Source of the DNA: a virus
Lineage: Duplodnaviria; Heunggongvirae; Uroviricota; Caudoviricetes
Direction: 5' to 3' (one strand)
DNA: 64,000 nucleotides
IMG/VR virus record: IMGVR_UViG_3300015615_000629
Location: 496,711-560,710 of that record
Part shown: piece after piece, positions 1 to 64,000 of the stretch
Layout of the letters: every line of letters begins with the position of its first letter
Numbering within the stretch: position 1 is the first letter of the stretch
Program-made: the position numbers and the translations under genes
The notes under the pieces: generated by a model
Database searches by the model: none
What the model saw: the letters and a program-made list of their open reading frames with translations, nothing else
What the model was told of the DNA's origin: nothing

Positions 1-86
1 ACAAGAACTTATGAAAAAGGCCGATGCTGAAACAATTCAACCTGACGCACTTTCCAATATTTCGAATTATTTTAAAAACAAATATG

Positions 87-1178
87 CTAACTAAGGAGCA
101 TTTTGTAATAATTAGCTTTACTTTCTACAGTAAGACTATTAATTAGACTTTCCTTTAACTTCTTCTTTTGAGATGAAGTTAAATTGTCATACATCTTGCT
201 GAATTCAAGATATGCTTCGGTCTTGCCGGCTGGCTCGTGCGGTTCGCGAGGCAGATGGCTTAATTCACCTACAGAACTCCAATCAACCTCATATGTTGGT
301 TCATCGGAGTCTTTTGGTTTTTCGGCTTTGGCTTTAGCTTTGGCTGATTTAGCGGCTTGTTTGGCAGCGGCTTTGGCGGCTCCGGCAGCAATTCGTTCTT
401 GTGCGGCTTTGGCGGCTGGAGTTTTATCTTTGGCAGGTCTGCCGCGTTTCTTTTTAGGCACTTCTGGAGTTGCCGGCATTGGTTCTGGTTCAGCAGAAGA
501 AATATTTGAACCTTTAAAATCAGGCATTTGAACATCCACATTAGAACTAGAACTTGGTTCATTAAATGTTGGAGGCGTAAATGTAGAAACATGCGAGCCG
601 AAATCTGGTTTAATTTCAGGTTCTTTAGTTGGCTCTATTTTTGGGCTTTCGGTTCTTGGAGGATTAACGCTTTTTACAACTTTAACGACATCGCCGACCG
701 CCTGCCTAGCGGCTACTCTTAAACCTTTTCTTAAATCTGCCATTCCAGCAGCAAAACCAGGAGCTGAGACATCAATGGTTTCAGAAATAACATTTATCCA
801 AGATTCAACGGATTCTTGAATCTTGAGATAAGTATCTAAATCAACACTTTCTGTCTTATAGGGTTCAGCTGGGCCACGTGCTCCATACCAAAAGTTCCGA
901 ACTGCTTGGCGGAACTTTGGCCAAAAGCCTGGCTGTGGGGCAGGCCCGTTAGGAACATTTACCTTATTGAAGAATTGCTTTACCAGTTTTTCCACCTCGG
1001 CGGCCAATTTAAGCCAAATTTGATTAAATTGACGTTCGGCAGAAATTTTAGTTTCTGTTGGCGGACCAGGAGGATCATTAGGAGGACTGGCCGCAGCTTT
1101 GGCATATCTTCCCTGATCTAGTGCTTCCTCTTCAGGTGCATGGGCTCTGGCAGCCATTTCTTCATTAAATAGTTTCAT
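87..1178 (-). CDS. hypothetical protein with AT-hook-like motif and Lys/Ala-rich histone-like segment
   Basis: 363-aa ORF; KKKRGRPAKDK followed by AAKAAAKQAAKSAKAKAKAEK; Pro-rich linkers. Confidence 0.6.
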   Translation of the reverse strand: MKLFNEEMAARAHAPEEEALDQGRYAKAAASPPNDPPGPPTETKISAERQFNQIWLKLAAEVEKLVKQFFNKVNVPNGPAPQPGFWPKFRQAVRNFWYGARGPAEPYKTESVDLDTYLKIQESVESWINVISETIDVSAPGFAAGMADLRKGLRVAARQAVGDVVKVVKSVNPPRTESPKIEPTKEPEIKPDFGSHVSTFTPPTFNEPSSSSNVDVQMPDFKGSNISSAEPEPMPATPEVPKKKRGRPAKDKTPAAKAAQERIAAGAAKAAAKQAAKSAKAKAKAEKPKDSDEPTYEVDWSSVGELSHLPREPHEPAGKTEAYLEFSKMYDNLTSSQKKKLKESLINSLTVESKANYYKMLLS

Positions 1179-1193
1179 AACACTATCTACGGA

Positions 1194-1430
1194 CTATCTA
1201 TTTAGATCTGAAAGTCTGTAGCCCATTTTTTTAAGGGTCATTAGGCAGTTATCAAACTTCTGGAAGGCACTGTCATAATATTCGAATTCTCTATCTTCGA
1301 ACATTTTTAGCCCAGATTCCTCCACTTCAAAGACGTATTTTCTGTCTTTCTTTGAAACCACCTTGTAGCCATGCATCAAAAGATACGCGGCTACGCCCAA
1401 ATCTTCAATGTCTTTACGTACTGTCTCCAT
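1194..1430 (-). CDS. DUF5659-like small phage protein
   Basis: 78 aa; DLGVAAYLLMHGYKVV ... YVFEV pattern resembles DUF5659 as recalled. Confidence 0.5.
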   Translation of the reverse strand: METVRKDIEDLGVAAYLLMHGYKVVSKKDRKYVFEVEESGLKMFEDREFEYYDSAFQKFDNCLMTLKKMGYRLSDLNR

Positions 1431-1468
1431 TGTTTCCTTTCATTTCTCTCTTGCCCCTTTTAAAATAG

Positions 1469-2029
1469 TTATTCGGGTAATTTTTCCGAAATATTCTTTA
1501 ATTCTGCTAAAATTTCCGACAACAAATCAACTTGTGTGGGCCTCTTAACAGGATTAAAATCCAAAACAGTCTTATCTCCAGAAAGATATTCAACTTCTTT
1601 CATATTGGCATAGAATTGATCTCTATCAGCAGGTTTAGTCCTAGCGTAAATTTTGTCATCGATGAACTTACGTGCTTCTCTAATTACCCTATTGTATTCT
1701 GCATCGCCTTTATTAGTTATCACAAAATTGGAACAATCTAATTTATTTTTAAAGTAATCTGTTCCTAATGTGCCAACTATCCATAGAACATCGTCGATTG
1801 TAAATTCAGTAGTTTGGCGTGGCTTTGGGGTATATTCTCTAGTATCGTAATTGATTCCAGTGAAAGCATTAGATTTAATCAAACAAAGGTTTCCATCATC
1901 GCTTTCTGTAAGATAGTCTATGTAAAGGCTGCGACGACAATGTTGTCCTTCTTTGTAAATTGGATATCTCTTGCCTTTTGTGAACCCCTTAAATGTGTAC
2001 ATGCACTCTTCAAACCATAATGGTTTCAT
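1469..2029 (-). CDS. hypothetical protein
   Basis: 186-aa ORF co-oriented with neighbours; no recognised motif. Confidence 0.6.
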   Translation of the reverse strand: MKPLWFEECMYTFKGFTKGKRYPIYKEGQHCRRSLYIDYLTESDDGNLCLIKSNAFTGINYDTREYTPKPRQTTEFTIDDVLWIVGTLGTDYFKNKLDCSNFVITNKGDAEYNRVIREARKFIDDKIYARTKPADRDQFYANMKEVEYLSGDKTVLDFNPVKRPTQVDLLSEILAELKNISEKLPE

Positions 2030-2066
2030 AAAATTCTCCCTTTCTAAGTGGATTTTATTTACTAAC

Positions 2067-3080
2067 TTAACCCGATGCTTCAGCCGCTACTAAACATCCT
2101 TTAGCAACGCTGAATAATGGGTCTTCCGGTCTAACGACCGCACCGATATCGATTGACAAATTAGCCTTTCGAATCGTTGATTCAAATAGTTTATCAAAGC
2201 CGTTTGGCAAGCTAGTTCCGCCTGCCAATACAACATCTACAGGATGTTCTGTTTTTGCTTTGTTCCCTACTGATTCAATTCCTTTCTTAATTTCTGCTAC
2301 TGTTTTTTCTATCATGATTTCATATTGAGTCCTAATGGCTCTATGAATCATATTGTTTGGCTCAACTGTGAAATCTATTTTCTCTTTTTCCTTATTGATA
2401 AATGTGGGTGATTCACCAACAGCTTTGGCAGCTTGCTTATCAATCCAGTCCCCACTGTTTACAATTGAAAATTGGAACGCAGGAGCACCAAAAATAGAAT
2501 AACAAACGTTAACTTGGCCCGACCCACAGCTTACTCCAACGCCCGTATATCCCTTCTTTCCTAACTCCGCATACACTACAGCCAGTCCTTCATTAATAGG
2601 TCTTGGCTCTAATTTAAGCCCAGTCTTGCTCTTATAAGCCCTAAAAATAGCTTCTAATATTTTTGAGTGATAGTCGGCATCGGTTTCTTTATTGATGGCA
2701 TTGGCAGGAACACTAAAGCATAATATTTGATTACTGCCTTCAATTTCTCCAACAAGACTGTGAAGCATGATGCTTAAAATCTGTTGAGCGTTCTTCTCTT
2801 TAGGATTCAAGCATCCATCCGTCATGGGACGCTTTAATTCCAACTGATTCATTGTATAGGCAATATTTAAAGCAGATTCGCCAAGAGCATAAGCGATGTT
2901 TTGTTCTGGACGCTCGATAAGGGGAACGCCAGCATTTTTCATCATGTTGAATACAAAACGGTTTTCTAGTGGCATTTCCAAGAATGCATTAACTTCTCGC
3001 TTATAAACAAAATTATTGTCTTTATCCCTGCGACTACAAACTAGGTTGTAGGTTCCGCAATCCATACCAATTGCACTCAT
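2067..3080 (-). CDS. actin-like ATPase (MreB/ParM/FtsA superfamily)
   Basis: Phosphate-1 IGMDCGTYN, connect-1 INEGLAV, phosphate-2-like GVSCGSGQVN, adenosine VVLAGGTS, connect-2 SVAKGCL; 337 aa. Confidence 0.8.
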   Translation of the reverse strand: MSAIGMDCGTYNLVCSRRDKDNNFVYKREVNAFLEMPLENRFVFNMMKNAGVPLIERPEQNIAYALGESALNIAYTMNQLELKRPMTDGCLNPKEKNAQQILSIMLHSLVGEIEGSNQILCFSVPANAINKETDADYHSKILEAIFRAYKSKTGLKLEPRPINEGLAVVYAELGKKGYTGVGVSCGSGQVNVCYSIFGAPAFQFSIVNSGDWIDKQAAKAVGESPTFINKEKEKIDFTVEPNNMIHRAIRTQYEIMIEKTVAEIKKGIESVGNKAKTEHPVDVVLAGGTSLPNGFDKLFESTIRKANLSIDIGAVVRPEDPLFSVAKGCLVAAEASG

Positions 3081-3292
3081 ACTTGTCTCCCAAATTCTAT
3101 TTTCTCAGACGTAAAATCGGGTATTTCCCATTTAATCTTATCGTCTTCTTTCTTTTCTTCCTTGGCTCCTACTACATTTACACTAATCCCGTCCGCATTG
3201 ATGTTTATGTCAAGCTCTATGGCAATGTTCACATTACACTCACCATTTTTGGTGACTACTTGAACATCTCTTAATTTCATGTGACTAGGCAT
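3077..3292 (-). CDS. small hypothetical protein coupled to the actin-like gene
   Basis: 71-aa ORF overlapping the actin-like start by 4 bp. Confidence 0.55.
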   Translation of the reverse strand: MPSHMKLRDVQVVTKNGECNVNIAIELDININADGISVNVVGAKEEKKEDDKIKWEIPDFTSEKIEFGRQV

Positions 3293-3313
3293 ATGTTGTT
3301 ATATATCAAGTGG

Positions 3314-4273
3314 TTACAGATTATTAGCGTCCCATTTTGAAAACATTTCTTCTATTCCCGTCAATAACATTTTTGATGTAATTTCGGTTAGACAAGGTTT
3401 TGGAGTCTTTTTTGTCTTTGGGCAATTAGGCCATTCGTAACAAGGACCACAATCCCAATCTCCATTATCTCTATGTTTTTGCACTAAGACGGAATCAAAA
3501 TATTTTCCATAAACTTTACCATCGGCGAATGTGAAAATTCCCATTAAGGGTTTTTTTAGTCCGCCAGCAGCGTGGTAGGCAGCCGTATCTACCGATATCA
3601 CGTAATCGGCAGCATCAATGTAGGCAAGCCATTCCTGTAATGAGTTTGGATTAATTACAGGAATATCTAAATCTAATTGAGTATTGTGTAAGGCATAAAC
3701 ATAACAATCCCTCTTCTTAAGTTCCTTCAAGATAGTTTCATTATGTCCAGGCAAAAGATTCTTAACCACCATAGCAGATACAGGACAGTAGGCCACTTTA
3801 ATCTTGTCAGTGTCTATCTTTACCTTTTTCTGTATTTGTATATGCATTTCATGCTTGGTTAATTCAACGCCACAATAATTCGCCCAAATATCACTTCTGT
3901 GAAGGCTGGAATAAGGTGCCATATGGGTTTCAAATCTGCCGCAGATGCTAGTGGTTTCATAGGCACACACGTAGTCGTTAATGCTTAATGCATCAGGAGT
4001 TGCGTCTAGCATCTCAGAATCAAAGACCTTATCTAAGAATGGATGGTCTATAACTGCGTCGAGATATTGTTTGGGGCAGGCGAAATGAAGTTCTATATCT
4101 GGACAGATTAGTTTAAAGTCTTCAAAAATCATACGATGCATTAGGATATCGCCTAATCCACCGGTTCTTCGTCTAACCAAAACTTTATTTCTTTTATTGT
4201 AAAAATCACGTAAAGTTGTGATTTTCTTGGTAGGTAGCGTCTTTTTTGATCTCACAACATATAATAGAAACAA
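3314..4273 (-). CDS. glycosyltransferase family 9 (heptosyltransferase-like)
   Basis: RRTGGLGDILM N-terminal motif; ADYVISVDTAAYHAAGGLKKPLMGIF GT9 motif; C-terminal CGPC...C...C; true start may be slightly downstream. Confidence 0.85.
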   Translation of the reverse strand: MFLLYVVRSKKTLPTKKITTLRDFYNKRNKVLVRRRTGGLGDILMHRMIFEDFKLICPDIELHFACPKQYLDAVIDHPFLDKVFDSEMLDATPDALSINDYVCAYETTSICGRFETHMAPYSSLHRSDIWANYCGVELTKHEMHIQIQKKVKIDTDKIKVAYCPVSAMVVKNLLPGHNETILKELKKRDCYVYALHNTQLDLDIPVINPNSLQEWLAYIDAADYVISVDTAAYHAAGGLKKPLMGIFTFADGKVYGKYFDSVLVQKHRDNGDWDCGPCYEWPNCPKTKKTPKPCLTEITSKMLLTGIEEMFSKWDANNL

Positions 4274-4309
4274 AAAAAATAAGCCTGCTTTTGGCAGGCT
4301 TATTTTTTT
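4272..4309. terminator. bidirectional intrinsic terminator
   Basis: A8-TAAGCCTGC-TTTTG-GCAGGCTTA-T7 inverted repeat directly after the 4328-4930 gene. Confidence 0.8.
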
Positions 4310-4327
4310 ATATTTGTAAGTTAAGCG

Positions 4328-4930
4328 TTAGCTGTTGCTTACGGACTTGACACCAAGGAGCACTTCAACAGAGCTAACCTGAGCAGCACCGGAGAAAGAG
4401 TTATCAAACTCAATCTTCGTAACGCTCATGTCGCCCGGCTCGAAAGCCTGAACAGAAGCCTTGTCCAAGGTGAACACGGCGGTTCCATTCAAACGAACCT
4501 TAATGGCATCGCTTGTATCAGTGTTTTGCAACTGAACGAAGCGAGCAGCAGCACCATAGGTAGCAACAATGTCTAGGGACATGTTGTCGTCAGTATAGGT
4601 TTCACCAATACCAACAACACCCGTTCCGGCAGCACCTGGAAGCCAGACAACCGGATAAGTGTTTTCGCTTTCAACATCCGACCAAACCGTGCCGTCATCG
4701 CTGACAACTTCGAGAATGGCGTCCTGATAAGAAACTTGCGGATAGCAAAAACGCTTGTAATAGTTACTGTCAGTAAACGTTTCACCGTCATTTAGAAGGC
4801 GATTCACCTTCTTCGGACCCATAATGTAAACGGTACGCTGCTTGCTGGTCGTAGCCTGCAAACCAGTCGAAGGATCAATATCCAACAAACCTTGCGAACC
4901 GTTGTTCAACTTAACACGAAATGTACTCAT
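4328..4930 (-). CDS. hypothetical beta-rich protein, possibly virion structural
   Basis: 200 aa, Ser/Thr/Val-rich; GGAGAG RBS upstream and its own terminator. Confidence 0.6.
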   Translation of the reverse strand: MSTFRVKLNNGSQGLLDIDPSTGLQATTSKQRTVYIMGPKKVNRLLNDGETFTDSNYYKRFCYPQVSYQDAILEVVSDDGTVWSDVESENTYPVVWLPGAAGTGVVGIGETYTDDNMSLDIVATYGAAARFVQLQNTDTSDAIKVRLNGTAVFTLDKASVQAFEPGDMSVTKIEFDNSFSGAAQVSSVEVLLGVKSVSNS

Positions 4931-4975
4931 TTAATTTCTCTCCATTTATAAAACTCTGCCACTGTCTTCGTAAAT

Positions 4976-5569
4976 CTATATAGATTTAATCTCACAAAGA
5001 GGGAAAAGTTTTTGGAATAAATTCGTCCCAATTCCTGTTGAATATAAGGTAATTTTTTTTCCAGATATGGCTGCTTGGCTTAAATCTGTGTTTTCGACCC
5101 CTAAAACCCAGGATGCTTCTTCTTTCGAAGAAACCTCTTGAAAGCCATTTGATAAAGCATAACTCCTTGCTACATCAGGGTTTGTTGAATGGGTCGGGAG
5201 TTGACCTTGGCAATTAACAAAGAAGGTTTTTTCTTTAGAGTTATTTTTTGGAAAAGACGTAATGTTGATATTTGACTCAAGCAATAGACCGCTTATGGGA
5301 TGTGTAATCATATTACATCTTATTTCTTTCATTAGGGCAAAACTTTTCTTAGACAATCTAGAGAATTCAGTAAAGGAGAGAACTTTGTTAAATAGGATGA
5401 GATGTTTTTTATTGTCATTGCAGCAAATAGTAAGATCGATACCTGGAAGTTGTTCTTTAACAAAATTAAGACAATAATCGAGAAGGACTAGATACTCATC
5501 ACAGGCACCAAAATAAGATATGCAAGCATTGTTTCTTATTAAACAGTAGTCTTTGAAAGGTACAGCCAT
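4976..5569 (-). CDS. degenerate GT-B/GT9-like protein
   Basis: ASWVLGVENTDLSQAAISGKKITLY echoes the GT9 motif (xxIGxDSGxxHxAxAxGxP). Confidence 0.45.
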   Translation of the reverse strand: MAVPFKDYCLIRNNACISYFGACDEYLVLLDYCLNFVKEQLPGIDLTICCNDNKKHLILFNKVLSFTEFSRLSKKSFALMKEIRCNMITHPISGLLLESNINITSFPKNNSKEKTFFVNCQGQLPTHSTNPDVARSYALSNGFQEVSSKEEASWVLGVENTDLSQAAISGKKITLYSTGIGTNLFQKLFPLCEIKSI

Positions 5570-5685
5570 GATATCCGAACAAGATAAAATACTAGCTCTT
5601 GATAGCGTAAATGATTTTTTTAAACAATTTAACCAAGATGTCTATACTAAGATAGTGCTCGAAGAATTCTTTCAAAGGCTTTTAA

Positions 5686-6018
5686 ATGAAAACATACCTA
5701 TATCTGGCGAAAAGGGACAAGAAGGGAATTAAACTTCTTGCCACGTTTCCTGGGAATACCAACCCAATAAAAGTAGAAGATATTGGTAAATTAAAATTAC
5801 CAGAAAATGTAAAAACCGAAATTTTAAATTCTATAAATCAGAATAGAATGTTGTATGAGACATGGATGGAATCGGCAGAAAACTATCAAAAATTAAAAGA
5901 AAACTTAACTAGAAGAGGTTTTTCTAACTTATCATCTTATGTTCCACCGGAACACTTTGTACCAGGAAAGGTGGAACATAAAATAAAAACGGTTAAGTCG
6001 ATGCTAAGAAAGAGTTAG
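5686..6018 (+). CDS. hypothetical protein
   Basis: 110-aa ORF filling the gap between minus-strand genes. Confidence 0.6.
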   Translation: MKTYLYLAKRDKKGIKLLATFPGNTNPIKVEDIGKLKLPENVKTEILNSINQNRMLYETWMESAENYQKLKENLTRRGFSNLSSYVPPEHFVPGKVEHKIKTVKSMLRKS

Positions 6019-6317
6019 TCTTCTTCTTTTTCTTGAATATATTGTTTATGAACAAAGAAAGAGCCTTTAGAAGTTTCGATTAAGACTTGTTTGCCGTCTA
6101 CATCGGAAACTGTGCCGCCATTTTTGTCAAAATCAGCAATAATATCTTCAAACTCGCCGTCTTCTACTAATATTTTATTCCCAAATCTTTTAATGGGAAC
6201 TTTACTTTCAACGGTAAGCCCTACTAGATTCTTCTTTTTAAAGCCGTAGCCTTCAAAGTCAGGTTGATTTTGCATCCATTTCTTAAATTCATCTGGGCAA
6301 AAGTTATTGTCCATCAA
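6015..6317 (-). CDS. hypothetical protein
   Basis: 100-aa ORF overlapping the upstream gene end. Confidence 0.6.
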   Translation of the reverse strand: MMDNNFCPDEFKKWMQNQPDFEGYGFKKKNLVGLTVESKVPIKRFGNKILVEDGEFEDIIADFDKNGGTVSDVDGKQVLIETSKGSFFVHKQYIQEKEED

Positions 6318-7164
6318 ATTTACCTTTCAAAAAATCCAATATTAAACTTTCATTTATATATTCTGAATAAACAAACTTTGGTCCGTGCCCTGTCATTCCA
6401 ATAGAAACTCCTGTCGTTTTTAACCAATACAAATTAGAATTAATCAGATTGTGAGATATCATTTGTTGTGGATATGTCCACAATCCGTTTTCCAATTGGA
6501 TGGCTGCTGGCCTTTCATCCTTAAAAACATCATCGCAACAGAACATTAAAAGTCTTCGAACATTGCACCTATAAGCCAAACCAATGGCGGCACAAATTGC
6601 GTTTCTATAATCGTCTATGTAGTAATTTGGCTGTTCAAAAGGAGTCTTGTAATAGTTGTTGTAGGCTGGAATGTATAGGTATTTGTCACCAGGATAGCAC
6701 TCTAGAAATTCTGGGTATGTCCTACTAGATGCGATACAAGGCGGAAAATAACGATGTGTCTTTGGTAAAAACGATAGGCTTTCGGTAAATGGGTTATTTA
6801 AAACATAGTAATTAATAGAACGTTTTGGATCGTTCTTAATTAAATCCCATTTCTTTAGAGCCCCATTGACAGCAAAGATAGCCGCTGTTTTATAGGGAAT
6901 CTCAGCCAGATGGCGATGTAGATTATTGAAATTGTAACCATCTGATACAATGATTATTGATTCAAAAGATAAATGTTCATTGTCAATTCTGGGATATTTG
7001 CGTCTTCTATTGGTTATCTCATTGCCAAAAAACACATCAAAATCTTGCTTATTTGATGTGTTAATATCGACATTAGCAGTATTGAGCCGTGTGAAATCAC
7101 GAACCCAGATATTATCTTCACTCAGATAATATTGATTTTTGTTAGGATGTTTTTTTATTCTCAT
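6304..7164 (-). CDS. Maf/MptE-like (DUF115-type) glycosyltransferase-fold protein
   Basis: IIIVSDGYNF, IFAVNGA and NAICAAIGLAYRCNVRRLLMFCCD resemble the GxGPSL / IxxN / A(L)xLAxxxGxxxIxLxGxD pattern, but degenerate. Confidence 0.5.
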   Translation of the reverse strand: MRIKKHPNKNQYYLSEDNIWVRDFTRLNTANVDINTSNKQDFDVFFGNEITNRRRKYPRIDNEHLSFESIIIVSDGYNFNNLHRHLAEIPYKTAAIFAVNGALKKWDLIKNDPKRSINYYVLNNPFTESLSFLPKTHRYFPPCIASSRTYPEFLECYPGDKYLYIPAYNNYYKTPFEQPNYYIDDYRNAICAAIGLAYRCNVRRLLMFCCDDVFKDERPAAIQLENGLWTYPQQMISHNLINSNLYWLKTTGVSIGMTGHGPKFVYSEYINESLILDFLKGKFDGQ

Positions 7165-9074
7165 TTTCTAGGACAGGGAACCATAGTGAAGCAGAATGGT
7201 TCTTCCCCATCATCTCCACCAAGGGTTTTTTGTAATTGAAGCGGTATCGGCCCGCCTTTATAAACTAGTTCTATTTGAGCATTTTCAGGAAGCACCAACG
7301 GAATTGATTTGGGGAAATCAGATATTACCGTTACCACGCTCGGCATTCCCACTACTACAATCTCTTTTGGCAAGTCCCCAACATCAAGTTTAATGGAAGA
7401 TGGGAAATTATCAGGAATTTCCAATCTAATGGCATCGGGAACAGCAGAAGCATCTAAAACAATGGATTTAGGCAAGTCTGTAGCGTCGATACGGATTAAT
7501 TCAGGCAAGGAATCATTAACTACTCTAATTTCGGTTGGAATAGGGATTTCTGGGCCGATGATATGAATGTCTTTAAATTCGGCCTGAACTAATTTAATTT
7601 CCATTGGAATATCGTGCAAAACACGAATATCGGGAATTTCAGGCGGAAGTATCTTTATTTCCGATGGAATTCCCAAATCATTAAGTTCTAATGAAACCGG
7701 TTCGAAACTATCTTGAAACTCTTCATCGGCTCTAGCCCTAAATGGCGTAGCACTAGGACAGACTACAGTTACGACACAGGACAGAACAGGCGGATCTCCG
7801 GAAACACCACCCCAATCTACTACAAGAATAGGTGTAATAGATGGCCACACCAAAAGGACTGTTGAAATCGTTGTTGTCAAGGAGACATTTATTGGATTAA
7901 CCGTTATGCTAACCTCAACAGGGTCGATATTAATTGGATCGAATGATGGTGGAGTTTCAAAACCGATTGGGTCAAAAGACGGAGTCGGTTCAAAACTTAC
8001 CGGATCTAAACTCACATCTAGATGAACAGTAATTTCGGGCGTCGGCCCAAATTCAATCAAAGTTGGAATAAAGGGTGCCGGCCCAAACAATATTGGCCCA
8101 AATGTTGGAGCATCAATAAACGTAATAACACTAGGAATTGTAATCGGTGTGATTGATATAGTATCCGGAATTGGTGGATCAATTGTAATGACAGACGGAA
8201 CATCAAGAATTGCACCTCCACACGGCAATACAATTTGAGGTAACGTAATCGTAGTCTCTGGCACCGTTACATTAGGAATAACAATATCAGGAAACGGTTG
8301 AACTTCCGGAATGGGTATTTCAAATGGTTCTTCAGGTAAAGCCGCATCCGGAGATTCAGGCGTGTTTCTAACAGTTGGCGTTTGAACCAATTGGCAATTA
8401 GCATTGGCTATAGTAATAACCGGATCAATCGTCGCATTTGGAGCATAAGTATGCGTTCCTGATTGAGGAGACGTAGTAAAATTACCATCCCCAAAATCTA
8501 ACCTAAATTCAGTAAAACTACCAGTAATTTGAAGATCGTAAGTAGCAGTCGGTCCTTCGCAAGATGTTTCTGAAGTAGTTACCTCAAATCCAAATGTAAC
8601 ATCGGGACAATTAGCATCATTTAAACAGTCTGCTTCTGCTGCTAGGTCGTCAAGTCTACAAATAATAGAATCATCGTGAACACAAGCAACAAAGTTTTCG
8701 ATAGCCAAGATGGCATCCACTAGCTGATTGTGTTGTTCAGCTATCACAAATCCACGAACCCAAGTACCAGCAGGATTAAATTTAGTCTTTTTGCCGCCTA
8801 AGTTCCTGGCACATCTCTTTAACTTGAAAATCTTGCCATTTATATCTTTTTCAACAGAATCATAGTAAAATAACTCTCCAGAAATGTTAGCAAATCCATT
8901 ATCTGCCCATATTTCAAGTTCGTCTTCCCCAACAGGCTCTATAGTTAACTCTTCAGACCAAGGCGTATTGTCAACTACCAATTCTGCTTCAGAAGTGTTG
9001 TAAACTTTGAAAAGAGTCCTATCGGAATCTAATCCGGTTGGATAGACAATGGCTGGGGGAAAACCTATACTCAT
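7161..9074 (-). CDS. PKD-domain, Pro-rich repeat virion protein (fibre-like)
   Basis: N-terminal domain shared with the next two genes (YP..LD.D ... V.AEQHN..DA..IE); DFGDG PKD motif; Pro/Ile repeats. Confidence 0.65.
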   Translation of the reverse strand: MSIGFPPAIVYPTGLDSDRTLFKVYNTSEAELVVDNTPWSEELTIEPVGEDELEIWADNGFANISGELFYYDSVEKDINGKIFKLKRCARNLGGKKTKFNPAGTWVRGFVIAEQHNQLVDAILAIENFVACVHDDSIICRLDDLAAEADCLNDANCPDVTFGFEVTTSETSCEGPTATYDLQITGSFTEFRLDFGDGNFTTSPQSGTHTYAPNATIDPVITIANANCQLVQTPTVRNTPESPDAALPEEPFEIPIPEVQPFPDIVIPNVTVPETTITLPQIVLPCGGAILDVPSVITIDPPIPDTISITPITIPSVITFIDAPTFGPILFGPAPFIPTLIEFGPTPEITVHLDVSLDPVSFEPTPSFDPIGFETPPSFDPINIDPVEVSITVNPINVSLTTTISTVLLVWPSITPILVVDWGGVSGDPPVLSCVVTVVCPSATPFRARADEEFQDSFEPVSLELNDLGIPSEIKILPPEIPDIRVLHDIPMEIKLVQAEFKDIHIIGPEIPIPTEIRVVNDSLPELIRIDATDLPKSIVLDASAVPDAIRLEIPDNFPSSIKLDVGDLPKEIVVVGMPSVVTVISDFPKSIPLVLPENAQIELVYKGGPIPLQLQKTLGGDDGEEPFCFTMVPCPRK

Positions 9075-9077
9075 GTA

Positions 9078-11324
9078 TTAATATACTCCCATTTGCCATT
9101 GATTTTTACTTGGCCTCGCTCCCAAACTGCTAAATGTAATGCTCGCTCCATTGAACTTAACAAATGCATTGCTGCTATAGTCATAACTCAAATAAGCATT
9201 ACGATCCCCATCCGAAGCCGCCAATAAAGAATTAGAAAGGCTATCAGAGCCACTTACGGTAAAATCCTGTAAACTTCTAAAACTCACAGAACTTGAAGAA
9301 GGTCCGTAATTTTCCCACACATTTGTCGTAGTATTGTAGGCGGAAATTGTTCCAGAATTGTTAAAAAAGAAAACCCCTGTAGACAAAGCAACCAATTCGC
9401 CTTCCAACTTAGTTACATCGATATCCGCAAGTTTCTTTATTGTCTGGACTGGACTGGATAGTGTTCCTTCTGTTTTGTAAAAACTTTTTATCCTGTAAAA
9501 AGTGCCCACGGAGTCATTTCTAACGAAATATCCAGCATTATCCTTCCAAGCCGATCTATAAACAGCAAAATAACCATTGGTAGGAACACCGGCATCATAA
9601 GTAGAAATATGCTGCATTAATTCCTCTGCCCCGTTTGTATAATTTGCAATAGTCAAACTATCATTGCCAGAAGAAAATGAATCCAAAGTATAAGTGGTTT
9701 TTAGTTGATAAGAAGCATTACTATTGGGAAGAATCGTTGGATCTTGGCCAAACAAGAAATATGCCTTACTAGGCGAAACCAAAGGAAGCCAATTCCAAGG
9801 TCTGTTCGTTATCGACGAAACAGAAGAATAAGTATCCGTAAAGCCGTTGTATTTCTTCAACTCTATGCTTTGATTTATTAATGATGGCCCGCCCGATGCC
9901 CATCCTAGCAAACACTGCCCGTGATCTCCCGAACCTGTGGTTCCTATTGGAGCAAAAACAGTATTTCTTTTGAATTCATGTTTGGCTTGAACTTCATTGT
10001 TGGTACTGTTTAAGAACGCTATATCTGTTATTACGTCAAAAGTAGACGAAGCAGTCTTAAAAGTTTCACTAATTAATCCAAATTCATTCGCTCTAACTGT
10101 GGTTGCATCATCGTAAGTCCACAACCATAGATTTTGAGTTTCAATAATATCTATTGCATTTTTATATGTGGTTATTCTATAGGCTCCGGATTCCGTATCT
10201 ACTCTCAATTTTAAATCATATAAGCCTCCAATGCTGTATACGGCCTTCGTAGCAGAAGAATTCGAATGTAGCAAATCGTCACTTAAAGACCATGTATAAG
10301 TTTCTACAGGGTCAATAGGCATGCTTGTTGCCATGTTGAGAGGTTCGCCCGCATAACTATATCCAGGCGTCGATAAATTCTCCCCAGATTGAAGTTCTAT
10401 TTCAATAAAATCATTGATCGTAGACCTAATCGTTGGAGGTGTTGTGTAAGGACCACCAACTGGCGAGCCAATTGTTGTTGTTTGATCTGAATTTGGAATA
10501 AAATCAATTACTGCTTCATTTGGGGCATCGATTCTGGCATTGATTAAATTTTCAAAAACAACGGTATCTTCGCCATAAGCGTTACTAACAGTTAGACTTA
10601 CTGTATATTTTCCAGGAGTAGAATACGTTTTCTTAATGCTTCCGCCATCTTTGTCTTGAACAATTACATTGGTTGTTCCTATTGGAACCGCATCTGTGGC
10701 TGAAATTGTGGAAATAACTGAAATATTTGATATGGTATTATCGCCAAAATTCCACAGATAAACTACATCTCCATCTCCCAATCTAAAACTCTTGCTGGTA
10801 AATTCCACCTCTAGAGGCACCAATCCAATAGTTCTATTTACTTCAAACCATGCTCGCGGTCTAAAGACTAGCTTATACAGAAAATTCAATCTACCTTCAA
10901 TAGTTTCTCCAAAAGGAACAACGTCAATGGTTCCCTTAGTTCCTAGAAACGTTTCTATGGCAATAACAGCATCTTTTATAGCATTGTGTTGCTCGGCAAC
11001 CACATTCATTGTTACATTTGTGATAAATTTTGGTTTTATGACATCGGTAAATCCAGGTAAGATTTCTAGTCCTTCAAAGGTAGTATCGGTTTTCGAACTA
11101 TAGAAGAAACTAATTGCTCTTAAGTCAATATTACTACATTGTTCGGTTAAAGTAATAATACCGGTATCTGGGAATCTAGCCATTAGGCTAGAATTTTCTC
11201 CTCCATTGTCGATAGTGATGCTGGTATCGCCTGGATTATAATCCTCAAGGAGCTTAAGCCTTAAGGAATCATGTACTAAGAACAGATTTTCGTCTGTATC
11301 TAAGATTTCTGGATAATTGCTCAT
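9078..11324 (-). CDS. PKD-domain virion protein
   Basis: Shared N-terminal domain; YLWNFGD...YSTPGKYTVSLTVSNAYG PKD motif; second Ig-like unit; beta-rich C-terminus. Confidence 0.7.
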   Translation of the reverse strand: MSNYPEILDTDENLFLVHDSLRLKLLEDYNPGDTSITIDNGGENSSLMARFPDTGIITLTEQCSNIDLRAISFFYSSKTDTTFEGLEILPGFTDVIKPKFITNVTMNVVAEQHNAIKDAVIAIETFLGTKGTIDVVPFGETIEGRLNFLYKLVFRPRAWFEVNRTIGLVPLEVEFTSKSFRLGDGDVVYLWNFGDNTISNISVISTISATDAVPIGTTNVIVQDKDGGSIKKTYSTPGKYTVSLTVSNAYGEDTVVFENLINARIDAPNEAVIDFIPNSDQTTTIGSPVGGPYTTPPTIRSTINDFIEIELQSGENLSTPGYSYAGEPLNMATSMPIDPVETYTWSLSDDLLHSNSSATKAVYSIGGLYDLKLRVDTESGAYRITTYKNAIDIIETQNLWLWTYDDATTVRANEFGLISETFKTASSTFDVITDIAFLNSTNNEVQAKHEFKRNTVFAPIGTTGSGDHGQCLLGWASGGPSLINQSIELKKYNGFTDTYSSVSSITNRPWNWLPLVSPSKAYFLFGQDPTILPNSNASYQLKTTYTLDSFSSGNDSLTIANYTNGAEELMQHISTYDAGVPTNGYFAVYRSAWKDNAGYFVRNDSVGTFYRIKSFYKTEGTLSSPVQTIKKLADIDVTKLEGELVALSTGVFFFNNSGTISAYNTTTNVWENYGPSSSSVSFRSLQDFTVSGSDSLSNSLLAASDGDRNAYLSYDYSSNAFVKFNGASITFSSLGARPSKNQWQMGVY

Positions 11325-12352
11325 AGTATTACAATTTTATTTGTTAAAAATGCCCTTCGTGTGGTTTGATCGGAAAACACCAACAACACACTAGGATTAT
11401 ATTCCCCTGGTCTTTCATATATGTGTTCTGCTACATGAACGTCTGGATCATCTGCTACAAATGTTTCTCCATCATCAAACACCCAATATCTCTGAATAAT
11501 ATCACCATCAGTTTGATCTACAAAAACCATAGTAGCAGGAGTTGTACTTAAGTCTGTTGCTGTTTCTATAGAGTAACTAGGTAAATCAAGGTCTTTTCTG
11601 GTTACGTAAAAGAATGTTGATATATTCTGATTAGAAATACTTACATAATTACTTTTTATACATCTTGATTGGGCTCCTGTAGAAGTAATAACATCCAGCC
11701 TTACTGTATAAATTCCTTCTGCAAGGTATGTATGATTTGGGCTTCTTTCCAGGGAAGTAGACCCATCTCCGAAGTCCCAAAGGAAACGGATAGCATCGCA
11801 ATCGGACATATTTTGAAATCTTACACTAAGCGGGGGTTTGCCTTTTGTGGGAAATCCCCTAAAAAGTGCTTTTGGATTTAAAAATCTAGTTTCTAACGCT
11901 TTTAATCTTCCGTTTACCGAATCTTCAGATGGATTTTCTTCCGTTCCGATTGTTTCTTCTATCTTTAAGACTGCATCTTTTATTGCGTTATGGTGCTCGG
12001 CCATAACTCCACCGGTAACATTTGCCCCCGACAACCATTGAGTTTGCCTAGAACCAGCAAAACCCCTAATTAAATCGGAAAAAATAGTTCCAGTTTTAGA
12101 ACCATAATAAACTAATTCTGAATTCCCAGGTTGTCCTGCTGGTGGCCCAACTCTTACAATTCCATTATCTGGAAAGGTTTCTGTGCTATCGACTATTAAC
12201 TTTTTACCATTTATGGTTAAAGTCTGTCTCAAGAAGGTTTCTGAGTTGTTTTTTACAAAATATAGATTTTTTCGATCATCTAGGGTTTCTGGGAAGAACG
12301 AGAGATCGCCCGATTGATAGCCTGCATCAAGGCTTGATATTTGATTCGCCAT
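11321..12352 (-). CDS. double PKD-domain virion protein
   Basis: Shared N-terminal domain; FLWDFGDGSTSLERSPNHTYLAEGIYTVRL and YWVFDDG...HIYERPGEY. Confidence 0.75.
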   Translation of the reverse strand: MANQISSLDAGYQSGDLSFFPETLDDRKNLYFVKNNSETFLRQTLTINGKKLIVDSTETFPDNGIVRVGPPAGQPGNSELVYYGSKTGTIFSDLIRGFAGSRQTQWLSGANVTGGVMAEHHNAIKDAVLKIEETIGTEENPSEDSVNGRLKALETRFLNPKALFRGFPTKGKPPLSVRFQNMSDCDAIRFLWDFGDGSTSLERSPNHTYLAEGIYTVRLDVITSTGAQSRCIKSNYVSISNQNISTFFYVTRKDLDLPSYSIETATDLSTTPATMVFVDQTDGDIIQRYWVFDDGETFVADDPDVHVAEHIYERPGEYNPSVLLVFSDQTTRRAFLTNKIVIL

Positions 12353-12926
12353 TTAACTGTTTTACCTTTTCTGTATTTAGCAGGAGCTTTTGTTTAACTT
12401 GTGTGCTATCGGGCAGGGCTGCTACACATTTTACCAATTCAGAATCAAGTGGCTGATTTAATAACAACTTCAACTTTACTTCCTGAGATAGTTTTGTATC
12501 CCAATAGTCAATTTGTGCTTCTAAATCATCAAAATCCTTTAACGGCTCTTTTTGCTCTAAAGATTTAAAAGATTCAATAAAAAAGCGTGATTCCTCTTCT
12601 TTATCTATTAAACTGTCCTTTAACTCTAACATTGTATTTTCCATAGACTTAACCCTTCTTGAAAGTTTCCTTTTAAGGATTAAATCCTCTGCCGAATCCG
12701 TGAGTTTTTCTAGTTGTAATTTGGCCAATTCCTTGTTATCTTCACATTCTTCAATTTCCATTTTTATGGCTTCAATCGACTTTTTCCTAGTTTTTAACTC
12801 CTGCAAGCACCGCCAAAGCATAGCTTGGATTGTGGGCTCATTTCCAATAACAAAATGTTTTAGCTGGAAATAACTGTGTCTTCCCACAACACGCTTGTTC
12901 AGGATTTTATCGAGATCGGTTGACAT
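12327..12926 (-). CDS. hypothetical coiled-coil protein
   Basis: 199 aa, Glu/Lys/Leu-rich heptads. Confidence 0.6.
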   Translation of the reverse strand: MSTDLDKILNKRVVGRHSYFQLKHFVIGNEPTIQAMLWRCLQELKTRKKSIEAIKMEIEECEDNKELAKLQLEKLTDSAEDLILKRKLSRRVKSMENTMLELKDSLIDKEEESRFFIESFKSLEQKEPLKDFDDLEAQIDYWDTKLSQEVKLKLLLNQPLDSELVKCVAALPDSTQVKQKLLLNTEKVKQLNGESNIKP

Positions 12927-12948
12927 ATGTCGTTTTTCCTATTAGTAT
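12920..12948 (+). promoter_or_regulatory. sigma70-type promoter
   Basis: TTGACA (12920)-17 bp-TAGTAT (12943), upstream of ATG 12971. Confidence 0.6.
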
Positions 12949-12970
12949 ACCTATAAGAGAGAAATTTGAG

Positions 12971-13486
12971 ATGAATTATCTAAAAGGAAAGTCATGCTAT
13001 CTTTCAGGCCCAATTGAACATGATCATGGTGATTTTAATTGGAGAACCGAACCCACCAAGGTTTTAAGAGAACGTTTTGACATAGAGGTTTTTGACCCTT
13101 TTTCAGACCCTAAGCAGCAATGGACTAAGGATTTAGTAGAAGCCAGAGAAACAAACGATTTCGATAGAATGCAGGAAATAGCCGAACTTTTTGTAAGAAA
13201 AGACTTGCAAGTAGTTCAAAGAGCAGATTTCCTATTAGGATACCTTCCAAAAGGAGTCGCTACCTGTGGAACTCATAAGGAAATCGACCTATCGAATTAT
13301 CTAAAGAATCCCACGATTTTAATTTGTCCAGAGGGGAAAAAATTCGTGTATTTTTGGTATTTTGCTTATATCCCGCATCGACACTTTTTCGGTGATTGGG
13401 AAAGTGTTTATTCTTACCTGGATGAAGTCGATAATGGGTTACACAAGGATGATCCTCGCTGGTCTATGGTGTATGGTTTGCTATAA
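12971..13486 (+). CDS. nucleoside 2'-deoxyribosyltransferase-like protein
   Basis: CYLSGPIE, VFDPF, DLQVVQRADFLL, CGTHKEI match the NDT/RCL family layout; start trimmed from TTG 12920 to ATG 12971. Confidence 0.7.
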   Translation: MNYLKGKSCYLSGPIEHDHGDFNWRTEPTKVLRERFDIEVFDPFSDPKQQWTKDLVEARETNDFDRMQEIAELFVRKDLQVVQRADFLLGYLPKGVATCGTHKEIDLSNYLKNPTILICPEGKKFVYFWYFAYIPHRHFFGDWESVYSYLDEVDNGLHKDDPRWSMVYGLL

Positions 13487-13982
13487 GGTTAGATGTATAA
13501 TTAAAAAAGTCCATATCCCCATCTTTAACTGAATTAATCGGCATCCAGTCGTGTCCTGTCCAAATTTGAATTGCATTTGGAGGGATAATGCGATCCGTGT
13601 AAAAATCCCCATCTGGGTTTTTGCGATCCATTTCGGGCTCGGCAAATGGATTTTTTGCAAACTCATTGTTATGCATGCCAAATGCATCATAATTCCAACG
13701 GTTTCCACGATTGTTAAAACGAAACCGAAGAACAACAGAAGCTTTGTCTAGAGATTTGCTCGACCCTGATCGTGGCATATCGTGTAGCCACCATATTGCA
13801 TTAGAAAGATTATTGGTAAAAAATAAGCCCTTTGCACTATGCACTTTTATATTGTTATCATACGTATAATTAGGCTTATAATTTTTAATCAACCCTTTAG
13901 AGCGTATAGAAGGCATCAATCTGTAATACGTTACATGGTATACCCAATTATCAGATGACTCCAACCAAATCCTAAATTCCAT
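13464..13982 (-). CDS. putative ADP-ribosyltransferase-fold protein
   Basis: VYHVT...SIRSKGL and GLFFT, the YHxT...I...GL / (G)xFxT start typical of ART/DarT/KptA-like folds. Confidence 0.5.
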   Translation of the reverse strand: MEFRIWLESSDNWVYHVTYYRLMPSIRSKGLIKNYKPNYTYDNNIKVHSAKGLFFTNNLSNAIWWLHDMPRSGSSKSLDKASVVLRFRFNNRGNRWNYDAFGMHNNEFAKNPFAEPEMDRKNPDGDFYTDRIIPPNAIQIWTGHDWMPINSVKDGDMDFFNYTSNLIANHTP

Positions 13983-14001
13983 AATTTATTTATGAAATGG
14001 T

Positions 14002-14544
14002 TTAAAATATCTTAACGCCTAAAATAGCCTTAAAACGATATCCTTTTGAAATAGCATCTAATGCCCACATTGTTTTAGATATCTCCAAAGGATTATCAGA
14101 AAACTCACCAACTTCTTTAATTGTCGATTGGTGAATCAGTAAACCGTTCAAAGAACCATCAATAAAATTAGTGTGGGAAGTGGTTGGTTTCCCTAAAGCG
14201 TCATATTTGACAATAATTGGGAAAAGAATGTCTTTTTCGTCTTTTGCAAAACCAAATAATTTATTAACCGCACCGTTTCTTACCCAACTACCTTCAAAAA
14301 TAAATAAATTCCATTTTTTATTCCCCTTTTTTAGTCCGGTATTAATTAAAGACGTTATCGTATGCTTTGATTTATGAACTGGACAGACTTCTTTTATTTC
14401 TGCCAAATCGGCAGTTGATGCATCTTTTGGAACAACACAAATAAAAGGAACATCGGGAAAGTTGTTTTTAAGAGACTTTGCCGTTGATTGTATTCTTCCA
14501 ATATTGAATTCTGGGGCAATAATTACAAAACTAAAATCTAACAT
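14002..14544 (-). CDS. GT2-like (GT-A) glycosyltransferase, degenerate
   Basis: FSFVIIAP..N, SLINTGLKKG, LFIFEG, GLLIHQSTIKEVGEF follow the GT2 layout; DxD motif not intact. Confidence 0.55.
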   Translation of the reverse strand: MLDFSFVIIAPEFNIGRIQSTAKSLKNNFPDVPFICVVPKDASTADLAEIKEVCPVHKSKHTITSLINTGLKKGNKKWNLFIFEGSWVRNGAVNKLFGFAKDEKDILFPIIVKYDALGKPTTSHTNFIDGSLNGLLIHQSTIKEVGEFSDNPLEISKTMWALDAISKGYRFKAILGVKIF

Positions 14545-15338
14545 TATTCAAAACTTGTATCAAAATCTATAGTGATTACATCGCTGGATACCAGGGCTCT
14601 ATTGAGTTCAAACGTTCCAGAACTGAAATCGGGCGTGAAATTCGTTGATGTCCATGAACCACTTGGTCCCGTATACGGAGGAACATAAACTGTACTTGGG
14701 GCGGGTGGAATGTAAATTCCATTTATACAAACCCTCAAAGAACCTTCCATAAAAGGTGTGGACATTGAAGTGACTTTATAGTTCGTATAATCAGGAGTTA
14801 CAATATTTGCGTGAACCGGAGTTAAGTTGTAAAAATGGTTATGTGCTGCTGAAAGTGGGAAAGTCGTTACCGCTTGAACTTTATTTGGTCCCTCTATTGA
14901 CCAACTAACCGTATCTGAATCTTCAAAAACTATAGTTGTATCATCAAAAGTAACAGTTGAGGACGGAGAATCGAATGATATCTTTACACTAGTTGCTTCA
15001 TCGGCAATTAGGGTAAGTTTATCCCTTTCAGCCTTAGTCATTACCACATATTCGGTGCCATTATAAAGACCCTCTGTATGGGCACCGATACTGTGTAGAG
15101 CCTCGTCTACAGCCGTATCTTTAAGATTGCCATCTTCATCAATAGATTGGTTAATCCTGTTGGAGATGGTTCCTTGGGTTCCGGCACCATCTCTTAACAA
15201 ATCTGAACTTAAATCTACCGCATCATTTAGGATTTCAAGTTTTTTCAATAAACTCTTAATTGGTTTATTGTCAAAATCGACATGGTAGGGATCCATCCCG
15301 TTGTAAAGTTCGTCTTCTACTAGATATAATCTAGGCAT
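14544..15338 (-). CDS. virion structural protein (tail/baseplate associated)
   Basis: In the baseplate operon; GSLRVCINGIYI and F.L...L.S.D.I.ID beta-domain. Confidence 0.55.
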   Translation of the reverse strand: MPRLYLVEDELYNGMDPYHVDFDNKPIKSLLKKLEILNDAVDLSSDLLRDGAGTQGTISNRINQSIDEDGNLKDTAVDEALHSIGAHTEGLYNGTEYVVMTKAERDKLTLIADEATSVKISFDSPSSTVTFDDTTIVFEDSDTVSWSIEGPNKVQAVTTFPLSAAHNHFYNLTPVHANIVTPDYTNYKVTSMSTPFMEGSLRVCINGIYIPPAPSTVYVPPYTGPSGSWTSTNFTPDFSSGTFELNRALVSSDVITIDFDTSFE

Positions 15339-15347
15339 GCGGCTCCT

Positions 15348-15818
15348 TTAGATAAAATTAAGTCTCCAAGTCCAAGTCCATTGCATGGATGCTGTCTTGT
15401 TCAAATCTGGAAACGTGACCATACTATATAAATCACCATTATTTAACCTTAATGCCATTTCATTATAAGTATATCCATTTCCTTCCGATGCAGGTATTAC
15501 CGAGGTAAAAACAACTTGAGAAGTGACATTTGGGTCAATATTGGCAAAAACTGGCTTGCTAATTCTTGTTGTGCCAAAAAGACCATTTCTGTTAGCGTTA
15601 ACCAACTTAGGAACGCCACCAGTTGTTCCGCCATCGCCAAAAATCATCCTAGAAATATAAAAATTGAAACTATCTCCAATGGAATTAGCCAAACAAGAAG
15701 TTAAGGCTTCTCTACCAACCGCTAGAATAGTATTCTTAAAGCTGGTGTTTACTATAGTTCCGTCGTCATATTCTATGGAAAGGCTTACTTGGCCTTTGGT
15801 TTGTATGGTTTCATTCAT
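15348..15818 (-). CDS. tail-collar/baseplate wedge-associated protein
   Basis: MIFGDGG ... VVFTSVIP..GNG..NEMAL pattern of tail-collar fibre-type domains; position after the wedge genes. Confidence 0.55.
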   Translation of the reverse strand: MNETIQTKGQVSLSIEYDDGTIVNTSFKNTILAVGREALTSCLANSIGDSFNFYISRMIFGDGGTTGGVPKLVNANRNGLFGTTRISKPVFANIDPNVTSQVVFTSVIPASEGNGYTYNEMALRLNNGDLYSMVTFPDLNKTASMQWTWTWRLNFI

Positions 15819-18800
15819 TTTCGTCTTGCCAATCTATTTGTAAACTAATTGATTCCTGCTGAGATATAATATCTATTAAAGTATCATTTTTTGAGTTATT
15901 TAAGAACATAGGCATAAAGGACATTGTTGGAACCTGTTCTGTCTCGATTTCAATAATCGAGGTGCCTCTTCTATCATAAATATCAAAGAAATGACCAGGA
16001 GTTGCCGGATATTCTCTTTCCTGCACCGAAAAACTAGTTTTTACATAATGTAAAATATCAAAATTTACCGATGTGCCTCCCGCACCAAGAGTTGTCCATA
16101 CCTGTGGCGGCCCATTTAGTGTAATTGTTGTGCCATCAATATCCGATATTGAATAATAATCGCTTCCTATCTTAATTAAGTAATTTTCCTTAAAATTACT
16201 ACCTTCTACGATATTATCTTCAGATGGAGCATTTTGTCCATTCAAAATAGGCAAAGTAGCCTCGAAATCGGTAGAAGTGTTTAAATTAATACCCGAATAA
16301 TCTAAATATCCAATCTTGTTATCAAGTAGTCTTCTATAAACATGTGTAATTTGACCAGCAACATCGCCAGATGTATACGCATCAATATAGAAAATATGCG
16401 TGCCACCAAAACCAGAAATCTTATATTGATCCCCCGAATACAGGACATAATCTCCAATTTCTACAAAATTTCTCATGTCGGCTCGGCTACCATCCGAACT
16501 CACATCCACCCTGCCACGCCTGCTAAATCTTAAAACTCCTGTCATGCTTGTTGCTATCAAGTTCAAATCATCATCATATAATTGATATTTTAAACCCGTA
16601 ACATTAGCCACCGGAATGTTTTGTGATGGATTATCTAGAATGAATGAATCATCTGATAACACTGTATTTATGTCAAAAAATCCACTAGGATAGCCACCTG
16701 TAATAAACTTAATCGACCAAGTATCCTGAACCCCGATCTCTACGAAATCTAGTTCAGTATCAGATAATTTAAAAACATCATCTTGGTAAATGGCTGTGTT
16801 GCTATTTGAATAGATGTCATTAGACAACCTATAAGTAAATGAACTCGTCGGTGAAATAGGCTCAGAAATCCCACTTACCGATATCTGCGTTTTATGTGGA
16901 TCGGAGACACTATAATCTCCACTCCAAGAACTTGGTGCCAATATCTCTAAAACATTGCTGCCAAAGATAATTGGCAATGAATCAAACATTACTCCGTCAC
17001 TATACAAAATTACACTATCGTTATAAGCAGTTCCGGTTTGAGAAGATACAACAACTTCCATTTCGGCCAAAGCTTCTCTGACAATTTTTTTAGCATCTAA
17101 TCCTTCATCCATGTGACGGTTGAAGATCATTTGTCCTTCGCCTGCCAAAACGAACTCTTCTTGAGTATACTGTTGTAATAGTTGTATTTCTTCTTGTGGG
17201 CTTTCACAATATTCATTAACTACGCCATTGATGTTCATCGAATGGATTTGAGCATGAAATGGGATATAATCTGCAATTATTTCTTGTGCCTCGGTAATTC
17301 TATCGTTTGAAAGTTCTTCTATGTCTAAATCGATTGAAAAAGAACTACTTTGACATTGAGAACATTCGTCAACGAATTCTCTGTTTATATCACATGGATT
17401 TTCAGAATCACGCTTGCTGCCATTGTATTCATCCATGTTATAAACATTTTCTGAATAGGGGAACTCTGTTCTTACTTTCCCATAGATTACCGGATCGTAA
17501 AACGGATGTCTTGTAGGAATAACTATATCGAATAAAGGATCGTCTTCTTCTATTACACGGACATTCCAATTCTTTACAGGATAAATTTGATCTTTTTCAT
17601 CTCTTTGATCCCACAATGGTAGAGTTCTAATATAATCTTCTAATGCTTGATTGTCTGAAGCGTCATTTATCTCATAAAGAACCCTAATTTCATCCCCTTC
17701 GCCGAGTATGATTGGAGATAGTGATAATTGTTCTCCGATCCAGGAAATAGTATTTCCCGAGACAATCACATAATCGCTGTTTAATTGAATCCATTCTCCG
17801 TCCACTTCACGATAATATAATTCAAAATTATCTACATTAACAGGAGTAACTATCTGTTTTGACAATTCAAAAGAAGTTTGATCTTCTACAACAAAAACTT
17901 CCTGCCAAGTGTAGGGAGACACTACTTGCCACAAACGAGTTAGTTTTGTTAAGGAAATCCCTGCTTGGGCTAATCCCCTAGAAAGCCCAGATAAAGTCCC
18001 TTTTTTCTTAAACAAAGGAATGGCTTCTTTTATTTGTCTACGCCAAAGGGTTGGGTCGTTGGATCTAAGTTTTAAGTTAAATAGATTTCCCAAAGCAAGT
18101 AAAAAGGACTCGTGAGTAGAATTGGCGTCAATCAAATCGATCATTTGATTTGCCAAATCTTCTAAAACTCTAAATCCATCCCCTACAGCATTAAAGAACT
18201 CAGAAATAACTTCAGGACTTAAATCTGTGCCGCTCCATTTTGTCTTTAAATGTTCGGCAGTATACCTTTCCATTAAGGTAGGATATTTTTCTGGTTTGGT
18301 GAAATGCGTGGGAATACTTGTGGTGACTTGTGTATTTCCAGAAAGAGAAAATTGTTGATGATCGTTTAAATAATCTCCTGCTGGATTTGGCATCCATTTC
18401 CAACAGATGAAGTAATCCCCTTCTCGCATCCCAAGAGGATTCCAGAGAAGCTTAAAATGTCCGTATTGTGGATCCCCATCCTCATCTTCGGAAATGTTTT
18501 CTATTAGAGCATTGTCCAAATCAGTAGCAATCCAAGCCGGATTGTCTGCATTGCCAAACACTTTAACGGCGACCGCTCCGCTATAATTAAAAGATTCTAC
18601 AGAACTAGATGCGTCAATTTTGGATTGAATTCTAGAAACTTTAGCCAAATTATCATCGCTGGGAACTAAACAAGCTTCTTTTTTGGCTAGTCTTAATTCT
18701 TCTTGTAAATCTTCGTTTACTCTTGTCTTGTTGTAATTACCGAAATTTCCACTATTGAAACTCCTTTCGGCATAATAAATGGTTATCTGTTCTACCTTGT

Positions 18801-18894
18801 ACGGATCGGCAGTAAAGCACCCGTCTGAATCGGGTGTTAGAATTTCAAATTCAATTTCATCTGTTGTGGTTGGGTTTTGATCTATTCTTACCAT
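15811..18894 (-). CDS. large baseplate wedge subunit (gp7/gpI-like)
   Basis: FLLALGNLFNL...WRRQIKEAIPLFKKKGTLSGL and IADYIPFHAQI; directly follows the gp6-like gene. Confidence 0.7.
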   Translation of the reverse strand: MVRIDQNPTTTDEIEFEILTPDSDGCFTADPYKVEQITIYYAERSFNSGNFGNYNKTRVNEDLQEELRLAKKEACLVPSDDNLAKVSRIQSKIDASSSVESFNYSGAVAVKVFGNADNPAWIATDLDNALIENISEDEDGDPQYGHFKLLWNPLGMREGDYFICWKWMPNPAGDYLNDHQQFSLSGNTQVTTSIPTHFTKPEKYPTLMERYTAEHLKTKWSGTDLSPEVISEFFNAVGDGFRVLEDLANQMIDLIDANSTHESFLLALGNLFNLKLRSNDPTLWRRQIKEAIPLFKKKGTLSGLSRGLAQAGISLTKLTRLWQVVSPYTWQEVFVVEDQTSFELSKQIVTPVNVDNFELYYREVDGEWIQLNSDYVIVSGNTISWIGEQLSLSPIILGEGDEIRVLYEINDASDNQALEDYIRTLPLWDQRDEKDQIYPVKNWNVRVIEEDDPLFDIVIPTRHPFYDPVIYGKVRTEFPYSENVYNMDEYNGSKRDSENPCDINREFVDECSQCQSSSFSIDLDIEELSNDRITEAQEIIADYIPFHAQIHSMNINGVVNEYCESPQEEIQLLQQYTQEEFVLAGEGQMIFNRHMDEGLDAKKIVREALAEMEVVVSSQTGTAYNDSVILYSDGVMFDSLPIIFGSNVLEILAPSSWSGDYSVSDPHKTQISVSGISEPISPTSSFTYRLSNDIYSNSNTAIYQDDVFKLSDTELDFVEIGVQDTWSIKFITGGYPSGFFDINTVLSDDSFILDNPSQNIPVANVTGLKYQLYDDDLNLIATSMTGVLRFSRRGRVDVSSDGSRADMRNFVEIGDYVLYSGDQYKISGFGGTHIFYIDAYTSGDVAGQITHVYRRLLDNKIGYLDYSGINLNTSTDFEATLPILNGQNAPSEDNIVEGSNFKENYLIKIGSDYYSISDIDGTTITLNGPPQVWTTLGAGGTSVNFDILHYVKTSFSVQEREYPATPGHFFDIYDRRGTSIIEIETEQVPTMSFMPMFLNNSKNDTLIDIISQQESISLQIDWQDENE

Positions 18895-20472
18895 TTAATT
18901 ATAAAGGAAATTAATTTCTATTGAGTCTGGACGGATAATTTCAAAAAACCTAGTAGTTATTATACTGCCGGAGTTATCGGGATCGTTAGTAGTGAAGTTC
19001 ATATCTACACTACTAATTTGCTTGATGGAAGCAAGCATTTTAATTAAATCGGCTTCTTTAAGACTCTTCCCGTAATCCCAATTATTCAAGGAAAAGAACG
19101 AATTTACAACACTTGTTACATTTACTCGTATTTCTGGCTCGAATTTTCTATAGGATTTATCCAAAGTTATATCAATGGCAGTATCAACATCGATAATAAT
19201 TCCATCTCTGATGCAAACAAAATCAGTCAACATCTTCTTTTGATTTAATTCTTCAATTAAAGCCACCTTTAAATCATTGGTTGCTGGCTCTAATTCATCT
19301 GTATTCGCTACTGCCAAGATATAAATATCTACAATATTTCCCGCACAGCCATGATTTCTCAAGACTGCATTGGCTTTGCCAATTTGGCCCTGATAAGGTG
19401 TGGCAAATTGTTCGCATAATGTCTTATAATCCGTACCTGTTACGGCTCTATCTTGCGTCTTTAACCAAGCTGGCAATTTGCGACGAATATCATCAATGGT
19501 ATCTCCATCATAACCGAACTCGCCCCTAGTATAGTTCTGAAAAGTAACTGGAACACTATAACTTAATCCAGGCACAAACACTTGTTGTTGTAATTGAACG
19601 AAGCCGCTAACAATATTTCCTATTACTCCACCACCAACTCGATAAGTAACGTTAATTGTTGAGCCATTAGATGGAATTAAACCAGCTCTGTTGTTTCCAA
19701 AAATTACAAACCCCCTGTTTTGAGAGTCTATTTCTGTTCTGAATTCTCGTCTCGGCTGGGAATCAGTGAAATAAAACACTTCTTCCCAAGTTACACCGTC
19801 AACCTGAATTCGAATTGAATCAAATATTACAGGAGAAAACCCTAATTGTAATGTTTGTCCCGTCTCTCCTGTTCCAGAAAACTGCTCTGTAATTGTTCTG
19901 CCTTCTAATCCTACGATGTTTTGGTTTACATCCTTACCAGCAGGGATAATTATGTTTTGATCAAATATCGGATTAAAATCACTATCTGCTGGATATAATT
20001 CTATTTTTATTGGGGTTCCATCTGTAACCACATCCATTTGCAAAGGCGTCGGCACCTCTATGTCAGAAAGAAGAGGGTTGTTAATAGTGGCACTCCACTT
20101 GGTTCGGGCTGCAATTGGTGGAGTTGGTCTAAAACCAACCAAATTAGCAATTCTAAAAGCATTTTCACGTTCGGTTACTGTGTCGATATAGATTTCATTT
20201 ATATTCTGATCTATCTTAAAAGATAACGTATCTCCAATAAAGGCAAATACTTCAACCATCATGATTGCAATTGAAGACTCAACAAAATCATTAAATGTAT
20301 TGGGTATTTCTGTACCGTTGGGGCCGAATCTAGCCTTGATGAAATCAATCAATCTGGACTTCATAGACCAGAAGTTTTGATTTGTGTAATTTAAATTTAT
20401 GATTGGTGGATTCTTCTGTTCAGCCGATTGGGCGAACGGAGAAACATCAAAAGGACAGTTATCAGCCATCAT
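18895..20472 (-). CDS. baseplate wedge subunit (T4 gp6 / baseplate J-like)
   Basis: NDFVESS.....E..A..GD.LSF; FGNNRAGLIP; YRVGGGVIGN; QDRAVTGTDY. Confidence 0.9.
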   Translation of the reverse strand: MMADNCPFDVSPFAQSAEQKNPPIINLNYTNQNFWSMKSRLIDFIKARFGPNGTEIPNTFNDFVESSIAIMMVEVFAFIGDTLSFKIDQNINEIYIDTVTERENAFRIANLVGFRPTPPIAARTKWSATINNPLLSDIEVPTPLQMDVVTDGTPIKIELYPADSDFNPIFDQNIIIPAGKDVNQNIVGLEGRTITEQFSGTGETGQTLQLGFSPVIFDSIRIQVDGVTWEEVFYFTDSQPRREFRTEIDSQNRGFVIFGNNRAGLIPSNGSTINVTYRVGGGVIGNIVSGFVQLQQQVFVPGLSYSVPVTFQNYTRGEFGYDGDTIDDIRRKLPAWLKTQDRAVTGTDYKTLCEQFATPYQGQIGKANAVLRNHGCAGNIVDIYILAVANTDELEPATNDLKVALIEELNQKKMLTDFVCIRDGIIIDVDTAIDITLDKSYRKFEPEIRVNVTSVVNSFFSLNNWDYGKSLKEADLIKMLASIKQISSVDMNFTTNDPDNSGSIITTRFFEIIRPDSIEINFLYN

Positions 20473-20476
20473 GCTC

Positions 20477-20890
20477 CTATGACAATGGTACTTGAAGTTT
20501 CAATTCTTCTACTTCATCTATGTTGTTTGGGTCGAAAAATCTTATAACAATACTCAAAATATGGGGAACTTCATCAAGGGTATCGGAAGGGTCTAACGAC
20601 TTTTCATCAATGTTATTAGAGACTAAAATATCCTGAATTTGCACCCTTGGCTCCCATTTTCTTATACTTTCTGCTATCATTTGTCTTGTTTGGTTGATGA
20701 TCATAGGATCATTTGGTTCAAAAACCAGTTTTCTTAAAGGAGTTCCAAAATCTGGCAACATTACCCTTTCGCCTGGATTGGTTAATAAAAGCACCAATAA
20801 ATCGGATTTTATTTGGTCTAATCCAGACTGAGAGTGGAAAAATCCTAAAGGATGCTTCGTAATTGGGTATGCTAATCCTATAAATGCCAT
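20477..20890 (-). CDS. baseplate wedge subunit, gp25/gpW-like
   Basis: LLLTNPGERVMLPDFGTPLRKLVFEP ... IRKWEPRV is the gp25 signature. Confidence 0.92.
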   Translation of the reverse strand: MAFIGLAYPITKHPLGFFHSQSGLDQIKSDLLVLLLTNPGERVMLPDFGTPLRKLVFEPNDPMIINQTRQMIAESIRKWEPRVQIQDILVSNNIDEKSLDPSDTLDEVPHILSIVIRFFDPNNIDEVEELKLQVPLS

Positions 20891-20898
20891 TTTTTCCT

Positions 20899-22884
20899 TT
20901 AACTGCAGTTATCAAACGGAGAACACTGGAAGAATGGTAGTAATTGTTCAATAGACGCACACTGAGCATTGGGCGAAGTTGAGACAAACACCCTATCGCT
21001 AATCATTATTCCTCCATTTGGAGCAAGACAAAGAACCGGAGCAATACATGGCACACATGGATCGCCTGGCTGTCTGTTTAAAGGTGTGCAATCCTGTCCT
21101 GCCATAAGTAATATTACCTTCTTAGCAAAAAACGCCTGTGTGTCTGCTACATTAAAATAAAATCCAGTTGTATCGTGATAACAATCTTTTGTAACGAACA
21201 CCAATTGGCTAGAAGGATTCTTTTCCTTATCTCCTACAATGGTCATGTGTTGATCATACGTAAAACATATATAATCTCCACCAGCCATAAGAAATACTTG
21301 CCCTGGCCCTTCTGCACGCTCCTGCATTCTTAAAATATGTGGCCCACGCTCTTTATTGTCCTTCTGCGGTGCCTTGATTTGTATTGCCTGATTTTGCGTC
21401 TCTTGCTGAGAATTGCTATCGGCAAACAACATTTCCAAACCATAACCGCTTCTTATAGCAATAAATGCTTTTTTAGCCTTATTTACAGGCTGTCCGTCAC
21501 CCTTCCTGCAAGGAGAACACTGCTCATTCCCCTCATCGATCATTTCAATAATATGTTTAGAGGTACTTTCAATAGTAACTCCACGACGATTTCCTGCCAC
21601 ATTAGGCGGACATTCTGTACAATCTCCTTGTCCAACCGTATGATCGTTTAATGTAATTCTATTACCATTGGCAGAAAAGATTTGAACCCCATTATCTTCG
21701 CCACGTAATCCGGACTCTTCCTCTACGTCATTTTGAATAATTCCATGTCCACCATGAGAAATCCACCAAGTTTTACCCGTATACTTGTTGGTACAACCAT
21801 AATCAAAAGGGTCTATACTCTTTTCCCAACTAGGAACTCCTCGTGGCTGTTCTACAGCGTCAGACATGCCAAAAGAATGTCCAGACAAAGAAAGAATTTG
21901 TATGCCTGTTTGGGGCAAATCTATCTTGTTGTTTTGCGGTGTTCCTGGCCCTTTGTATGGCCTACATTCATTTTGATGTTTAAAATAAAGATTAGAATCT
22001 TCAGTTGGCGTAACGCAATCGGTTTGTTCAATGGGATTGCCGGAACTATCGGTACAAGCCCCTCTTGGGGATTTGTTTACACAAGATGGATGTGCCCAAG
22101 AACCAGATTTATGGAAAGGATCGTCTTTTAAAATAATCAAATTTCCACAACTCGACAGAATTTCAAGTCGTTTATCGCGATAATTACACTTTGGATCGCC
22201 GTCAACACGCTTAATGGTGTGTTTCTGTGGCGTAACTTCGCCATAGATATTAGGTGTAGTAATCTTACGTTGGGCATCTGGATCGTTTTCAAAATCCGCT
22301 ATGGAATCAATATCAAATCCATTATAATTTTCTGTGTTCCAAGGAGGAAGAACTTGTGAGCCGTCGTTTTTGCCAACTAAATAACCTTTTCTGTGTCCTT
22401 CGTGAATTCTGTAATATTCATCTATATTGTAGCCCCAATTATGTTGTCCATCAGGGCCACGATTTCTGTGCCATGTGCCGCCAATATAGTAGGGGGCTTT
22501 TCTATTGCCGTTTTCAAATAAAATACACACAGTAGAGCCAGCAGGAGGAACCCAAGAGGCCCCTTCCCCATCTAAGGCACCAAAGGGACTTACAGGAAAA
22601 GCCCAAGGCAATGCTTTTATTGGAGTCTCTGGTTTGTGAAATAAAGGATTGTAGAATCTAATTCTACCCATCTTCCAAGGATCAACCGTATCTACACAGA
22701 GAGCGGTCATCATGCCAAACTGAGTTTCAGCTTGCGGCTGTATTTTCCAGCGTTTCTTCACCTCGGATTGTACCAAAGCCCGCATGTCGTAACCAAGTTC
22801 TCGAAAGCGTTCTTCAATAGATTCTATTCTTTTACTTATTTCGTAATTTTCATCATTCATTTTTATGCGTTTTCCACTTGCCAT
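20899..22884 (-). CDS. baseplate central spike, gp5/VgrG-like, Cys-rich
   Basis: OB-fold motifs DPWKMGRIRF, LPWA.PV, WVPPAGSTVCILFENG...PYYIG; repeated IxSxxGHxIxLxD units; start may be ATG 22860. Confidence 0.8.
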   Translation of the reverse strand: MASGKRIKMNDENYEISKRIESIEERFRELGYDMRALVQSEVKKRWKIQPQAETQFGMMTALCVDTVDPWKMGRIRFYNPLFHKPETPIKALPWAFPVSPFGALDGEGASWVPPAGSTVCILFENGNRKAPYYIGGTWHRNRGPDGQHNWGYNIDEYYRIHEGHRKGYLVGKNDGSQVLPPWNTENYNGFDIDSIADFENDPDAQRKITTPNIYGEVTPQKHTIKRVDGDPKCNYRDKRLEILSSCGNLIILKDDPFHKSGSWAHPSCVNKSPRGACTDSSGNPIEQTDCVTPTEDSNLYFKHQNECRPYKGPGTPQNNKIDLPQTGIQILSLSGHSFGMSDAVEQPRGVPSWEKSIDPFDYGCTNKYTGKTWWISHGGHGIIQNDVEEESGLRGEDNGVQIFSANGNRITLNDHTVGQGDCTECPPNVAGNRRGVTIESTSKHIIEMIDEGNEQCSPCRKGDGQPVNKAKKAFIAIRSGYGLEMLFADSNSQQETQNQAIQIKAPQKDNKERGPHILRMQERAEGPGQVFLMAGGDYICFTYDQHMTIVGDKEKNPSSQLVFVTKDCYHDTTGFYFNVADTQAFFAKKVILLMAGQDCTPLNRQPGDPCVPCIAPVLCLAPNGGIMISDRVFVSTSPNAQCASIEQLLPFFQCSPFDNCS

Positions 22885-24314
22885 CCTCCGGAACCGTTTC
22901 CTCCTGCCGGCCCATCGGTGAAATCCAAGCCAGGGACGGCTAGGAATAACTTTAATGTAGTATTATATGATCCCTCTCTAATAGAATGATCTACGCCTTT
23001 TATCATCCAATATTTATTACTTAAAATATCTTGACATAGTGGATTAGCAATCCATTCTCCGCAACCATTCCCCCCAGACAGATAAAATGGATTAATTACC
23101 ACCACCGAAGCGAATCTTCCTAAGATTGCTCTAGAATTACATAAATCATTAGAAGGATCACCTTGAATTCGTAATTCTGCTTCTATTGGTTCTAGCCCAA
23201 ACGTTGATCGTTTGTTGGCCTTCATGTGCTTGTCTTCTGCCTTATTGGTGTTTTTGGCAGCATTTTGCATTCCATCTGCATCAATTGACTGTCTACTTAC
23301 AGTTGGAACTCTTTGAATACCTGTTTCTCTGGTTTGAACATCACAATCTTTTTCTTTTTTGACGGTTTCGCCAGATGTTGAACCTGCTGTATTGGCCGCA
23401 GTGGTAAGAGCAGCTGCTGCAGCAATCCAGTTAATCCTTGGAGTAAAACTTAAAACATTACTACACTTGCCAGCATTTACCAACCATGTTCCTATAATTA
23501 ACTTGTCCATTGTAGTTTGATTGCAATCAGGTGTTGGATCTTCCCATAAAAGCAATTTGTTGTTTTCAGAATCCCAAGTGGCTGTAATGCCCTTATCTAA
23601 CTCTGTGGTAAAAGAAGATACCCAAGATTGAATTGTGGCTAATTTATTTTGGTTGTCAGAATTATAGACTGTATATGGCCCATCCTTCCCATATCTTGAA
23701 TGGAAATTCCAGCCATCTTTATTTATTTCTCCATTGCTTTCTAATCTTACATATTCAACTGAAAATTTTGGCTCAGTTTCTTCTGACAATCTCTTAATCG
23801 CCTGCTTTAAAGGAATCGGCTTGTCATCCGTACCAAATGTATCATCGCTCCTAGTCACAAATACTGACTGAATCATATCCGAACCAGTTATCATAAATCT
23901 AATCTTCCCTTCAGAAATATCCACTTCAATATTCATTGGAAGAAAAGTTAAAGTAGGTGAAGAAAGCCTAGCGGGAGCCCCTGTACACGTTAAATAAACC
24001 CATCCAAAGCGAACTTGCATTCCATACTCTTCAGATGTTCTTTTTATATTTTTATTTAATTTATTCGCAAATTTGGAAAAATCTCCACCTTCTTGATCAA
24101 TTATCTCAACTTTACAACCATGACCATTAGAGAAGCCGTATTCGAAGCTTTTAATCACAGCAAGATTTTTGTTATTGGGGGAAGACTGATTACCAACGGT
24201 AATTTTGTCGCCGGCAAGAAAACTTACTTCAACCCAAGGAGATAAGCTATTAGCTGTGATCGGAACTCTTATATTTCCGTTCGAAGCAGCGGCACATCCT
24301 ACTAAACAATCCAT
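22863..24314 (-). CDS. baseplate hub protein (gp27/GpD-like)
   Basis: Position between gp53-like and gp5-like genes; AELRIQGDP and WMIKGVDHSI...YNTTLKL hub motifs. Confidence 0.7.
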   Translation of the reverse strand: MDCLVGCAAASNGNIRVPITANSLSPWVEVSFLAGDKITVGNQSSPNNKNLAVIKSFEYGFSNGHGCKVEIIDQEGGDFSKFANKLNKNIKRTSEEYGMQVRFGWVYLTCTGAPARLSSPTLTFLPMNIEVDISEGKIRFMITGSDMIQSVFVTRSDDTFGTDDKPIPLKQAIKRLSEETEPKFSVEYVRLESNGEINKDGWNFHSRYGKDGPYTVYNSDNQNKLATIQSWVSSFTTELDKGITATWDSENNKLLLWEDPTPDCNQTTMDKLIIGTWLVNAGKCSNVLSFTPRINWIAAAAALTTAANTAGSTSGETVKKEKDCDVQTRETGIQRVPTVSRQSIDADGMQNAAKNTNKAEDKHMKANKRSTFGLEPIEAELRIQGDPSNDLCNSRAILGRFASVVVINPFYLSGGNGCGEWIANPLCQDILSNKYWMIKGVDHSIREGSYNTTLKLFLAVPGLDFTDGPAGGNGSGGWQVENA

Positions 24315-24325
24315 TTAACTCCTTA

Positions 24326-24652
24326 TTATAAGTAGATGTTGCCGGGCAAACGAATGGTCAAACCAGCCTTAAAATCAAAAACATCCTTAATGTTGTTGGC
24401 TTCCATAATACGCCACCAAAAATCAGGAGCACCATATGCCTGATTGGATACCAAATCTGGCCTGTATTCCCAGTTGCCAGGAATTACAGCAAATCTATCG
24501 GCGCCCGAAGAAGGATATTTATGCTTTTTATAAGTAGTAAAAGTAAGCAGATGATTGTCTCCCCAGTACATAACCGTAGAATCAGCGTATCTGCTTAAAG
24601 CATCTACAAATTTTCTAGGATTTATATTAGTAAATTCTACTTTTACTGCCAT
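24326..24652 (-). CDS. baseplate wedge gp53/LysM (tail X)-like protein
   Basis: RPDLVSNQAYGAPDFWWRIMEANNI...GLTIRLP. Confidence 0.85.
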   Translation of the reverse strand: MAVKVEFTNINPRKFVDALSRYADSTVMYWGDNHLLTFTTYKKHKYPSSGADRFAVIPGNWEYRPDLVSNQAYGAPDFWWRIMEANNIKDVFDFKAGLTIRLPGNIYL

Positions 24653-25189
24653 TTATCCACCTAATTGTAATATTCTTTCTTGTCCTGGCAAATCGTCGGA
24701 ACTATATACGGCTTCCCAACTTGTGTCTACATCAAACTTATAAGGAAGGTATGTGTTCTCGTCCCAGGGAACGTCAGTAGGAAACCTTACACTATAAGAG
24801 CGTAAAATTGCACAAATTTCACCGGAAGACAACAAACTTCCACAACGAAGTCTGCAAACTGGTGGCGGTTCAAAAGGAGCACCACTAGAAGTCTGATCTT
24901 GAGGATAAGCCACACTCTGTAAGGCTCTTAAATCATCTATATTTTGCAAAATATCTTCTGTTGTAATAACATAAAAATGAAATTGAAGAGAAAATGCTCT
25001 GTTTTCAGAATGCGAGAATGTTTTAATTGGAAACGAACGTCCAATTACTGGCTCGTCATTATAAGAAGCACTTTTCGAATCGCTTAAATCAGGAAGTGAT
25101 TTTGGATAAATCAAACCATATCCTGGGACAGATACGTAACAATCTGATAAAGGTTGTAATTTACCTCCTGGTAGACTTGTTTTTGGCAT
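24653..25189 (-). CDS. tail tube initiator (gp48/gp54-like)
   Basis: LRALQSVAYP, PPPVCRLRCG, LRSYSVRF; immediately after the tape measure gene. Confidence 0.75.
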   Translation of the reverse strand: MPKTSLPGGKLQPLSDCYVSVPGYGLIYPKSLPDLSDSKSASYNDEPVIGRSFPIKTFSHSENRAFSLQFHFYVITTEDILQNIDDLRALQSVAYPQDQTSSGAPFEPPPVCRLRCGSLLSSGEICAILRSYSVRFPTDVPWDENTYLPYKFDVDTSWEAVYSSDDLPGQERILQLGG

Positions 25190-28100
25190 TAGCTAACCCC
25201 ATCGTCGATTACTTGTGTGCTTGAACCGGTATTGTATTTCGACAATTGCCATGTGTAGAAGTTCGGAGAACTCTTTGGTTTTACATTACTTCTTGTCGAA
25301 ACCTGCTTGCCTTTGCCTCCTCCAGCTAAAGCAGCAATATTGGCATCAATCCTATTTAAAATAACTACCTGTTCTTTGCTTGCATTGGCAATAGTTTGCA
25401 ATTCAGCCATGCTAGTATTACCAGAAGCAGTTATCTTACTGGCCATTCTATGCTGAATTCGGTCGTGGACGTTGTGCAATGCCATTGGTTGAGCCGCTGC
25501 TGCTCTTAATTTATCCTCACCAGTTGGGCCATTTAATCCACTAAATTGTTGTTTTGCAGCATGGGTTTTAATTGGTGTGTTCGATGACTTTGCAGAAACT
25601 CCCGCAGTTTCAATAGATTTTGCCGTTGTTTCGCTTTCATCGTCACCAAACCAATCAAACCATCCTTTAACTTTATCAACCATTCCCTTCACTGCATCAA
25701 CTATACTTCTTATAGCATCTCCAATAAAAGAAATTCCCGCTACTAAAGGTTGTATAAACCAACGTATGAATCCTTCTGCTACTTTTCCTAGAATTTCTAT
25801 TCCCTTGGCCATTGGCAGCAAAGCACCTTTAACAAATGTTCCTATTGCTTTACCAAGCCAAGCCATAATATCGCTAAAACCGCCATTGCCACCAAACAAA
25901 CCAAACAATTCTTTAATTGGAGCAAAAGCTTCTTTTATAGACTTCCAAATTTCTTTAAACGGTTTAATAATCGAGGCTCCTGCTACTTTTATGGACTTCC
26001 AAACTTCTTTCAATCCTTCGAAAACAGGCACAAAGAAAGCCTTCCAGAAAGCCCAAACTCCCTTAAAATATCCACCAATCATATCTAACATTAAACCAAG
26101 CCCAGATAGTTTCCAAGCAAAATGAATAAATTTAGAAAGATATTTAGTGGCAACGCCATCTGCACCGAAAACACCTTTAAACAAACCAAAAGTTAAGAAA
26201 TTAACAATCCCCGTTAAAGCACCCGCTGTCCCAGCCGCTGCTTTTTGAGATAAAGTTAATTTGTCTTGTTCGACGCCAAAAATACTTGCCGCATTGGCTG
26301 CTGCTTTAAAGCCACCAACTAAACCACCTATGGCTCCAAGAACTAATGTTAAAGGCAAGGCGACTTTGCTAAGCACTCCACCGGCTACTCTTAAAGCAGC
26401 CATGCCTCCCCTTAATGCCCCGCCACCGGCAATCATTCCTAATTCGCCCGCACCCATAGCGGCCCCGCCAACGGCATTCTTAGAGGCTCTACCAAAGGTT
26501 GCAAGTCTTCCCGCCATTCTTGCTCTGCCACGTTTACGGCCTTTAGCATCGCCGCCAAGCATGCCACCAAATCCGCCGCCGAGATTACTAAGCAAGCTAC
26601 CAGCAGTATTAACTGCCATACTGGCGGCGATAGCCGTTACTTGTGCTAAAATCAATCCGGTTATGCCAAAAATGCCCAATAAAGCACTGACTGCTGGGCC
26701 TGTAAACTTTCTAATAGACTCATTAGTGCGTTCTGTCCAATAAGCGGCTTTAGAAATAGGATCAAGATTCTTACTCTCTTCAGTTCCTATTCTTTGTTGT
26801 TCATCATTCATTTCGGACAATACAGACCTGATTGCCGCTATATCGCCTGAACCAAACGCTTTAGAAATCTGTTTAGAGAAATCTTTCCCACCAGATTGCA
26901 CAAGAGATTTAGCTGTAGAGTTAGCAACAGCTTTCATCATGTCTTTGGGGGAACCAGCAGAAATTCCAAGAGATTCTATTTCTTTTCTCATTTCAGCGAA
27001 CTTGGCAGGGTCTTTAGTCATTGCTTCAAACACGCCTGAAATGTTTTTTATATTTCCGGCTTTTGCTATTTCGGCAAAATTACTTAAAATACCAAAACCA
27101 CCACTCATTTTTGTTTGATTCATTTTCTTGGTAAGTGCAAGGCGTTCTTGTTCGGTCAGATTATTGTTTTCTAATTCCTTTGTAATTTTTGCTATGACTT
27201 CGCCAGAAGTCATTCCGGCTTCTCTAAGTGCATCAACCGTGTGCTTCAATTCACCAATACCTTCTGCTCCAAATGATTGGGCGATTTGGTTTGCTCTCAT
27301 CAATTGAATAGAGGACATTTCGCCAATGCGTTCTAGATCAATACCCATCTGTTTCATAATAGTATCAATACCGGCAGCAGTATCTTTATTACCTTGCTTA
27401 GTGTGAAGTAATGTTCCGCCTTGTAATTTACCAAAATTGCCAGTTATAGCAGCGGCTTGAGAAATTAAAGCAGTTAGTCCGCTATTTGTATTTGCATAGA
27501 ATTTATTACTAGAAGAAGCCAATTCGGCAATCTGTGCGGTGAAATCCTCTACACCGTGCTTTTTAGCCGCTGCCATCAAGCCCACCATGTTTCCAGCAGC
27601 ATCTGCCGTCAAAGTTCCGGCGTGGGCCATGTTTTTAACAAATTTCTCAGACGCTTTAACCGCTTCAATTAAATTGTCGCCAGTAACACCCGTTTGTAGA
27701 GCCACATTACGAACATGTCTGGCAAGTTGAGCCATTTGGAGATTATCCATATGCAGACCCATATGCCAATCAGTAAACGCATCAGAAGTTGATTCTGTGT
27801 CAGAACCTATAGCAGTAGATAGACTTAAAGCAGTTTTTGTAATTGAAAGAGATTCTTTTTGACTAACTATTCCTCGACGTAGATTCTTCAAATAAACTCT
27901 TTGGAATTCGGAAAGATGTACGCCTGTTTGGGCTACCGTTTTACCGATTCTTTGAAATTCATTTTGCAACTGTTCAGTTTCGCCTGTGATGAATTCAGTT
28001 TGATAGGCAATTTGACGCATGTTACGCATAAAACTAATTTCTTCAGCAACCGCACCAGCAAAAAGATGCTGCCAAACGCTAAACCCACCAGTAACAGCAA

Positions 28101-28566
28101 CTACAAGAGCACTCAACTTAGCAGTATTGCGATGTAAGTTATCAAATCCTTTATTTAATTTTTCTACATCTGGGGGTTTTCCTCCACCGCCACCAAATCC
28201 TCCCATAGGCCCTGCTTTGCCTTGAGCAGATTGCAGAGTATGCGTCATTCTTTTAGCAAAAGAATCAAGAAATCCTTCAAGCCTAGCATCTACTACCGCT
28301 ACACCACCTCTTCCTCCACCCTTTTGTCCAAATTCAACCACCTTAATCAGTCTTTTTATTTCTTTGTTAAGTTCCTCGTGTTCATCACTAATATCTTCAA
28401 GAATTTTTTTGCTTTGTTCAAGTAACTTTTCTGATTCATCTGATTTTTTTGTGTAATCTTTCCTGTCACCCAAATCATTACGTTTGATCAGATCGACGAC
28501 CAATCCAATCAATTTTTGGACATCCCCAGATGGGAAATTTATTTCTCTACCTGTGCCATCTTTCAT
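25189..28566 (-). CDS. tail tape measure protein
   Basis: 1125 aa, helical Ala/Gly-rich with hydrophobic stretches and W/F-periodic repeats; canonical position upstream of the tube initiator. Confidence 0.85.
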   Translation of the reverse strand: MKDGTGREINFPSGDVQKLIGLVVDLIKRNDLGDRKDYTKKSDESEKLLEQSKKILEDISDEHEELNKEIKRLIKVVEFGQKGGGRGGVAVVDARLEGFLDSFAKRMTHTLQSAQGKAGPMGGFGGGGGKPPDVEKLNKGFDNLHRNTAKLSALVVAVTGGFSVWQHLFAGAVAEEISFMRNMRQIAYQTEFITGETEQLQNEFQRIGKTVAQTGVHLSEFQRVYLKNLRRGIVSQKESLSITKTALSLSTAIGSDTESTSDAFTDWHMGLHMDNLQMAQLARHVRNVALQTGVTGDNLIEAVKASEKFVKNMAHAGTLTADAAGNMVGLMAAAKKHGVEDFTAQIAELASSSNKFYANTNSGLTALISQAAAITGNFGKLQGGTLLHTKQGNKDTAAGIDTIMKQMGIDLERIGEMSSIQLMRANQIAQSFGAEGIGELKHTVDALREAGMTSGEVIAKITKELENNNLTEQERLALTKKMNQTKMSGGFGILSNFAEIAKAGNIKNISGVFEAMTKDPAKFAEMRKEIESLGISAGSPKDMMKAVANSTAKSLVQSGGKDFSKQISKAFGSGDIAAIRSVLSEMNDEQQRIGTEESKNLDPISKAAYWTERTNESIRKFTGPAVSALLGIFGITGLILAQVTAIAASMAVNTAGSLLSNLGGGFGGMLGGDAKGRKRGRARMAGRLATFGRASKNAVGGAAMGAGELGMIAGGGALRGGMAALRVAGGVLSKVALPLTLVLGAIGGLVGGFKAAANAASIFGVEQDKLTLSQKAAAGTAGALTGIVNFLTFGLFKGVFGADGVATKYLSKFIHFAWKLSGLGLMLDMIGGYFKGVWAFWKAFFVPVFEGLKEVWKSIKVAGASIIKPFKEIWKSIKEAFAPIKELFGLFGGNGGFSDIMAWLGKAIGTFVKGALLPMAKGIEILGKVAEGFIRWFIQPLVAGISFIGDAIRSIVDAVKGMVDKVKGWFDWFGDDESETTAKSIETAGVSAKSSNTPIKTHAAKQQFSGLNGPTGEDKLRAAAAQPMALHNVHDRIQHRMASKITASGNTSMAELQTIANASKEQVVILNRIDANIAALAGGGKGKQVSTRSNVKPKSSPNFYTWQLSKYNTGSSTQVIDDGVS

Positions 28567-29057
28567 GTTTGCTCAATATTTGGAACTGGATTAACCTGCT
28601 GCTGAATCTGCTGCTGAACAGAATCTCTAATTGCTCGAATTTGTGTTGGGTCGAATGAACGAACCGTAGATATAACAGAATTAAGAAAACTACAATCTAA
28701 TTTCTTAACTTGTTGTATTCCGGCCCAACGGTAGGAACGAAACGCTCCTGTTATATAGTTGTCACCACGTATGTTTGCATAACTAAACCCTGTATTTTCA
28801 CAAAACCTACTTAACATATTCTGAATATAATTAAATGTCAGATAATGTAAGTTAACCCCCCTTAACCTCTGTCCTGCCGTCATATCCGTAACAATAACTA
28901 ACGGAAATGGGTCGTTCTTCCAATAACGATACTGAAAAGTAATTAAACTTCCCTTTCCAACAATAGGATTAAACGTGGTTCTCTGCTCAACCGGCTTAAA
29001 CAGTGACGTTATTAGCGGATTTGTGGAAACAGGTATGTTAAGCGGCGGCCTCATCAC
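28563..29057 (-). CDS. DNA end protector protein (T4 gp2-like)
   Basis: GSLITFQY...DPFPLVI...GVNLHYL ... FRSY matches the gp2 family pattern. Confidence 0.7.
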   Translation of the reverse strand: MMRPPLNIPVSTNPLITSLFKPVEQRTTFNPIVGKGSLITFQYRYWKNDPFPLVIVTDMTAGQRLRGVNLHYLTFNYIQNMLSRFCENTGFSYANIRGDNYITGAFRSYRWAGIQQVKKLDCSFLNSVISTVRSFDPTQIRAIRDSVQQQIQQQVNPVPNIEQT

Positions 29058-29569
29058 AATGGCGAAGATGTCCTTGAAGTATAGATTTGATTAGCATAAT
29101 CCGTTCCCGAAGTCGAAGAAGGCGCAACATTATATGGATCCTTATCCACCTGGAACTCTATAGATCTTATATCATCTTCAGCTTCTTGTGTTTTTTCGAA
29201 AAACCTCTTTACTTCTTCTAAAATGTACTTTATAACCCTTTTACCAGCGTCTTCTTCATTAGGTTTCTCTGCAATAAACTCATTGAAAACACTCTCAATG
29301 TCTAAAAGATATGCTTGCCCATAAGGATGAGTATCTGCTTCTTTTTGAACCCGAAAAGCCATTGTATCTCCAATCCTGTAAATCCTTATTCCATCAAAAG
29401 ATAAGGATTTGTTTGTAGTAGGAATAAAGATATAAGGATCAGACTCTTTGATAAAGTCTGTAACGGCTACGTTATTACTTTCAAACACCTTCTTCAAGGT
29501 GTTTAATTGCTTTCTAGCCATTCTTACTTTTTTGTCGATAAAATCGGTAAAACTCTTCATTATTAGCAT
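29054..29569 (-). CDS. hypothetical protein
   Basis: 171-aa ORF in the structural operon; likely start MKSFTDFID. Confidence 0.6.
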   Translation of the reverse strand: MLIMKSFTDFIDKKVRMARKQLNTLKKVFESNNVAVTDFIKESDPYIFIPTTNKSLSFDGIRIYRIGDTMAFRVQKEADTHPYGQAYLLDIESVFNEFIAEKPNEEDAGKRVIKYILEEVKRFFEKTQEAEDDIRSIEFQVDKDPYNVAPSSTSGTDYANQIYTSRTSSPL

Positions 29570-30849
29570 TGCCTCAAAAGTAGGTCATGTGCGGAATAAA
29601 TACAACGCTTCAAAACCTTTAAATCACTTGGATTTCCGTTATAAGGCAGTTCTTTCAGAACAAACCCCTGTAAGGCATTTGCGGCGTCTTTAATGGTCTT
29701 CAGATTCGCACTTAAGAACAACAATCCATTCCTTCTTTCCATAAAAGGAACATTTTCTGTCTCTGGTTTGTCCTCGTGCGTTTGTCTTCCGGTCTCTCTT
29801 ACAAAAGAAACCTTGATATCCATCAACGGAACAATATTTCCGGAACTATCAATTAAAGCATCTGAATTTTCAGCTTTTACAGATTCTACGTGCAATTTGC
29901 CTTCCGTATAAGCCGCTCTTAAGCAATTAGCCAAATCCCATCCCAAAGCATAAGTTGTTCCATCATCCCCGACTACATTAATCAAAAATGCTCTTGTTTG
30001 AAATTGCTTGGAAATAGATTCCATTACAATTCGTCGTCTTAAAACGTCTCTTTCTTCCGGAGAACCTTCCGTTAGCCGCTTTTGTTCGGGTTCTGACAAA
30101 TATCTAGAAGGATCATCCTCGTGAAGAGACCAGTTGCCCAATACAACATCGCCCCAACGGCTATTCATCCTAGTTGATAATTGAATAGAATATTCTCTTT
30201 CATTTACAATAATGTCCTCACTGTCCGTACCACTACTTACCTGAACCGCTCCAAGCAAAGATGAAATTAGTTTACGGTGTAAATCCTGCTTTAGGGCTCC
30301 ATAGCCAGAAACTTTAATAAATGAATGAACTAACAACGGATTGGATTCCAATACATCCGATAAATGATTCACAACCGTTGTTGCCGGCATCGTCTGATCT
30401 AATTGGTCTTTAATTAGCTTACGAACTTCATTTGAGGCTTTTTGAACATTAGCGTTTTGTCTAATTAGTTGGATGTTGAAATTATCTTCGATAAACTTCT
30501 CTTGGTAGGAGTTAAGATGTTCTCTATCCCGAACTTGGTTGAGAAGGTCGATAAGGGTTTGGGTATCACCTTTAATAGATTCTCTAAAATAATTCTTTTT
30601 CCAGGTTTCAAAATCGTCAGATTTCTTTTCTTCTGGCATTTCTGGAACCTGGGGGTCTTGGGTGATGTCTTCCGGTTGCTCTTGCTCGGGTTCCTGTTCG
30701 GGAGGAGCGTTTGGGTCCGGTTGTGGCATATTTGGATTCATGGGGCTAACATCGCCCATTGCCGATTGTCCTGCGGCGGGATCGGCCGGGCTTGTGGATG
30801 GAGCGATATCCTCTTGTTCGAGCCACCATTGTACTTTAAGATTCGTCAT
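29563..30849 (-). CDS. hypothetical protein with acidic Pro-rich N-terminus
   Basis: 428-aa ORF overlapping both neighbours. Confidence 0.65.
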   Translation of the reverse strand: MTNLKVQWWLEQEDIAPSTSPADPAAGQSAMGDVSPMNPNMPQPDPNAPPEQEPEQEQPEDITQDPQVPEMPEEKKSDDFETWKKNYFRESIKGDTQTLIDLLNQVRDREHLNSYQEKFIEDNFNIQLIRQNANVQKASNEVRKLIKDQLDQTMPATTVVNHLSDVLESNPLLVHSFIKVSGYGALKQDLHRKLISSLLGAVQVSSGTDSEDIIVNEREYSIQLSTRMNSRWGDVVLGNWSLHEDDPSRYLSEPEQKRLTEGSPEERDVLRRRIVMESISKQFQTRAFLINVVGDDGTTYALGWDLANCLRAAYTEGKLHVESVKAENSDALIDSSGNIVPLMDIKVSFVRETGRQTHEDKPETENVPFMERRNGLLFLSANLKTIKDAANALQGFVLKELPYNGNPSDLKVLKRCIYSAHDLLLRQC

Positions 30850-31306
30850 TATCTTTGTTCCTCTTATTAATTTCGTCTAACATGGCACGACTTCGGCCAT
30901 TTGTAGTGATAGTATTTGTTTGATTAACTGCCAAATATCTAGGAAATGTATCTCTTTCCTTTAATCTTATTCTTGTCTTTAAATCTGCTATTTTAGCCAT
31001 CTTATCGGCTAAATCAGATTTAATCTTTAAAAGGTTAACTAAAGCTTCTTTACTGGAATTGGAGGCATCGCCTTCGTTTAAGACCATATCAGCGAACTTG
31101 TTGATAAAGTCGTCGGTTTGTTTGCGGTCTTCTCTTAAATTATCTGTAATTTCACTAAATGTGTCTAAAAGTTCTTTATCGCTAACCAAATCATCCTTTG
31201 GTTGTTCAACAGGAACGTTTATGTTGACTTGCGGTACGATAGGGTCATTATCTTCAGATTTGATTTCTTCTTCGATGATGATTTCGTCGGTTCTTTTTGA
31301 TTTCAT
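30836..31306 (-). CDS. hypothetical helical protein (weak resemblance to terminase small subunit)
   Basis: 156 aa; two long helices then NQTNTI...RAMLDEI; first gene of the minus-strand block. Confidence 0.5.
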   Translation of the reverse strand: MKSKRTDEIIIEEEIKSEDNDPIVPQVNINVPVEQPKDDLVSDKELLDTFSEITDNLREDRKQTDDFINKFADMVLNEGDASNSSKEALVNLLKIKSDLADKMAKIADLKTRIRLKERDTFPRYLAVNQTNTITTNGRSRAMLDEINKRNKDNDES

Positions 31307-31359
31307 TAATCTTATTTAGTAGTTAGTTAGGCAAAATCGCTATATATAGTGGAGAAGCA

Positions 31360-31638
31360 ATGGAACAAAAACCAGACAGATTTGAGTCTTTTAGAAAGAC
31401 CTTTAACGAAAAAATTAAATCTGTAGAGGATGAACAGTCAAATATTGACAAAACTTTAGATGAAATCCATCAAGAAGTACACGAAGTAGAGAAGAGAATT
31501 ATAGCTTTACAATTGGTTTCAGATAAGAATGAAGGTCGCTGGAACAAGATTATGAATTTCGTAATCCAGTTAATTTGGGTTGCTTTGGCTGCTTATTTAC
31601 TATATACGCTTAAGTTAGAACACGTTAGTTTACCCTAG
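31360..31638 (+). CDS. XhlA/holin-like coiled-coil membrane protein
   Basis: N-terminal coiled coil plus a single C-terminal TM (IMNFVIQLIWVALAAYLLYTL); GGAG RBS. Confidence 0.55.
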   Translation: MEQKPDRFESFRKTFNEKIKSVEDEQSNIDKTLDEIHQEVHEVEKRIIALQLVSDKNEGRWNKIMNFVIQLIWVALAAYLLYTLKLEHVSLP

Positions 31639-31645
31639 AGGAATA

Positions 31646-32134
31646 ATGAAGTTTAAAGAATGGTATTTAAACGAGGCACCATCTACATATCAGAGGTATA
31701 CTCCGTACCGAATGAATCCATATGCGTTGCCCAATATTAATAGATTTGGGCGTCGAGGCGATGAACCATCGCTTTTAGACAAAGCGGTTTCTGGAACTGC
31801 TCACGGAATAGGACAGAATTTCTTAAAAGCACTTTATCCAAAAGGCGTTGGAATGCCACAATATACGCAAACTTTGGGCTTTAGTTTGCGTCCAGAAGAA
31901 CATGAGGATAGAATAGAATATGTAGTAACTGCTCCTTTAGATGGTAATGCTAAGGACAAACAAGCCGAATTACTACAGCATGTGGCTCAAGATCAAGCCA
32001 CTTATTTGCAACAACAAGGAATCGATACTAGATTTGGGAAAATACATTATACTAATGTTGTTGGAAACGAGATAACTGTTCATATTGTCTTCCCGAAAGG
32101 GAACGCCGCTCACATTTTGGGGAATCGCCGATGA
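31646..32134 (+). CDS. hypothetical protein with capsid-targeting-like N-terminus
   Basis: Starts MKFKEWYLNEA; GAGG RBS. Confidence 0.6.
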   Translation: MKFKEWYLNEAPSTYQRYTPYRMNPYALPNINRFGRRGDEPSLLDKAVSGTAHGIGQNFLKALYPKGVGMPQYTQTLGFSLRPEEHEDRIEYVVTAPLDGNAKDKQAELLQHVAQDQATYLQQQGIDTRFGKIHYTNVVGNEITVHIVFPKGNAAHILGNRR

Positions 32135-33630
32135 AAAGTTTTTCAGACTTTATTTCAATAAGAGAAGAGAATGAATCCAATAAAGATTGGAGAAAACATT
32201 ACGTCCAATTAGAAAAAGGCTTTGTTCCACCTCCTAAAATGCGTCCAATTATCGAAGCTTTCTTAAAAAGCGGCGATATTGAACTTATGCATGATACTAC
32301 TAAGCCCGTTAATATGCCTAAGAAATCCTTGTTCTTAGTAGGCGGGCCGGTTAGAGACTTTATTTTAGGTAAGTCTATAAAGGACTATGACTTAGCAACA
32401 AATGCTTCGCCTGAACAAGTTGCCCATATTTTAACTAATGCTGGCTTTTCCATGACTCCAGACAGGAGCGGAAAAGAAGGTGCTCCACTTAATTTAACAT
32501 TTAAACCAGAAGCATCTCGACCAGGAGATAAGAAAACTTGGTTTGTAAAAGGCCGAGATAGTAGTAAAGAAAGAAAAGCATTTGTTATTTCGGCTGTAGT
32601 CGATGGCGAAGAATTCGAAATTGCAACTTTTCGTAAAGACGCCAAAGTCACCGATGGAGCGGCAGAAGTGGATTTTGTCGATAATCCACACGAAGACGCA
32701 TCCAGAAGAGATTTAACGATTAATGCTCTTTATATCGAACTAACCAAACCAGATGGTGAAAACAGCAAATTGTTCGATCCAACTGGGAAAGGTTTGCACG
32801 ATGTAAAGAACAAAAAGATTCAAACCGTGGGCAGTGCCGATGAGAGATTCAATGAAGATAAATTACGTGTAATGCGTGCTATCAGGTTCCATTGCCGCTT
32901 TGGTGGCGGTGCTCAAATGGATCCGGCTATTGAAAAGGCAATCCCTAAGTTTAAGCACTTGGACGGTGTAGCCTTAGAAAGAATTAGGGATGAATTCCTA
33001 AAAGGCTTATTACACCCAGATGTTGATGCTAAATGCTATCTTTCAATATACAAAAGAACCGGATTATTGGAAAAAGTGTTTCCAGGGCTCAGATTTGATC
33101 CTGCTGGTAGTGTTCCTGCCGAATTTTCCGATAAGAAAGATAAACCGCTAGCATTGGCTTGGTTGTTACAACACAATCCAGTGGATAAAGTGGCGGAAAC
33201 CCTTGCTCCAACTAGACTTAGTAGCGGCGAAGACAAAGCGACTGGCTGGACGACTCAAGAGAGAAAAGCGATTTTATTTCTTTTGCAATTAAAAGAATTT
33301 AACGCTGATCGCCTTCCTAATTTCATGAAAATGAGAGAAGGAACAGGACTGAGCAACCAACAGATTAGGGATTGGGTAGACATGTTCAATGTGGGCAACA
33401 CGATGAGAAATCGTCGGCCTTGGTGGGCAAAGCAGGTTAGGGCATTTTCTGATCATGAGAGAACGACATCTTGGCCAGATATTCAGAAAACAGGCGGCCA
33501 TGTTTGCCCAGATTGTCGCGGAATGGGCTGTGAAAAATGCATGGGAACTGGCGAAGTTGCCCCTCATATGAGGTCTAAACTAATTGGGGACGAAGAAATA
33601 AAGAGATTCAAGCAGAAGATTGGCCAATAG
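32131..33630 (+). CDS. cca: tRNA nucleotidyltransferase (CCA-adding / poly(A) polymerase family)
   Basis: FLVGGPVRDFILG..KDYDLAT (GGxxRD, DxD), EIATFR, DASRRDLTINALY (RRD), EDKLRVMRAIRF (EDxxR). Confidence 0.9.
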   Translation: MKSFSDFISIREENESNKDWRKHYVQLEKGFVPPPKMRPIIEAFLKSGDIELMHDTTKPVNMPKKSLFLVGGPVRDFILGKSIKDYDLATNASPEQVAHILTNAGFSMTPDRSGKEGAPLNLTFKPEASRPGDKKTWFVKGRDSSKERKAFVISAVVDGEEFEIATFRKDAKVTDGAAEVDFVDNPHEDASRRDLTINALYIELTKPDGENSKLFDPTGKGLHDVKNKKIQTVGSADERFNEDKLRVMRAIRFHCRFGGGAQMDPAIEKAIPKFKHLDGVALERIRDEFLKGLLHPDVDAKCYLSIYKRTGLLEKVFPGLRFDPAGSVPAEFSDKKDKPLALAWLLQHNPVDKVAETLAPTRLSSGEDKATGWTTQERKAILFLLQLKEFNADRLPNFMKMREGTGLSNQQIRDWVDMFNVGNTMRNRRPWWAKQVRAFSDHERTTSWPDIQKTGGHVCPDCRGMGCEKCMGTGEVAPHMRSKLIGDEEIKRFKQKIGQ

Positions 33631-33659
33631 TTGCGTAATCTTGCGTTTTAGGCTAGAAT
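33631..33659 (+). promoter_or_regulatory. sigma70-type promoter giving a probable leaderless mRNA
   Basis: TTGCGT-17 bp-TAGAAT; ATG 33666 lies 6 nt after the -10; no RBS. Confidence 0.55.
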
Positions 33660-33665
33660 AGGCTT

Positions 33666-34373
33666 ATGAAAATCAAGGGTTTCAAAGAATGGGTGTCGCA
33701 ACCAAGAGTCAAAAAAACCAAATTGGCGATTTTTGACTACGACAAAACCCTAGCTCATACGCCAGAAGCCCCTCAGAAAGGTGAACAGACTCATTCTTGG
33801 AACGGAAAAGATTGGTGGGGAAGCGAAGAATCTCTTTCTGCTCCTTTCTATAACGGCGAAATGAACGAAGAAGTTCATCAAGCCCTTGTCGCCGCAAAAA
33901 GCGACCCTCTTACAAAAACCGTAATCCTAACAGGCCGCAGAGGCGTCGTCGCCCCTTTTATGAGAGGTTGGCTACAAAAACATAACCTCTTCGGTAAAAG
34001 AATTATTCCAGATTCCAACAAATCTGCTCTTGGCCGACATGCTGGCATGGAGCATGAGAACGAGGCACGACCAGATGCCCATGAAGAGTATTATAGTGGC
34101 GATCATGTCTACGAGGACGACTACCCGACTTATGGAAAGAAGAAAGACGGAAGTACGTTAGCCCACAAGACTTACGTTCTAAGAAATAAGTTAATGTCGC
34201 CCGATATTGAACAAATAGACATGTGGGAAGACAGGGCAGATCATGTGCCTGTCTTTATTAAGATATTATTAAACTTGAAGAAAGAATACCCTAATTTAAA
34301 GCAGGCAACCCTTCATAGAGTATATCCAGGCTGGATTCAACATATTCCAATTAAGGATGGAATGGTTTTTTAG
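33666..34373 (+). CDS. HAD-family phosphatase, Swiss Army Knife RNA-repair type
   Basis: IFDYDKTLAHTP (DxD), WWGSEESL, VILTGR, MWEDRADHV. Confidence 0.75.
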   Translation: MKIKGFKEWVSQPRVKKTKLAIFDYDKTLAHTPEAPQKGEQTHSWNGKDWWGSEESLSAPFYNGEMNEEVHQALVAAKSDPLTKTVILTGRRGVVAPFMRGWLQKHNLFGKRIIPDSNKSALGRHAGMEHENEARPDAHEEYYSGDHVYEDDYPTYGKKKDGSTLAHKTYVLRNKLMSPDIEQIDMWEDRADHVPVFIKILLNLKKEYPNLKQATLHRVYPGWIQHIPIKDGMVF

Positions 34374-34427
34374 TTTTATTTGCCTTAAATAAGAATCGAG
34401 ACTATTGATAGGCTCAGGGAGATATAA

Positions 34428-34784
34428 ATGCCGGGTCGTAAATTCTATAAAGTTTCTAAATTCTTGAAAAATAAACTAAATTTAGAGCATCCCATTTATG
34501 TCCGTCGTGTAAAAATGCCCAAAGAGGACTTCGGGGATTGCTGTTTCTATCCGGATGACAAGAAATTCGTTATTCGAATTGAGAGAAATCTTGGCTATTA
34601 CATGGCCATTGAAGTATTACTTCATGAATTTGCTCATGCTGTAGCATGGGATAAATACGACGAACGCTGCAACTTTAAAGTCTCGACAGACTCTTCTGAT
34701 GAACAAAAAAGGCTTCATGGCCCTGATTGGGGTCGTGCCTACTCAAAAGTTTACAGACACTTCTTGGAATATCTAGACAGTTAG
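34428..34784 (+). CDS. zincin-like metallopeptidase (SprT-like)
   Basis: LLHEFAHA (HExxH) and downstream HGPDW. Confidence 0.7.
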   Translation: MPGRKFYKVSKFLKNKLNLEHPIYVRRVKMPKEDFGDCCFYPDDKKFVIRIERNLGYYMAIEVLLHEFAHAVAWDKYDERCNFKVSTDSSDEQKRLHGPDWGRAYSKVYRHFLEYLDS

Positions 34785-34802
34785 TTGCAAACCTGCTATC
34801 TT
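34774..34802 (+). promoter_or_regulatory. sigma70-type extended -10 promoter, probable leaderless mRNA
   Basis: TAGACA-17 bp-TATCTT with TG at -15/-14; ATG 34810 lies 7 nt after the -10. Confidence 0.5.
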
Positions 34803-34809
34803 GTTCTGA

Positions 34810-35847
34810 ATGCAATTAACCGATGAACAACAATACGTCGTAAAAAAAGTTCTGAAATTTGAGAAGAATATAATTAGCGTTGGCGGTTGTGCTGGTACAG
34901 GTAAAAGCACTATCATTAGTCATTTAGTAAACATTCTTCCTAAATTCTCAGTTTGTGCCTATACTGGTAAGGCCGCCAACGTTCTCCGCAAAAAAGGGGT
35001 AAAATCCTCTACTATCCACAGCCTAATCTATGAACCAATCCAGTTACCGGATAATACGGTAGAGTTTTATCTTCGTGATTCTCTTGAGTGTGAAGGGATT
35101 ATTGTAGATGAAGCATCTATGATAAGTTCCGATATCTATTCAGATTTAGTTTCTTTCGACTTGCCAATTATTTTTGTCGGAGATCACTGTCAGTTGGAGC
35201 CTATTGGCGAAGACATTGGTTTAATGAAAAAGCCAGATTATATTCTGGAAAAGATTCATCGAAATGCCGGAGAGATAGCACATTTCGCAGAATATATCCG
35301 TAATGGATATCGTCCAAAGGCATTGGAGAATAGAGGTTTTTCAAAAATCACATTTTTATCGTCAATACCTAAGAAACTTGCTGATTTCGACCAGATAATT
35401 TGTGCTTTCAATAAAACAAGGGTTGCCATTAATAGGTCTGTACGGGAGGAATTAGGATATTCAGGAGATTGGCCACAGGTTGGGGAAAGGGTAATTTGTC
35501 TCAAAAACAACAAGAATCTTGGCATATTCAACGGAATGCAGGGAATTGTAGAGAAGTTATATGCATTGCCGAAGAATAGGATGTGTTTTTATGCCGATGA
35601 TATGAGACATGATTTGCTTTTTGATCCAAAATGTTTCGGAAAAGAAAAAAACGACTTTTCGAAATTCAGCAAAACAGACCCGAATCCCTTCGATTGGGCC
35701 TACTGTAACACCTGTCATAAGATGCAAGGCAGTGAAGATGACAAGATTTGCGTTATTGAGCAAAAGTGCGATCTATGGGACCATCGCCGTTGGGCTTATA
35801 CGGCCGCTTCGCGGGCTAGGGAACACCTTACGTGGATTGCTAACTGA
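34810..35847 (+). CDS. SF1B DNA helicase (Dda/RecD2-like)
   Basis: GCAGTGKST (Walker A), AYTGKAA, TIHSLIY, VDEASMI, VGDHCQLEPI, HKMQGSE, YTAASRA. Confidence 0.9.
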   Translation: MQLTDEQQYVVKKVLKFEKNIISVGGCAGTGKSTIISHLVNILPKFSVCAYTGKAANVLRKKGVKSSTIHSLIYEPIQLPDNTVEFYLRDSLECEGIIVDEASMISSDIYSDLVSFDLPIIFVGDHCQLEPIGEDIGLMKKPDYILEKIHRNAGEIAHFAEYIRNGYRPKALENRGFSKITFLSSIPKKLADFDQIICAFNKTRVAINRSVREELGYSGDWPQVGERVICLKNNKNLGIFNGMQGIVEKLYALPKNRMCFYADDMRHDLLFDPKCFGKEKNDFSKFSKTDPNPFDWAYCNTCHKMQGSEDDKICVIEQKCDLWDHRRWAYTAASRAREHLTWIAN

Positions 35848-35848
35848 C

Positions 35849-35877
35849 TTTACAAATGACAAGAGTTGTGCTAAGAT
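35849..35877 (+). promoter_or_regulatory. sigma70-type extended -10 promoter
   Basis: TTTACA-17 bp-TAAGAT with TG at -15/-14. Confidence 0.55.
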
Positions 35878-35917
35878 AGGGGCATTCCAGGGGAATATCA
35901 CACTAGGAAACACTTCA

Positions 35918-36121
35918 ATGGAAACTATTGATCTCGGCCCTGTTAAATCCTGCAAATTGACTAAGATGGACAACGTTTGCTGTGAAGAAGTCGAACAGCA
36001 AATCAGAAATGCCGCTTATTATAAGTGGGAAGAAGCCGGTCGGCCCGATGGTTATGATGTAGACTTTTGGCTTTCTGCTGAAGAAGACATTCTTAGCCGC
36101 AGACACAAAGTAGAAAAGTGA
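35918..36121 (+). CDS. DUF2934 family protein
   Basis: IRNAAYYKWEEAGRPDGYDVDFWLSAEEDI; start trimmed to ATG 35918 behind AGGA. Confidence 0.75.
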   Translation: METIDLGPVKSCKLTKMDNVCCEEVEQQIRNAAYYKWEEAGRPDGYDVDFWLSAEEDILSRRHKVEK

Positions 36122-36630
36122 AACCGAAAACGATTTACTTTTTAGTAATCTCCTTTTCTATTGTTGCTTCGACATCTGCGGCGGATGTCTATACTTTAAT
36201 TAACAAAGAACGTTTGGGAAATAGTTTACCCAAACTGTCTGTTAATACGAAATTAGTTGAAGCGGCACGGATGCACGCTGACTGGATGGCAACAACAGGG
36301 CAATTTTCTCATTTAGAAGGCGAAGAGCCTAAAACTAAAGAGCAATGGGAAAAGAGCCGTTGGCATCCATTAAATCGCGTTATCCAGACTGGCTATGTGG
36401 ATTTTTCGGTAATCTCGCAACCCGATGCTAATCGGCATGCGAGCGAAATAATTGCTCATGGCTCACCTAATTCTGGAAAAAGTAAATTTAATCCCAAAGT
36501 AATTGTTGATGGTTGGATTAAAAGTCCAGGTCATCACAAGATAATGTTGGGAGATTATAAAGAATTTGGGGCTACCAAAAAAATCTTTAAAGGCCACGTT
36601 TATTGGGTTGTGGTTTTTGGAAACAAATGA
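36118..36630 (+). CDS. CAP (SCP/PR-1) domain protein with signal peptide
   Basis: INKER....L....KLVEAARMHADWMA...FSH, EIIA, WIKSPGHHKIML; hydrophobic N-terminus. Confidence 0.85.
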   Translation: MKPKTIYFLVISFSIVASTSAADVYTLINKERLGNSLPKLSVNTKLVEAARMHADWMATTGQFSHLEGEEPKTKEQWEKSRWHPLNRVIQTGYVDFSVISQPDANRHASEIIAHGSPNSGKSKFNPKVIVDGWIKSPGHHKIMLGDYKEFGATKKIFKGHVYWVVVFGNK

Positions 36631-37052
36631 GCTTTCCTGAAATTTTAGTTTTATCGCGTTCAAAAGCAAAACAATTTGAATGTGAAGTTCCTTGGGCTTG
36701 TATAAGTATCGCAGATGGGGATAATGATTGGCCCAAGTTGTCTAAGTTCCAACAAGTGGACTTGCTTCAATTACACTTTCTTGATAAAGACGTATTTGAA
36801 GATGGTATGGAAGGCGAACTATTCTCAAGTCGCCACGCCAAAAAGATTTTCGACTTTGTTGAAAAGAACCTTGGCAAAATAGAGGTTCTTATGCTACATT
36901 GTTACGCAGGGGTATCTCGTTCCCCTGCGGTAGCAGCGGCTTTATCCAAGGTTTACTTAAACTCAGATGAAGCCTACTTTAAAAAGTTTGTTCCCAACAT
37001 GCTCGTTTACAGAACGATGCTAGAAACCCGTTTTTTGGAGCAAAACCCGTGA
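36627..37052 (+). CDS. protein-tyrosine/dual-specificity phosphatase-like (CX5R)
   Basis: LHCYAGVSRSPAVA P-loop; CISI; LHFLD; PNMLVY; start trimmed to ATG 36627. Confidence 0.85.
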   Translation: MSFPEILVLSRSKAKQFECEVPWACISIADGDNDWPKLSKFQQVDLLQLHFLDKDVFEDGMEGELFSSRHAKKIFDFVEKNLGKIEVLMLHCYAGVSRSPAVAAALSKVYLNSDEAYFKKFVPNMLVYRTMLETRFLEQNP

Positions 37053-37792
37053 AGATGATGCGTTACGGAGAGAATCGGATTGTGGTCCTTACAGGGTTTG
37101 GTCACGAATCCGATCGCTGGGAAACTGTAGTTTCCCATCCCAGATACAATGGTGGTCATTTGATCATGGTCGAAGCATATGAAGGTTCGGAAGACCTTCA
37201 TCACGCTGCCGAGGAAGGCCATAACCGCTGGATTCAAAAACTCAATTCGGAAAAGTTGCCACGTTACATTGAACGAATTGAGTACGTTTACAAGAATATT
37301 CATCCCAAGTTGCAGAAGTCTTACAATCGTGGCCCCCGCGTCTTTGAAATTGGCGAGGCGGTCAAAGTAAGCCCATGTGAGAATCTGGTTGAAGAACTAG
37401 AACACGTTTCAAGGTTTCTAGAATCGCCGCTCGAATACATGGAATTTAATGATGAAGAAAAAGCCTTCATCGAGCGGCACGAAATTAAATTCTCATTCAA
37501 CCATCAGGGATTCATGGGCATGATTTGCCAAGATCACCTGATTTTTAAATGCCCAGTCATGGGTATTTTGTTTGTGGAGAACTTTAGCGAAGATATTACC
37601 TGTGACAGGAAAGAAATCGCTTCGGCTCTCCAAAACATTGTTTTACGTTCCAAGAAATTCATTTCCAAAGTAATGACTTGGGGGGATGAAGAATTCCGCA
37701 AATCCATTTACAAAGGAATGAACGTCGGATCCAATAAAGACGATGACGACGATGAAGACGAGTGTTGCGACGATGACGACTGCTGTGCATAG
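37049..37792 (+). CDS. hypothetical protein with acidic Cys-containing tail
   Basis: 247 aa; ends DDDDDEDECCDDDDCCA. Confidence 0.6.
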   Translation: MKMMRYGENRIVVLTGFGHESDRWETVVSHPRYNGGHLIMVEAYEGSEDLHHAAEEGHNRWIQKLNSEKLPRYIERIEYVYKNIHPKLQKSYNRGPRVFEIGEAVKVSPCENLVEELEHVSRFLESPLEYMEFNDEEKAFIERHEIKFSFNHQGFMGMICQDHLIFKCPVMGILFVENFSEDITCDRKEIASALQNIVLRSKKFISKVMTWGDEEFRKSIYKGMNVGSNKDDDDDEDECCDDDDCCA

Positions 37793-37800
37793 AAAAGGTA

Positions 37801-37838
37801 AAAATACGGCAGTTAGTCGAACTAACTGCCGTATTTTT
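37801..37838. terminator. bidirectional intrinsic terminator
   Basis: AAAATACGGCAGTTAG-TCGAA-CTAACTGCCGTATTTT perfect 16-bp inverted repeat. Confidence 0.85.
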
Positions 37839-37876
37839 ATGCCATGAAATCGCCATTAAATTTTAAACGGTAAAAA

Positions 37877-39706
37877 ATGAATTTTTCTTCGATACTAGCG
37901 GGTGGTGCCTTCGTCGGTCTTTTGGCCTCTTTTTGGGGAAAGATTCGGGCGTTGATTTGGAGGGGAGCCAACCTATTCATTCAACAAATAGAAGTCCAAG
38001 AGGGTCTAGGCATCCCTCTTTTGAATCATCTGATCGACCATCCGGATTTCAAACTGTCGCCTTTCTACGACAAAGTTTATTCCGCCACACAACACAACAC
38101 TATTGACGGCCGCCGCATCACAGTGGCGTTTGAGCGTTTTGGGGATAAGAGTATCATTTTCTGGTACAGAAAACGTTATCCTATAATGCTTTCGCAAAAC
38201 ATTGCCAACAACAATAACAACAATCAAAATAATGGAAATAATGCCGTAAATGCTTTTAACGCTGAATCGTCCGGTGGCAAGTATTTTATTACTTTTCTTC
38301 GCGGTACTGTAAACATAGATGAACTTTTTTCAAAGTGCTGCGAAACAAGAGATGTGTTGCTCACAAGTGTAAACAAGGAAAGTGCGACCAAAACTCGGCG
38401 TCACTTCATAATGCACTTTCCTGGGGACAGCGGCGAAAGTAACGGCACCCGCAAGGCCAATGAAACCAATCTAAAATTGGAATCATACCTTCGCGTTATC
38501 AACATTGAACGAAACAAATTAGGTCAAAAATATGACGAGAATAAAAGGTCGTTGGATGCTCTCATCTTTCCAAAAGAAGTAAAAAGTCTAATAAGAGAGA
38601 TTTTATCTTGGAAAGAAAGCAAACAATGGTATTCCGATAGAGATATTCCCTGGAAAAGAGGCTGGTGCTTGTATGGGCCTCCTGGGACTGGCAAAACTGC
38701 TTTGGCAAGAGCTTTTGCCGAAGATTTAGATATGCCAATTTTTGTATTTAATCTGGCCCAATTAACGAACGTAACATTCGTTGAAAAATGGAAGTATGCT
38801 CGGCAATATGCTCCTTGCATCATGTTAATCGAAGATATTGATAATGTTTTTCATGGCCGCAAAAACATTACCAGTGATAGATTAATGTTTAATTCTATAT
38901 TCGATGTTAAAGAGAAGGGCAAAGAGAAGAACAATAATCATCCTTCTAGAGAAGAGGCATACAGTACATTTGGATTAAATTTCGACGTTTTCTTAAACTG
39001 TTTGGACGGCGTTGAAAGAAACGATGGAATTTTTACCATAATTACAACCAATAAGATTGAACATATTGACGAAGCCCTCGGAAAGCCCAGAAAATTGCCG
39101 GATGGCCGAATTGAATTTATTTCAACTCGTCCTGGTAGAATAGACAAGTCCATTGAACTTACCTATATGACTAAAGAAGGTAAGATCGAAATGGCCAGAC
39201 GAATATTGTCCGAATACCCAGAAGAACACAAGAAGATACTAGAGTTTGTAGAAAAATATCTGGATTTACAAGAAACCCCCGCTCAATTCCAAGAAAGATG
39301 TGCCCAAATTGCGTTGGCTCGTTACTGGAATGAAACACATAAGTCAGAGGAAGAACTTTACTATAAAGAAAGACCCAGAGATCATACTTTAGACCTATCA
39401 AAGGGCATATTGGCTGTTGTTATAAACGAACCAACAAAGGAAGGAAATGTCATAGTCGAAGAGGGAAATTCCAATCGCCGAGTTGTTGCCACAAGGGGCT
39501 TGCCAACAGAAATTGGAAATACCGTACTCATAGATTTCGGCAAAAAGTTTATTTTAGAAACTGTTGGCTTAGAAAAGAGCCTTCCGAATGACGATGATGA
39601 TAAAGATGACGATGACAATTTTTGGGCGGACGGCCCAGAAGCCGTAGACCCCCAGCCGCCCGCCTCTGAGGACGGATTTCCAACAACGTATCAGGGTGTA
39701 AATTGA
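37877..39706 (+). CDS. BCS1-like membrane AAA+ ATPase
   Basis: N-terminal TM; IPWKRGWCLYGPPGTGKT, LIEDIDNVF, FLNCLDGV, TTNKIEHIDEAL, RPGRID. Confidence 0.8.
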   Translation: MNFSSILAGGAFVGLLASFWGKIRALIWRGANLFIQQIEVQEGLGIPLLNHLIDHPDFKLSPFYDKVYSATQHNTIDGRRITVAFERFGDKSIIFWYRKRYPIMLSQNIANNNNNNQNNGNNAVNAFNAESSGGKYFITFLRGTVNIDELFSKCCETRDVLLTSVNKESATKTRRHFIMHFPGDSGESNGTRKANETNLKLESYLRVINIERNKLGQKYDENKRSLDALIFPKEVKSLIREILSWKESKQWYSDRDIPWKRGWCLYGPPGTGKTALARAFAEDLDMPIFVFNLAQLTNVTFVEKWKYARQYAPCIMLIEDIDNVFHGRKNITSDRLMFNSIFDVKEKGKEKNNNHPSREEAYSTFGLNFDVFLNCLDGVERNDGIFTIITTNKIEHIDEALGKPRKLPDGRIEFISTRPGRIDKSIELTYMTKEGKIEMARRILSEYPEEHKKILEFVEKYLDLQETPAQFQERCAQIALARYWNETHKSEEELYYKERPRDHTLDLSKGILAVVINEPTKEGNVIVEEGNSNRRVVATRGLPTEIGNTVLIDFGKKFILETVGLEKSLPNDDDDKDDDDNFWADGPEAVDPQPPASEDGFPTTYQGVN

Positions 39707-39885
39707 GCACAGAGCCTGTCTGTTGCCAGAATAATTGTCGCTTTCAAGAAAGCGAAGGCGTGGGCTGTCTTGTATGGGTTATGTTAGTTTGGATACTATT
39801 AACGATTGGTTCTGTTGGCAGACAAGTAAGAGAATTACGCAAAGAAATAGAATCTATCAAACCGCCAGTTGCTGAACAGCCATGA
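39703..39885 (+). CDS. small membrane protein
   Basis: 60 aa, single TM (CLVWVMLVWILLTIG). Confidence 0.5.
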   Translation: MSTEPVCCQNNCRFQESEGVGCLVWVMLVWILLTIGSVGRQVRELRKEIESIKPPVAEQP

Positions 39886-40544
39886 TATCTCGCCCAGTTT
39901 ATATCGACCGCCCAAAACTTAAGTCTAACATTGTTGTTTTTCACGGATTAGGCCAAACGGCAACCTTCATACGTGACGCTTCCCAATTAACAGAACTAAT
40001 GGTTCCCGATGGTCATATCTTAATCTATCCGCAAGCAAAACAAAGGTTTTGGAGATATTGGGATACTATTCAGTGTAAAGTATTCAATTTATTTGGTTTG
40101 GATTGTCAGAATTCAGATATAAAATTCCTGCTGGATATAATTGACGATTCGCCGTTGTTTCTAGCAGGATTTTCCGCTGGAGCAACTTTTGCACAATATG
40201 CCGCTCAGCATTTAGCAGACCAAAGGGACTTAAGAGGATTAATTTGTTATGCAGGTGGAAATCCAGACGCTTGGATTGAAACTAAAAACAAATATCCTTT
40301 ATTGGCAATTAACAATCAAAACGATCCGCTGGTAGGACCAGAAGTTTTAGATAATTTAGCCAAAAAATATCACGAAGAAGGCCACGAAACACATCGCGTT
40401 ACGGTATCTTTGAAGTCCTTCTTAGACAACCATTGTTGGAATATTTCGGCTTCGAATCATATCAAGGGATTTATTGATTCAAATTTGAACAAAAGACAGT
40501 TTTCCGACAAGAAAATTTCAAGTATCGTTTTGCGTGCAAAATGA
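39882..40544 (+). CDS. alpha/beta hydrolase (esterase/depolymerase-like)
   Basis: VVFHGLG, LAGFSAGA (GxSxG), NDPLV, NHCW. Confidence 0.8.
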   Translation: MISRPVYIDRPKLKSNIVVFHGLGQTATFIRDASQLTELMVPDGHILIYPQAKQRFWRYWDTIQCKVFNLFGLDCQNSDIKFLLDIIDDSPLFLAGFSAGATFAQYAAQHLADQRDLRGLICYAGGNPDAWIETKNKYPLLAINNQNDPLVGPEVLDNLAKKYHEEGHETHRVTVSLKSFLDNHCWNISASNHIKGFIDSNLNKRQFSDKKISSIVLRAK

Positions 40545-40984
40545 AATACGAAGTGCATGAATCTTCTCGTTTTGTGTATGGCCAAACCAGACCAACAAAG
40601 ATTCTATGTAAAATTTTCGAACCTTGTCGGAGAACTGTAATTGTTTCCACAAACTATAAGCCAAAAATAGAAATATGTACCCCTATTTTCATCAACGTCC
40701 CAAAGATACGGTTTCATGTTGAGGTAATGTCAACCAATATTTTCAAGGATACAGGTGTAAAACTGCCAGAAGGTCATTGGTTCTGTAATAGTCTATCTGT
40801 AGATATTATGAAAAACAACCAATGGGATATTCCCTTTATACCAAATACAACTCATGGTATGGTCTGTTTGGGACGTTTTTGGGGTGTTGGTTCCAACGAA
40901 GAAGACTCTGCCGACAAAACAATAGACTATTTTTGGGAATCTAAGTTTTCTACCACTATGCCAGCAGAACTTTTCTTTCTTTAG
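40541..40984 (+). CDS. E2-like (Prok-E2_D-type) paralogue 1
   Basis: PCRRTVI ... PKIRF ... IPNTTHGMVCLG ... IDYFWESKF. Confidence 0.65.
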   Translation: MKYEVHESSRFVYGQTRPTKILCKIFEPCRRTVIVSTNYKPKIEICTPIFINVPKIRFHVEVMSTNIFKDTGVKLPEGHWFCNSLSVDIMKNNQWDIPFIPNTTHGMVCLGRFWGVGSNEEDSADKTIDYFWESKFSTTMPAELFFL

Positions 40985-40994
40985 AGGTTATAAA

Positions 40995-41354
40995 ATGTTC
41001 TCCCGTAGGTTCTTTATGGGCGGATTGCTCGCAATTATAGGAACCAAAAACTTCAAATCTGAACCACAAAACACTCAAAGCCTGCCTAAAGTAATTTTCA
41101 AAAACGATGAGATTCTAAGAATAGAAGGAATAGATTTAGACAAACCCGTTAAAGACCTAATCGCATGGGTCAATAAAGAAGATGCTTTCCTATCTGGAAG
41201 ACACCTGATATATGGGAAAATTAAAGTAAACATAGTCCTTGAAGAAAAGTTTCAAGAAACTATCGCAAATATCGAGTTGCTTTCTATCAAAGAGAGTTTC
41301 CAAGTCAAAGCGAACCATTCGCTATTCTCTAAAAAAATCAGGTTTGTAGCATGA
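40995..41354 (+). CDS. hypothetical protein with twin-arginine-like signal
   Basis: MFSRRFFMGGLLAIIG matches S-R-R-x-F; GAGG RBS. Confidence 0.55.
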   Translation: MFSRRFFMGGLLAIIGTKNFKSEPQNTQSLPKVIFKNDEILRIEGIDLDKPVKDLIAWVNKEDAFLSGRHLIYGKIKVNIVLEEKFQETIANIELLSIKESFQVKANHSLFSKKIRFVA

Positions 41355-42046
41355 TTTCAATAACCACAGTTACCGGTGCTGACGATTCAACCAACATCAA
41401 CAGAATGGTTGAACTATCTGCAAAATACGAAAAAACAGAATGGGGAATTCTTGTTTCCGGAAAGAGCGAAGGCTACGGCCGATTTCCATCTAGAAATTGG
41501 CAAAAGGAATTATTCGCCGCCTGGAAAGAATCACCAATTTCTCTGTCTGCCCATTTTTGCGGGGCTTTTGTAAGAAATGTCTGTAGCGGCAATTGGGATG
41601 TTTTGGAAGAAATTCCATACCAAATGTTTTCTAGGATTCAACTCAATTTCCACGGATATGTTCACAAAATCACCGATGTTCAGAAGTTTTCAGATGGATT
41701 CAAAGACCCCCGTCTGAAAAACGTTGAATTCATCTTTCAAATTGACAATGTGAATAATCGGGTGCTGGAGATTGCGAAAGATTCAGGAATAAACGCCTAT
41801 CCCCTCTTTGATCTTTCCGGTGGAGCTGGTAGACTGCCTGATAGTTGGCCATTGGCTATCGGGTATTCTGGATATGCGGGCGGACTCTCTGCCGAAAATC
41901 TAGCCAAACAACTCCCTCTAATCGAAAAAGCCGCCAGAAACAACAACTTCTGGATTGACGCCGAAACCAAACTCAGAACCGACGATGATTCTGAGTTAAA
42001 CATGGAATTTGTAGAAAAATATCTCGAAATAGGAGGAACCTATTAA
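41351..42046 (+). CDS. TrpF (phosphoribosylanthranilate isomerase)-like TIM-barrel protein
   Basis: TVTGAD, IQLNFHG, LFDLSGGAG, GYAGGLSAENL, WIDAET. Confidence 0.6.
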   Translation: MISITTVTGADDSTNINRMVELSAKYEKTEWGILVSGKSEGYGRFPSRNWQKELFAAWKESPISLSAHFCGAFVRNVCSGNWDVLEEIPYQMFSRIQLNFHGYVHKITDVQKFSDGFKDPRLKNVEFIFQIDNVNNRVLEIAKDSGINAYPLFDLSGGAGRLPDSWPLAIGYSGYAGGLSAENLAKQLPLIEKAARNNNFWIDAETKLRTDDDSELNMEFVEKYLEIGGTY

Positions 42047-42894
42047 TGTTACGTTTTATCTTGCCGGTTTTATTGCTTACTTCTTTTTGCCGTGCTGTAG
42101 AACCTATTACCTTCTATGACATAGAGGTTCGGGGACTTTCTAGCGTTAGAAATACCAAAGAGCATAAATCAATAGAAATGTTCTTTGAGAAAATCCCGCC
42201 AATTATGGCTGGTGACGTATTTGAATATCAAGGAAACCAATATATTGCCTATCAAATGGAAGTTAAGATTTTATCTTCTCCTAATTTGTACGCAATACAA
42301 GCAGATATTCCAGAAGAAATTAGTTTCGCTAATTCAGCATTCAAAATGCGGGAAAAGCCAACGTACTGGACTGTATCAGCAGACAACAAAACAATAGAGC
42401 GAAGGGCTGCTATTTTGCCCGAAGCCACAGATAAGACGGAAAACGAACGGGAATTTTCTTTCTACGAAAGATTAAAAAGAGAACAAGATAGAAAGCCCGA
42501 GTTAGTAGAAGATGAAGGAGGGACAGCCGTTTCCCTAAAAGCAAACCATTGGTCTAACGACTTAACACTACCCGACAGGATCATTGTTGGTAAATTTGCT
42601 CGTTTTAAATACAAAGGTTTCGGTTCATGCGAATGTTGCGGGCGACCTTGGACGATTTGTGTGGGACATGATACCTTTTATAAAAAGTTTTCCGAGAAAG
42701 AGAAACAAGAAACTTTCGAACAAGCAGGAGTTACACCTCTTGATATCTCTTGTTTCCCCCTTTGCAATCAATGCTGGGAAGAAAACTCTATTGAAGAACG
42801 TTTAGTTTATTACCGCCAATTGTGGAAGAAACACCACGAGCCAAGCCCAGAAGATTGGGAACGAATTGAATCCGCCGTTAAGGCAGGAAACTAG
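42046..42894 (+). CDS. secreted/exported hypothetical protein with Cys motifs
   Basis: Signal peptide MLRFILPVLLLTSFCRA; CECCGRPW and CFPLCNQCW. Confidence 0.6.
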   Translation: MLRFILPVLLLTSFCRAVEPITFYDIEVRGLSSVRNTKEHKSIEMFFEKIPPIMAGDVFEYQGNQYIAYQMEVKILSSPNLYAIQADIPEEISFANSAFKMREKPTYWTVSADNKTIERRAAILPEATDKTENEREFSFYERLKREQDRKPELVEDEGGTAVSLKANHWSNDLTLPDRIIVGKFARFKYKGFGSCECCGRPWTICVGHDTFYKKFSEKEKQETFEQAGVTPLDISCFPLCNQCWEENSIEERLVYYRQLWKKHHEPSPEDWERIESAVKAGN

Positions 42895-42902
42895 GAGAAA
42901 TA

Positions 42903-43229
42903 ATGAATAACATGCAAATAATAGGTAGTTCGCTCTTTGTCCAATTATCCAACTCGGCCTATTCTTTTCTTTTAAGAAAAGATGGTTTGGCAGGAATCAT
43001 TCTAACTAACAAATTAGCCGATTACATTAATACCGATGGAAATGTAAAAGGTGTTGATTTTACTTATACTTTTAACAAAAACAGGTATAAGTATAGAAAT
43101 GGATATTTCTATTATTTGGATAAAAAGAGTCTGGTAACTTTAACCGTAAAAGAGATGGTAAAACGCTGCGAAATTCTCGTTGAAAGGGAAGTTCTGAAAA
43201 CCGAAAAAGAGCTTCTTGTGGCTTGTTGA
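42903..43229 (+). CDS. hypothetical protein
   Basis: 108 aa; AGGAG RBS. Confidence 0.6.
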   Translation: MNNMQIIGSSLFVQLSNSAYSFLLRKDGLAGIILTNKLADYINTDGNVKGVDFTYTFNKNRYKYRNGYFYYLDKKSLVTLTVKEMVKRCEILVEREVLKTEKELLVAC

Positions 43230-43254
43230 CAACGATGTTACATCGTGCTAAAAT
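43226..43254 (+). promoter_or_regulatory. near-consensus sigma70 promoter with palindromic operator in the spacer
   Basis: TTGACA-ACGATGT-T-ACATCGT-GC-TAAAAT; 17-bp spacer with extended TG. Confidence 0.75.
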
Positions 43255-43272
43255 GTGGTTTTACCATATCCC

Positions 43273-43297
43273 AAAGGCTGCTACGGCAGCCTTTTTT
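43273..43297 (+). terminator. intrinsic terminator hairpin just downstream of the promoter
   Basis: AAAGGCTGC-TACG-GCAGCCTTT-TTT. Confidence 0.7.
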
Positions 43298-43310
43298 CTT
43301 GGAGGATGCG

Positions 43311-43532
43311 TTGAAATTTTACGTTGCGTGTGCTTTTAGCGATTTTCATAAACCCGTTTGGACACACCCATTTAGGATTACTCAGGACATAGAGAAAGAA
43401 GCGGAGTTTGCAGTAAAATTGGCCAACGGAGGGGACGTTAGGGGCCTCAAAACCATAAAAGTTTTCCAACTGCCTGAATCACCAGTGTTTGAAGGAAAAC
43501 TTCAAGAGGTGCCAATTGAAACTGGAAATTAA
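43311..43532 (+). CDS. hypothetical protein
   Basis: TTG start behind GGAGG (43301); 73 aa. Confidence 0.55.
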   Translation: MKFYVACAFSDFHKPVWTHPFRITQDIEKEAEFAVKLANGGDVRGLKTIKVFQLPESPVFEGKLQEVPIETGN

Positions 43533-43986
43533 CAAATCTCAGACATTGAGTATCGGCTTTCCAGAGAAGTTAAGAACAGTCATTTTCAATGACGAACCCG
43601 TTCCCCTCCTATTTCCAAAACATCGTTTTCTGCTTACAATCCAAAGAACAGATAAAGATTTCCTCCTTAACGACATCAGATTGCTAGTTGGAAATAGTTC
43701 AGTCCCGCCACTTCCAAATACTCATCTGGGTTATGTTTGTCTAGACCGCGAAGTATATGGTTCCAATATACACGATATCATTTTCCAATCCATCAACTTG
43801 TTTTGGACAACTAGGTTTTCCGATTTAGAAAATTCAGAAGATTATTTGCCTTTGTCTCGTTGGCTTAAGTTGTCCAAAAAAGGCAGATTTTCATTAAATG
43901 ACTTCAAGCCCATATCTTTAAACAATGTTTTCTCGCCGCCCTATCAAAACATTACTCTAGATGAGGTTGAAGGCTTGTTCAAGTGA
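43516..43986 (+). CDS. E2-like paralogue 2
   Basis: PEKLRTVI ... FPKHRF ... LPNTHLGYVCLD ... INLFWTTRF; TTG start behind GAGG. Confidence 0.65.
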   Translation: MKLEINKSQTLSIGFPEKLRTVIFNDEPVPLLFPKHRFLLTIQRTDKDFLLNDIRLLVGNSSVPPLPNTHLGYVCLDREVYGSNIHDIIFQSINLFWTTRFSDLENSEDYLPLSRWLKLSKKGRFSLNDFKPISLNNVFSPPYQNITLDEVEGLFK

Positions 43987-44306
43987 TAGGCAAAAAAGAA
44001 ATACGCCTAATTTTTAGAACCTCTGTCTTTAAACGAGACAAATATACGTGCCAAGGTTGTGGCAAGACCCTTCCCGAAGAAGATATCGACGCACACCATA
44101 TTAAAAATCGCTCCGAAATGCCTAACGGAGGCTATGTCCCTTCAAACGGCATAACTTTGTGTAAGGCTGTTTGCCATTTAAAAGCAGAGAAGTTTCATAT
44201 AACAGGTGGAAAAGAATGGGAGGAAGGATTCCATCCCAACGATTTGTTTAAGAAAATTGGTTCTTCCGAAGAACAGGCTATTGAAGATGCAATTAAGATT
44301 AAATAA
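43983..44306 (+). CDS. HNH endonuclease
   Basis: RDKYTCQGCG, DAHHI, NGITLC..CH. Confidence 0.85.
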   Translation: MIGKKEIRLIFRTSVFKRDKYTCQGCGKTLPEEDIDAHHIKNRSEMPNGGYVPSNGITLCKAVCHLKAEKFHITGGKEWEEGFHPNDLFKKIGSSEEQAIEDAIKIK

Positions 44307-44820
44307 GGAAGATCATGTTTTCGCCGTTCATTTTCCCGCTCAAAAAAGAACCGTTTTGGAAAATAGCTCTCTGGAGTTCTCAGAAACTCCCGTAGATGGT
44401 GAGCCAGCAATATTGCAGATGCCAAATTTCGCCTTTATTTTTGATATCTTTTTTTCAGGAGGAAGAATAACATTCGACGAAGCAAGTTCTTTAATGATCG
44501 TAGGACATGACAATGATGGTTATTTTCATTTGGGATTAGGTGCATGTATAGGACACCATAGATATCGTTTCAAAATCAAAGAAACAAAAGGCATGATTTC
44601 GAAAGTTATAAATAAATTTTGGTTTACACGTTTCTACAGACCCTATGGAAGTCAGCCCGCAACAACATTAGCCATCAATCGAGCAATACAAACAAAATCC
44701 CGCTGCAGTTATCGCTTTTCTGCTGTCGATGGACGCCGAATTGGCTTATTTGACGAACGCTTTGAGCCAACAACCATAGAAGAACTAATATCCTACTTTA
44801 AGGAAATAAATGAAAAGTAA
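44287..44820 (+). CDS. E2-like paralogue 3
   Basis: FPAQKRTVL ... MPNFAF ... LGLGACIG ... INKFWFTRF. Confidence 0.6.
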   Translation: MQLRLNKEDHVFAVHFPAQKRTVLENSSLEFSETPVDGEPAILQMPNFAFIFDIFFSGGRITFDEASSLMIVGHDNDGYFHLGLGACIGHHRYRFKIKETKGMISKVINKFWFTRFYRPYGSQPATTLAINRAIQTKSRCSYRFSAVDGRRIGLFDERFEPTTIEELISYFKEINEK

Positions 44821-45337
44821 ACAGGTTTCAGTAAGAAAAGAACGCCACACATTGAGCGGCTTTGTTGTAAAGGTAAAATTACCAACGCAGTACCGAACCA
44901 TATTGATACGAAACCAGCCGTATTATCTAAAATTCACTAAACCAGAATTTAGGATAAAAATTTTCAGGGAACTCGATGGCTTTAGAGTCGGTTCTTTACG
45001 GTTACAACTTAACGGAAAAACGCCACCCCTTCCAAACACAACAAGGTCCGGACAAGTTTGTCTTGGGAGAAGAATACGCGGCAAATCTCTTGTTAAAGTA
45101 GCACAAATCGCTATTGAGAGGTTTTGGTCTACTAGATTCCACTCCAAAAATAAAAACTCAAGTGCCTTTGAAAAATGGAAAAAATCTTCCTTAAAAGGAA
45201 AGACAGCAAGACCAAAACCAATTGATTGGACGCCACTAGAGAAATATTCATCCAAACTGAAAGAAGGGTCGTGCGATGTGAAACTGGAGGTAGTTCCAAC
45301 AGGAGGTCTTTTACTACAAATGCTGACAAGACGGTAG
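44810..45337 (+). CDS. E2-like paralogue 4
   Basis: PTQYRTIL ... LPNTTRSGQVCLG ... IERFWSTRF ... PKPIDW. Confidence 0.7.
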   Translation: MKSKQVSVRKERHTLSGFVVKVKLPTQYRTILIRNQPYYLKFTKPEFRIKIFRELDGFRVGSLRLQLNGKTPPLPNTTRSGQVCLGRRIRGKSLVKVAQIAIERFWSTRFHSKNKNSSAFEKWKKSSLKGKTARPKPIDWTPLEKYSSKLKEGSCDVKLEVVPTGGLLLQMLTRR

Positions 45338-45340
45338 TTT

Positions 45341-45748
45341 ATGTTAGATTTAAAAAAACTTCAATTTAAAGGAGATACCGCTAAACGTCTAAAGATGTGG
45401 CAAAAGAATCCACATTGCTATTGGTGCAAAAAATGGATTTCTTTCGAAGAAGCCACAATTGAACACGTTCAGCCACGATCCCTTGGTGGCAAAAACAATA
45501 AGAAGAACCTTAAATTGGCTTGCAGACCATGTAATGGCAATCGTGGAAATAACAAATATTGGCAAGTCGGTGAAGCCTCTGCAAAATGCTATATTTGTGG
45601 CAAAGTTCAAAAAACCAAAGCCTATACAAACGAAGCAGCTAAGTTGCTTCTAAAGGCTGATGGTTGGCATCGCTGGCGTGGTTATACGGTCTGTTCTAAA
45701 TGTTGTGAACAAGTAAAACATTTACCCCTGTTCGAGGAATTCTATTAG
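45341..45748 (+). CDS. HNH endonuclease with C-terminal zinc ribbon
   Basis: CYWC, TIEHVQPRSLGG, NLKLACRPCNGNRGN; CYIC...CSKC. Confidence 0.85.
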   Translation: MLDLKKLQFKGDTAKRLKMWQKNPHCYWCKKWISFEEATIEHVQPRSLGGKNNKKNLKLACRPCNGNRGNNKYWQVGEASAKCYICGKVQKTKAYTNEAAKLLLKADGWHRWRGYTVCSKCCEQVKHLPLFEEFY

Positions 45749-46200
45749 TGAAAGCACCTGTCCTTCCCGTCCCCGCCTATTATTTCGAAATTTCTCCAAA
45801 AAAGCAGTCGCTAGTTTATCACCTGCCAAGGAAACACCTTATCGAACTAATCAGATCGGGAAAGGTAAAAAGTTCTGCCCTTTTTGAATTCCAGCATGGT
45901 TTACAAACTTTGGTAAACCACGAATGCTATCGCCAAATAGAAGAAGATTACTGGTTCAAACCGCCACTAAATCCTAATCTATTATTCAAAGCCTTTAAAG
46001 GATTTCAAATATATTCTCGACCCAAATCTATATCTTTTGGCTTTATCGCAGCCCATTATCTTGAAGAATATGCCATCCATGTTCAAAACCTCGATTTAAA
46101 AGACAATCCACCCAAATATGCTTGCCAAAGCCTAACCATTGATCAACAACGTTGGTGCATCCTTAAAGCCAAGAAAAGTTGGGAAAATGTTACCTCTTAA
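45748..46200 (+). CDS. hypothetical protein
   Basis: 150-aa ORF, GAGG RBS; lacks the E2-like motifs. Confidence 0.55.
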   Translation: MKAPVLPVPAYYFEISPKKQSLVYHLPRKHLIELIRSGKVKSSALFEFQHGLQTLVNHECYRQIEEDYWFKPPLNPNLLFKAFKGFQIYSRPKSISFGFIAAHYLEEYAIHVQNLDLKDNPPKYACQSLTIDQQRWCILKAKKSWENVTS

Positions 46201-46384
46201 ATTAAAAGATATGAATGACGAAACTAAAAAGATTATCGAAGAAAAAGATGCTTTAATTAAAACACTCAAAGAACGTATAAACCAGTTGCAAAATTTGTTG
46301 TCTTTATACCAACAATCCGCTTCCAGACAATACAGTCACAATCAGGACTACCATCCATACGGAGATGATGAATATGACCGTTAG
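46187..46384 (+). CDS. small coiled-coil hypothetical protein
   Basis: IIEEKDALIKTLKERINQLQNLL heptads. Confidence 0.5.
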   Translation: MLPLKLKDMNDETKKIIEEKDALIKTLKERINQLQNLLSLYQQSASRQYSHNQDYHPYGDDEYDR

Positions 46385-47969
46385 AACTAGGTTCGCCCCC
46401 AGTCCAACAGGTTATTTGCATATCGGCGGTGTTAGAACCGCCCTTTTTTGTTGGCTATTTGCTAAAAGAAATAACGGACATTTTATCCTCAGAATCGACG
46501 ATACCGATGCTGAAAGAAATGTCGATGAAGCCCTACAACCCATCCTAGACGGCTTAAAATGGCTAGGAATTACATGGGACGAAGGCCCCGATATCGGCGG
46601 CCCCCATGCACCCTATTATCAATCCAAAAGATCAGAAAACTATAAAAAAGCAGTTGAAAAACTTCTAGCAAGTGGCCACGCCTATCGAGATTACGCAACT
46701 ACAGAAGAACTCGCCCAAGAACGTAAAGAAGCAGAACAAAATAAAGTTCCATTCATCTATAGCCGCAAATGGATGGCAAATACCCCAGAAGATAATGAAA
46801 AGTTCCTAAACGAAGGCAGAAAACCTACCGTTAGACTAAAAATGCCTCGGGAAGGAAGTCTTACCATAAATGACATTGTCCGTGGTGAAGTTACGTTTGA
46901 ATGGTCTAGAGAACAAGACCATGTGATTCAAAGAGCCGATGGAACCTGTCTTTACCATCTGGCTAGTGTCGTCGATGACGCTGATATGGAAATCACCCAT
47001 GTTATCCGTGCCGAAGAACACCTTTCTAACACACCACGACAAGTCTTTATCGCCCAATCCTTGAATTATTCAATCCCCATCTATGCCCATCTGCCATTTG
47101 TAGCCGAACCAGGAAGCAAAAACAAACTAAGCAAAAGAAAACTACAAACTTATCTTAAAAACCAAGATTTCCTGCAAATCTATGAACACGGCCATAAAAT
47201 AGCAAAAGAACTTAATCTTAAAACCACTTTAGACACCTTCAATCCTGTAATAACCGAATTCTACGAACAAGTTGGATACCTGCCAGAAGCAATTATCAAT
47301 TATCTTGCTCTTGTTGGCTGGTCTTTAGACGACCATACCGAAATCCTTTCCAAACAAGAACTTATAGATAATTTTTCCTTAGAAAGAGTCGTCAAGGGCA
47401 GTGCTAGTTTTGACAGCAATAAACTATGGTCTTTCCAAGACCATTACATGAAACAAGTGCCTATCGAAGAAAAAGCCCAAAAGATGCTGTCATATCTGTT
47501 GATTGACAAACCTACCGAAAAAATCCATAATACCTTGTTGAAAGCCATTGAAGCGGCAGGTATTAGGCTTAAGGTCTATGGCGACATTATCGCTTATGCT
47601 GATTTCTTCTTTCGAGATGTCAAATATGACGAAACCGCTTTTGAGAAACGGTTGTTAAAGTCGGGTGCAAAAGAAATTCTTCTCAAATATAGGGATAAAC
47701 TGTTTGCCGATGGGCACTTAAGGATAATGGCTCTCGATATTTGGGATTCAATCAAAATTGAATCCCTTACTCACGAGTTTCTTAGAGAACAAAATCTAAA
47801 AATTGGTGATCTGGTTCATGCGGTTCGAGTGGCTGTAACAGGTAAAGCAGTTGGTCCTGGCTTGTATGATTGCTTGGCTATTTTGGGCAAACAAGTTACC
47901 CTCGAAAGACTTGAACGGGCGATAAGTGAAATACAAAATAAGCAGAACCAAGAAATTGGTGGCAGTTGA
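46374..47969 (+). CDS. gltX: glutamate--tRNA ligase
   Basis: RTRFAPSPTGYLHIGG (HIGH), LRIDDTD, ITHVIRAEEHLSNT, KLSKR, anticodon domain VRVAVTG..GPGL; full length. Confidence 0.95.
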   Translation: MTVRTRFAPSPTGYLHIGGVRTALFCWLFAKRNNGHFILRIDDTDAERNVDEALQPILDGLKWLGITWDEGPDIGGPHAPYYQSKRSENYKKAVEKLLASGHAYRDYATTEELAQERKEAEQNKVPFIYSRKWMANTPEDNEKFLNEGRKPTVRLKMPREGSLTINDIVRGEVTFEWSREQDHVIQRADGTCLYHLASVVDDADMEITHVIRAEEHLSNTPRQVFIAQSLNYSIPIYAHLPFVAEPGSKNKLSKRKLQTYLKNQDFLQIYEHGHKIAKELNLKTTLDTFNPVITEFYEQVGYLPEAIINYLALVGWSLDDHTEILSKQELIDNFSLERVVKGSASFDSNKLWSFQDHYMKQVPIEEKAQKMLSYLLIDKPTEKIHNTLLKAIEAAGIRLKVYGDIIAYADFFFRDVKYDETAFEKRLLKSGAKEILLKYRDKLFADGHLRIMALDIWDSIKIESLTHEFLREQNLKIGDLVHAVRVAVTGKAVGPGLYDCLAILGKQVTLERLERAISEIQNKQNQEIGGS

Positions 47970-48420
47970 ATGCCCTTCTGTTGGAAGAACTCTTCTAATC
48001 GGCGGCCGTCCAACATATCTTAGATTCCCGCCTCATCTGTTTGTTTTTAAACTGTCAAATAAAAACCAACTAATAGTCAAAGGGCTTCATTATCTTCACC
48101 TCTTTATCAAAAAGAACTTCAAGTATTACATTACTCCTTTGCCAAACACAACCTACATGGGGGCAGTTTGTCTCGACCATCAAACCCACACGGGCAAAAA
48201 TCCATTAAAATTAATAGAAAAAATTATAGCACAATATTGGCTTTTTAGATTTGCGAATGCCCCATTTAATGGACTGCAGGCTAAAGCAGCTCTAAAAAAT
48301 TGGGAACGAGAATCAAAAGAAACCGATTCTTGTTCTTGTCATCTGTTTGCAGAATCCAATTGGATTAAAAAACTAGAAATAGTTTCCGAAGAAGAACTAC
48401 TTAAGTTTTTAAAATCATGA
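47926..48420 (+). CDS. E2-like paralogue 5
   Basis: PSVGRTLL ... FPPHLF ... LPNTTYMGAVCLD ... IAQYWLFRF. Confidence 0.65.
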   Translation: MKYKISRTKKLVAVECPSVGRTLLIGGRPTYLRFPPHLFVFKLSNKNQLIVKGLHYLHLFIKKNFKYYITPLPNTTYMGAVCLDHQTHTGKNPLKLIEKIIAQYWLFRFANAPFNGLQAKAALKNWERESKETDSCSCHLFAESNWIKKLEIVSEEELLKFLKS

Positions 48421-48947
48421 AATTACTTCACGCTCGCGGCACCAATTTCTTCAAACAAGTAGTTGCATTTCCGCCGCAACGCCGAACCATTATGATGGAA
48501 AATGAACCCGAGGTACGGCCCATCTCCATCGAATTCCCAGAAACCGTATTCATTATGGAAGTAGAGAAACAAGATGACGAATTTCTCTTTATGGAGTTTC
48601 AATTCGGACACCCAAAAGGGGATAAAATTTATCCAATTCCTTTGCCAAATATCGACGGACCACTAACCGTTTGCTTGCCTCACAATTTCCAACCAGGGAC
48701 CGTTAATATAAACAAACTAATTGACCTTTTCTGGCAAACTTCGTTCTTCGATTACGAAAACCATACTGAATTGACAGATGAATGTTTCGATAATGAATTT
48801 AACGAACTTGTTGCCGGAAAATATACGCCAAAAAACAAAATAACCGTTTGTGAACTTGATGACTTGTATATTGAGGCCATAGACTCGCCCGAAAAAGAAG
48901 GTTACGTAGAAGTTGAGACAAAATTAATACGTGCAAATTATCTATGA
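48417..48947 (+). CDS. E2-like paralogue 6
   Basis: PPQRRTIM ... FPETVF ... LPNIDGPLTVCLP ... IDLFWQTSF. Confidence 0.7.
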   Translation: MKLLHARGTNFFKQVVAFPPQRRTIMMENEPEVRPISIEFPETVFIMEVEKQDDEFLFMEFQFGHPKGDKIYPIPLPNIDGPLTVCLPHNFQPGTVNINKLIDLFWQTSFFDYENHTELTDECFDNEFNELVAGKYTPKNKITVCELDDLYIEAIDSPEKEGYVEVETKLIRANYL

Positions 48948-49459
48948 AATACCGGATAAGCAAAACCAAACATTTAATTGCGGCTGAATTTCCTTCGGTT
49001 GGACGCATGGTAATATGTCACGGAAACCAGCCAACCTATCTCAAGTTTCCACAACATATTTTCGTTTTTCCCATAGTAATAGACAATAAAGATTTAGTTG
49101 TTAATTACCACTACGGAGTAAGTTTGTACTTCAGGAAGAATTTTAAATATTATATTCCACCACTAGAACACATGTGGCCACAACATGGACATATGTGTAT
49201 AGGACATGTCCGTAAACAAAATGAACCAATTCGTGCTATAAATGATACAATTAGAAAGTTTTGGACAAGCGAAAGCTATACAAATTGGCCACTTAGACCG
49301 AGAGAAGAAAAAGCCCTTGCTAACTGGAAAAAAGAATCAAAAGAAACTAACTCTTGCTCTTGTTATCTTTTTGAAAAATATAAACTACCAAAATTAGAAC
49401 CAATCTCTCAAGAAAACCTCCTAGAATACTTAAGGAGCCACTATGGCAACTCTGTTTGA
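48944..49459 (+). CDS. E2-like paralogue 7
   Basis: PSVGRMVI ... FPQHIF ... HGHMCIG ... IRKFWTS; close to paralogue 5. Confidence 0.6.
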   Translation: MKYRISKTKHLIAAEFPSVGRMVICHGNQPTYLKFPQHIFVFPIVIDNKDLVVNYHYGVSLYFRKNFKYYIPPLEHMWPQHGHMCIGHVRKQNEPIRAINDTIRKFWTSESYTNWPLRPREEKALANWKKESKETNSCSCYLFEKYKLPKLEPISQENLLEYLRSHYGNSV

Positions 49460-49796
49460 ACTAGATCAAAAACAATTTGACGAATGGCTCGAAAACCGCC
49501 CACAAGTTATCAAAGATATGGCGGCTCAATTCCCGCCAAACAAACTCTACAGAATGGAAACAGGACACCGAGTTACCCTAATGTCCTACTCAGAAGACAG
49601 AACGGTTGTCGTTAAAGTAAGCGGCAAATATAACTATGTTCAATTCGAACGTAGTGTGTTTGGTGTCGATATAGACTCTTTGATAGAATGTGACCTGCCT
49701 GCTCCTGATGAAAAAGTCGGCGTCGAATTAGATCAACAAGAAACTGAACAATTACTCGCTAAACTAAGAGCAAAACATATCGCCGAGATGAACTAA
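49443..49796 (+). CDS. hypothetical protein
   Basis: 117 aa, AAGGAG RBS; no E2 motif. Confidence 0.6.
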   Translation: MATLFELDQKQFDEWLENRPQVIKDMAAQFPPNKLYRMETGHRVTLMSYSEDRTVVVKVSGKYNYVQFERSVFGVDIDSLIECDLPAPDEKVGVELDQQETEQLLAKLRAKHIAEMN

Positions 49797-50275
49797 TGAA
49801 TATTAGGTTGATTCCTGAACTTTCTAATATTCCCAGCTCTGTTGCTTTGCGTGCATTCTATGTTAATTTTAAACCAATAAGTAGAACAGTATTAAGCTTA
49901 GAGTCTACTCCTTTTGTCGAATTTCCAAGACATAGATTTGAAATCTATGTAGTCCGTTATGGAAAAACCTACTATCAATTATATTCTTTATATTTTCAGG
50001 TTTATGGAAGATATACTACTTTGACAAACGAATTCCACAATATTGACATGCCAAATATCGATTATGGCCATGTGTGCTTAGGACGCGCAATAGTGGAAAG
50101 TTCGTGGAAAAAAGTTATTGAAAATTCTACAGAAGCGTTCTGGACAACTCAATTTGGAAACAACGATGCTTTCTCATCTGGGCAATTAAAAGGTTATGCT
50201 TATCATCAAGTAAGAACTTTTGAATCCGTTCCAGTTCAAGATGAGAAAGAATTCGAAAGTCTATGGAAATTCTAG
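49796..50275 (+). CDS. E2-like paralogue 8
   Basis: PISRTVL ... FPRHRF ... MPNIDYGHVCLG ... TEAFWTTQF. Confidence 0.7.
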   Translation: MNIRLIPELSNIPSSVALRAFYVNFKPISRTVLSLESTPFVEFPRHRFEIYVVRYGKTYYQLYSLYFQVYGRYTTLTNEFHNIDMPNIDYGHVCLGRAIVESSWKKVIENSTEAFWTTQFGNNDAFSSGQLKGYAYHQVRTFESVPVQDEKEFESLWKF

Positions 50276-50649
50276 CCGCAATAACGCTACTTTTCTTGTT
50301 TTTGTATCTTTGGAAAAAACATACTTATCCAAAACACAAAGGACCGCCACCACTTCCGAGTAATCTTACTGGAACTTTTACGGCTCGCGGCACCGCTGCT
50401 TTTTGGGTAGATTATTTCGATCTCCCTTTCAAAGGTGCCGGAACCTATCAAGATGCCGACGGATTTATCTACGAAATCACTAAAGATGGAAATAATCCAA
50501 AACCAGAAGCCTTAGCAAAAGATGGTTTCGATAAAAATGGTAAACTCGCCCATCGGTCTTTGGAAAAATACGGATACGGTCAGATGTTCTTTGGAAAAGT
50601 AACCCATGAAAATTTTAAACCTAATCAAAAACCTTTGGAAAAAGCCTGA
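50263..50649 (+). CDS. membrane-anchored hypothetical protein
   Basis: N-terminal TM (ILAAITLLFLFLYLW). Confidence 0.55.
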   Translation: MEILAAITLLFLFLYLWKKHTYPKHKGPPPLPSNLTGTFTARGTAAFWVDYFDLPFKGAGTYQDADGFIYEITKDGNNPKPEALAKDGFDKNGKLAHRSLEKYGYGQMFFGKVTHENFKPNQKPLEKA

Positions 50650-51241
50650 AGAACAGTTTGTTCTCACAGCAGATTGCCTTCATAAAAGTAGTATTCCAAC
50701 ATATTGCTCAGATGCCTCTAAAAGCATCTTTGTGAAACAACCAGAACGATATAGAACCGTCATGGTAGACCATACCCCAAGATACCTATACATCCCAAAT
50801 ATTTTATTCGAGGCATCCATTAGTAAGATAAATCGCCGCTTTTTTGTTTTTACTTATTTAAGTGTCTATGCAGAAAATAAAGGGAATCTTTATAGTTTGC
50901 CTTTTCCTAATATTTTATCTAAAACTGTTTGTATGTCAAATTATAACGAAAGACGCTCGGGCCAAAACCCATTTCAACTCGCAGATGATGCTATTGATTA
51001 TTTTTGGACAAGTCGATTTAACACAAGCTACGACCATTCTCTTGGCTACTTTTTAGCCGCGTGGTCGAATCTTTCCCAAACAGGACATTTTCAAGAAAAT
51101 GGATTTGACAAGTTAAAGTATCTCTCCAGCAACGATACACTTATAAACATGAGGAAACTCTTTCCATACCCAGAACTTCAAAAAGTTGAAACAAGAACGT
51201 TGCTTAAAAAATGGAAACATCTTGAACCAATTTCTTGGTGA
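50606..51241 (+). CDS. E2-like paralogue 9
   Basis: PERYRTVM ... IPNILF ... FPNILSKTVCMS ... IDYFWTSRF. Confidence 0.65.
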   Translation: MKILNLIKNLWKKPEEQFVLTADCLHKSSIPTYCSDASKSIFVKQPERYRTVMVDHTPRYLYIPNILFEASISKINRRFFVFTYLSVYAENKGNLYSLPFPNILSKTVCMSNYNERRSGQNPFQLADDAIDYFWTSRFNTSYDHSLGYFLAAWSNLSQTGHFQENGFDKLKYLSSNDTLINMRKLFPYPELQKVETRTLLKKWKHLEPISW

Positions 51242-51244
51242 GAT

Positions 51245-51670
51245 ATGGAAATCTTTCTTAAAAAACAATCAGCTAGATTGCTCGAATTGGTTGTTATTTG
51301 TCCTGCGAGAAGCAGGACAATTCTTATCGACTCATCCCCGGTTTTATTAGATCTCCCACGCCACCAATTCGTGGCCTTGATTGTCCCCTACCAACCGCCA
51401 CATAAACACCTGCTAGTCGGACTCCAATTTCTATGCTATGATAACCAAAATCAACTCTATGCCCCCGCAATGCCAAACCTAATCTCCATGCAAGGACATG
51501 TCTGCTCCCGCTTTCTAAGAGAATCAAGCCTCACCGAATTAGTAACCAAAGCTATCGATGAATTCTGGCAAACTAGATTCACAGACCATCCAACAGATAT
51601 ATTGCAAAATCTCGGCTACATGCTCCCCGAAGAATTAACCCCCTTCAATGAAAATGAAGTTTCATCGTAG
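51245..51670 (+). CDS. E2-like paralogue 10
   Basis: PARSRTIL ... LPRHQF ... MPNLISMQGHVCS ... IDEFWQTRF. Confidence 0.65.
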   Translation: MEIFLKKQSARLLELVVICPARSRTILIDSSPVLLDLPRHQFVALIVPYQPPHKHLLVGLQFLCYDNQNQLYAPAMPNLISMQGHVCSRFLRESSLTELVTKAIDEFWQTRFTDHPTDILQNLGYMLPEELTPFNENEVSS

Positions 51671-52139
51671 AAAAAATGAAACCTATTTTTCCGTAAAATT
51701 ACCAAACCAATATCGAACCATCATCGTTGGCAGTAAACCAGTAAATCTCCTATTTAAAAATACCCACCTGACCTTCACCGTAATCAAATACAGAAAACTA
51801 TGGATATTAACAAAATTAGAAATTACCGTCGATGGAAACGAACCGCCCTTGCCAAATGTAGATGAAACAGGGGCCATTTGCCTCGGCAAAACAATTAAAG
51901 ATACCAGCCTCGTAAATCTCGTTAAAAAAGCCATCGAAAGATTATGGACCGCAAAATTTAACTCAGTAGAAGATTATGAAAACAACAGATACCACTTAGA
52001 CCCATTTGAAGATTGTTACTCAAAAGATATCGAAGACGACTTCAATAAATGGGTCGAATATTCTAAGAAAAAGAGAAAGTTCACCTATAAACCTATTAAC
52101 TACAAACCCATCGAAGAATACGACAGGAACTACAAATGA
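51648..52139 (+). CDS. E2-like paralogue 11
   Basis: PNQYRTII ... LPNVDETGAICLG (closest to canonical HPNxxxxGxICL) ... IERLWTAKF. Confidence 0.75.
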   Translation: MKMKFHRRKNETYFSVKLPNQYRTIIVGSKPVNLLFKNTHLTFTVIKYRKLWILTKLEITVDGNEPPLPNVDETGAICLGKTIKDTSLVNLVKKAIERLWTAKFNSVEDYENNRYHLDPFEDCYSKDIEDDFNKWVEYSKKKRKFTYKPINYKPIEEYDRNYK

Positions 52140-52543
52140 CATCAGAACGAATTAATTGGCTCGTCGAACAAATCCCAGCCCACGAACAAGCCGAATGCCG
52201 CCAACTTATCGAATGGGCAGTTTCCCAAAATTGGGAAGATATCGGCTATTGGACAGGAGATGAAGATGCCGACCTCTCCGATCTCGTCGGAAATAAACCT
52301 TACGGCCCAACAACCGAACTAACAATCCACGGTAAGAAAGTTCCAATCGAAGCCCGACTCGCCTTCATTAAATCCGAGAAATGGCTCTACGACCAAATCG
52401 CTCACCAAATCGACACCGATGACTATTGGTTGTGGCTCGAAACCCCAAACGAAAAACTCGATAACAAAACCCCAATGGAAGTTATCGAAAAACACGGCTA
52501 TAGAGGACTTGATAAATTCAAATCCCTAATGGGATTGAAATAA
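52136..52543 (+). CDS. protein with C-terminal Xre/MbcA/ParS antitoxin toxin-binding-like domain
   Basis: WLWLETPNEKLDNKTPMEVIEKHGYRGL matches W(L)xxPNxxLxxxxPxxxxxxxG. Confidence 0.6.
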   Translation: MTSERINWLVEQIPAHEQAECRQLIEWAVSQNWEDIGYWTGDEDADLSDLVGNKPYGPTTELTIHGKKVPIEARLAFIKSEKWLYDQIAHQIDTDDYWLWLETPNEKLDNKTPMEVIEKHGYRGLDKFKSLMGLK

Positions 52544-53034
52544 TGCAAATCTATCGTAAAAAGACATCAATATTTCCAGGCATATACCACAATGAACTCA
52601 ATGTCGTTGTGGTCTGTCCTCCTGCAAAAAGAACAATTATTATTAACGGTATACCATATTGCATCGATATGCCAAAACACCGTTTCGATATGCAACTAAT
52701 AGATGTTATAGATGTTATCGAAACAGGTCTCGCAGGCACAGATACAGAAAGATGTCGTTCTTTATTTTCATGTATGACAATTTTAGATACAGAACCCTAT
52801 ATTCCACACTTTCCTAATTTATTTTATCAAAATGGATACGCATTTATTTGCCAACCAATATCCAAAAAAAACACCTTCAAAGAAGCCATAAAAGATACTA
52901 TAAACACCTTTTGGACTACCAAATTTGACGGCAAGATAAAAAATCTACTCAAACCTAGAAGTGCCATTCCAGACTCTTGGAACTACAACGATTACGAAGA
53001 AGTTGAATATCATGAAAAAAGCAGAATATTGTAA
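52543..53034 (+). CDS. E2-like paralogue 12
   Basis: PPAKRTII ... MPKHRF ... FPNLFYQNGYAFICQ ... INTFWTTKF. Confidence 0.65.
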   Translation: MQIYRKKTSIFPGIYHNELNVVVVCPPAKRTIIINGIPYCIDMPKHRFDMQLIDVIDVIETGLAGTDTERCRSLFSCMTILDTEPYIPHFPNLFYQNGYAFICQPISKKNTFKEAIKDTINTFWTTKFDGKIKNLLKPRSAIPDSWNYNDYEEVEYHEKSRIL

Positions 53035-53230
53035 CATCTATCTCCAAACACGCTGCCCTTACTGCCAAACCGCCAATTTCTTCTATTATGGTGATCCTAA
53101 TGATTGCACCTCTGGCATCGATATCGACGTAGGTCTATGCCATCATTGCAAGGAAAAATTCATTATAACCGATAAAATTGATTGGAACGATCCAGACCAT
53201 CCAGTGGTTGTGGAAGGGGAGCCACGATGA
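53012..53230 (+). CDS. zinc-ribbon protein
   Basis: CPYC ... CHHC; start trimmed to ATG 53012. Confidence 0.55.
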   Translation: MKKAEYCNIYLQTRCPYCQTANFFYYGDPNDCTSGIDIDVGLCHHCKEKFIITDKIDWNDPDHPVVVEGEPR

Positions 53231-53769
53231 AGTTATTCAAAACTAAATTAGAAAATGCCAATTTTCTGACAGATTATTTGGTTGCTCAATTCCAACCAAC
53301 CAAACGAACCATAATTATAGAGAATCGATGGATTGGAAGGGGAATGAAAATTGAGTTACAACTTCAACTACCAACTCATGAATTCTGGTTCCCACAATAT
53401 ATTTCCGGTGGCAAGCTTCAGATTTTTGAAAAATTCTCAGTTAGATTCTTTTGTAGAAAAGACAACCATCTATACGTCCCACCCCTACCAAACATCATTG
53501 CAAAATACAATGGCTATCTAAGTGGCTCCTTTTGTCTCGGACACGGAGATTTTACAGATGAACCCAAATCTGCTATAATCAAAACCGTAGAAGAGTTCTG
53601 GTTCTCTACCTTTCGTGGCAATATCTATTGTCAGATAAACGAAAATTTAGAATATCTGCGATGTTTTCAAAATTGGATAAAAACCTCTAAAGACAACATT
53701 TGCGATTTTTCCAATTTCTATTCTTACATGGAATCTCCGGAATTAATCGAATATGAAATTCCTAGTTAA
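53227..53769 (+). CDS. E2-like paralogue 13
   Basis: PTKRTII ... LPTHEF ... LPNII...SGSFCLG ... VEEFWFSTF. Confidence 0.65.
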   Translation: MKLFKTKLENANFLTDYLVAQFQPTKRTIIIENRWIGRGMKIELQLQLPTHEFWFPQYISGGKLQIFEKFSVRFFCRKDNHLYVPPLPNIIAKYNGYLSGSFCLGHGDFTDEPKSAIIKTVEEFWFSTFRGNIYCQINENLEYLRCFQNWIKTSKDNICDFSNFYSYMESPELIEYEIPS

Positions 53770-54250
53770 TGACACCCATCTCGCCCTAGAATTTCCACCA
53801 AGAGCACGAAATTTTCTATTTACAGATAAACCAATATGTCTAAATTTTCCTACACATTATTTCATTGTACCAAAAAATACGTATCGCGGTAAACTTATTA
53901 TCAATAATAGCCTCCATCTTTTTCTTAAAAAAGATGGAGGCTATTACGTACCACCACTGCCTGGATCAAGATACGATGGAAGTATCTGCCTTGATAACCG
54001 ATACAAACCTATAGTCGGCTCACCAGAAAAAGCTATGAAAAAAGCCATTAACCAATTTTGGGAAAACAAATTACTAATGCTTTCCGAAGATTGGCTGTTA
54101 ACTGTGCCTGAGTTTTCAGAGTGGTTTGAAACTAATGAGTTCCAAGGGACAGATACAACAATTTGGTGGCACTCAGATAGTCTAAATAAATACTGTGGTA
54201 TTTGTTTCGAAAAATTTCAAGAAGTTAAAAACTTCAATAATCTTCTATGA
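53753..54250 (+). CDS. E2-like paralogue 14
   Basis: PPRARNFL ... FPTHYF ... LPGSRYDGSICLD ... INQFWENK. Confidence 0.65.
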   Translation: MKFLVNDTHLALEFPPRARNFLFTDKPICLNFPTHYFIVPKNTYRGKLIINNSLHLFLKKDGGYYVPPLPGSRYDGSICLDNRYKPIVGSPEKAMKKAINQFWENKLLMLSEDWLLTVPEFSEWFETNEFQGTDTTIWWHSDSLNKYCGICFEKFQEVKNFNNLL

Positions 54251-54765
54251 TTGACCAAAATACCCAATTTTACTTAGTACGAAATAATGATCCATATCAT
54301 AATGAGGATGTTCGAGTATCATTCGACCAACCTGAGCAATATCGTACCATTAACGTCTTAACAAGACCCAATACTATCTCTAAATGCATATTTTTCCCAA
54401 AACATAGGATCGATATCTGGTTCAGAATAAAACACAATTATCCACAAGTCTACTCTATGTCGGTTTTGATTTATCATAACGATATGCCTAAAATACCACT
54501 ACTCCCCAATACAGGATACTCCGTCTGCCTCGGCCCTTTCAGATCAAACGGGCCAGATATACTACAACTTATTAAAAATACTGTAAATGCCTTTTGGTTG
54601 AATTCGTTCACCACAGATGGCTTCATTGATGAACAAATTATAAAACAATGGGAAAGTGACCCCGTTTGCCGCCCAGCAAACGAACTGCCTTCCAAAGAAT
54701 GGCTAGGAAATAGAACAGAGACAGATCTGGAAAAATTCAATGAATATCTTCATCAGCAAAGATGA
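54247..54765 (+). CDS. E2-like paralogue 15
   Basis: PEQYRTI ... FPKHRI ... LPNTGYSVCLG ... VNAFWLNSF. Confidence 0.65.
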   Translation: MIDQNTQFYLVRNNDPYHNEDVRVSFDQPEQYRTINVLTRPNTISKCIFFPKHRIDIWFRIKHNYPQVYSMSVLIYHNDMPKIPLLPNTGYSVCLGPFRSNGPDILQLIKNTVNAFWLNSFTTDGFIDEQIIKQWESDPVCRPANELPSKEWLGNRTETDLEKFNEYLHQQR

Positions 54766-55243
54766 ACAATGGGTAGCCGCCGAATTCCCACCCAGATCAA
54801 GAAATATCTTGTGCCAATCAAGGAACGCATACCATGCTCATCATATGATGTTTCCAACCCATTTGTTTGTCTTTCCTAAAGATATCTACAAAAGACAATT
54901 GGGTATCGGATATACTTGGAGAGTTAATTTCTACTTCAAAGAAAAGGATATCTACTATCTCGCCCCACTGCCTCATAACTATAACGGCCACGGACAAATG
55001 TGTTTAAGCTTAAACCATGACCCACAAATCTACTATGCTCCGCTTGAAACCTCTATCAAACGCTTAATTAATACTTTTTGGACTAAAGCTTTCGGAGAAT
55101 TTTATTCTAAATCTGCAAAAATATGGAAAGAACAATCCCAATTAGGTACATTTACTTGTGCAAATCTCGAAAGAGCTTTTGGCGTTCCCACGCTTATACC
55201 CACCACCCTCGACCACGTAAAAAAAATCTGGGATTGTGAATAA
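54740..55243 (+). CDS. E2-like paralogue 16
   Basis: PPRSRNIL ... FPTHLF ... LPHNYNGHGQMCLS ... INTFWTKAF. Confidence 0.65.
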   Translation: MNIFISKDEQWVAAEFPPRSRNILCQSRNAYHAHHMMFPTHLFVFPKDIYKRQLGIGYTWRVNFYFKEKDIYYLAPLPHNYNGHGQMCLSLNHDPQIYYAPLETSIKRLINTFWTKAFGEFYSKSAKIWKEQSQLGTFTCANLERAFGVPTLIPTTLDHVKKIWDCE

Positions 55244-55267
55244 CCCCTGACAAACTTAGGTGATAAT

Positions 55268-55741
55268 ATGGCTAAACAAATAATCGTAAGAAAACTCAAA
55301 AATGGCGTCTCCGTTACCATCAATTACCCAAGACAATTCAGGACTGTTATCGTAAATAACAAACCATATTGTCTTAAATTCCCCAAAGCTGAACTGACTG
55401 TTAAGATGCTATACCGTATGAAATACAGTCCCACAGCTAAAAAATACGTAAAAAGTAATGAACTTCAATTCGATTACCTTAAATTCACCTCCGCAGAAAA
55501 ATCAGCCCAAATCCCCCTGCCAAACATCACAGGCGGTTACGTCTGTCTAGGAAAAGATATCTACGAAAAGTCCCTCGAAAGTATCGTCAAAACTGTCGTC
55601 GAACGCTTCTGGACTTCCCGCTTCGAAGGGCTTTATGGACCAAAAGTAACCAAATTCAAAAGATGGGTGAAAAACTCCCAAAAACCATCCAAACTAAAAA
55701 GACCTAAACCCATTGATTGGAACGTATTAAATGAAACCTAA
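55268..55741 (+). CDS. E2-like paralogue 17
   Basis: PRQFRTVI ... FPKAEL ... LPNITGGYVCLG ... VERFWTSRF ... PKPIDW. Confidence 0.7.
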   Translation: MAKQIIVRKLKNGVSVTINYPRQFRTVIVNNKPYCLKFPKAELTVKMLYRMKYSPTAKKYVKSNELQFDYLKFTSAEKSAQIPLPNITGGYVCLGKDIYEKSLESIVKTVVERFWTSRFEGLYGPKVTKFKRWVKNSQKPSKLKRPKPIDWNVLNET

Positions 55742-56207
55742 AGCTACAAAAATAATTAACTCATATTATGTTGATATAACCTTGCCAACCCAAAACAGAA
55801 TGGTGTTTGTAGGAGACAAACCCTATTACTTAAGGTTCCCTCAATATAAAATACAACTACGTGTTGAAAGATTCAAAAAAAGATACCGTTTAATCGAATT
55901 CTTGTTTCAAAAATCAAAAGGTGATTGGTATCCTCCCTTCATAAACGTAAGCGTCTTCGAAAATTATGCCGCTCTTTGTATGGGAAAGGCAATGTCGGCA
56001 ACTTCAATCACACAACTTACTAAAAATGCCCTAGAGCGTTTCTACGTAGCACGTTGGGAAGGTGCCCTATACGGAACCCAATTCTTCAGACTCCAAGCCA
56101 ATGCTCAAAAAGGGAAAACACCAAAGCCTAAACCCATTGACTGGAAGTATTTAGAACAATTTGATGCTAAAGAGAAAGCAAATGGACATGGAATATCTGG
56201 TAAATAA
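55731..56207 (+). CDS. E2-like paralogue 18
   Basis: PTQNRMVF ... FPQYKI ... PPFINV...ALCMG ... LERFYVARW ... PKPIDW. Confidence 0.65.
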   Translation: MKPKATKIINSYYVDITLPTQNRMVFVGDKPYYLRFPQYKIQLRVERFKKRYRLIEFLFQKSKGDWYPPFINVSVFENYAALCMGKAMSATSITQLTKNALERFYVARWEGALYGTQFFRLQANAQKGKTPKPKPIDWKYLEQFDAKEKANGHGISGK

Positions 56208-56679
56208 TACCCACATCGCTGCCAAATTCCCAGCATGTGGAAGAACATTGCTTTTTAATGACCATCCTCGCACGAAGAGTGCCTATCTTTACTTCCCCGA
56301 ACACCTGTTCGTCATGCCCAGATACATAGACAATTGCGGAAATCTCCGCATTAAAGAAACTAGAGGCATATCTCTTTTCTTTAAAAATAAAGATAAACTC
56401 TGTATACCACACATCCCAGATATTGACGGCTCTGGAGGTATCTGCACTAGCAACAATCACGGTATCATCTCTGCACCACCAGTCGATGCCATAAATCTTG
56501 CTATAAATCAGTTTTTTTCTAATATATCAAGGTTTCCAGTCCATACTTCATATTTATCATTCCAAACCTGGATCAGAGAATCAAAACAAAATAAATGCCC
56601 ATTACACCTATTTGAATGCTATCCGTTTCATGATACTCTAGAACCAATATCTCTCCAAAAATTGAAAGAACTAAAGTGA
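56188..56679 (+). CDS. E2-like paralogue 19
   Basis: PACGRTLL ... FPEHLF ... IPDIDGSGGICT ... INQFFS. Confidence 0.6.
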   Translation: MEYLVNNTHIAAKFPACGRTLLFNDHPRTKSAYLYFPEHLFVMPRYIDNCGNLRIKETRGISLFFKNKDKLCIPHIPDIDGSGGICTSNNHGIISAPPVDAINLAINQFFSNISRFPVHTSYLSFQTWIRESKQNKCPLHLFECYPFHDTLEPISLQKLKELK

Positions 56680-57089
56680 ATTGCGAAGTAATCAACAAGA
56701 AAGATATAGAAATCTATATCTTTCCAGAACATAAAAGAACCGTCCTATTAAGGGAATGGTTTACCTCAAATGTTTGTATAGAATATGTTACCATACCACG
56801 TACTTTCTTCTTCCTAAAAGATGATATGCTCCATTTCGGACACCTAGACGACAATAACTATTGTCGTCGATTAGGTCGTAATTACTTTTTTGAACATGGA
56901 TTTCGTGACGATAAATACTTTTTTGTCGCTTGTCTAGGTAAAAAATTCACTAAAATAAAAGATAGCATCCATTACTTCTGGGAATCATCCTTCTTATCTC
57001 CTTTTCCAACAGACTCACCAACAAAATATAGCCTAGATATTGTCTTGTCTAAACTTGGAATTATGGACGACCCTAATGAAATTACTTAA
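56676..57089 (+). CDS. E2-like paralogue 20 (divergent)
   Basis: PEHKRTVL ... IPRTFF ... VACLG ... IHYFWESSF. Confidence 0.55.
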   Translation: MNCEVINKKDIEIYIFPEHKRTVLLREWFTSNVCIEYVTIPRTFFFLKDDMLHFGHLDDNNYCRRLGRNYFFEHGFRDDKYFFVACLGKKFTKIKDSIHYFWESSFLSPFPTDSPTKYSLDIVLSKLGIMDDPNEIT

Positions 57090-57519
57090 AAGCCTAGATG
57101 TTAATTTCTCAACAACAGAGCATTATTATGCAGACTTTCCAGAAACCTATAGAACCATTATTGCAAAACGAGAAGTCCTCGGCGAAGAACCGAAAATTAA
57201 ATCCTTCTATCTGCTCTTTCCAAAACATAGATTCAACTTTTTTGTATGGCAAAACCATATTGGAGCTTACCAATTAACTAAATTCACTATTGGCCGAATA
57301 ACAGAGAAAGGAAGAAGTTATAACTTCCGCTTTCCTAATCAAGGAATCATATCCGGAATATGCCTCGGACAAGGTATTGTAGATATATTTATCGAAAATC
57401 TCGCTCAGCGAGCCGTAGACCTGTTCTGGAATACTAAATTTACCTGTACTAGCTTTCAATACCTGGATAATTGGAATCGCACTGTTCTAGATGGAAATGT
57501 AGAAACATTGGAATATTAG
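57076..57519 (+). CDS. E2-like paralogue 21
   Basis: PETYRTII ... FPKHRF ... FPNQGIISGICLG ... VDLFWNTKF. Confidence 0.65.
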   Translation: MKLLKSLDVNFSTTEHYYADFPETYRTIIAKREVLGEEPKIKSFYLLFPKHRFNFFVWQNHIGAYQLTKFTIGRITEKGRSYNFRFPNQGIISGICLGQGIVDIFIENLAQRAVDLFWNTKFTCTSFQYLDNWNRTVLDGNVETLEY

Positions 57520-57520
57520 C

Positions 57521-57940
57521 ATGAAACTATTCCTAAAAGACGACCACAAAACAGTTTATATCAAAGAAAAACATTGGAGAACCGTCCTGTGGGAAAACAG
57601 AACCCAATCTTATGTTTTAATTCCAAGATGTTTTATGATCTTCTCACAAAACTTGTTCTTTTTCGGCTATTTAAGCGATGAAAATCTCTGCTATAGAATA
57701 GGCACTAACTACTATTTTTATCGAAACTTCATAGAAGACAACAACCATGCATTCAGGTTTCAAATTTGTTTGGGCAGAACAGATTTTTTAGATTTCCAAG
57801 AATGCCTAGACTATTTCTGGAATTCTACCTTTTATAATGATTTCCCACTGGTATATGGGGAAGACCAGTCAATCAAGACGCCATTCAAGAAACTCCTAGA
57901 AGATATTGATAAAATAAACGAAAAGACACTCGCCGGATAG
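57521..57940 (+). CDS. E2-like paralogue 22 (divergent)
   Basis: HWRTVL ... IPRCFM ... QICLG ... LDYFWNSTF; sister of paralogue 20. Confidence 0.55.
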   Translation: MKLFLKDDHKTVYIKEKHWRTVLWENRTQSYVLIPRCFMIFSQNLFFFGYLSDENLCYRIGTNYYFYRNFIEDNNHAFRFQICLGRTDFLDFQECLDYFWNSTFYNDFPLVYGEDQSIKTPFKKLLEDIDKINEKTLAG

Positions 57941-58246
57941 ATTTTCTGAAAAACCGAATTTTTTATGGAACAAAACCCCTATGTGTATGAAACAGATGAA
58001 TATCCAGAACCTTCTCAACTATTAATCTTCTTAGAATGGACCCTTTTCTATATTCTCGTTCTGGGCCTAATCATCATTTCCCCCAGAATATGGCTAAAGA
58101 TAATTAAGGATATATTGGGAATTCCTTATTAAGGGACTCCTAAGTTATTTTCTGAAAAACCGAATTTTTAGTTTTGCAACATTTATGGGACTCCAAAACC
58201 TAAAATGTGGTTTTTCAGTTTACGAGATTCTACTTTTGCAACATTT
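57941..58246. repeat. short direct repeats at the end of the plus-strand block
   Basis: ATTTTCTGAAAAACCGAATTTTT at 57941 and 58147; TTTTGCAACATTT at 58172 and 58234. Confidence 0.75.
57965..58132 (+). CDS. possible small membrane protein (about 55 aa)
   Basis: Read manually: MEQNPYVYETDEYPEPSQLLIFLEWTLFYILVLGLIIISPRIW...; end approximate. Confidence 0.35.
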   Translation: MEQNPYVYETDEYPEPSQLLIFLEWTLFYILVLGLIIISPRIWLKIIKDILGIPY

Positions 58247-58438
58247 TTAGTTTAAATCTGGGCGGGTCTGCAGTTTGGAGGGAGTTTAAAAGAAAAGGCG
58301 GCTTAGTCATGGCTCCGCCCACCCCCCATAGGAACCCCCACCCCACAGGGAATTTTATTTTAATTTTTTGATTTTTATTTCTGCAACAAATAAGGTACAG
58401 GTTAATTATACCTTATTGTTATTAGGTAGGGGTTAACC

Positions 58439-58675
58439 CTACCCTTCGTCATAGTCCTCGGGGTTCGCTTCGGCATCCTCTGCCTCGCAGGCGTCGTAAT
58501 GCTCCTGCTGGAGTACATACCGCACGAGTTCGGCCTTGCGTATGCCGAAGTACATAGCCCCTACGTTATCGTAGAGCAGGTCCAGTAGTTCCTGTCGGCT
58601 CATACGTGAGAGTTCTACCCCACGCGGCGACTTGACATCCACGGGCACAGCAACTGGTTGCAATCGGAAGTTCAT
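58439..58675 (-). CDS. small cassette ORF (78 aa)
   Basis: Motif plus AGGAGG RBS upstream. Confidence 0.65.
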   Translation of the reverse strand: MNFRLQPVAVPVDVKSPRGVELSRMSRQELLDLLYDNVGAMYFGIRKAELVRYVLQQEHYDACEAEDAEANPEDYDEG

Positions 58676-58763
58676 CGTCCTGTCCTCCTGCCCATTAAGG
58701 TACAGATAAAGGATACTATTAACTTATCTGTACCGTTACGTTATCTTATAGCCCCGTAGGGCA

Positions 58764-58922
58764 TTAGGTTGGCTGCCCCTGGGCTTTGGCAATGGCGTCC
58801 ACTGCTTTACAACTCCAATCCCACAGCAAATCGTGGTAGTAGTCCGATAGGCCAGCCCCTTTCAAGGCTTCGTCGATTGCGTTCACGCCTTCCGTCAACA
58901 CTGCCACCATATCTTCGTTCAT
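58764..58922 (-). CDS. small cassette ORF (52 aa)
   Basis: Read manually, MNEDMVAVLTEGVNAIDEALK...; motif plus GGGAG upstream. Confidence 0.55.
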   Translation of the reverse strand: MNEDMVAVLTEGVNAIDEALKGAGLSDYYHDLLWDWSCKAVDAIAKAQGQPT

Positions 58923-59041
58923 GACTGTTCTCCCTGAGTAGTCGCCCGACAGTCATTAAGGTACAGATAAAGGATACTATTAACTTATCTGTACCCTTCC
59001 GTTACTTAAAAGGAAAGGCAGGGTTGCCCCTGCCTCCCTTC

Positions 59042-59410
59042 TCAGAAGGGGATATCACCGCAATCGCAGGCAGCCTCAGCGGCTACCACGTTGACTGGTA
59101 AGCCTCGCACGCGGGCAAAGACATCGCTTCCCCCGTAAACGCCTAGCCGCTGGTTAACGGCGTCAGCGGTTTGAAGGGCAGCCTCGGGGGTAACGTAAGC
59201 ACTGTGGAAGTCCTCCCGCTCGCCCATGCAGGCATCGGTCGAGGGGCAATACATCGTGGCGACGATAACGACGACGCAGCGGCCCTTGGCCAACTCTTGG
59301 GCGATACGTGGGTCGTTCGGCTCGCGGGTCATGCACGACCAATCGAAGGCGTTTCGCAGTTCGCTTTGCGGATTGTAATCCCGTTCCTCTTGCTCTTGAA
59401 TGTTGAACAT
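59042..59410 (-). CDS. cassette ORF (122 aa)
   Basis: Motif plus GGGAG upstream; hairpin downstream. Confidence 0.65.
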   Translation of the reverse strand: MFNIQEQEERDYNPQSELRNAFDWSCMTREPNDPRIAQELAKGRCVVVIVATMYCPSTDACMGEREDFHSAYVTPEAALQTADAVNQRLGVYGGSDVFARVRGLPVNVVAAEAACDCGDIPF

Positions 59411-59544
59411 GGCTTGGCTCCCGTTTTAATCTTTCCCTTAACCCACCAATAAAGGTACAGATAAAGGTTGGGGATTAAATTAAATGCTCCGGAAGGTTTG
59501 AGTTCCCTTCCGGAGCAGGTTTGCGGAGCGAGCCGCAGGGAGGT

Positions 59545-59805
59545 TTATTCCTCGTCGCCCCCGTAGCAACCGTAGTCCTCATCGGTTCCGAAGCCGGCCG
59601 AGGCCATGCCGGTATCGAAATCGCCGTCCATGTCTTCGCCTGGAAGCATCATGTAAAACGTGGGGTCTTCGCCGTCCTCCTCCGTGTCGTTCAGTTCGAG
59701 GTCGAGTTCGGGCAATTCGAGTTCGCCATCGAATTCGCTTGTGTCGTCCCCGATTGGCCCGTCGAAGTCGAGGTCAAAGTCAAGTGAGTCATCGCGTTCG
59801 CTCAT
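59545..59805 (-). CDS. highly acidic cassette ORF (86 aa)
   Basis: Start trimmed to MSERDD behind GGGAG; 33 of 86 residues are D/E. Confidence 0.6.
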   Translation of the reverse strand: MSERDDSLDFDLDFDGPIGDDTSEFDGELELPELDLELNDTEEDGEDPTFYMMLPGEDMDGDFDTGMASAGFGTDEDYGCYGGDEE

Positions 59806-59920
59806 GTTCATCTCCCGTTGGTTGTTCCCTTGCCACAACAGATAAGGTACAGATAACAATTGAGATTAAATAAAAACTCCCCCGGAGGCCATGCCTCTAC
59901 GGGGGAGTCGGGCAGGGATT

Positions 59921-60157
59921 TCAATTTGAGTCATCGATTTCGACGCAAGCGACTGCGATTTCATAAACCATCTCTTGGGCGATTTCATCCTGCTTATCGC
60001 ACCAATCTTGGTAAGCCCAATCGGTGTGGTCGGCGAGAAGGTCCATCTCGTAATAGCGGCGGTCGAGAGCGATACCATACGCAATCTGGTCGCTGGCAGC
60101 CTCTTGCTCCTGAATGAGATTCAAGTTGAGCGAATCGCGGAGTTGATTGCGGGCCAT
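59921..60157 (-). CDS. cassette ORF (78 aa)
   Basis: Start trimmed to MARNQL behind GGGGAG; motif upstream. Confidence 0.6.
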   Translation of the reverse strand: MARNQLRDSLNLNLIQEQEAASDQIAYGIALDRRYYEMDLLADHTDWAYQDWCDKQDEIAQEMVYEIAVACVEIDDSN

Positions 60158-60207
60158 CTCTTGTCTCCCCGTTGATTGTTCCCTTGCCACAACCAATTAG
60201 GTACAGA

Positions 60208-60498
60208 TTAAATTAGGCAAAGTCTGCCATCTTCGCCGACATGGAGGTTGTCCCCTTGTCCCTTGACAACGCCGACGACTTCCATTGTGGCCTCTCCCGT
60301 GGTGGTGGCCGTAATACGGTTCAGCAAGGCATGGGCCGTGTTAGACAGGTTAATCGCCGTCCGCAGCCGTTGTTCCATGCCCTCCACATCGGGGATGCGG
60401 CTGACTTCGCCGTTGCTGTCATCAATCGAGTCAATGTAGCTCGATTCGTCGGGCGTAATGGTAATCGCCACGAGAAACGTAACTGATTCGTTGGTCAT
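60208..60498 (-). CDS. cassette ORF (96 aa)
   Basis: Motif plus AGGAGG upstream. Confidence 0.65.
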   Translation of the reverse strand: MTNESVTFLVAITITPDESSYIDSIDDSNGEVSRIPDVEGMEQRLRTAINLSNTAHALLNRITATTTGEATMEVVGVVKGQGDNLHVGEDGRLCLI

Positions 60499-60601
60499 TG
60501 TTCTGTCCTCCTGCCAGATAAGGTACAGATAACAATTGAGATTAAATAAAAACTCCCCATAGGGTAGGCCGATTAGGGCCGCCTTGGGGAGTCGCAGGGA
60601 T

Positions 60602-60733
60602 TTAACCCTGCCCGAGCGATTGCTTTACGTGCTTGCGAACGGCTCGATGGGCGAGTTTCTTACCATACGGCCGCAGATGTTTGCAGTAACCGTATGCGGC
60701 GTGAGCCTTGGTAGCGTTTGGGGTCTTTCGCAT
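60602..60733 (-). CDS. basic cassette peptide (43 aa)
   Basis: Read manually, MRKTPNATKAHAAYGYCKHLRPYGKKLAHRAVRKHVKQSLGQG; motif plus AGGAGG. Confidence 0.6.
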   Translation of the reverse strand: MRKTPNATKAHAAYGYCKHLRPYGKKLAHRAVRKHVKQSLGQG

Positions 60734-60765
60734 TGGTTGGTTCCTCCTGACCAATTAGGTACAGA

Positions 60766-61047
60766 TTAAAAATCCCCGATAACCTCCAGAACTTCGGTAG
60801 CCTTGGCCCTGATATCGCGGAACACTGAGCGAACCCATGCGACAGTGTCGTCGAGGTCGGGGGCGTTGCTGTCGAACCATGAATGGCGGCTGCCTGACAT
60901 GTCATTGACACAAGAGCGAAAGGTATGCTCCTTGCCATCCTTGAAATGAATGAACCGAATGAAGCCCATTGGCTTGGACTGGTCGGTGATACTGATGGGA
61001 AAGTGCTTCTCGATGCCTGGGTGGCGGCCGGCTTTTAACTTTGCCAT
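60766..61047 (-). CDS. cassette ORF (93 aa)
   Basis: Motif plus AAGGAG; stop codon lies inside the next motif. Confidence 0.65.
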   Translation of the reverse strand: MAKLKAGRHPGIEKHFPISITDQSKPMGFIRFIHFKDGKEHTFRSCVNDMSGSRHSWFDSNAPDLDDTVAWVRSVFRDIRAKATEVLEVIGDF

Positions 61048-61155
61048 TGTCTCATCTCCTTACCGCAATAGGTACAGATAAGGATAATTTTTAGATAAAA
61101 AAAACTCCCCTGGAGCGGCCACGAGCCGCGTCAACAGGGGAGTCGGGCAGGGATA

Positions 61156-61263
61156 TCAGTTGAGCCCGAATCGTTTGTTAAATCGGACGCTGCGGTGTTT
61201 AGCGTACCACTTACGTCGTGCTTGCCCTTTGAACCAACGTCGTTTTCGTTTTCCGTCTGGCAT
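61156..61263 (-). CDS. Arg/Lys-rich cassette peptide (35 aa)
   Basis: Read manually, MPDGKRKRRWFKGQARRKWYAKHRSVRFNKRFGLN; motif plus GGAGG. Confidence 0.6.
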   Translation of the reverse strand: MPDGKRKRRWFKGQARRKWYAKHRSVRFNKRFGLN

Positions 61264-61295
61264 GGCTTGGTCCTCCATGCCAGATTAGGTACAGA

Positions 61296-61568
61296 TTAAA
61301 AGTTTGGCATTTCCTCCAGTGTTTCCTTGACAGCCCGCATCGCGGCATGAACGCCTTGCGAATAGGCTTTTACATAGTTTTGGGCGGCTTTACGTCCGAT
61401 TGCGGTGTGAAGTTCTCCCCCTTGGTGCCAGTCGGGGTATGTCTGCACATCCGCTTTACGAAAGAAACGGTATCCTCTGGCCCCTTTACGGCCGGCACTT
61501 CCGAGCCAAACCGTATTGGTTGCGAAGCACAACCCAACTTCGCGTGCTGCTGCTTCAAGTTCTTTCAT
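61296..61568 (-). CDS. cassette ORF (90 aa)
   Basis: Start trimmed to MKELEAA behind AAGGAGG. Confidence 0.6.
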   Translation of the reverse strand: MKELEAAAREVGLCFATNTVWLGSAGRKGARGYRFFRKADVQTYPDWHQGGELHTAIGRKAAQNYVKAYSQGVHAAMRAVKETLEEMPNF

Positions 61569-61586
61569 GGTGTCCTCCTTGCCCAA

Positions 61587-61796
61587 TTAGGTACAGGTTT
61601 GCCGGCCGCGTGCTTCGCTGCGGTAGGCTTCGTCGAATATCGCTTGCAATTCCCTTCGGTCGGCTTCGGGTTGCGAGCGTCGATACTCGCCAAACCAGCG
61701 AATTTCTTCGGTGCTACGGCTGTTATCACGTTGCTTTACCGCACGGCCAGCACGCTCACCAGAGGCGGTTGCGGTTTTAATTTGTTCGGTAGTCAT
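61587..61796 (-). CDS. cassette ORF (69 aa)
   Basis: Start trimmed to MTTEQI behind AGGAGG. Confidence 0.6.
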   Translation of the reverse strand: MTTEQIKTATASGERAGRAVKQRDNSRSTEEIRWFGEYRRSQPEADRRELQAIFDEAYRSEARGRQTCT

Positions 61797-61833
61797 TTGT
61801 TCTGTCCTCCTGCCCAATTAGGTACAGATTAAG

Positions 61834-61912
61834 TCCGTCGGGCAGGAATCGAACCTGCACAGCATTGCGGGTGGGTTACGGCCACTTGGGCTCGCCATTG
61901 CCCAGCCGACGG
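61834..61912 (-). tRNA. tRNA-Tyr(GUA)-like gene, non-canonical, no encoded CCA
   Basis: CCGTCGG/CCGACGG acceptor stem plus A73; D stem GGGC/GCCC with GG; anticodon loop CC-GTA-AC; T arm GCAGG-TTCGATT-CCTGC. Confidence 0.75.
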
Positions 61913-62010
61913 TTATTACTTACATCTTTTAAGGTACAGATAAGGTTTTTATTTAGATAAAAAAACTCCCCCGGAGCATTGCTCTACGGGGGAGTCGGGC
62001 AGGGAGATTG

Positions 62011-62193
62011 TTACGCCGCCTCGCGGTAACTCTTGGTGGCGTGGATTGTCTTACCCGTTTCCTGGTCGATTAGCCGCACGGCCACGGCTTCCCCGAGGGT
62101 CTTGGCCTCCTGGCGTGCTTGGGCTTCGCGGTCGGCGTCAAACGTGGTGGTGTCCATGCCCTTGGCTTGCAGAATGAAACGCTCACTAAACAT
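62011..62193 (-). CDS. cassette ORF (60 aa)
   Basis: Start trimmed to MFSERF behind GGGAG. Confidence 0.55.
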   Translation of the reverse strand: MFSERFILQAKGMDTTTFDADREAQARQEAKTLGEAVAVRLIDQETGKTIHATKSYREAA

Positions 62194-62257
62194 GACTTTT
62201 CTCCCTTTTCGTTTTGCCCTTTGCCCCTTGATACCAATTAAGGTACAGATAAGGTTT

Positions 62258-62437
62258 CTATTCGGTGGTGCCGATTTCGATAGCACGGATTAGTGCTTGT
62301 TCCCTCTTGCCAAGGATAAGAGCATCCTTCATGGTTTCCTGCCCTGCGATTAGCATGGTGTCTAGGGCCTTAGCAACCTCCTCGCGAGTCGCCTTATTAG
62401 GAGCGACAACAGTGACGACTAATCTTATGGTTTTCAT
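62258..62437 (-). CDS. cassette ORF (59 aa)
   Basis: Read manually, MKTIRLVVTVVAPNKATREEVAKAL...; no motif directly upstream. Confidence 0.45.
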   Translation of the reverse strand: MKTIRLVVTVVAPNKATREEVAKALDTMLIAGQETMKDALILGKREQALIRAIEIGTTE

Positions 62438-62544
62438 TTGACGCTCTCATTTGCGTTTTAAGCGATTGGATTAAGATATGGTGTCTTTTTACCTTTTCTT
62501 AATTGAAACGCTTGTAATGCACGCTGCGGGCTTTTAATGGGGTA

Positions 62545-62856
62545 TTAGCACCAGCAGAGTTCGTGGCCGCCGAGTTGTTTGACCTTTTCGCTGATTTGGT
62601 TAAGTTTGTTGGCAACAGCGGATTTATTCCAGCCCATTGCCTGAAATTCTTTCACCAATTGGTCCAGTTCGGCGTCGAACTGTGGCACGACCAGATCAGC
62701 GGAAAAGTTGAATAGCTGGTGACTTCCCAGATATTTACACAACCCTTTACCACCGTGAAGTTTAGCGAGCCATGCTTCACCCTTAACGAGCATGGCAACG
62801 ATAATTTCACGCTGACGGTCGTTCTGGGCGTCTATTGCTGCGAAGCGGTGTGTCAT
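62545..62856 (-). CDS. cassette ORF (103 aa)
   Basis: Start trimmed to MTHRFA behind AAGGAGG; two motif copies upstream. Confidence 0.6.
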   Translation of the reverse strand: MTHRFAAIDAQNDRQREIIVAMLVKGEAWLAKLHGGKGLCKYLGSHQLFNFSADLVVPQFDAELDQLVKEFQAMGWNKSAVANKLNQISEKVKQLGGHELCWC

Positions 62857-62959
62857 TTGGTCCTCCTTGGCCAATTAGGTACAGATAAGGTTTCTGTTAA
62901 GGTACAGATAAAATAAAAAAGCCCTAGAGGTGGTGGTCCCTCTAGGGCTTGCAGGAGGC

Positions 62960-63229
62960 TTAGGCAGCCTTACGGGGCTTGGACTGGCTGAGGAACTTGC
63001 TGGCTTGTCGGCGGGTGGCGGGCTTGCCGGCGAGCCAATTGCGGAAAGGCACGGCGAGCGGGTGGTCTTTGATGGTTCCCTCGGCGGTCACAAGGTCAGC
63101 GGGGGCAGCGGCTTCGCGGAGGGAGATGCCTTTCTGACTTTGCGTGGGAACGTAGTCAAACTTACGCAAGGCAGGCCGGAGGTTGTTGGCCGGAATCGGG
63201 GGGAGCGGACGAATCACAACGGCTGACAT
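62960..63229 (-). CDS. basic cassette ORF (89 aa)
   Basis: Motif plus AGGAG upstream. Confidence 0.55.
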   Translation of the reverse strand: MSAVVIRPLPPIPANNLRPALRKFDYVPTQSQKGISLREAAAPADLVTAEGTIKDHPLAVPFRNWLAGKPATRRQASKFLSQSKPRKAA

Positions 63230-63277
63230 GTTTTCTCTCCTGCTTGTGGGTTACTTGAACGTTGAATTAGGTACAGA

Positions 63278-63457
63278 TTAGAGTTTCAGCGGCGTGTCGC
63301 TGACATAAGTTATTTGCATGACTCGACTTGCGTAAACGGTCGCCTCGTGAGCAACGGCAACAAAGGCGGTTGCTTGAGTTTTGGCAGCGACTTTATGTTC
63401 GACGCTTCCCCCGTCACGAAAAGCAAGTCGGAAAGTGTATTCGTTGTAGTCTCCCAT
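63278..63457 (-). CDS. cassette ORF (59 aa)
   Basis: Read manually, MGDYNEYTFRLAFRDGGSVEHKV...; stop codon is part of the next motif. Confidence 0.5.
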   Translation of the reverse strand: MGDYNEYTFRLAFRDGGSVEHKVAAKTQATAFVAVAHEATVYASRVMQITYVSDTPLKL

Positions 63458-63550
63458 GCTGTTTAAGGTACAGATAAAGTGGTTTTATAAATAAAAAATG
63501 CCTCGGAGGTGGTGGTCCCTCCGAGGCGGCTAGCGGCCCTTGGGCCGTGT

Positions 63551-63865
63551 CTATCCTTGATGTTCGATTTGCAGCGGGGGCAGCACGCGGACAGTGACGG
63601 GGAGCGGGGTTGGAGCGGGGAATACGCCCCTGCAGAACGCTGACCCTCTTGGAATATGGAGTTGGGTTCCGCCCACATCCATAAAAATGTAGTTTCGGCT
63701 GTCGCGGTGCTTGAAATGCACGTACCCTTCGGGGGTGACTTGCATCAGCATAAACTCACCAGCATCGGCGAAACGGTGAGCCCCATCGCCGCCATCGACT
63801 TGATGGCTTTCGAGCAAGGCCGCGAAATCTTTGAAGTGCTCGTCAACTTCGACTTGAGTAATCAT
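63551..63865 (-). CDS. cassette ORF (104 aa)
   Basis: Start trimmed to MITQVEV behind GGGAG; motif upstream. Confidence 0.6.
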   Translation of the reverse strand: MITQVEVDEHFKDFAALLESHQVDGGDGAHRFADAGEFMLMQVTPEGYVHFKHRDSRNYIFMDVGGTQLHIPRGSAFCRGVFPAPTPLPVTVRVLPPLQIEHQG

Positions 63866-63904
63866 TGGTTTCTCCCTTTCCTTTCTGCCCAATTAGGTAC
63901 AGAT

Positions 63905-64000
63905 TTAACAGCCGCAATCGAGCGTGCCGTTATTGGTTACGGCGTTGGCGACGGTAGCCCAAGCGAACTCGAACACTGGCCCCGTGTGGAGGGTGACGGG
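63905..64000 (-). CDS. partial cassette ORF running off the window edge
   Basis: Open frame ending ...TNNGTLDCGC-stop, with the stop inside motif copy 19. Confidence 0.4.
   Translation of the reverse strand, partial: PVTLHTGPVFEFAWATVANAVTNNGTLDCGC

Follow-up and report, generated by a model that had tools for sequence, protein, structure and literature searches.

A GC-rich array of small gene cassettes sharing a candidate phage-specific promoter in a 572-kb T4-like phage genome

The window, that is the whole stretch of 64,000 nucleotides analysed here (positions 496,711 to 560,710 of IMG/VR record IMGVR_UViG_3300015615_000629), belongs to the 572-kb, circularly mapped genome of a T4-like phage, the T4-type capsid gene of which falls in the Gp23 capsid family (E 8.6e-85). 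GC content reaches 0.50-0.53 in window 58001-64000, compared with 0.36-0.42 in the other parts, and the boundary is sharp, with a jump of 18 points within 1 kb at about 58390. The minus strand of this GC-rich array holds 17 complete ORFs of 35-122 aa, one ORF truncated by the window edge and 19 co-oriented copies of the motif (A/T)AyCTGTACC (window 58393-63904), which serve small ORFs, one tRNA-Tyr and one non-coding tail. An independent contig with public gene calls has the same ORF set. The features, with the position of each motif core (CTGTACC), are the following.

63905..64000, minus strand: the cassette ORF that comes next upstream, represented by its 3' end and measuring 99 aa in our own gene call (genome 560615-560914).
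63551..63904, minus strand: unit 1, with core 63896-63902, predicted start 63886 and SD-led ORF 63551-63865 (104 aa).
63278..63527, minus strand: unit 2, with intrinsic terminator 63500-63527, core 63467-63473 and leaderless ORF 63278-63457 (59 aa), its ATG exactly 9 nt past the core.
62960..63276, minus strand: unit 3, with core 63270-63276 overlapping the upstream TAA and ORF 62960-63229 (89 aa, pI 11.3).
62545..62950, minus strand: unit 4, with terminator 62919-62950, tandem cores 62901-62907 and 62878-62884, and ORF 62545-62856 (103 aa).
62258..62437, minus strand: 59-aa ORF, the sole array ORF without its own motif, with a weak paralogue at genome 564761-564940.
62011..62248, minus strand: unit 6, with core 62242-62248 and ORF 62011-62193 (60 aa).
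61833..62005, minus strand: unit 7, with terminator 61961-62005, core 61933-61939, predicted start 61923 and non-canonical tRNA-Tyr(GUA) 61833-61912.
61587..61827, minus strand: unit 8, with core 61821-61827 and ORF 61587-61796 (69 aa), whose final codons (TCT-stop) are the unit 9 motif.
61296..61596, minus strand: unit 9, with core 61590-61596 and ORF 61296-61568 (90 aa; dN/dS 0.29 against contig L038).
61156..61294, minus strand: unit 10, with core 61288-61294 and very basic ORF 61156-61263 (35 aa, or 40 aa if the leaderless ATG at 61278 is used).
60766..61153, minus strand: unit 11, with terminator at about 61093-61153, core 61071-61077 and ORF 60766-61047 (93 aa).
60602..60764, minus strand: unit 12, with core 60758-60764 and basic ORF 60602-60733 (43 aa).
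60208..60600, minus strand: unit 13, with terminator at about 60550-60600, core 60522-60528 and ORF 60208-60498 (96 aa).
59921..60206, minus strand: unit 14, with core 60200-60206 and ORF 59921-60157 (78 aa).
59545..59921, minus strand: unit 15, with terminator at about 59872-59921, core 59846-59852 and extremely acidic ORF 59545-59805 (86 aa; dN/dS 0.20 against a 100-aa variant in contig L032).
59042..59540, minus strand: unit 16, with hairpin at about 59490-59540, core 59454-59460 and ORF 59042-59410 (122 aa, 6 Cys; dN/dS 0.25).
58764..59038, minus strand: unit 17, with terminator 59013-59038, inverted motif pair 58959-58996 (repeat family D9), a hairpin enclosing the predicted promoter, and ORF 58764-58922 (52 aa).
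58439..58735, minus strand: unit 18, with inverted motif pair 58698-58735 and ORF 58439-58675 (78 aa).
58290..58402, minus strand: unit 19, with the last core 58394-58400 and a non-coding tail.

None of the 19 ORFs searched (the 17 of the window and 2 replacement ORFs described below) belongs to a Pfam or PHROGs family, and no bacterial homologues of the array ORFs were found. The array ORFs are under selection (dN/dS about 0.2-0.29), and since values of 0.2-0.25 were obtained the array genes are considered real. The tRNA-Tyr of unit 7 begins 11 nt past the predicted start of its own motif copy, is without RBS and is identical in contigs L037 and L038. In unit 19, which sits at the sharp GC boundary and at the convergent junction with the E2-like array, the tail consists of a conserved A-rich non-coding stretch followed by a G-rich hairpin and a terminator hairpin with a T-run, and its conservation in contig L031 exceeds that of coding DNA. 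Stop codons are also built into the motif, as TAA touches or overlaps 8 of the 20 copies in genome 555.1-561 kb (slightly beyond the window end), while elsewhere in the array the ORF before the motif takes its final codons from it (ICT-stop or TCT-stop). The original prediction had described about 17 unrecognisable ORFs of 35-122 aa in GC-richer coding DNA, 19 co-oriented motif copies, one of them before a tRNA gene without RBS, and stop codons within the motif; all of this was borne out, with the cores lying at 58394-63902 of the minus strand.

When up to one mismatch is allowed, the window contains 26 matches to ATCTGTACCT, whereas 2.45 are expected and 0 of 100 shuffles give as many; 19 of the 26 are the minus-strand copies of the array. 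Plus-strand copies at 58726 and 58987 are the inverted partners of minus-strand copies. Genome-wide the core is found 144 times on the minus strand and 11 times on the plus strand; the motif precedes more than 100 genes across 100 kb, large genes included, with a density of 3.4 per kb in the array of the window as against 4 copies in the remaining 475 kb, and 51 copies lie in the 17 kb of genome 555.1-572 kb. The array does not finish at window position 64000 but runs on, past the start that the circular record was arbitrarily given, as far as about genome 10-35 kb, GC declining gradually on this side, away from the 58390 boundary. Along a monotonic gradient of about 100 kb, motif density decreases from 3.4 to 0.27 per kb, GC3 drops from 0.63 to 0.36 and median gene size grows from 89 to 179 aa. 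The GC-rich end of the window is where a hyperplastic region of some 100 kb, in which almost all of the tiny unknown genes have a motif copy to themselves, is most densely packed and richest in GC. The location near a genome end given in the original prediction did not hold, as the 141-bp terminal repeat of the record is read as the assembly overlap of a circular map.

A purine stands exactly 9 nt past the core in 19/19 window copies and 125/144 genomic copies, preceded by a pyrimidine in 115 of the 144, and in 41 of them an ATG occupies exactly this position (leaderless). Among the same 144 copies there is no conservation upstream of -21 and no -35-like element. The distance from the motif to the SD or ATG is variable (9 to 48 nt), and the predicted leaders in the window measure 0-39 nt, many starting with AGGAGG. 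Between 6 and 8 of the 19 window copies are preceded, at a distance of about 20 nt, by a hairpin with a T-run (intrinsic terminator), and repeat families of 41-76 nt span terminator, AT spacer and motif. Sigma70-like sites are scarce, 2 against 5.0 +/- 2.3 expected and none at the motif, though the consensus of the host may differ from the one used. In some copies outside the window GGAG directly follows the core, and a start 9 nt downstream would remove the SD. From this geometry we infer a single-block promoter as the likeliest identity of the motif. Of the original interpretation, the part that stands comprises the real genes and a transcription-level signal unlike sigma70, which agrees with the 9-nt purine spacing, the leaderless ATGs, the copies that come after terminators or ahead of a tRNA, and the few sigma70-like sites; the genome-end position is the part that falls. 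The role in host takeover or anti-defence proposed there is a possible one at most, none of the ORFs having a recognisable family.

A search for an own RNA polymerase of the phage gave no match to PF00940 (T7-type), PF00623 (beta', Rpb1 domain 2) or PF00562 (beta, Rpb2 domain 6), one Pfam domain being used for each and very divergent polymerases being able to evade these models. The phage genome does carry four sigma-like ORFs. The best candidate reader of the motif, on circumstantial grounds, would be a 315-aa sigma-like protein (genome 49441-50385) whose own gene bears the motif, so that a separate trigger would be needed, and near-consensus sigma70-type sites are few; a separate weak gp55-like ORF (phrog_234, E 1.7e-4) probably serves late genes. 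Given the four sigma-like genes and the lack of a detected RNA polymerase, the promoter class may be middle and not immediate-early. Variant TGTAC-core motifs were seen at 2 of 7 loci encoding homologues of the 315-aa protein: contig L040 has 3 copies of TTAATCTGTACAT against 0 expected, and L162, from a 546-kb contig, has 6 copies of TTTAKTTGTAC, all on the gene strand, against 1.2 expected. The other five loci (4 to 19.5 kb) showed no such motifs; the short contigs L041 and L042 show no obvious motif, and L161 and L163 no TGTAC-type strand bias. TTATCT contexts in L161 looked unrelated.

Comparison with contigs of other samples revealed, in a stretch of about 4.5 kb and among four haplotypes, at least 7 events in which a cassette was gained, lost or replaced, the exchange junctions falling in repeated terminator/promoter/RBS sequence. 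Contigs L038 and L039, with 95-99% identity to the window, carry an unrelated 107-aa ORF in place of the 93-aa ORF of unit 11, identity ending just past the ATG and returning at the next motif, and they are without the whole of unit 13 (terminator, promoter and 96-aa ORF). Unit 17 with its 52-aa ORF is missing from L038/L039, where the junction lies within a 56-nt repeat, and from L031-L036. L164 has two additional cassettes, of 70 and 87 aa, both with a motif of their own, and in L031 a 67-aa ORF takes the place of the 78-aa ORF of unit 18, the last in the array. The replacement cassettes are likewise GC-rich (0.52-0.59). One junction type consists of TAAATC microhomology, and since some junctions offer only 6-7 nt of microhomology, not all events are clearly homologous recombination. 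Judged from these comparisons, recombination of the PeSL (promoter-early stem-loop) type has a hotspot in this array, which the first reading had missed. The motif, its geometry, the terminators, the selection on the ORFs and the cassette polymorphism with junctions in repeats can all be read directly from the sequence.

Other roles for the motif than a promoter read by a phage sigma factor were weighed. It might be bound by a phage activator, through MotA-like sigma appropriation or as the site of a dimeric DNA-binding protein, with host sigma-RNAP recruited to a weak -10-like TAAT or TTAA just downstream. TAAT or TTAA does follow the core at about -9 to -6 in many island copies, two motif copies form inverted, operator-like pairs, and T4-type phages offer a precedent in MotA/AsiA at their middle promoters. 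Many copies elsewhere in the genome, however, show GGAG or other sequence instead of TAAT after the core, and the block adjoins the melting region as a -10 or extended -10 element would, unlike a -30 box; an activator site is considered unlikely. A role at the RNA level, in which the motif would mark a site of endonuclease processing or serve as a translation signal between cistrons of long transcripts, would suit the many copies that lie between tight cistrons without terminator, often overlapping a stop codon, and the start codons close to the motif. We regard it as quite improbable, as other copies directly follow strong intrinsic terminators, where read-through RNA would be scarce, a tRNA follows one copy and a non-coding tail another, the 9 to 48 nt to the SD or ATG are poor for a translation signal, and the fixed pyrimidine-purine 9 nt on, with 41 ATGs at the same position, suits initiation.

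The array of single-small-ORF cassettes, together with strains that differ by entire cassettes with junctions near the motif, could also recall an integron-like array, with the motif as the place, analogous to attC, at which site-specific recombination would occur. A recombinase would cut at one position, however, whereas the junctions vary (after the ATG, at the TAAATC microhomology, inside the 56-nt repeat), and a motif of 12 nt, mostly non-palindromic, with fixed geometry to start sites and present at more than 100 genes over 100 kb, large ones included, makes such a site very improbable. The GC jump at about 58390, finally, would be expected of an assembly chimera or of a recent graft of foreign (host) DNA, a reading with hardly any credibility that is rejected as far as the available contigs permit. 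Contig L037, from a different dataset, covers window 57850-62619 across the boundary with 99.98% identity, which excludes the chimeric assembly that the original prediction had itself raised as a possible objection; L038 and L031 extend beyond the last motif, the phage's own motif recurs 51 times over 17 kb, GC is gradual on the other side and the ORFs are without bacterial homologues.

Taken together, promoter-linked cassette units read by a phage sigma factor, with PeSL-like recombination through repeated modules, probably form the basis of this array. Each cassette would be a small transcription unit composed of an optional intrinsic terminator, a promoter (TTAAyCTGTACC at about -21 to -10, A/T-rich -9 to -5, pyrimidine-purine at -1/+1), a very short leader with SD or none at all, and a payload that may be one ORFan, a tRNA or a non-coding tail. 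Host core RNA polymerase with a phage sigma-like factor probably reads the promoter. As there are dozens of repeats of the terminator/promoter/RBS modules, these would also supply homology for recombination, by which single ORFs could be inserted, deleted and replaced between related phages as in PeSLs. This model does not account for the GC richness or its gradient. A shared promoter acting as the address label of a gene-exchange community, with the 100-kb gradient as its traffic footprint, is a speculative and rather doubtful extension. If it were true, any phage with a TGTAC-reading sigma could acquire and immediately express the cassettes of others, and the gradient could come from the addition of cassettes of GC-richer donors to the distal end, with later amelioration, or from GC-biased gene conversion scaling with the density of recombination linkers.

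Among known systems, lambdoid morons are units of promoter, gene and terminator with deviant composition. They resemble the present cassettes as autonomous transcription units with accessory genes and a base composition unlike that of the genome, but morons are single insertions with host-type promoters, whereas dozens of cassettes here share one phage-specific promoter. Integrons likewise have strain-variable arrays of single promoter-proximal small ORFs; here the cassettes have their own promoter, with no attC-like imperfect palindrome and no fixed crossover point. The late promoters of T4, TATAAATA, are read by gp55 with gp33 and gp45. They too are a single element without -35 in a T4-type phage, but differ in sequence and in gene class, which is here ORFans and not structural genes.

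In phiEco32, the phage sigma gp36 with host core reads AATGTA centred at -11.5 in middle/late promoters (PMC12276001, where MotA/AsiA is also mentioned). The motif described here is similarly a short single -10-region element with TGTA, A/T before it and no canonical -35, although it is longer and a few bases farther upstream; the phage encodes divergent sigma-like proteins and no detected RNA polymerase.

PeSLs have been described in the hyperplastic regions of T4-type phages (RB49/phi1, T4/PST, KVP40/nt-1), where their promoters fit the host sigma70 consensus with -35, -10 and AT-rich upstream sequence and excised mini-circles with one cassette count among their features (Arbiol 2010; Comeau 2014; PMC2839356, PMC4122927). 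The present array instead has a single block of 12 nt spanning -21 to -10, lacks a -35 and shows no sigma70-like site at the motif; many of its transcripts are predicted to be leaderless, and it is set within a 100-kb gradient of a 572-kb genome, 15 points GC-richer than the rest. In common with PeSLs, a phage with a T4-type capsid bears repeated terminator/stem-loop, promoter and SD modules before ORFans, the stop codon of the upstream gene lies within the module, some stem-loops overlap the promoter (two of them here enclosing the motif itself), and close relatives differ by single ORFs that have been inserted, deleted or replaced, the junctions lying in the modules. The array is phage gene shuffling of a known kind, and the unusual predicted promoter is its distinguishing part.

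The array matched the original prediction in every countable detail, with 19 minus-strand copies of the motif (A/T)AyCTGTACC between window positions 58393 and 63904, 17 complete ORFs of 35-122 aa accompanied on the same strand by one tRNA-Tyr and a non-coding tail, and a GC content of 0.50-0.53 versus 0.36-0.42 in other parts of the window. With no more than one mismatch allowed, the window contains 26 occurrences of ATCTGTACCT, compared with an expectation of 2.45, and genome-wide the minus strand bears 144 copies of the core CTGTACC and the plus strand 11. Motif copies range from window position 58394 across the record start to about 35 kb of the genome and, more sparsely, to about 75 kb, the array first noticed being the edge of a larger motif-bearing block. 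This block had been placed near a genome end. The record is a single contig of 572,167 bp (IMG/VR virus record), with the window at positions 496711-560710, and has only 141 identical bases common to both ends, 141 being a frequent maximum k-mer size. The match was read as an overlap left by assembly of a map that is circular or circularly permuted; on that reading the record start is arbitrary and the terminal position is not supported. The major capsid gene is of the T4 type (Gp23 family, E 8.6e-85), and the 40 tRNA genes of the genome lie without exception on the minus strand; no rRNA was found, and a single Pfam domain for each of T7-type RNA polymerase, beta' and beta returned no match. 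Besides the tRNA-Tyr, three solitary tRNA genes lie inside the block, away from the large tRNA arrays of the genome.

Solitary tRNA genes in the motif-bearing block
Genome 9294-9368, minus strand: tRNA Ile-UAU
Genome 13063-13135, minus strand: tRNA Lys-UUU
Genome 30802-30894, minus strand: CUA suppressor tRNA

Alignment of the copies on their core showed that information is limited to TTAAyCTGTACC and a five-base A/T-rich stretch 3' of the core, with no conservation farther upstream and therefore no -35 analogue. Exactly 9 nt past the core, a purine is found in 125 of the 144 copies (19/19 in the window), preceded by a pyrimidine in 115 of 144, and in 41 copies an ATG at this purine opens an ORF of at least 30 codons. 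Predicted leaders in the window are 0-39 nt long and many begin with AGGAGG, which places the Shine-Dalgarno (SD) sequence at their extreme 5' end. A G+C-rich hairpin with a T-run lies about 20 nt upstream of six to eight window copies, one copy stands 11 nt before the tRNA-Tyr and another precedes the non-coding tail. Sites of the sigma70 type were scarcer than chance (2 vs 5.0 ± 2.3 expected), and near-consensus ones are rare genome-wide (31 at 11 or more of 12 matches) and unclustered, a few of them lying on the minus strand of the block. This geometry lends good support to the motif as a promoter with a recognition block at about -21 to -10 and a fixed start site, in keeping with the proposal of a transcription-level signal unlike sigma70. 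An RNA processing or translation signal fits poorly, since the SD or ATG follows at variable distances (9 to 48 nt) and copies stand behind terminators. Several cassette ORFs end in ICT-stop or TCT-stop (window 61587-61598 and, in two contigs from other samples carrying related arrays, L038:1380-1394 and L164:630-645) because the promoter of the next cassette, A[TC]CTGTACCTAA, is read in frame as the last three codons and stop. Searches of IMG/VR with the exact 16-mer ATCTGTACCTAATTGG and 14-mer GTTAATCTGTACAT returned single chance matches only.

Four sigma-like ORFs are candidate readers of this predicted promoter.

Sigma-like ORFs in the genome
Genome 49441-50385: 315-aa protein, phrog_351 (E 2.9e-16), inside the motif-bearing block, own motif copy upstream
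Genome 143845-144348: 168-aa protein, regions 2 and 4
Genome 153348-153614: 89-aa fragment, region 2 only
Genome 377512-378063: 184-aa ORF, weak match to gp55-type late sigma

Among 1.8 billion representatives, 287 homologues of the 315-aa protein were identified (E up to 0.001); a word-based homologue search recovered only the protein itself, and a related-locus search with it or with its homologue P0004 confirmed no locus. Once aligned, 26 sigma homologues proved too divergent for use as a search seed. In two of the seven retrieved contexts of these homologues, the gene strand bears a variant form of the signal: 5 kb of contig L040 contain three copies of TTAATCTGTACAT (0 expected), and L162, a 21-kb piece of a 546-kb contig, contains six of TTTAKTTGTAC (1.2 expected). 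No obvious motif was seen in the short contigs L041 and L042, and a TGTAC-type strand bias was absent from L161 and L163. The promoter is probably dependent on a phage sigma factor and not of the sigma70 kind, judging from sequence; the choice of reader among the four proteins, and that between an immediate-early and a middle class, is left to inference. A published analogue comes from phiEco32: its middle and late promoters contain AATGTA centred at -11.5 and are read by the host core with the phage sigma gp36 (PMC12276001); there a short TGTA-containing element is read by a phage sigma, whereas here the promoter is predicted and its phage sigma reader putative. In other large phages (L161, L162 and L163), the sigma homologue has a conserved neighbourhood with an AAA+ (RuvB_N-like) ATPase and often also an ArdC-N/MPTase-PolyVal protein, a UvrD-like helicase, an RNA ligase and an AcrVA2-like protein, suggesting that it belongs to a conserved early or counter-defence block.

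The cassette ORFs are real genes, since GC3 exceeds GC2 in the called frames, independent gene calls concur, and comparison with relatives sharing about 81% DNA identity gives dN/dS values of 0.25 (122-aa ORF) and 0.20 (an extremely acidic ORF). The latter encodes an 86-aa protein of pI 4.1 (33 Asp/Glu in an 88-residue gene call), and two others encode very basic peptides of 35 and 43 aa. As stated originally, none is recognisable: Pfam and PHROGs assigned no family to any of the 17 window ORFs, the only match among 19 ORFs searched (two replacement ORFs from related contigs included) being a sub-threshold one to DUF7059. Distant-mode blastn of the 5.6 kb against GenBank phages gave no match, and all-against-all BLASTP showed that the ORFs are not mutual paralogues, one weak pair excepted. 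For the 122-aa ORF, an alignment-based related-locus search of metagenome and viral collections confirmed no locus, ESM Atlas look-alikes were at noise level (0.80), and the AlphaFold model (pLDDT 61) was too poor for a fold search. Ten larger motif-driven genes outside the window contained no Pfam domain of known function; DUF7168 and DUF2786 exceeded their cut-offs, and DUF6011 fell short of its own. A host-takeover or anti-defence role is thus far a reasonable prior for the cassette ORFs.

Related contigs from other datasets were reached via the 122-aa and 96-aa ORFs. One of them, L037 (JGI), is 99.98% identical over window 57850-62619 and crosses the GC boundary, reaching 540 nt into its AT-rich side; consequently, the chimeric assembly that had been considered for this segment is excluded. 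L038 and L039 are 95-99% identical and differ by three whole cassettes. In place of the 93-aa ORF they have an unrelated 107-aa ORF, identity ending two bases past the ATG and restarting at the next TAAyCTGTACC; they lack the unit made of terminator, promoter, SD and 96-aa ORF, with a TAAATC microhomology at the junction; and they lack the 52-aa unit, where an inverted motif pair makes up a 56-nt direct repeat that contains the junction. Two cassettes, encoding 70 and 87 aa and each equipped with a motif copy, are additional in L164 (about 87% identical), which carries nine copies of the motif within 2.4 kb. In L031-L036 (about 81% identical) the 52-aa unit is absent and a 67-aa ORF replaces the last ORF between conserved promoter-SD-ATG and terminal-motif flanks. 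Replacement ORFs are GC-rich too (0.52-0.59), and repeat families of 41-76 nt span terminator, spacer, motif and SD. An integron-like site-specific mechanism is disfavoured because junction positions vary. Taken together, these contigs are direct evidence of cassette shuffling and, at the strain level, indicate that cassette turnover outpaces the accumulation of point substitutions.

The tRNA-Tyr (window 61833-61912, minus strand) is the only one of the phage and is unchanged in sequence in two other haplotypes. It is non-canonical, with C1:G72, C33 in a CCGTAAC anticodon loop and a D stem of 3 bp, and its Rfam score is only 25 bits. A full bacterial-type TyrRS gene is present at genome 322976-324205, minus strand (TIGR00234, 396 bits), and the two may form a private pair. 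A phage tRNA-Tyr under a strong promoter is known to counter retron-Eco7 (PMC11555353).

After the last motif copy, a three-part tail devoid of ORFs (window 58290-58392, minus strand) comprises an A-rich 45-nt stretch, a G-tract-rich hairpin and a terminator, the A-rich stretch being better conserved than coding DNA in the 81%-identical L031. The tail folds no better than shuffled sequence (z = -0.21), and Rfam reported no family above threshold on the island, tail included. A small RNA is one possible identity of the tail, and a bidirectional terminator serving the E2-like array that converges on it from the opposite strand is another. At the convergent junction, window 57941-58260 contains two copies each of the 23-nt repeat AAAAATTCGGTTTTTCAGAAAAT and of AAATGTTGCAAAA.

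GC content jumps abruptly at the distal (3') end of the minus-strand block (window ~58390) and declines gradually upstream of it, in a monotonic gradient over about 100 kb of one transcription block that begins at genome 555.1 kb, crosses the record start and extends to about 80 kb. Along it, GC3 falls from 0.63 to 0.36, motif density from 3.4 to 0.27 per kb, and the median gene lengthens from 89 to 179 aa.

Composition, motif copies per kb and median ORF length by genome region
Region A: 555.1-561 kb, GC3 0.63, 3.4 copies, 89 aa
Region B: 561-572 kb, GC3 0.57, 2.8 copies, 93 aa
Region C: 0-10 kb, GC3 0.50, 2.2 copies, 103 aa
Region D: 10-35 kb, GC3 0.45, 1.4 copies, 115 aa
Region E: 35-80 kb, GC3 0.39, 0.27 copies, 179 aa
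Region F: 80-160 kb, GC3 0.36, 4 copies in all of 80-555 kb, 131 aa

Of 20 copies in region A, 18 have a T preceding the core, and 12 starts are SD-led versus 4 leaderless; upstream of that region, leaderless starts and the AACCTGTACC form occur at least as often. Codon selection alone does not account for the gradient, since GC1 and the Gly/Ala/Arg/Pro share also shift. Candidate causes are import from GC-richer phages with the same promoter and subsequent amelioration, GC-biased gene conversion that increases with the density of linkers, and selection tied to expression.

These results provide a concrete and testable promoter model for an uncultured megaphage, together with a defined pool of about 50 ORFans under selection, likely accessory or counter-defence genes, and they correct two attractive ideas, that of a block at the genome end and that of a chimera. 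The compositional gradient could reveal the part that recombination or gene import plays in shaping the genomes of giant phages. The nearest known system is that of the promoter-early stem-loops (PeSLs) of T4-type phages, composite terminator/promoter modules before ORFans which serve as points of homologous exchange (PMC2839356, PMC4122927). The array has in common with them both the composite modules and the cassette exchange, and is a shuffling hotspot of the PeSL type; PeSLs, however, are known from T4-like phages of ordinary size, where their early promoters are of the host type (sigma70), whereas the present modules carry a predicted phage-specific single-block promoter in a 572-kb megaphage. 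The kind of shuffling being already known, the main addition is direct evidence of its occurrence on a non-sigma70 promoter that probably depends on a phage sigma, in an unusually large phage and with a compositional gradient.

Follow-up and report, generated by a model that had tools for sequence, protein, structure and literature searches.

A tRNA-Tyr(GUA) gene with a C1:G72 pair in a 572-kb phage belongs to an anticodon-loop class found repeatedly among phages and bacterial tRNA arrays

A tRNA-Tyr(GUA) gene of a megaphage is structurally sound, with a full cloverleaf and the Tyr identity nucleotides kept, and yet departs from the bacterial consensus at the first base pair, at position 8 and in the anticodon loop. 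Judging from sequence comparison, we lean slightly towards reading it as a tRNA-Tyr that works in elongation and represents a mobile-element type, one met again and again in phages and bacterial tRNA arrays, and it would probably provide the megaphage with a spare, early-made supply of tRNA-Tyr. Below, the window is the whole stretch of 64,000 nucleotides that was analysed.

Results

Structure of the tRNA-Tyr gene

ARAGORN, one of the checks proposed with the original prediction, called tRNA-Tyr(gta) at 61833-61912 on the - strand as the sole tRNA of the 64-kb window. RF00005 scored the gene at 38.2 bits (E 3.8e-7 per genome, cut-off 29; genome 558544-558622), a value at the low end of the Infernal scores obtained for tRNAs of this phage. 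A cmscan of the whole window at gathering thresholds gave no match at all and hence did not list the gene, and an E-value scan of the window returned merely a sub-threshold 25-bit tRNA-Sec match and unrelated families. Together with the modest score, these results place the gene close to the detection limit of standard models.

All the structural features that had been predicted, that is, a cloverleaf with C1:G72, A73, C8, C33, an A27·C43 mismatch, an 11-nt variable region and no encoded CCA, could be read in the gene. The acceptor stem (CCGUCGG/CCGACGG) yields C1:G72 and is followed by A73, and positions 8, 9 and 26 are C8, U9 and A26. The D arm (GGGC-AAUGGCGA-GCCC) keeps A14, G18, G19 and A21, with a stem of 4 bp and a loop of 8 nt, compared with the 3 bp and large D loop of canonical bacterial class II tRNA-Tyr. 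The anticodon stem (AGUGG/CCACC) carries the A27·C43 mismatch and encloses the loop CCGUAAC (C32, C33, GUA, A37, C38), the variable region forms a mini-helix of at most 2 bp, and the T arm (GCAGG-UUCGAUU-CCUGC) keeps G53:C61 and the UUCGA T-loop. The A15/U48 Levitt pair is kept too. With canonical bacterial class II tRNA-Tyr the phage copy therefore shares GUA and A73, but it has C1:G72 in place of G1:C72, C8 in place of U8, C33 and C38 in place of the U33-containing loop CUGUAAA, and 11 nt with at most 2 bp in place of a long variable arm (at least 13 nt, with a stem of at least 3 bp).

The cassette and its surroundings

The original prediction had described the gene as a cassette of its own behind a motif, and the arrangement bears this out: the intrinsic terminator of the preceding gene is followed by a promoter-like motif and then by the tRNA (Table 1). 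Since the terminator lies before the motif, the tRNA-Tyr gene heads a new transcription unit. It begins 20 nt past the CTGTACC of the motif. The motif, CTGTACCT, occurs in 65 copies on the genome - strand and in 3 on the + strand, concentrated in a stretch that begins at genome 555.1 kb, runs through the end and reaches about 50 kb; many of them lie 9 nt ahead of an ATG. If transcription starts 10 nt past CTGTACC, as in those genes of the phage that seem to be leaderless, the transcript of the tRNA would begin at 61923 and would carry a 5′ leader of 11 nt for removal by RNase P. The terminator scan found none between the tRNA and the next gene, and the 69-aa ORF downstream is probably co-transcribed with it.

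Table 1. Features of the window that bear on the tRNA-Tyr gene (positions counted from the first nucleotide of the window).
Feature	Position	Strand	Basis
PolyA_pol-family nucleotidyltransferase, CCA-adding type	32131..33630	+	PF01743 96.7 bits, PF12627 27.5 bits
Window part of a GC-rich block of very small genes with a motif copy in front of each	58400..64000	-	Composition, motif map
Next terminator-like site, likely end of the tRNA-headed unit	61104..61116	-	Terminator scan
90-aa ORF, following gene of the unit, without a known family	61296..61568	-	ORF list, PHROGs, Pfam
69-aa ORF downstream, no known family	61587..61796	-	ORF list; PHROGs and Pfam without match
Second copy of the promoter-like motif, directly 3′ of A73, serving the next gene	61817..61832	-	Sequence, motif map
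tRNA-Tyr(GUA) gene	61834..61912	-	79 nt to A73; ARAGORN, RF00005, sequence reading
Promoter-like phage motif CCTTATCTGTACCTTAA upstream of tRNA-Tyr	61929..61945	-	Genome motif map
Intrinsic terminator of the upstream 60-aa gene	61965..61977	-	Terminator scan, sequence

The GC-rich block of small genes extends over roughly 23 kb at 50-55% GC (genome 39.6%) and is a probable early region. Comparison of the eight flanking small ORFs with PHROGs and Pfam revealed no family, and blastn of window positions 58000-64000 against 50,697 GenBank phage records gave no match. TAC makes up 59% of Tyr codons in the block and 31% elsewhere. We considered a link between an unmodified G34 and this TAC richness and rejected it, as the same GC3 shift is found in His, Asn, Asp and Phe codons.

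The phage genome is circularly assembled and its 40 tRNA genes form a near-complete set. The phage is uncultured. CCA is encoded in 0 of the 40 tRNA genes, so its lack in the tRNA-Tyr gene is not special, and the PolyA_pol-family enzyme encoded in the window is the likely maturation partner of these CCA-less genes. The C1:G72 tRNA-Tyr stands well away from the tRNA clusters of the phage. A search of five related phage fragments gave no orthologue in the corresponding position, which speaks against our preferred reading; four of the fragments lack any tRNA-Tyr match, and the remaining relative has two Tyr genes, both with U33 and both in a Leu/Phe cluster.

A family of tRNA-Tyr genes with the CCGUAAC loop

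A pattern that fixed the anticodon loop and the T-loop, followed by a filter for paired stems, collected 49 distinct CCGUAAC-loop tRNA-Tyr genes from IMG/VR contigs and bacterial genomes, that is, from phages and bacterial tRNA arrays. We define the class by a CCGUAAC loop closed by G30:C40 and G31:C39, by A73 and by a variable region of 11-16 nt. The phage gene falls within this definition, and its nearest members are the array copies L624 and L625. A73 is present in 49/49 genes, C1:G72 in 8/49, C8 in 10/49 and an 11-nt variable region in 2/49. Stem cells are paired in 98.6% of cases, compared with about 51% for a slid partner strand and 71% for shuffled columns; owing to the fixed loops and the stem-pairing filter this paired fraction is inflated, while the compensatory changes are not, and double compensatory changes are seen at 14 of the 17 positions in the acceptor, anticodon and T stems. 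A separate scan of IMG/VR with the 15-nt anticodon arm produced 27 matches, 25 of them chance occurrences in coding DNA and 2 real tRNA-Tyr genes. One complete phage of 70.6 kb, with 2 tRNA hits in all, carries a C1:G72/C8/C33 tRNA-Tyr that scores 23.7 bits, below the family cut-off. Low model scores are thus a property of the whole CCGUAAC class.

In each array locus examined, the CCGUAAC copy is the sole Tyr gene among 9-24 tRNAs, and it is therefore the array's Tyr decoder. The original prediction had allowed that such features might simply be normal for tRNA-Tyr of the host lineage. In the seven genomes where the pattern found both, however, a canonical housekeeping tRNA-Tyr stands beside the array copy, with the CUGUAAA (U33) loop in 7/7 and with G1:C72 and U8 in the four that were aligned. 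This rules out a host-lineage norm for the lineages that can be checked, and it upholds the departure of C1:G72, C8, C33 and C38 from the bacterial consensus.

These deviations might nevertheless be neutral. The gene would then be a plain supplementary tRNA that tops up codon usage, and C1:G72, C8 and C33 would be the product of drift, tolerated since phage tRNAs serve one infection cycle only. We regard this as unlikely. It is consistent with the frequency of such changes: in phage tRNA-Tyr in general, a nucleotide other than U occupies position 8 in 31% of the genes with a canonical loop and in 53% of those with a C38 loop, and C1:G72 is found in 4-9%. C33 also occurs in roughly one in four of the remaining tRNAs of the examined arrays, as well as in tRNA-Pro(GGG) and tRNA-Val(GAC) of the megaphage itself. 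It would also suit a tRNA set that already covers 20 amino acids. Drift fits less well with the first base pair, since a change from G:C to C:G takes two transversions by way of a mismatch, and yet it recurs in many unrelated sequences. Furthermore, a second tRNA-Tyr (G1:C72, U33) is already present in the Leu/Phe tRNA block of the phage, and only the C1:G72 copy sits in the probable early block with a promoter-like motif of its own; the 70.6-kb phage, for its part, retains such a Tyr gene as one of just two tRNA hits.

The closest homologue is an array copy

The nearest array copy belongs to a Planctomycetota-like chromosomal array on metagenome contig Ga0185299_10000317 (L624:6163-6243) and is about 85% identical to the phage gene outside the variable region, as counted on the alignment. 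Such long tRNA arrays (PMC8421152, PMC4758250, PMC5966550) are extra tRNA sets beside the canonical housekeeping set; deviations of the C1:G72/C8/C33 type are not described in PMC8421152. The two closest homologues share with the phage gene the CCGUAAC loop, C8-U9, an identical D arm and A73. Position 27·43 is mismatched in all three, as C·A in the homologues and as A·C in the phage. The acceptor stems of L624 and of the phage gene differ solely in G1:C72 versus C1:G72. As a homologue with C8, C33 and the 27·43 mismatch still has G1:C72, the sequences indicate that the flip in the megaphage is a recent, coordinated two-base change that kept the pair. The array copy also differs in its 13-nt variable region and in having array neighbours, whereas the phage copy, with 11 nt, stands alone behind its motif. 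The promoter motif is absent from L624, and we therefore rejected this locus as a relative of the phage. The megaphage probably acquired its tRNA-Tyr from a Planctomycetota-like array pool, or shares it with that pool.

The same comparison bears on the idea that the gene is a decaying, non-functional relic of GC-rich foreign DNA that came to lie near a promoter motif by chance, which we consider improbable. Several observations point towards decay: the gene scores poorly and is missed by cmscan, its variable arm is shortened, and at 66% its GC content is the highest of the phage's 40 tRNAs (mean 53%), suggesting a foreign origin. Furthermore, the minimum-energy fold of the transcript (z = -1.47) lacks the D and anticodon arms and does not give the cloverleaf, although this failure is uninformative because it is usual for unmodified tRNA sequences. 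The 27·43 mismatch would also count as damage, but its presence in the two closest homologues makes it a lineage trait rather than a sign of decay. In the same way, low scores are typical of the class, as the 70.6-kb phage illustrates, and the change at 1:72 is compensatory. The nucleotides for tertiary interactions and for Tyr identity are all intact, and terminator, motif and gene are arranged as in the neighbouring genes.

The synthetase is of the bacterial type

The genome was searched for a TyrRS, as had been suggested with the original prediction, and a full-length gene was found at genome 322,976-324,205 on the - strand, 235 kb from the tRNA-Tyr gene. It is the only gene of the genome with PF00579 and hence the sole class-Ic synthetase. 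The enzyme matches the bacterial tyrS model TIGR00234 at 396 bits and 2ts1 at E 6e-128, has an S4-like C-domain, and keeps the residues that contact the acceptor in the Bacillus enzyme (K151, W196, R207); against the archaeal model NF006330 it scores 28 bits, with a cut-off of 220. A search for relatives of this TyrRS in viral contigs found none.

These results do not sustain the archaeal/eukaryotic-type label that had been given to the tRNA. C1:G72 and A73, together with GUA, are indeed found in archaeal and eukaryal tRNA-Tyr, but the 4-5-nt variable loop, U33, U8 and the cognate archaeal/eukaryal-type TyrRS that go with them there are all absent from the phage, whose variable region has 11 nt. 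In addition, C1:G72, C8 and C33 each recur in phage and array tRNA-Tyr genes that keep the variable arm, and the closest homologue has G1:C72. An archaeal-type synthetase was rejected as an explanation, as the phage holds just the bacterial-type TyrRS. In Methanopyrus, the U8 of tRNA-Tyr arises by editing of C8.

Bacterial TyrRS prefers G1:C72 (PMC1934993, PMC9976931), which counts against our preferred reading, and TyrRS orthogonality is generally attributed to the 1:72 pair (PMC1934993). However, five bacterial genomes with a C1:G72 array tRNA-Tyr hold two class-Ic synthetases each and no extra TyrRS, and the complete 70.6-kb phage has no TyrRS. Human mitochondrial TyrRS, an organellar enzyme of the bacterial type with an S4-like domain, is indifferent to the pair and charges both orientations, as described in PMC9976931 and PMC5370408, which cite Bonnefond et al. 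(2005). From gene content and this precedent, bacterial-type enzymes evidently tolerate C1:G72. Binding of the tRNA by the S4-like domain of TyrRS could be weakened by the short, 11-nt variable arm.

The presence of a full-length TyrRS gene alongside two very different tRNA-Tyr genes raises another explanation, namely that the phage enzyme and the C1:G72 tRNA form a private orthogonal pair that the host enzyme does not accept, a tyrosine channel that would survive attack on host TyrRS or tRNA-Tyr. The reliance of TyrRS orthogonality on 1:72 favours it, as does the fact that the flip sets the megaphage copy apart from its closest homologue. We nevertheless find it quite improbable, since the phage TyrRS is an ordinary TyrS-type enzyme with the Bacillus acceptor-contact residues, its gene is not co-located with the tRNA, and a like tRNA exists in a complete phage and five bacterial genomes that lack an extra TyrRS.

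The anticodon loop lacks the determinants of two modifications

The CCGUAAC loop contains neither the TGT motif U33G34U35 nor the MiaA motif A36A37A38, the documented determinants of queuosine and i6A (PMC6140457, PMC5699536). As both are missing, an unmodified anticodon loop is expected, unlike that of the host's CUGUAAA tRNA-Tyr, and the anticodon-modifying enzymes of the host probably fail to read the phage tRNA. Such a loop would have a cost, since tRNA-Tyr without Q34 and i6A37 is reported in PMC13326639 to cause frameshifting and protein aggregation.

The altered loop also makes evasion of nucleases plausible. C33 alone need not protect, as colicin E5 presumably accepts any pyrimidine at position 33. 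The literature search returned nothing relevant on C33 or U33 in phage tRNAs, and PMC10264068, on mycobacteriophage tRNAs, mentions neither Tyr nor position 33. The suggestion that the tRNA is instead a decoy for a tRNA-Tyr-directed nuclease or toxin, or a tyrosine donor in a non-ribosomal reaction, suits an early, separate expression and a C33 expected to weaken the U-turn, but is very improbable because a decoy should mimic the host target and this tRNA differs at the sites that nucleases read (loop, position 8, 1:72), because the CCGUAAC copy of an array is the one Tyr gene in a decoding set with no other peculiarity, and because PHROGs and Pfam comparison of the flanking ORFs revealed no gene for a tRNA-dependent transferase.

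Discussion

As a working elongator, the tRNA-Tyr would be transcribed, inside the GC-rich, probably early block, from the phage motif that stands in front of it. RNase P would then cut the leader, the 3′ trailer would be trimmed, and CCA would be added by a nucleotidyltransferase, either the phage's own or the host's. A bacterial-type TyrRS, again of host or phage, would charge the product through A73, G34 and U35 and tolerate the inverted 1:72 pair, and the charged tRNA would read UAC and UAU. With a loop that presumably stays unmodified, the supply of tRNA-Tyr would be independent of host modification and probably also of anticodon nucleases that read the canonical loop.

A replacement role, which had been part of the original prediction, agrees with published cases. 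The tRNA-Tyr of T5 and SP15, which counters retron-Eco7 (Ec78) PtuAB, is likewise phage-encoded and has its own promoter, the counterpart here being a promoter-like motif, and both are proposed to sustain tyrosine decoding once host tRNA-Tyr is depleted (Azam et al. 2024, PMC11555353). Rescue by the T5 tRNA depended on promoter strength, and a strongly expressed E. coli tRNA-Tyr also rescued (PMC11555353). C33, C8 and C1:G72 are not reported for the T5 tRNA. Measured against the anti-defence precedents of T5 tRNA-Tyr with retron-Eco7 and T5 tRNA-Lys with PARIS, a phage-borne tRNA-Tyr and a promoter-like motif are seen here. Anticodon loops that differ systematically from those of the host are also found in mycobacteriophage tRNAs, where the mutations are predicted to protect against tRNases of the host (van den Berg et al. 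2023, PMC10264068); the megaphage gene differs in that the TGT and MiaA determinants are lost as well and that position 8 and 1:72 are changed. The tRNA-Tyr of the Candidate Phyla Radiation combines C1:G72 with an often retained variable arm, as here (Mukai et al. 2017, PMC5370408), but there the TyrRS is of the archaeal/eukaryal type, whereas that of the phage is bacterial and the array genomes have no extra enzyme.

A broader reading would unite loop, position 8, 1:72, ordinary charging and anti-defence use in one class of 'stealth' tRNA-Tyr. Taken jointly these claims are doubtful. If they were true, a C33/C38 loop common to phages and arrays would remove the queuosine and i6A motifs, position 8 would be free to vary, and 1:72 would have changed to C1:G72 on many occasions. 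These tRNAs would still be charged by ordinary bacterial TyrRS, so that the textbook assignment of G1:C72 to bacteria and of C1:G72 to archaea and eukaryotes would fail for mobile tRNA-Tyr, and the megaphage copy would be made right after infection and outlast a defence directed against canonical tRNA-Tyr.

Phage tRNAs are now viewed as tools of counter-defence, and the sequence rules that distinguish them are known for few cases. Here, one widespread type of phage and array tRNA-Tyr loop lacks the determinants of both loop modifications that mark tRNA-Tyr. In the literature, the 1:72 pair counts as the barrier that separates bacterial from archaeal/eukaryal tyrosine systems. Among mobile tRNA-Tyr genes it has been inverted time and again, and these genes sit in genomes with bacterial-type TyrRS only. 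As the CCGUAAC class is under-scored by standard models, it is probably under-annotated. If charging by bacterial TyrRS were confirmed, it would bear on the rules of tRNA identity and on the assumed orthogonality of C1:G72 pairs in bacterial genetic-code expansion.

A tRNA-Tyr gene at the recognition limit of standard models

Direct reading of the strand confirmed every feature that the original prediction had listed for the tRNA-Tyr(GUA) gene. The acceptor stem, CCGUCGG/CCGACGG, pairs C1 with G72 and is followed by A73; positions 8 and 9 are C8-U9; the D arm has a 4-bp stem and the loop AAUGGCGA; the anticodon stem carries an A27·C43 mismatch; and the anticodon loop is CCGUAAC, that is, C32, C33, GUA, A37 and C38. 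The variable region is 11 nt long with a 2-bp mini-helix at most, the T arm is canonical and CCA is not encoded. All core-building nucleotides are kept (A14, G18, G19, A21, A15/U48, G53:C61 and U54-U55-C56). ARAGORN, the check proposed for this gene, made a single tRNA-Tyr(GUA) call in the window, and the general tRNA covariance model gave 38.2 bits (E 3.8e-7; cut-off 29). A routine cmscan run with gathering thresholds passed over this gene and reported nothing else in the window, and the sole tRNA match kept in an E-value scan was a 25-bit tRNA-Sec alignment. The gene is real, yet it lies at the recognition limit of standard models.

The IMG/VR phage record (572,167 bp, 39.6% GC, 141-bp terminal overlap), of which the window takes up bases 496,711-560,710, holds 40 ARAGORN tRNAs, all on the - strand; they cover the 20 amino acids, CUA and UCA suppressors being present as well. 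Among them the tRNA-Tyr has the highest GC content (66%; mean 53%). None of the 40 encodes CCA, and its absence here is therefore normal for this phage.

Coordinates of the features described in the text
Feature	Position	Strand	Remarks
tRNA-Tyr(GUA)	window 61833-61912 (ARAGORN)	-	sole ARAGORN tRNA in the 64-kb window
Motif upstream of tRNA-Tyr	window 61929-45	-	between terminator and tRNA
Intrinsic terminator upstream of tRNA-Tyr	window 61965-61977	-	
Next terminator after tRNA-Tyr	window 61104-61116	-	
GC-rich block	window 58400-64000, on to genome 572167, then ~6000		composition
PolyA_pol-family, CCA-adding-type gene	window 32131-33630		family match
Second, very different tRNA-Tyr-like gene	genome ~299,932-300,018	-	G1:C72, A73, loop CUGUAGA, long extra arm
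Second tRNA-Tyr-like gene of related phage fragment G012	L268:1466-1552		G1:C72, C8-U9, loop CUGUAAA; no ARAGORN call; 1.1 kb from called tRNA-Tyr

The CCGUAAC loop marks a class of phage and array tRNAs

IMG/VR, and then GTDB genomes, were scanned with an anticodon-loop and T-loop pattern. Many tRNA-Tyr genes with the CCGUAAC loop matched, and 49 distinct sequences were retained after structural parse. A73 is present in all 49 and CCA follows 44; pair 1:72 is G:C in 41, C:G in 7 and C·C in one. At position 8, U (27 genes) is followed in frequency by A (11), C (10) and G (one). The variable region spans 11-16 nt in all genes except one. Two-sided changes were found at 14 of the 17 positions of the acceptor, anticodon and T stems, and 98.6% of stem cells are paired (~51% with the partner strand slid by 1-2 positions, 71% after column shuffling); pre-filtering of the set for mostly paired stems inflates the 98.6%, but not the compensatory changes. 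The odd letters of the phage tRNA-Tyr are family traits of this class. A CCGUAAC-loop gene with a C1·C72 mismatch, from a Christensenellales MAG (L190:6887-6974), could be an intermediate of a G:C to C:G inversion.

A metagenome scan yielded two near relatives, L624 and L625. The former is one of 12 tRNAs in a chromosomal array (L624:5442-7110) on a 143-kb contig, where it is flanked by ordinary chromosomal genes, including one for a DUF1570 protein. This contig is probably planctomycete, its RarA homologue sharing 63% identity with the one in a Planctomycetota MAG (45-58%, with much lower bit scores, in other tested genomes), and an array holding the nearest tRNA-Tyr homologue hints at a megaphage host in Planctomycetota. 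L624, L625 and the phage gene have in common an identical D arm, C8-U9, C33, the T stem and a 27·43 mismatch (C·A in the two relatives, A·C in the phage), which is therefore a lineage trait. The acceptor stems of L624 and the phage gene differ solely in the first pair, G1:C72 against C1:G72, and the inversion in the phage is recent and changed both bases in a coordinated way. In G012, a 254-kb fragment of a related huge phage (relatedness from a 1027-aa protein, 42% identity), Leu and Phe genes are accompanied by two tRNA-Tyr genes, one with the loop CUGUAAC and the other with CUGUAAA. Both are G1:C72 and C8-U9, so that C8 is nothing unusual for this lineage of phages, and a pair of Tyr genes in each genome looks like a habit of the lineage.

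The bacterial members of the class are located in tRNA arrays, in Acidobacteriaceae, Planctomycetota, Acidimicrobiales, Mogibacterium and other lineages. The fetched loci hold 9-24 tRNAs each, with the CCGUAAC gene as sole Tyr member. That the odd features are simply the norm of a host lineage is not borne out in the lineages checked: in 7/7 genomes where the pattern matched both copies, the housekeeping tRNA-Tyr, located elsewhere, keeps the canonical loop CUGUAAA; C33 therefore marks an extra, mobile-type copy. In the four aligned housekeeping copies, pair 1:72 is G:C, position 8 is U and the D arm is of class II.

C33 is also seen beyond Tyr, in roughly 28 of 111 tRNAs of many specificities in six arrays (L159, L171, L175, L157, L183 and L016), and in the megaphage tRNA-Pro(GGG) and tRNA-Val(GAC) (G000:C1:114857-115003). 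A literature search found no paper on frequent C33 in array and phage tRNAs.

Inversion of the 1:72 pair without an archaeal-type synthetase

The orientation of pair 1:72 is held to separate bacterial from archaeal/eukaryal Tyr systems (PMC1934993), and a charging phage enzyme encoded elsewhere had been suggested. Genome search found one TyrRS gene, the only class-Ic synthetase of the phage. It encodes a 409-aa protein of bacterial TyrS type with an S4-like C-terminal domain (TIGR00234, 396 bits), whose best solved relative is Bacillus TyrRS 2ts1 (E 6e-128); K151, W196 and R207 of the Bacillus enzyme are kept, and E152 and K208 are replaced by D and R. An archaeal-type system finds no support in this enzyme, and C1:G72 recurs in genomes with no extra synthetase. 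Five bacterial genomes with a C1:G72 array tRNA-Tyr have two class-Ic synthetases each, TyrRS and TrpRS. A complete 70.6-kb phage with terminal repeats (G018) carries a C1:G72/C8/C33 tRNA-Tyr, one of two tRNA matches in all, and a search of it for TyrRS found none; an identical tRNA-Tyr sequence is present in a Dormibacteria MAG contig. On these gene inventories, mobile C1:G72 tRNA-Tyr would have to depend on the ordinary bacterial TyrRS. The validated determinants of the bacterial enzyme are A73, G34 and U35 (PMC9976931, Table 1), and human mitochondrial TyrRS is described as a bacterial-type enzyme indifferent to 1:72 (PMC9976931, PMC5370408). Bacterial C1-G72 tRNA-Tyr is otherwise reported for CPR phyla only (PMC5370408), where it accompanies an archaeal-type TyrRS, in contrast to the bacterial-type enzyme of the megaphage.

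RF00005 gives the G018 gene (IMGVR_UViG_3300040944_000171, 13643-13705) 23.7 bits, which falls short of the gathering score, and tRNAs of its class are probably missed by standard annotation.

Deviations in tRNA-Tyr by anticodon-loop type in IMG/VR, among the matches listed; C1:G72 and position 8 are counted over distinct genes
Loop	Cloverleaf tRNA-Tyr (loci)	C1:G72 (distinct)	Position 8
CUGUAAA (canonical)	106/116	9/104	U 72, C 18, G 7, A 7
CUGUAAC	101/120	4/93	U 44, A 22, C 17, G 10
CCGUAAA	15/119	1/14	U 7, A 4, C 3
CCGUAAC	22/116	2/17	U 9, A 6, C 2

Scanning IMG/VR by loop type extended these deviations to phage tRNA-Tyr at large. Among the matches listed (loci L388-L622), ~31% of canonical-loop genes and ~53% of C38-loop genes are non-U8. 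The MiaA AAA motif is broken by C38, a very common state in phage tRNA-Tyr (101/120 among the CUGUAAC matches listed are true tRNA-Tyr genes). The C1:G72 examples are well formed, with variable arm and A73, and their stem sequences are unrelated; the 1:72 flip therefore arose many times.

A cassette for a proposed spare tRNA-Tyr

The gene lies inside a ~23-kb block of 50-55% GC (genome 555.1 kb through the end to about 6 kb), where tiny - strand genes are densely packed. The genome has 65 copies of the 8-mer CTGTACCT on its - strand and 3 on its + strand; they cluster in this block and the next ~50 kb, often exactly 9 nt ahead of ATG, which fits a promoter role for the CTGTACC/CTGTACCT motif. 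The predicted placement of the tRNA as its own cassette behind the motif held, with a terminator preceding both. From CTGTACC to the tRNA start there are 20 nt, which would leave an 11-nt 5′ leader if the start site is as in the leaderless-looking genes; a second motif copy begins immediately after A73. These elements and the next terminator make the tRNA the first gene of a small unit, in which it is followed by two or three ORFs that family searches assigned to no known family.

Codon usage is shifted in the block (TAC 59% vs 31%; His, Asn, Asp and Phe codons likewise). Early genes may be adapted to a host tRNA pool richer in GC, with the phage's own tRNAs serving the genes expressed later. 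The same block also holds, outside the window, another solitary tRNA-like gene (G000:C1:1122-1191, -; RF00005 41.8 bits). ARAGORN calls it only with a relaxed threshold; its anticodon loop is the 6-nt GGAUAU and its T-loop UUAAAUU, and a CTGTACC copy stands directly 3′ of it, as with tRNA-Tyr.

The phage anticodon loop lacks both U33G34U35, the documented determinant of tRNA-guanine transglycosylase, and A36A37A38, that of MiaA (PMC6140457, PMC5699536). We infer that queuosine and i6A/ms2i6A are both absent from the tRNA, and that to anything reading the canonical loop it would be unlike host tRNA-Tyr. Because of these missing determinants and the gene's own promoter-like motif in a probable early block, its best reading is as a spare tRNA-Tyr that would be made early, would not rely on host modification of the anticodon loop and might be insensitive to tRNA-Tyr-directed nucleases. 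The short variable arm counts against this, as does the cost reported for loss of both modifications (PMC13326639). Nuclease evasion is a hypothesis. As a precedent, the T5 tRNA-Tyr that overcomes retron-Eco7 PtuAB comes nearest; rescue there hinged on promoter strength, not on a proven resistant sequence (PMC11555353). The interpretation offered originally is thus supported for a replacement tRNA and a phage TyrRS, but not for an archaeal-type system, the enzyme being of bacterial TyrS type.

The phage tRNA-Tyr falls within a known kind, phage and array tRNAs that differ from host tRNAs. Literature searches found no description of the CCGUAAC loop class, of frequent non-U8 in tRNA-Tyr, or of repeated 1:72 inversions without an archaeal TyrRS, and these general patterns are a more interesting result than the single gene.
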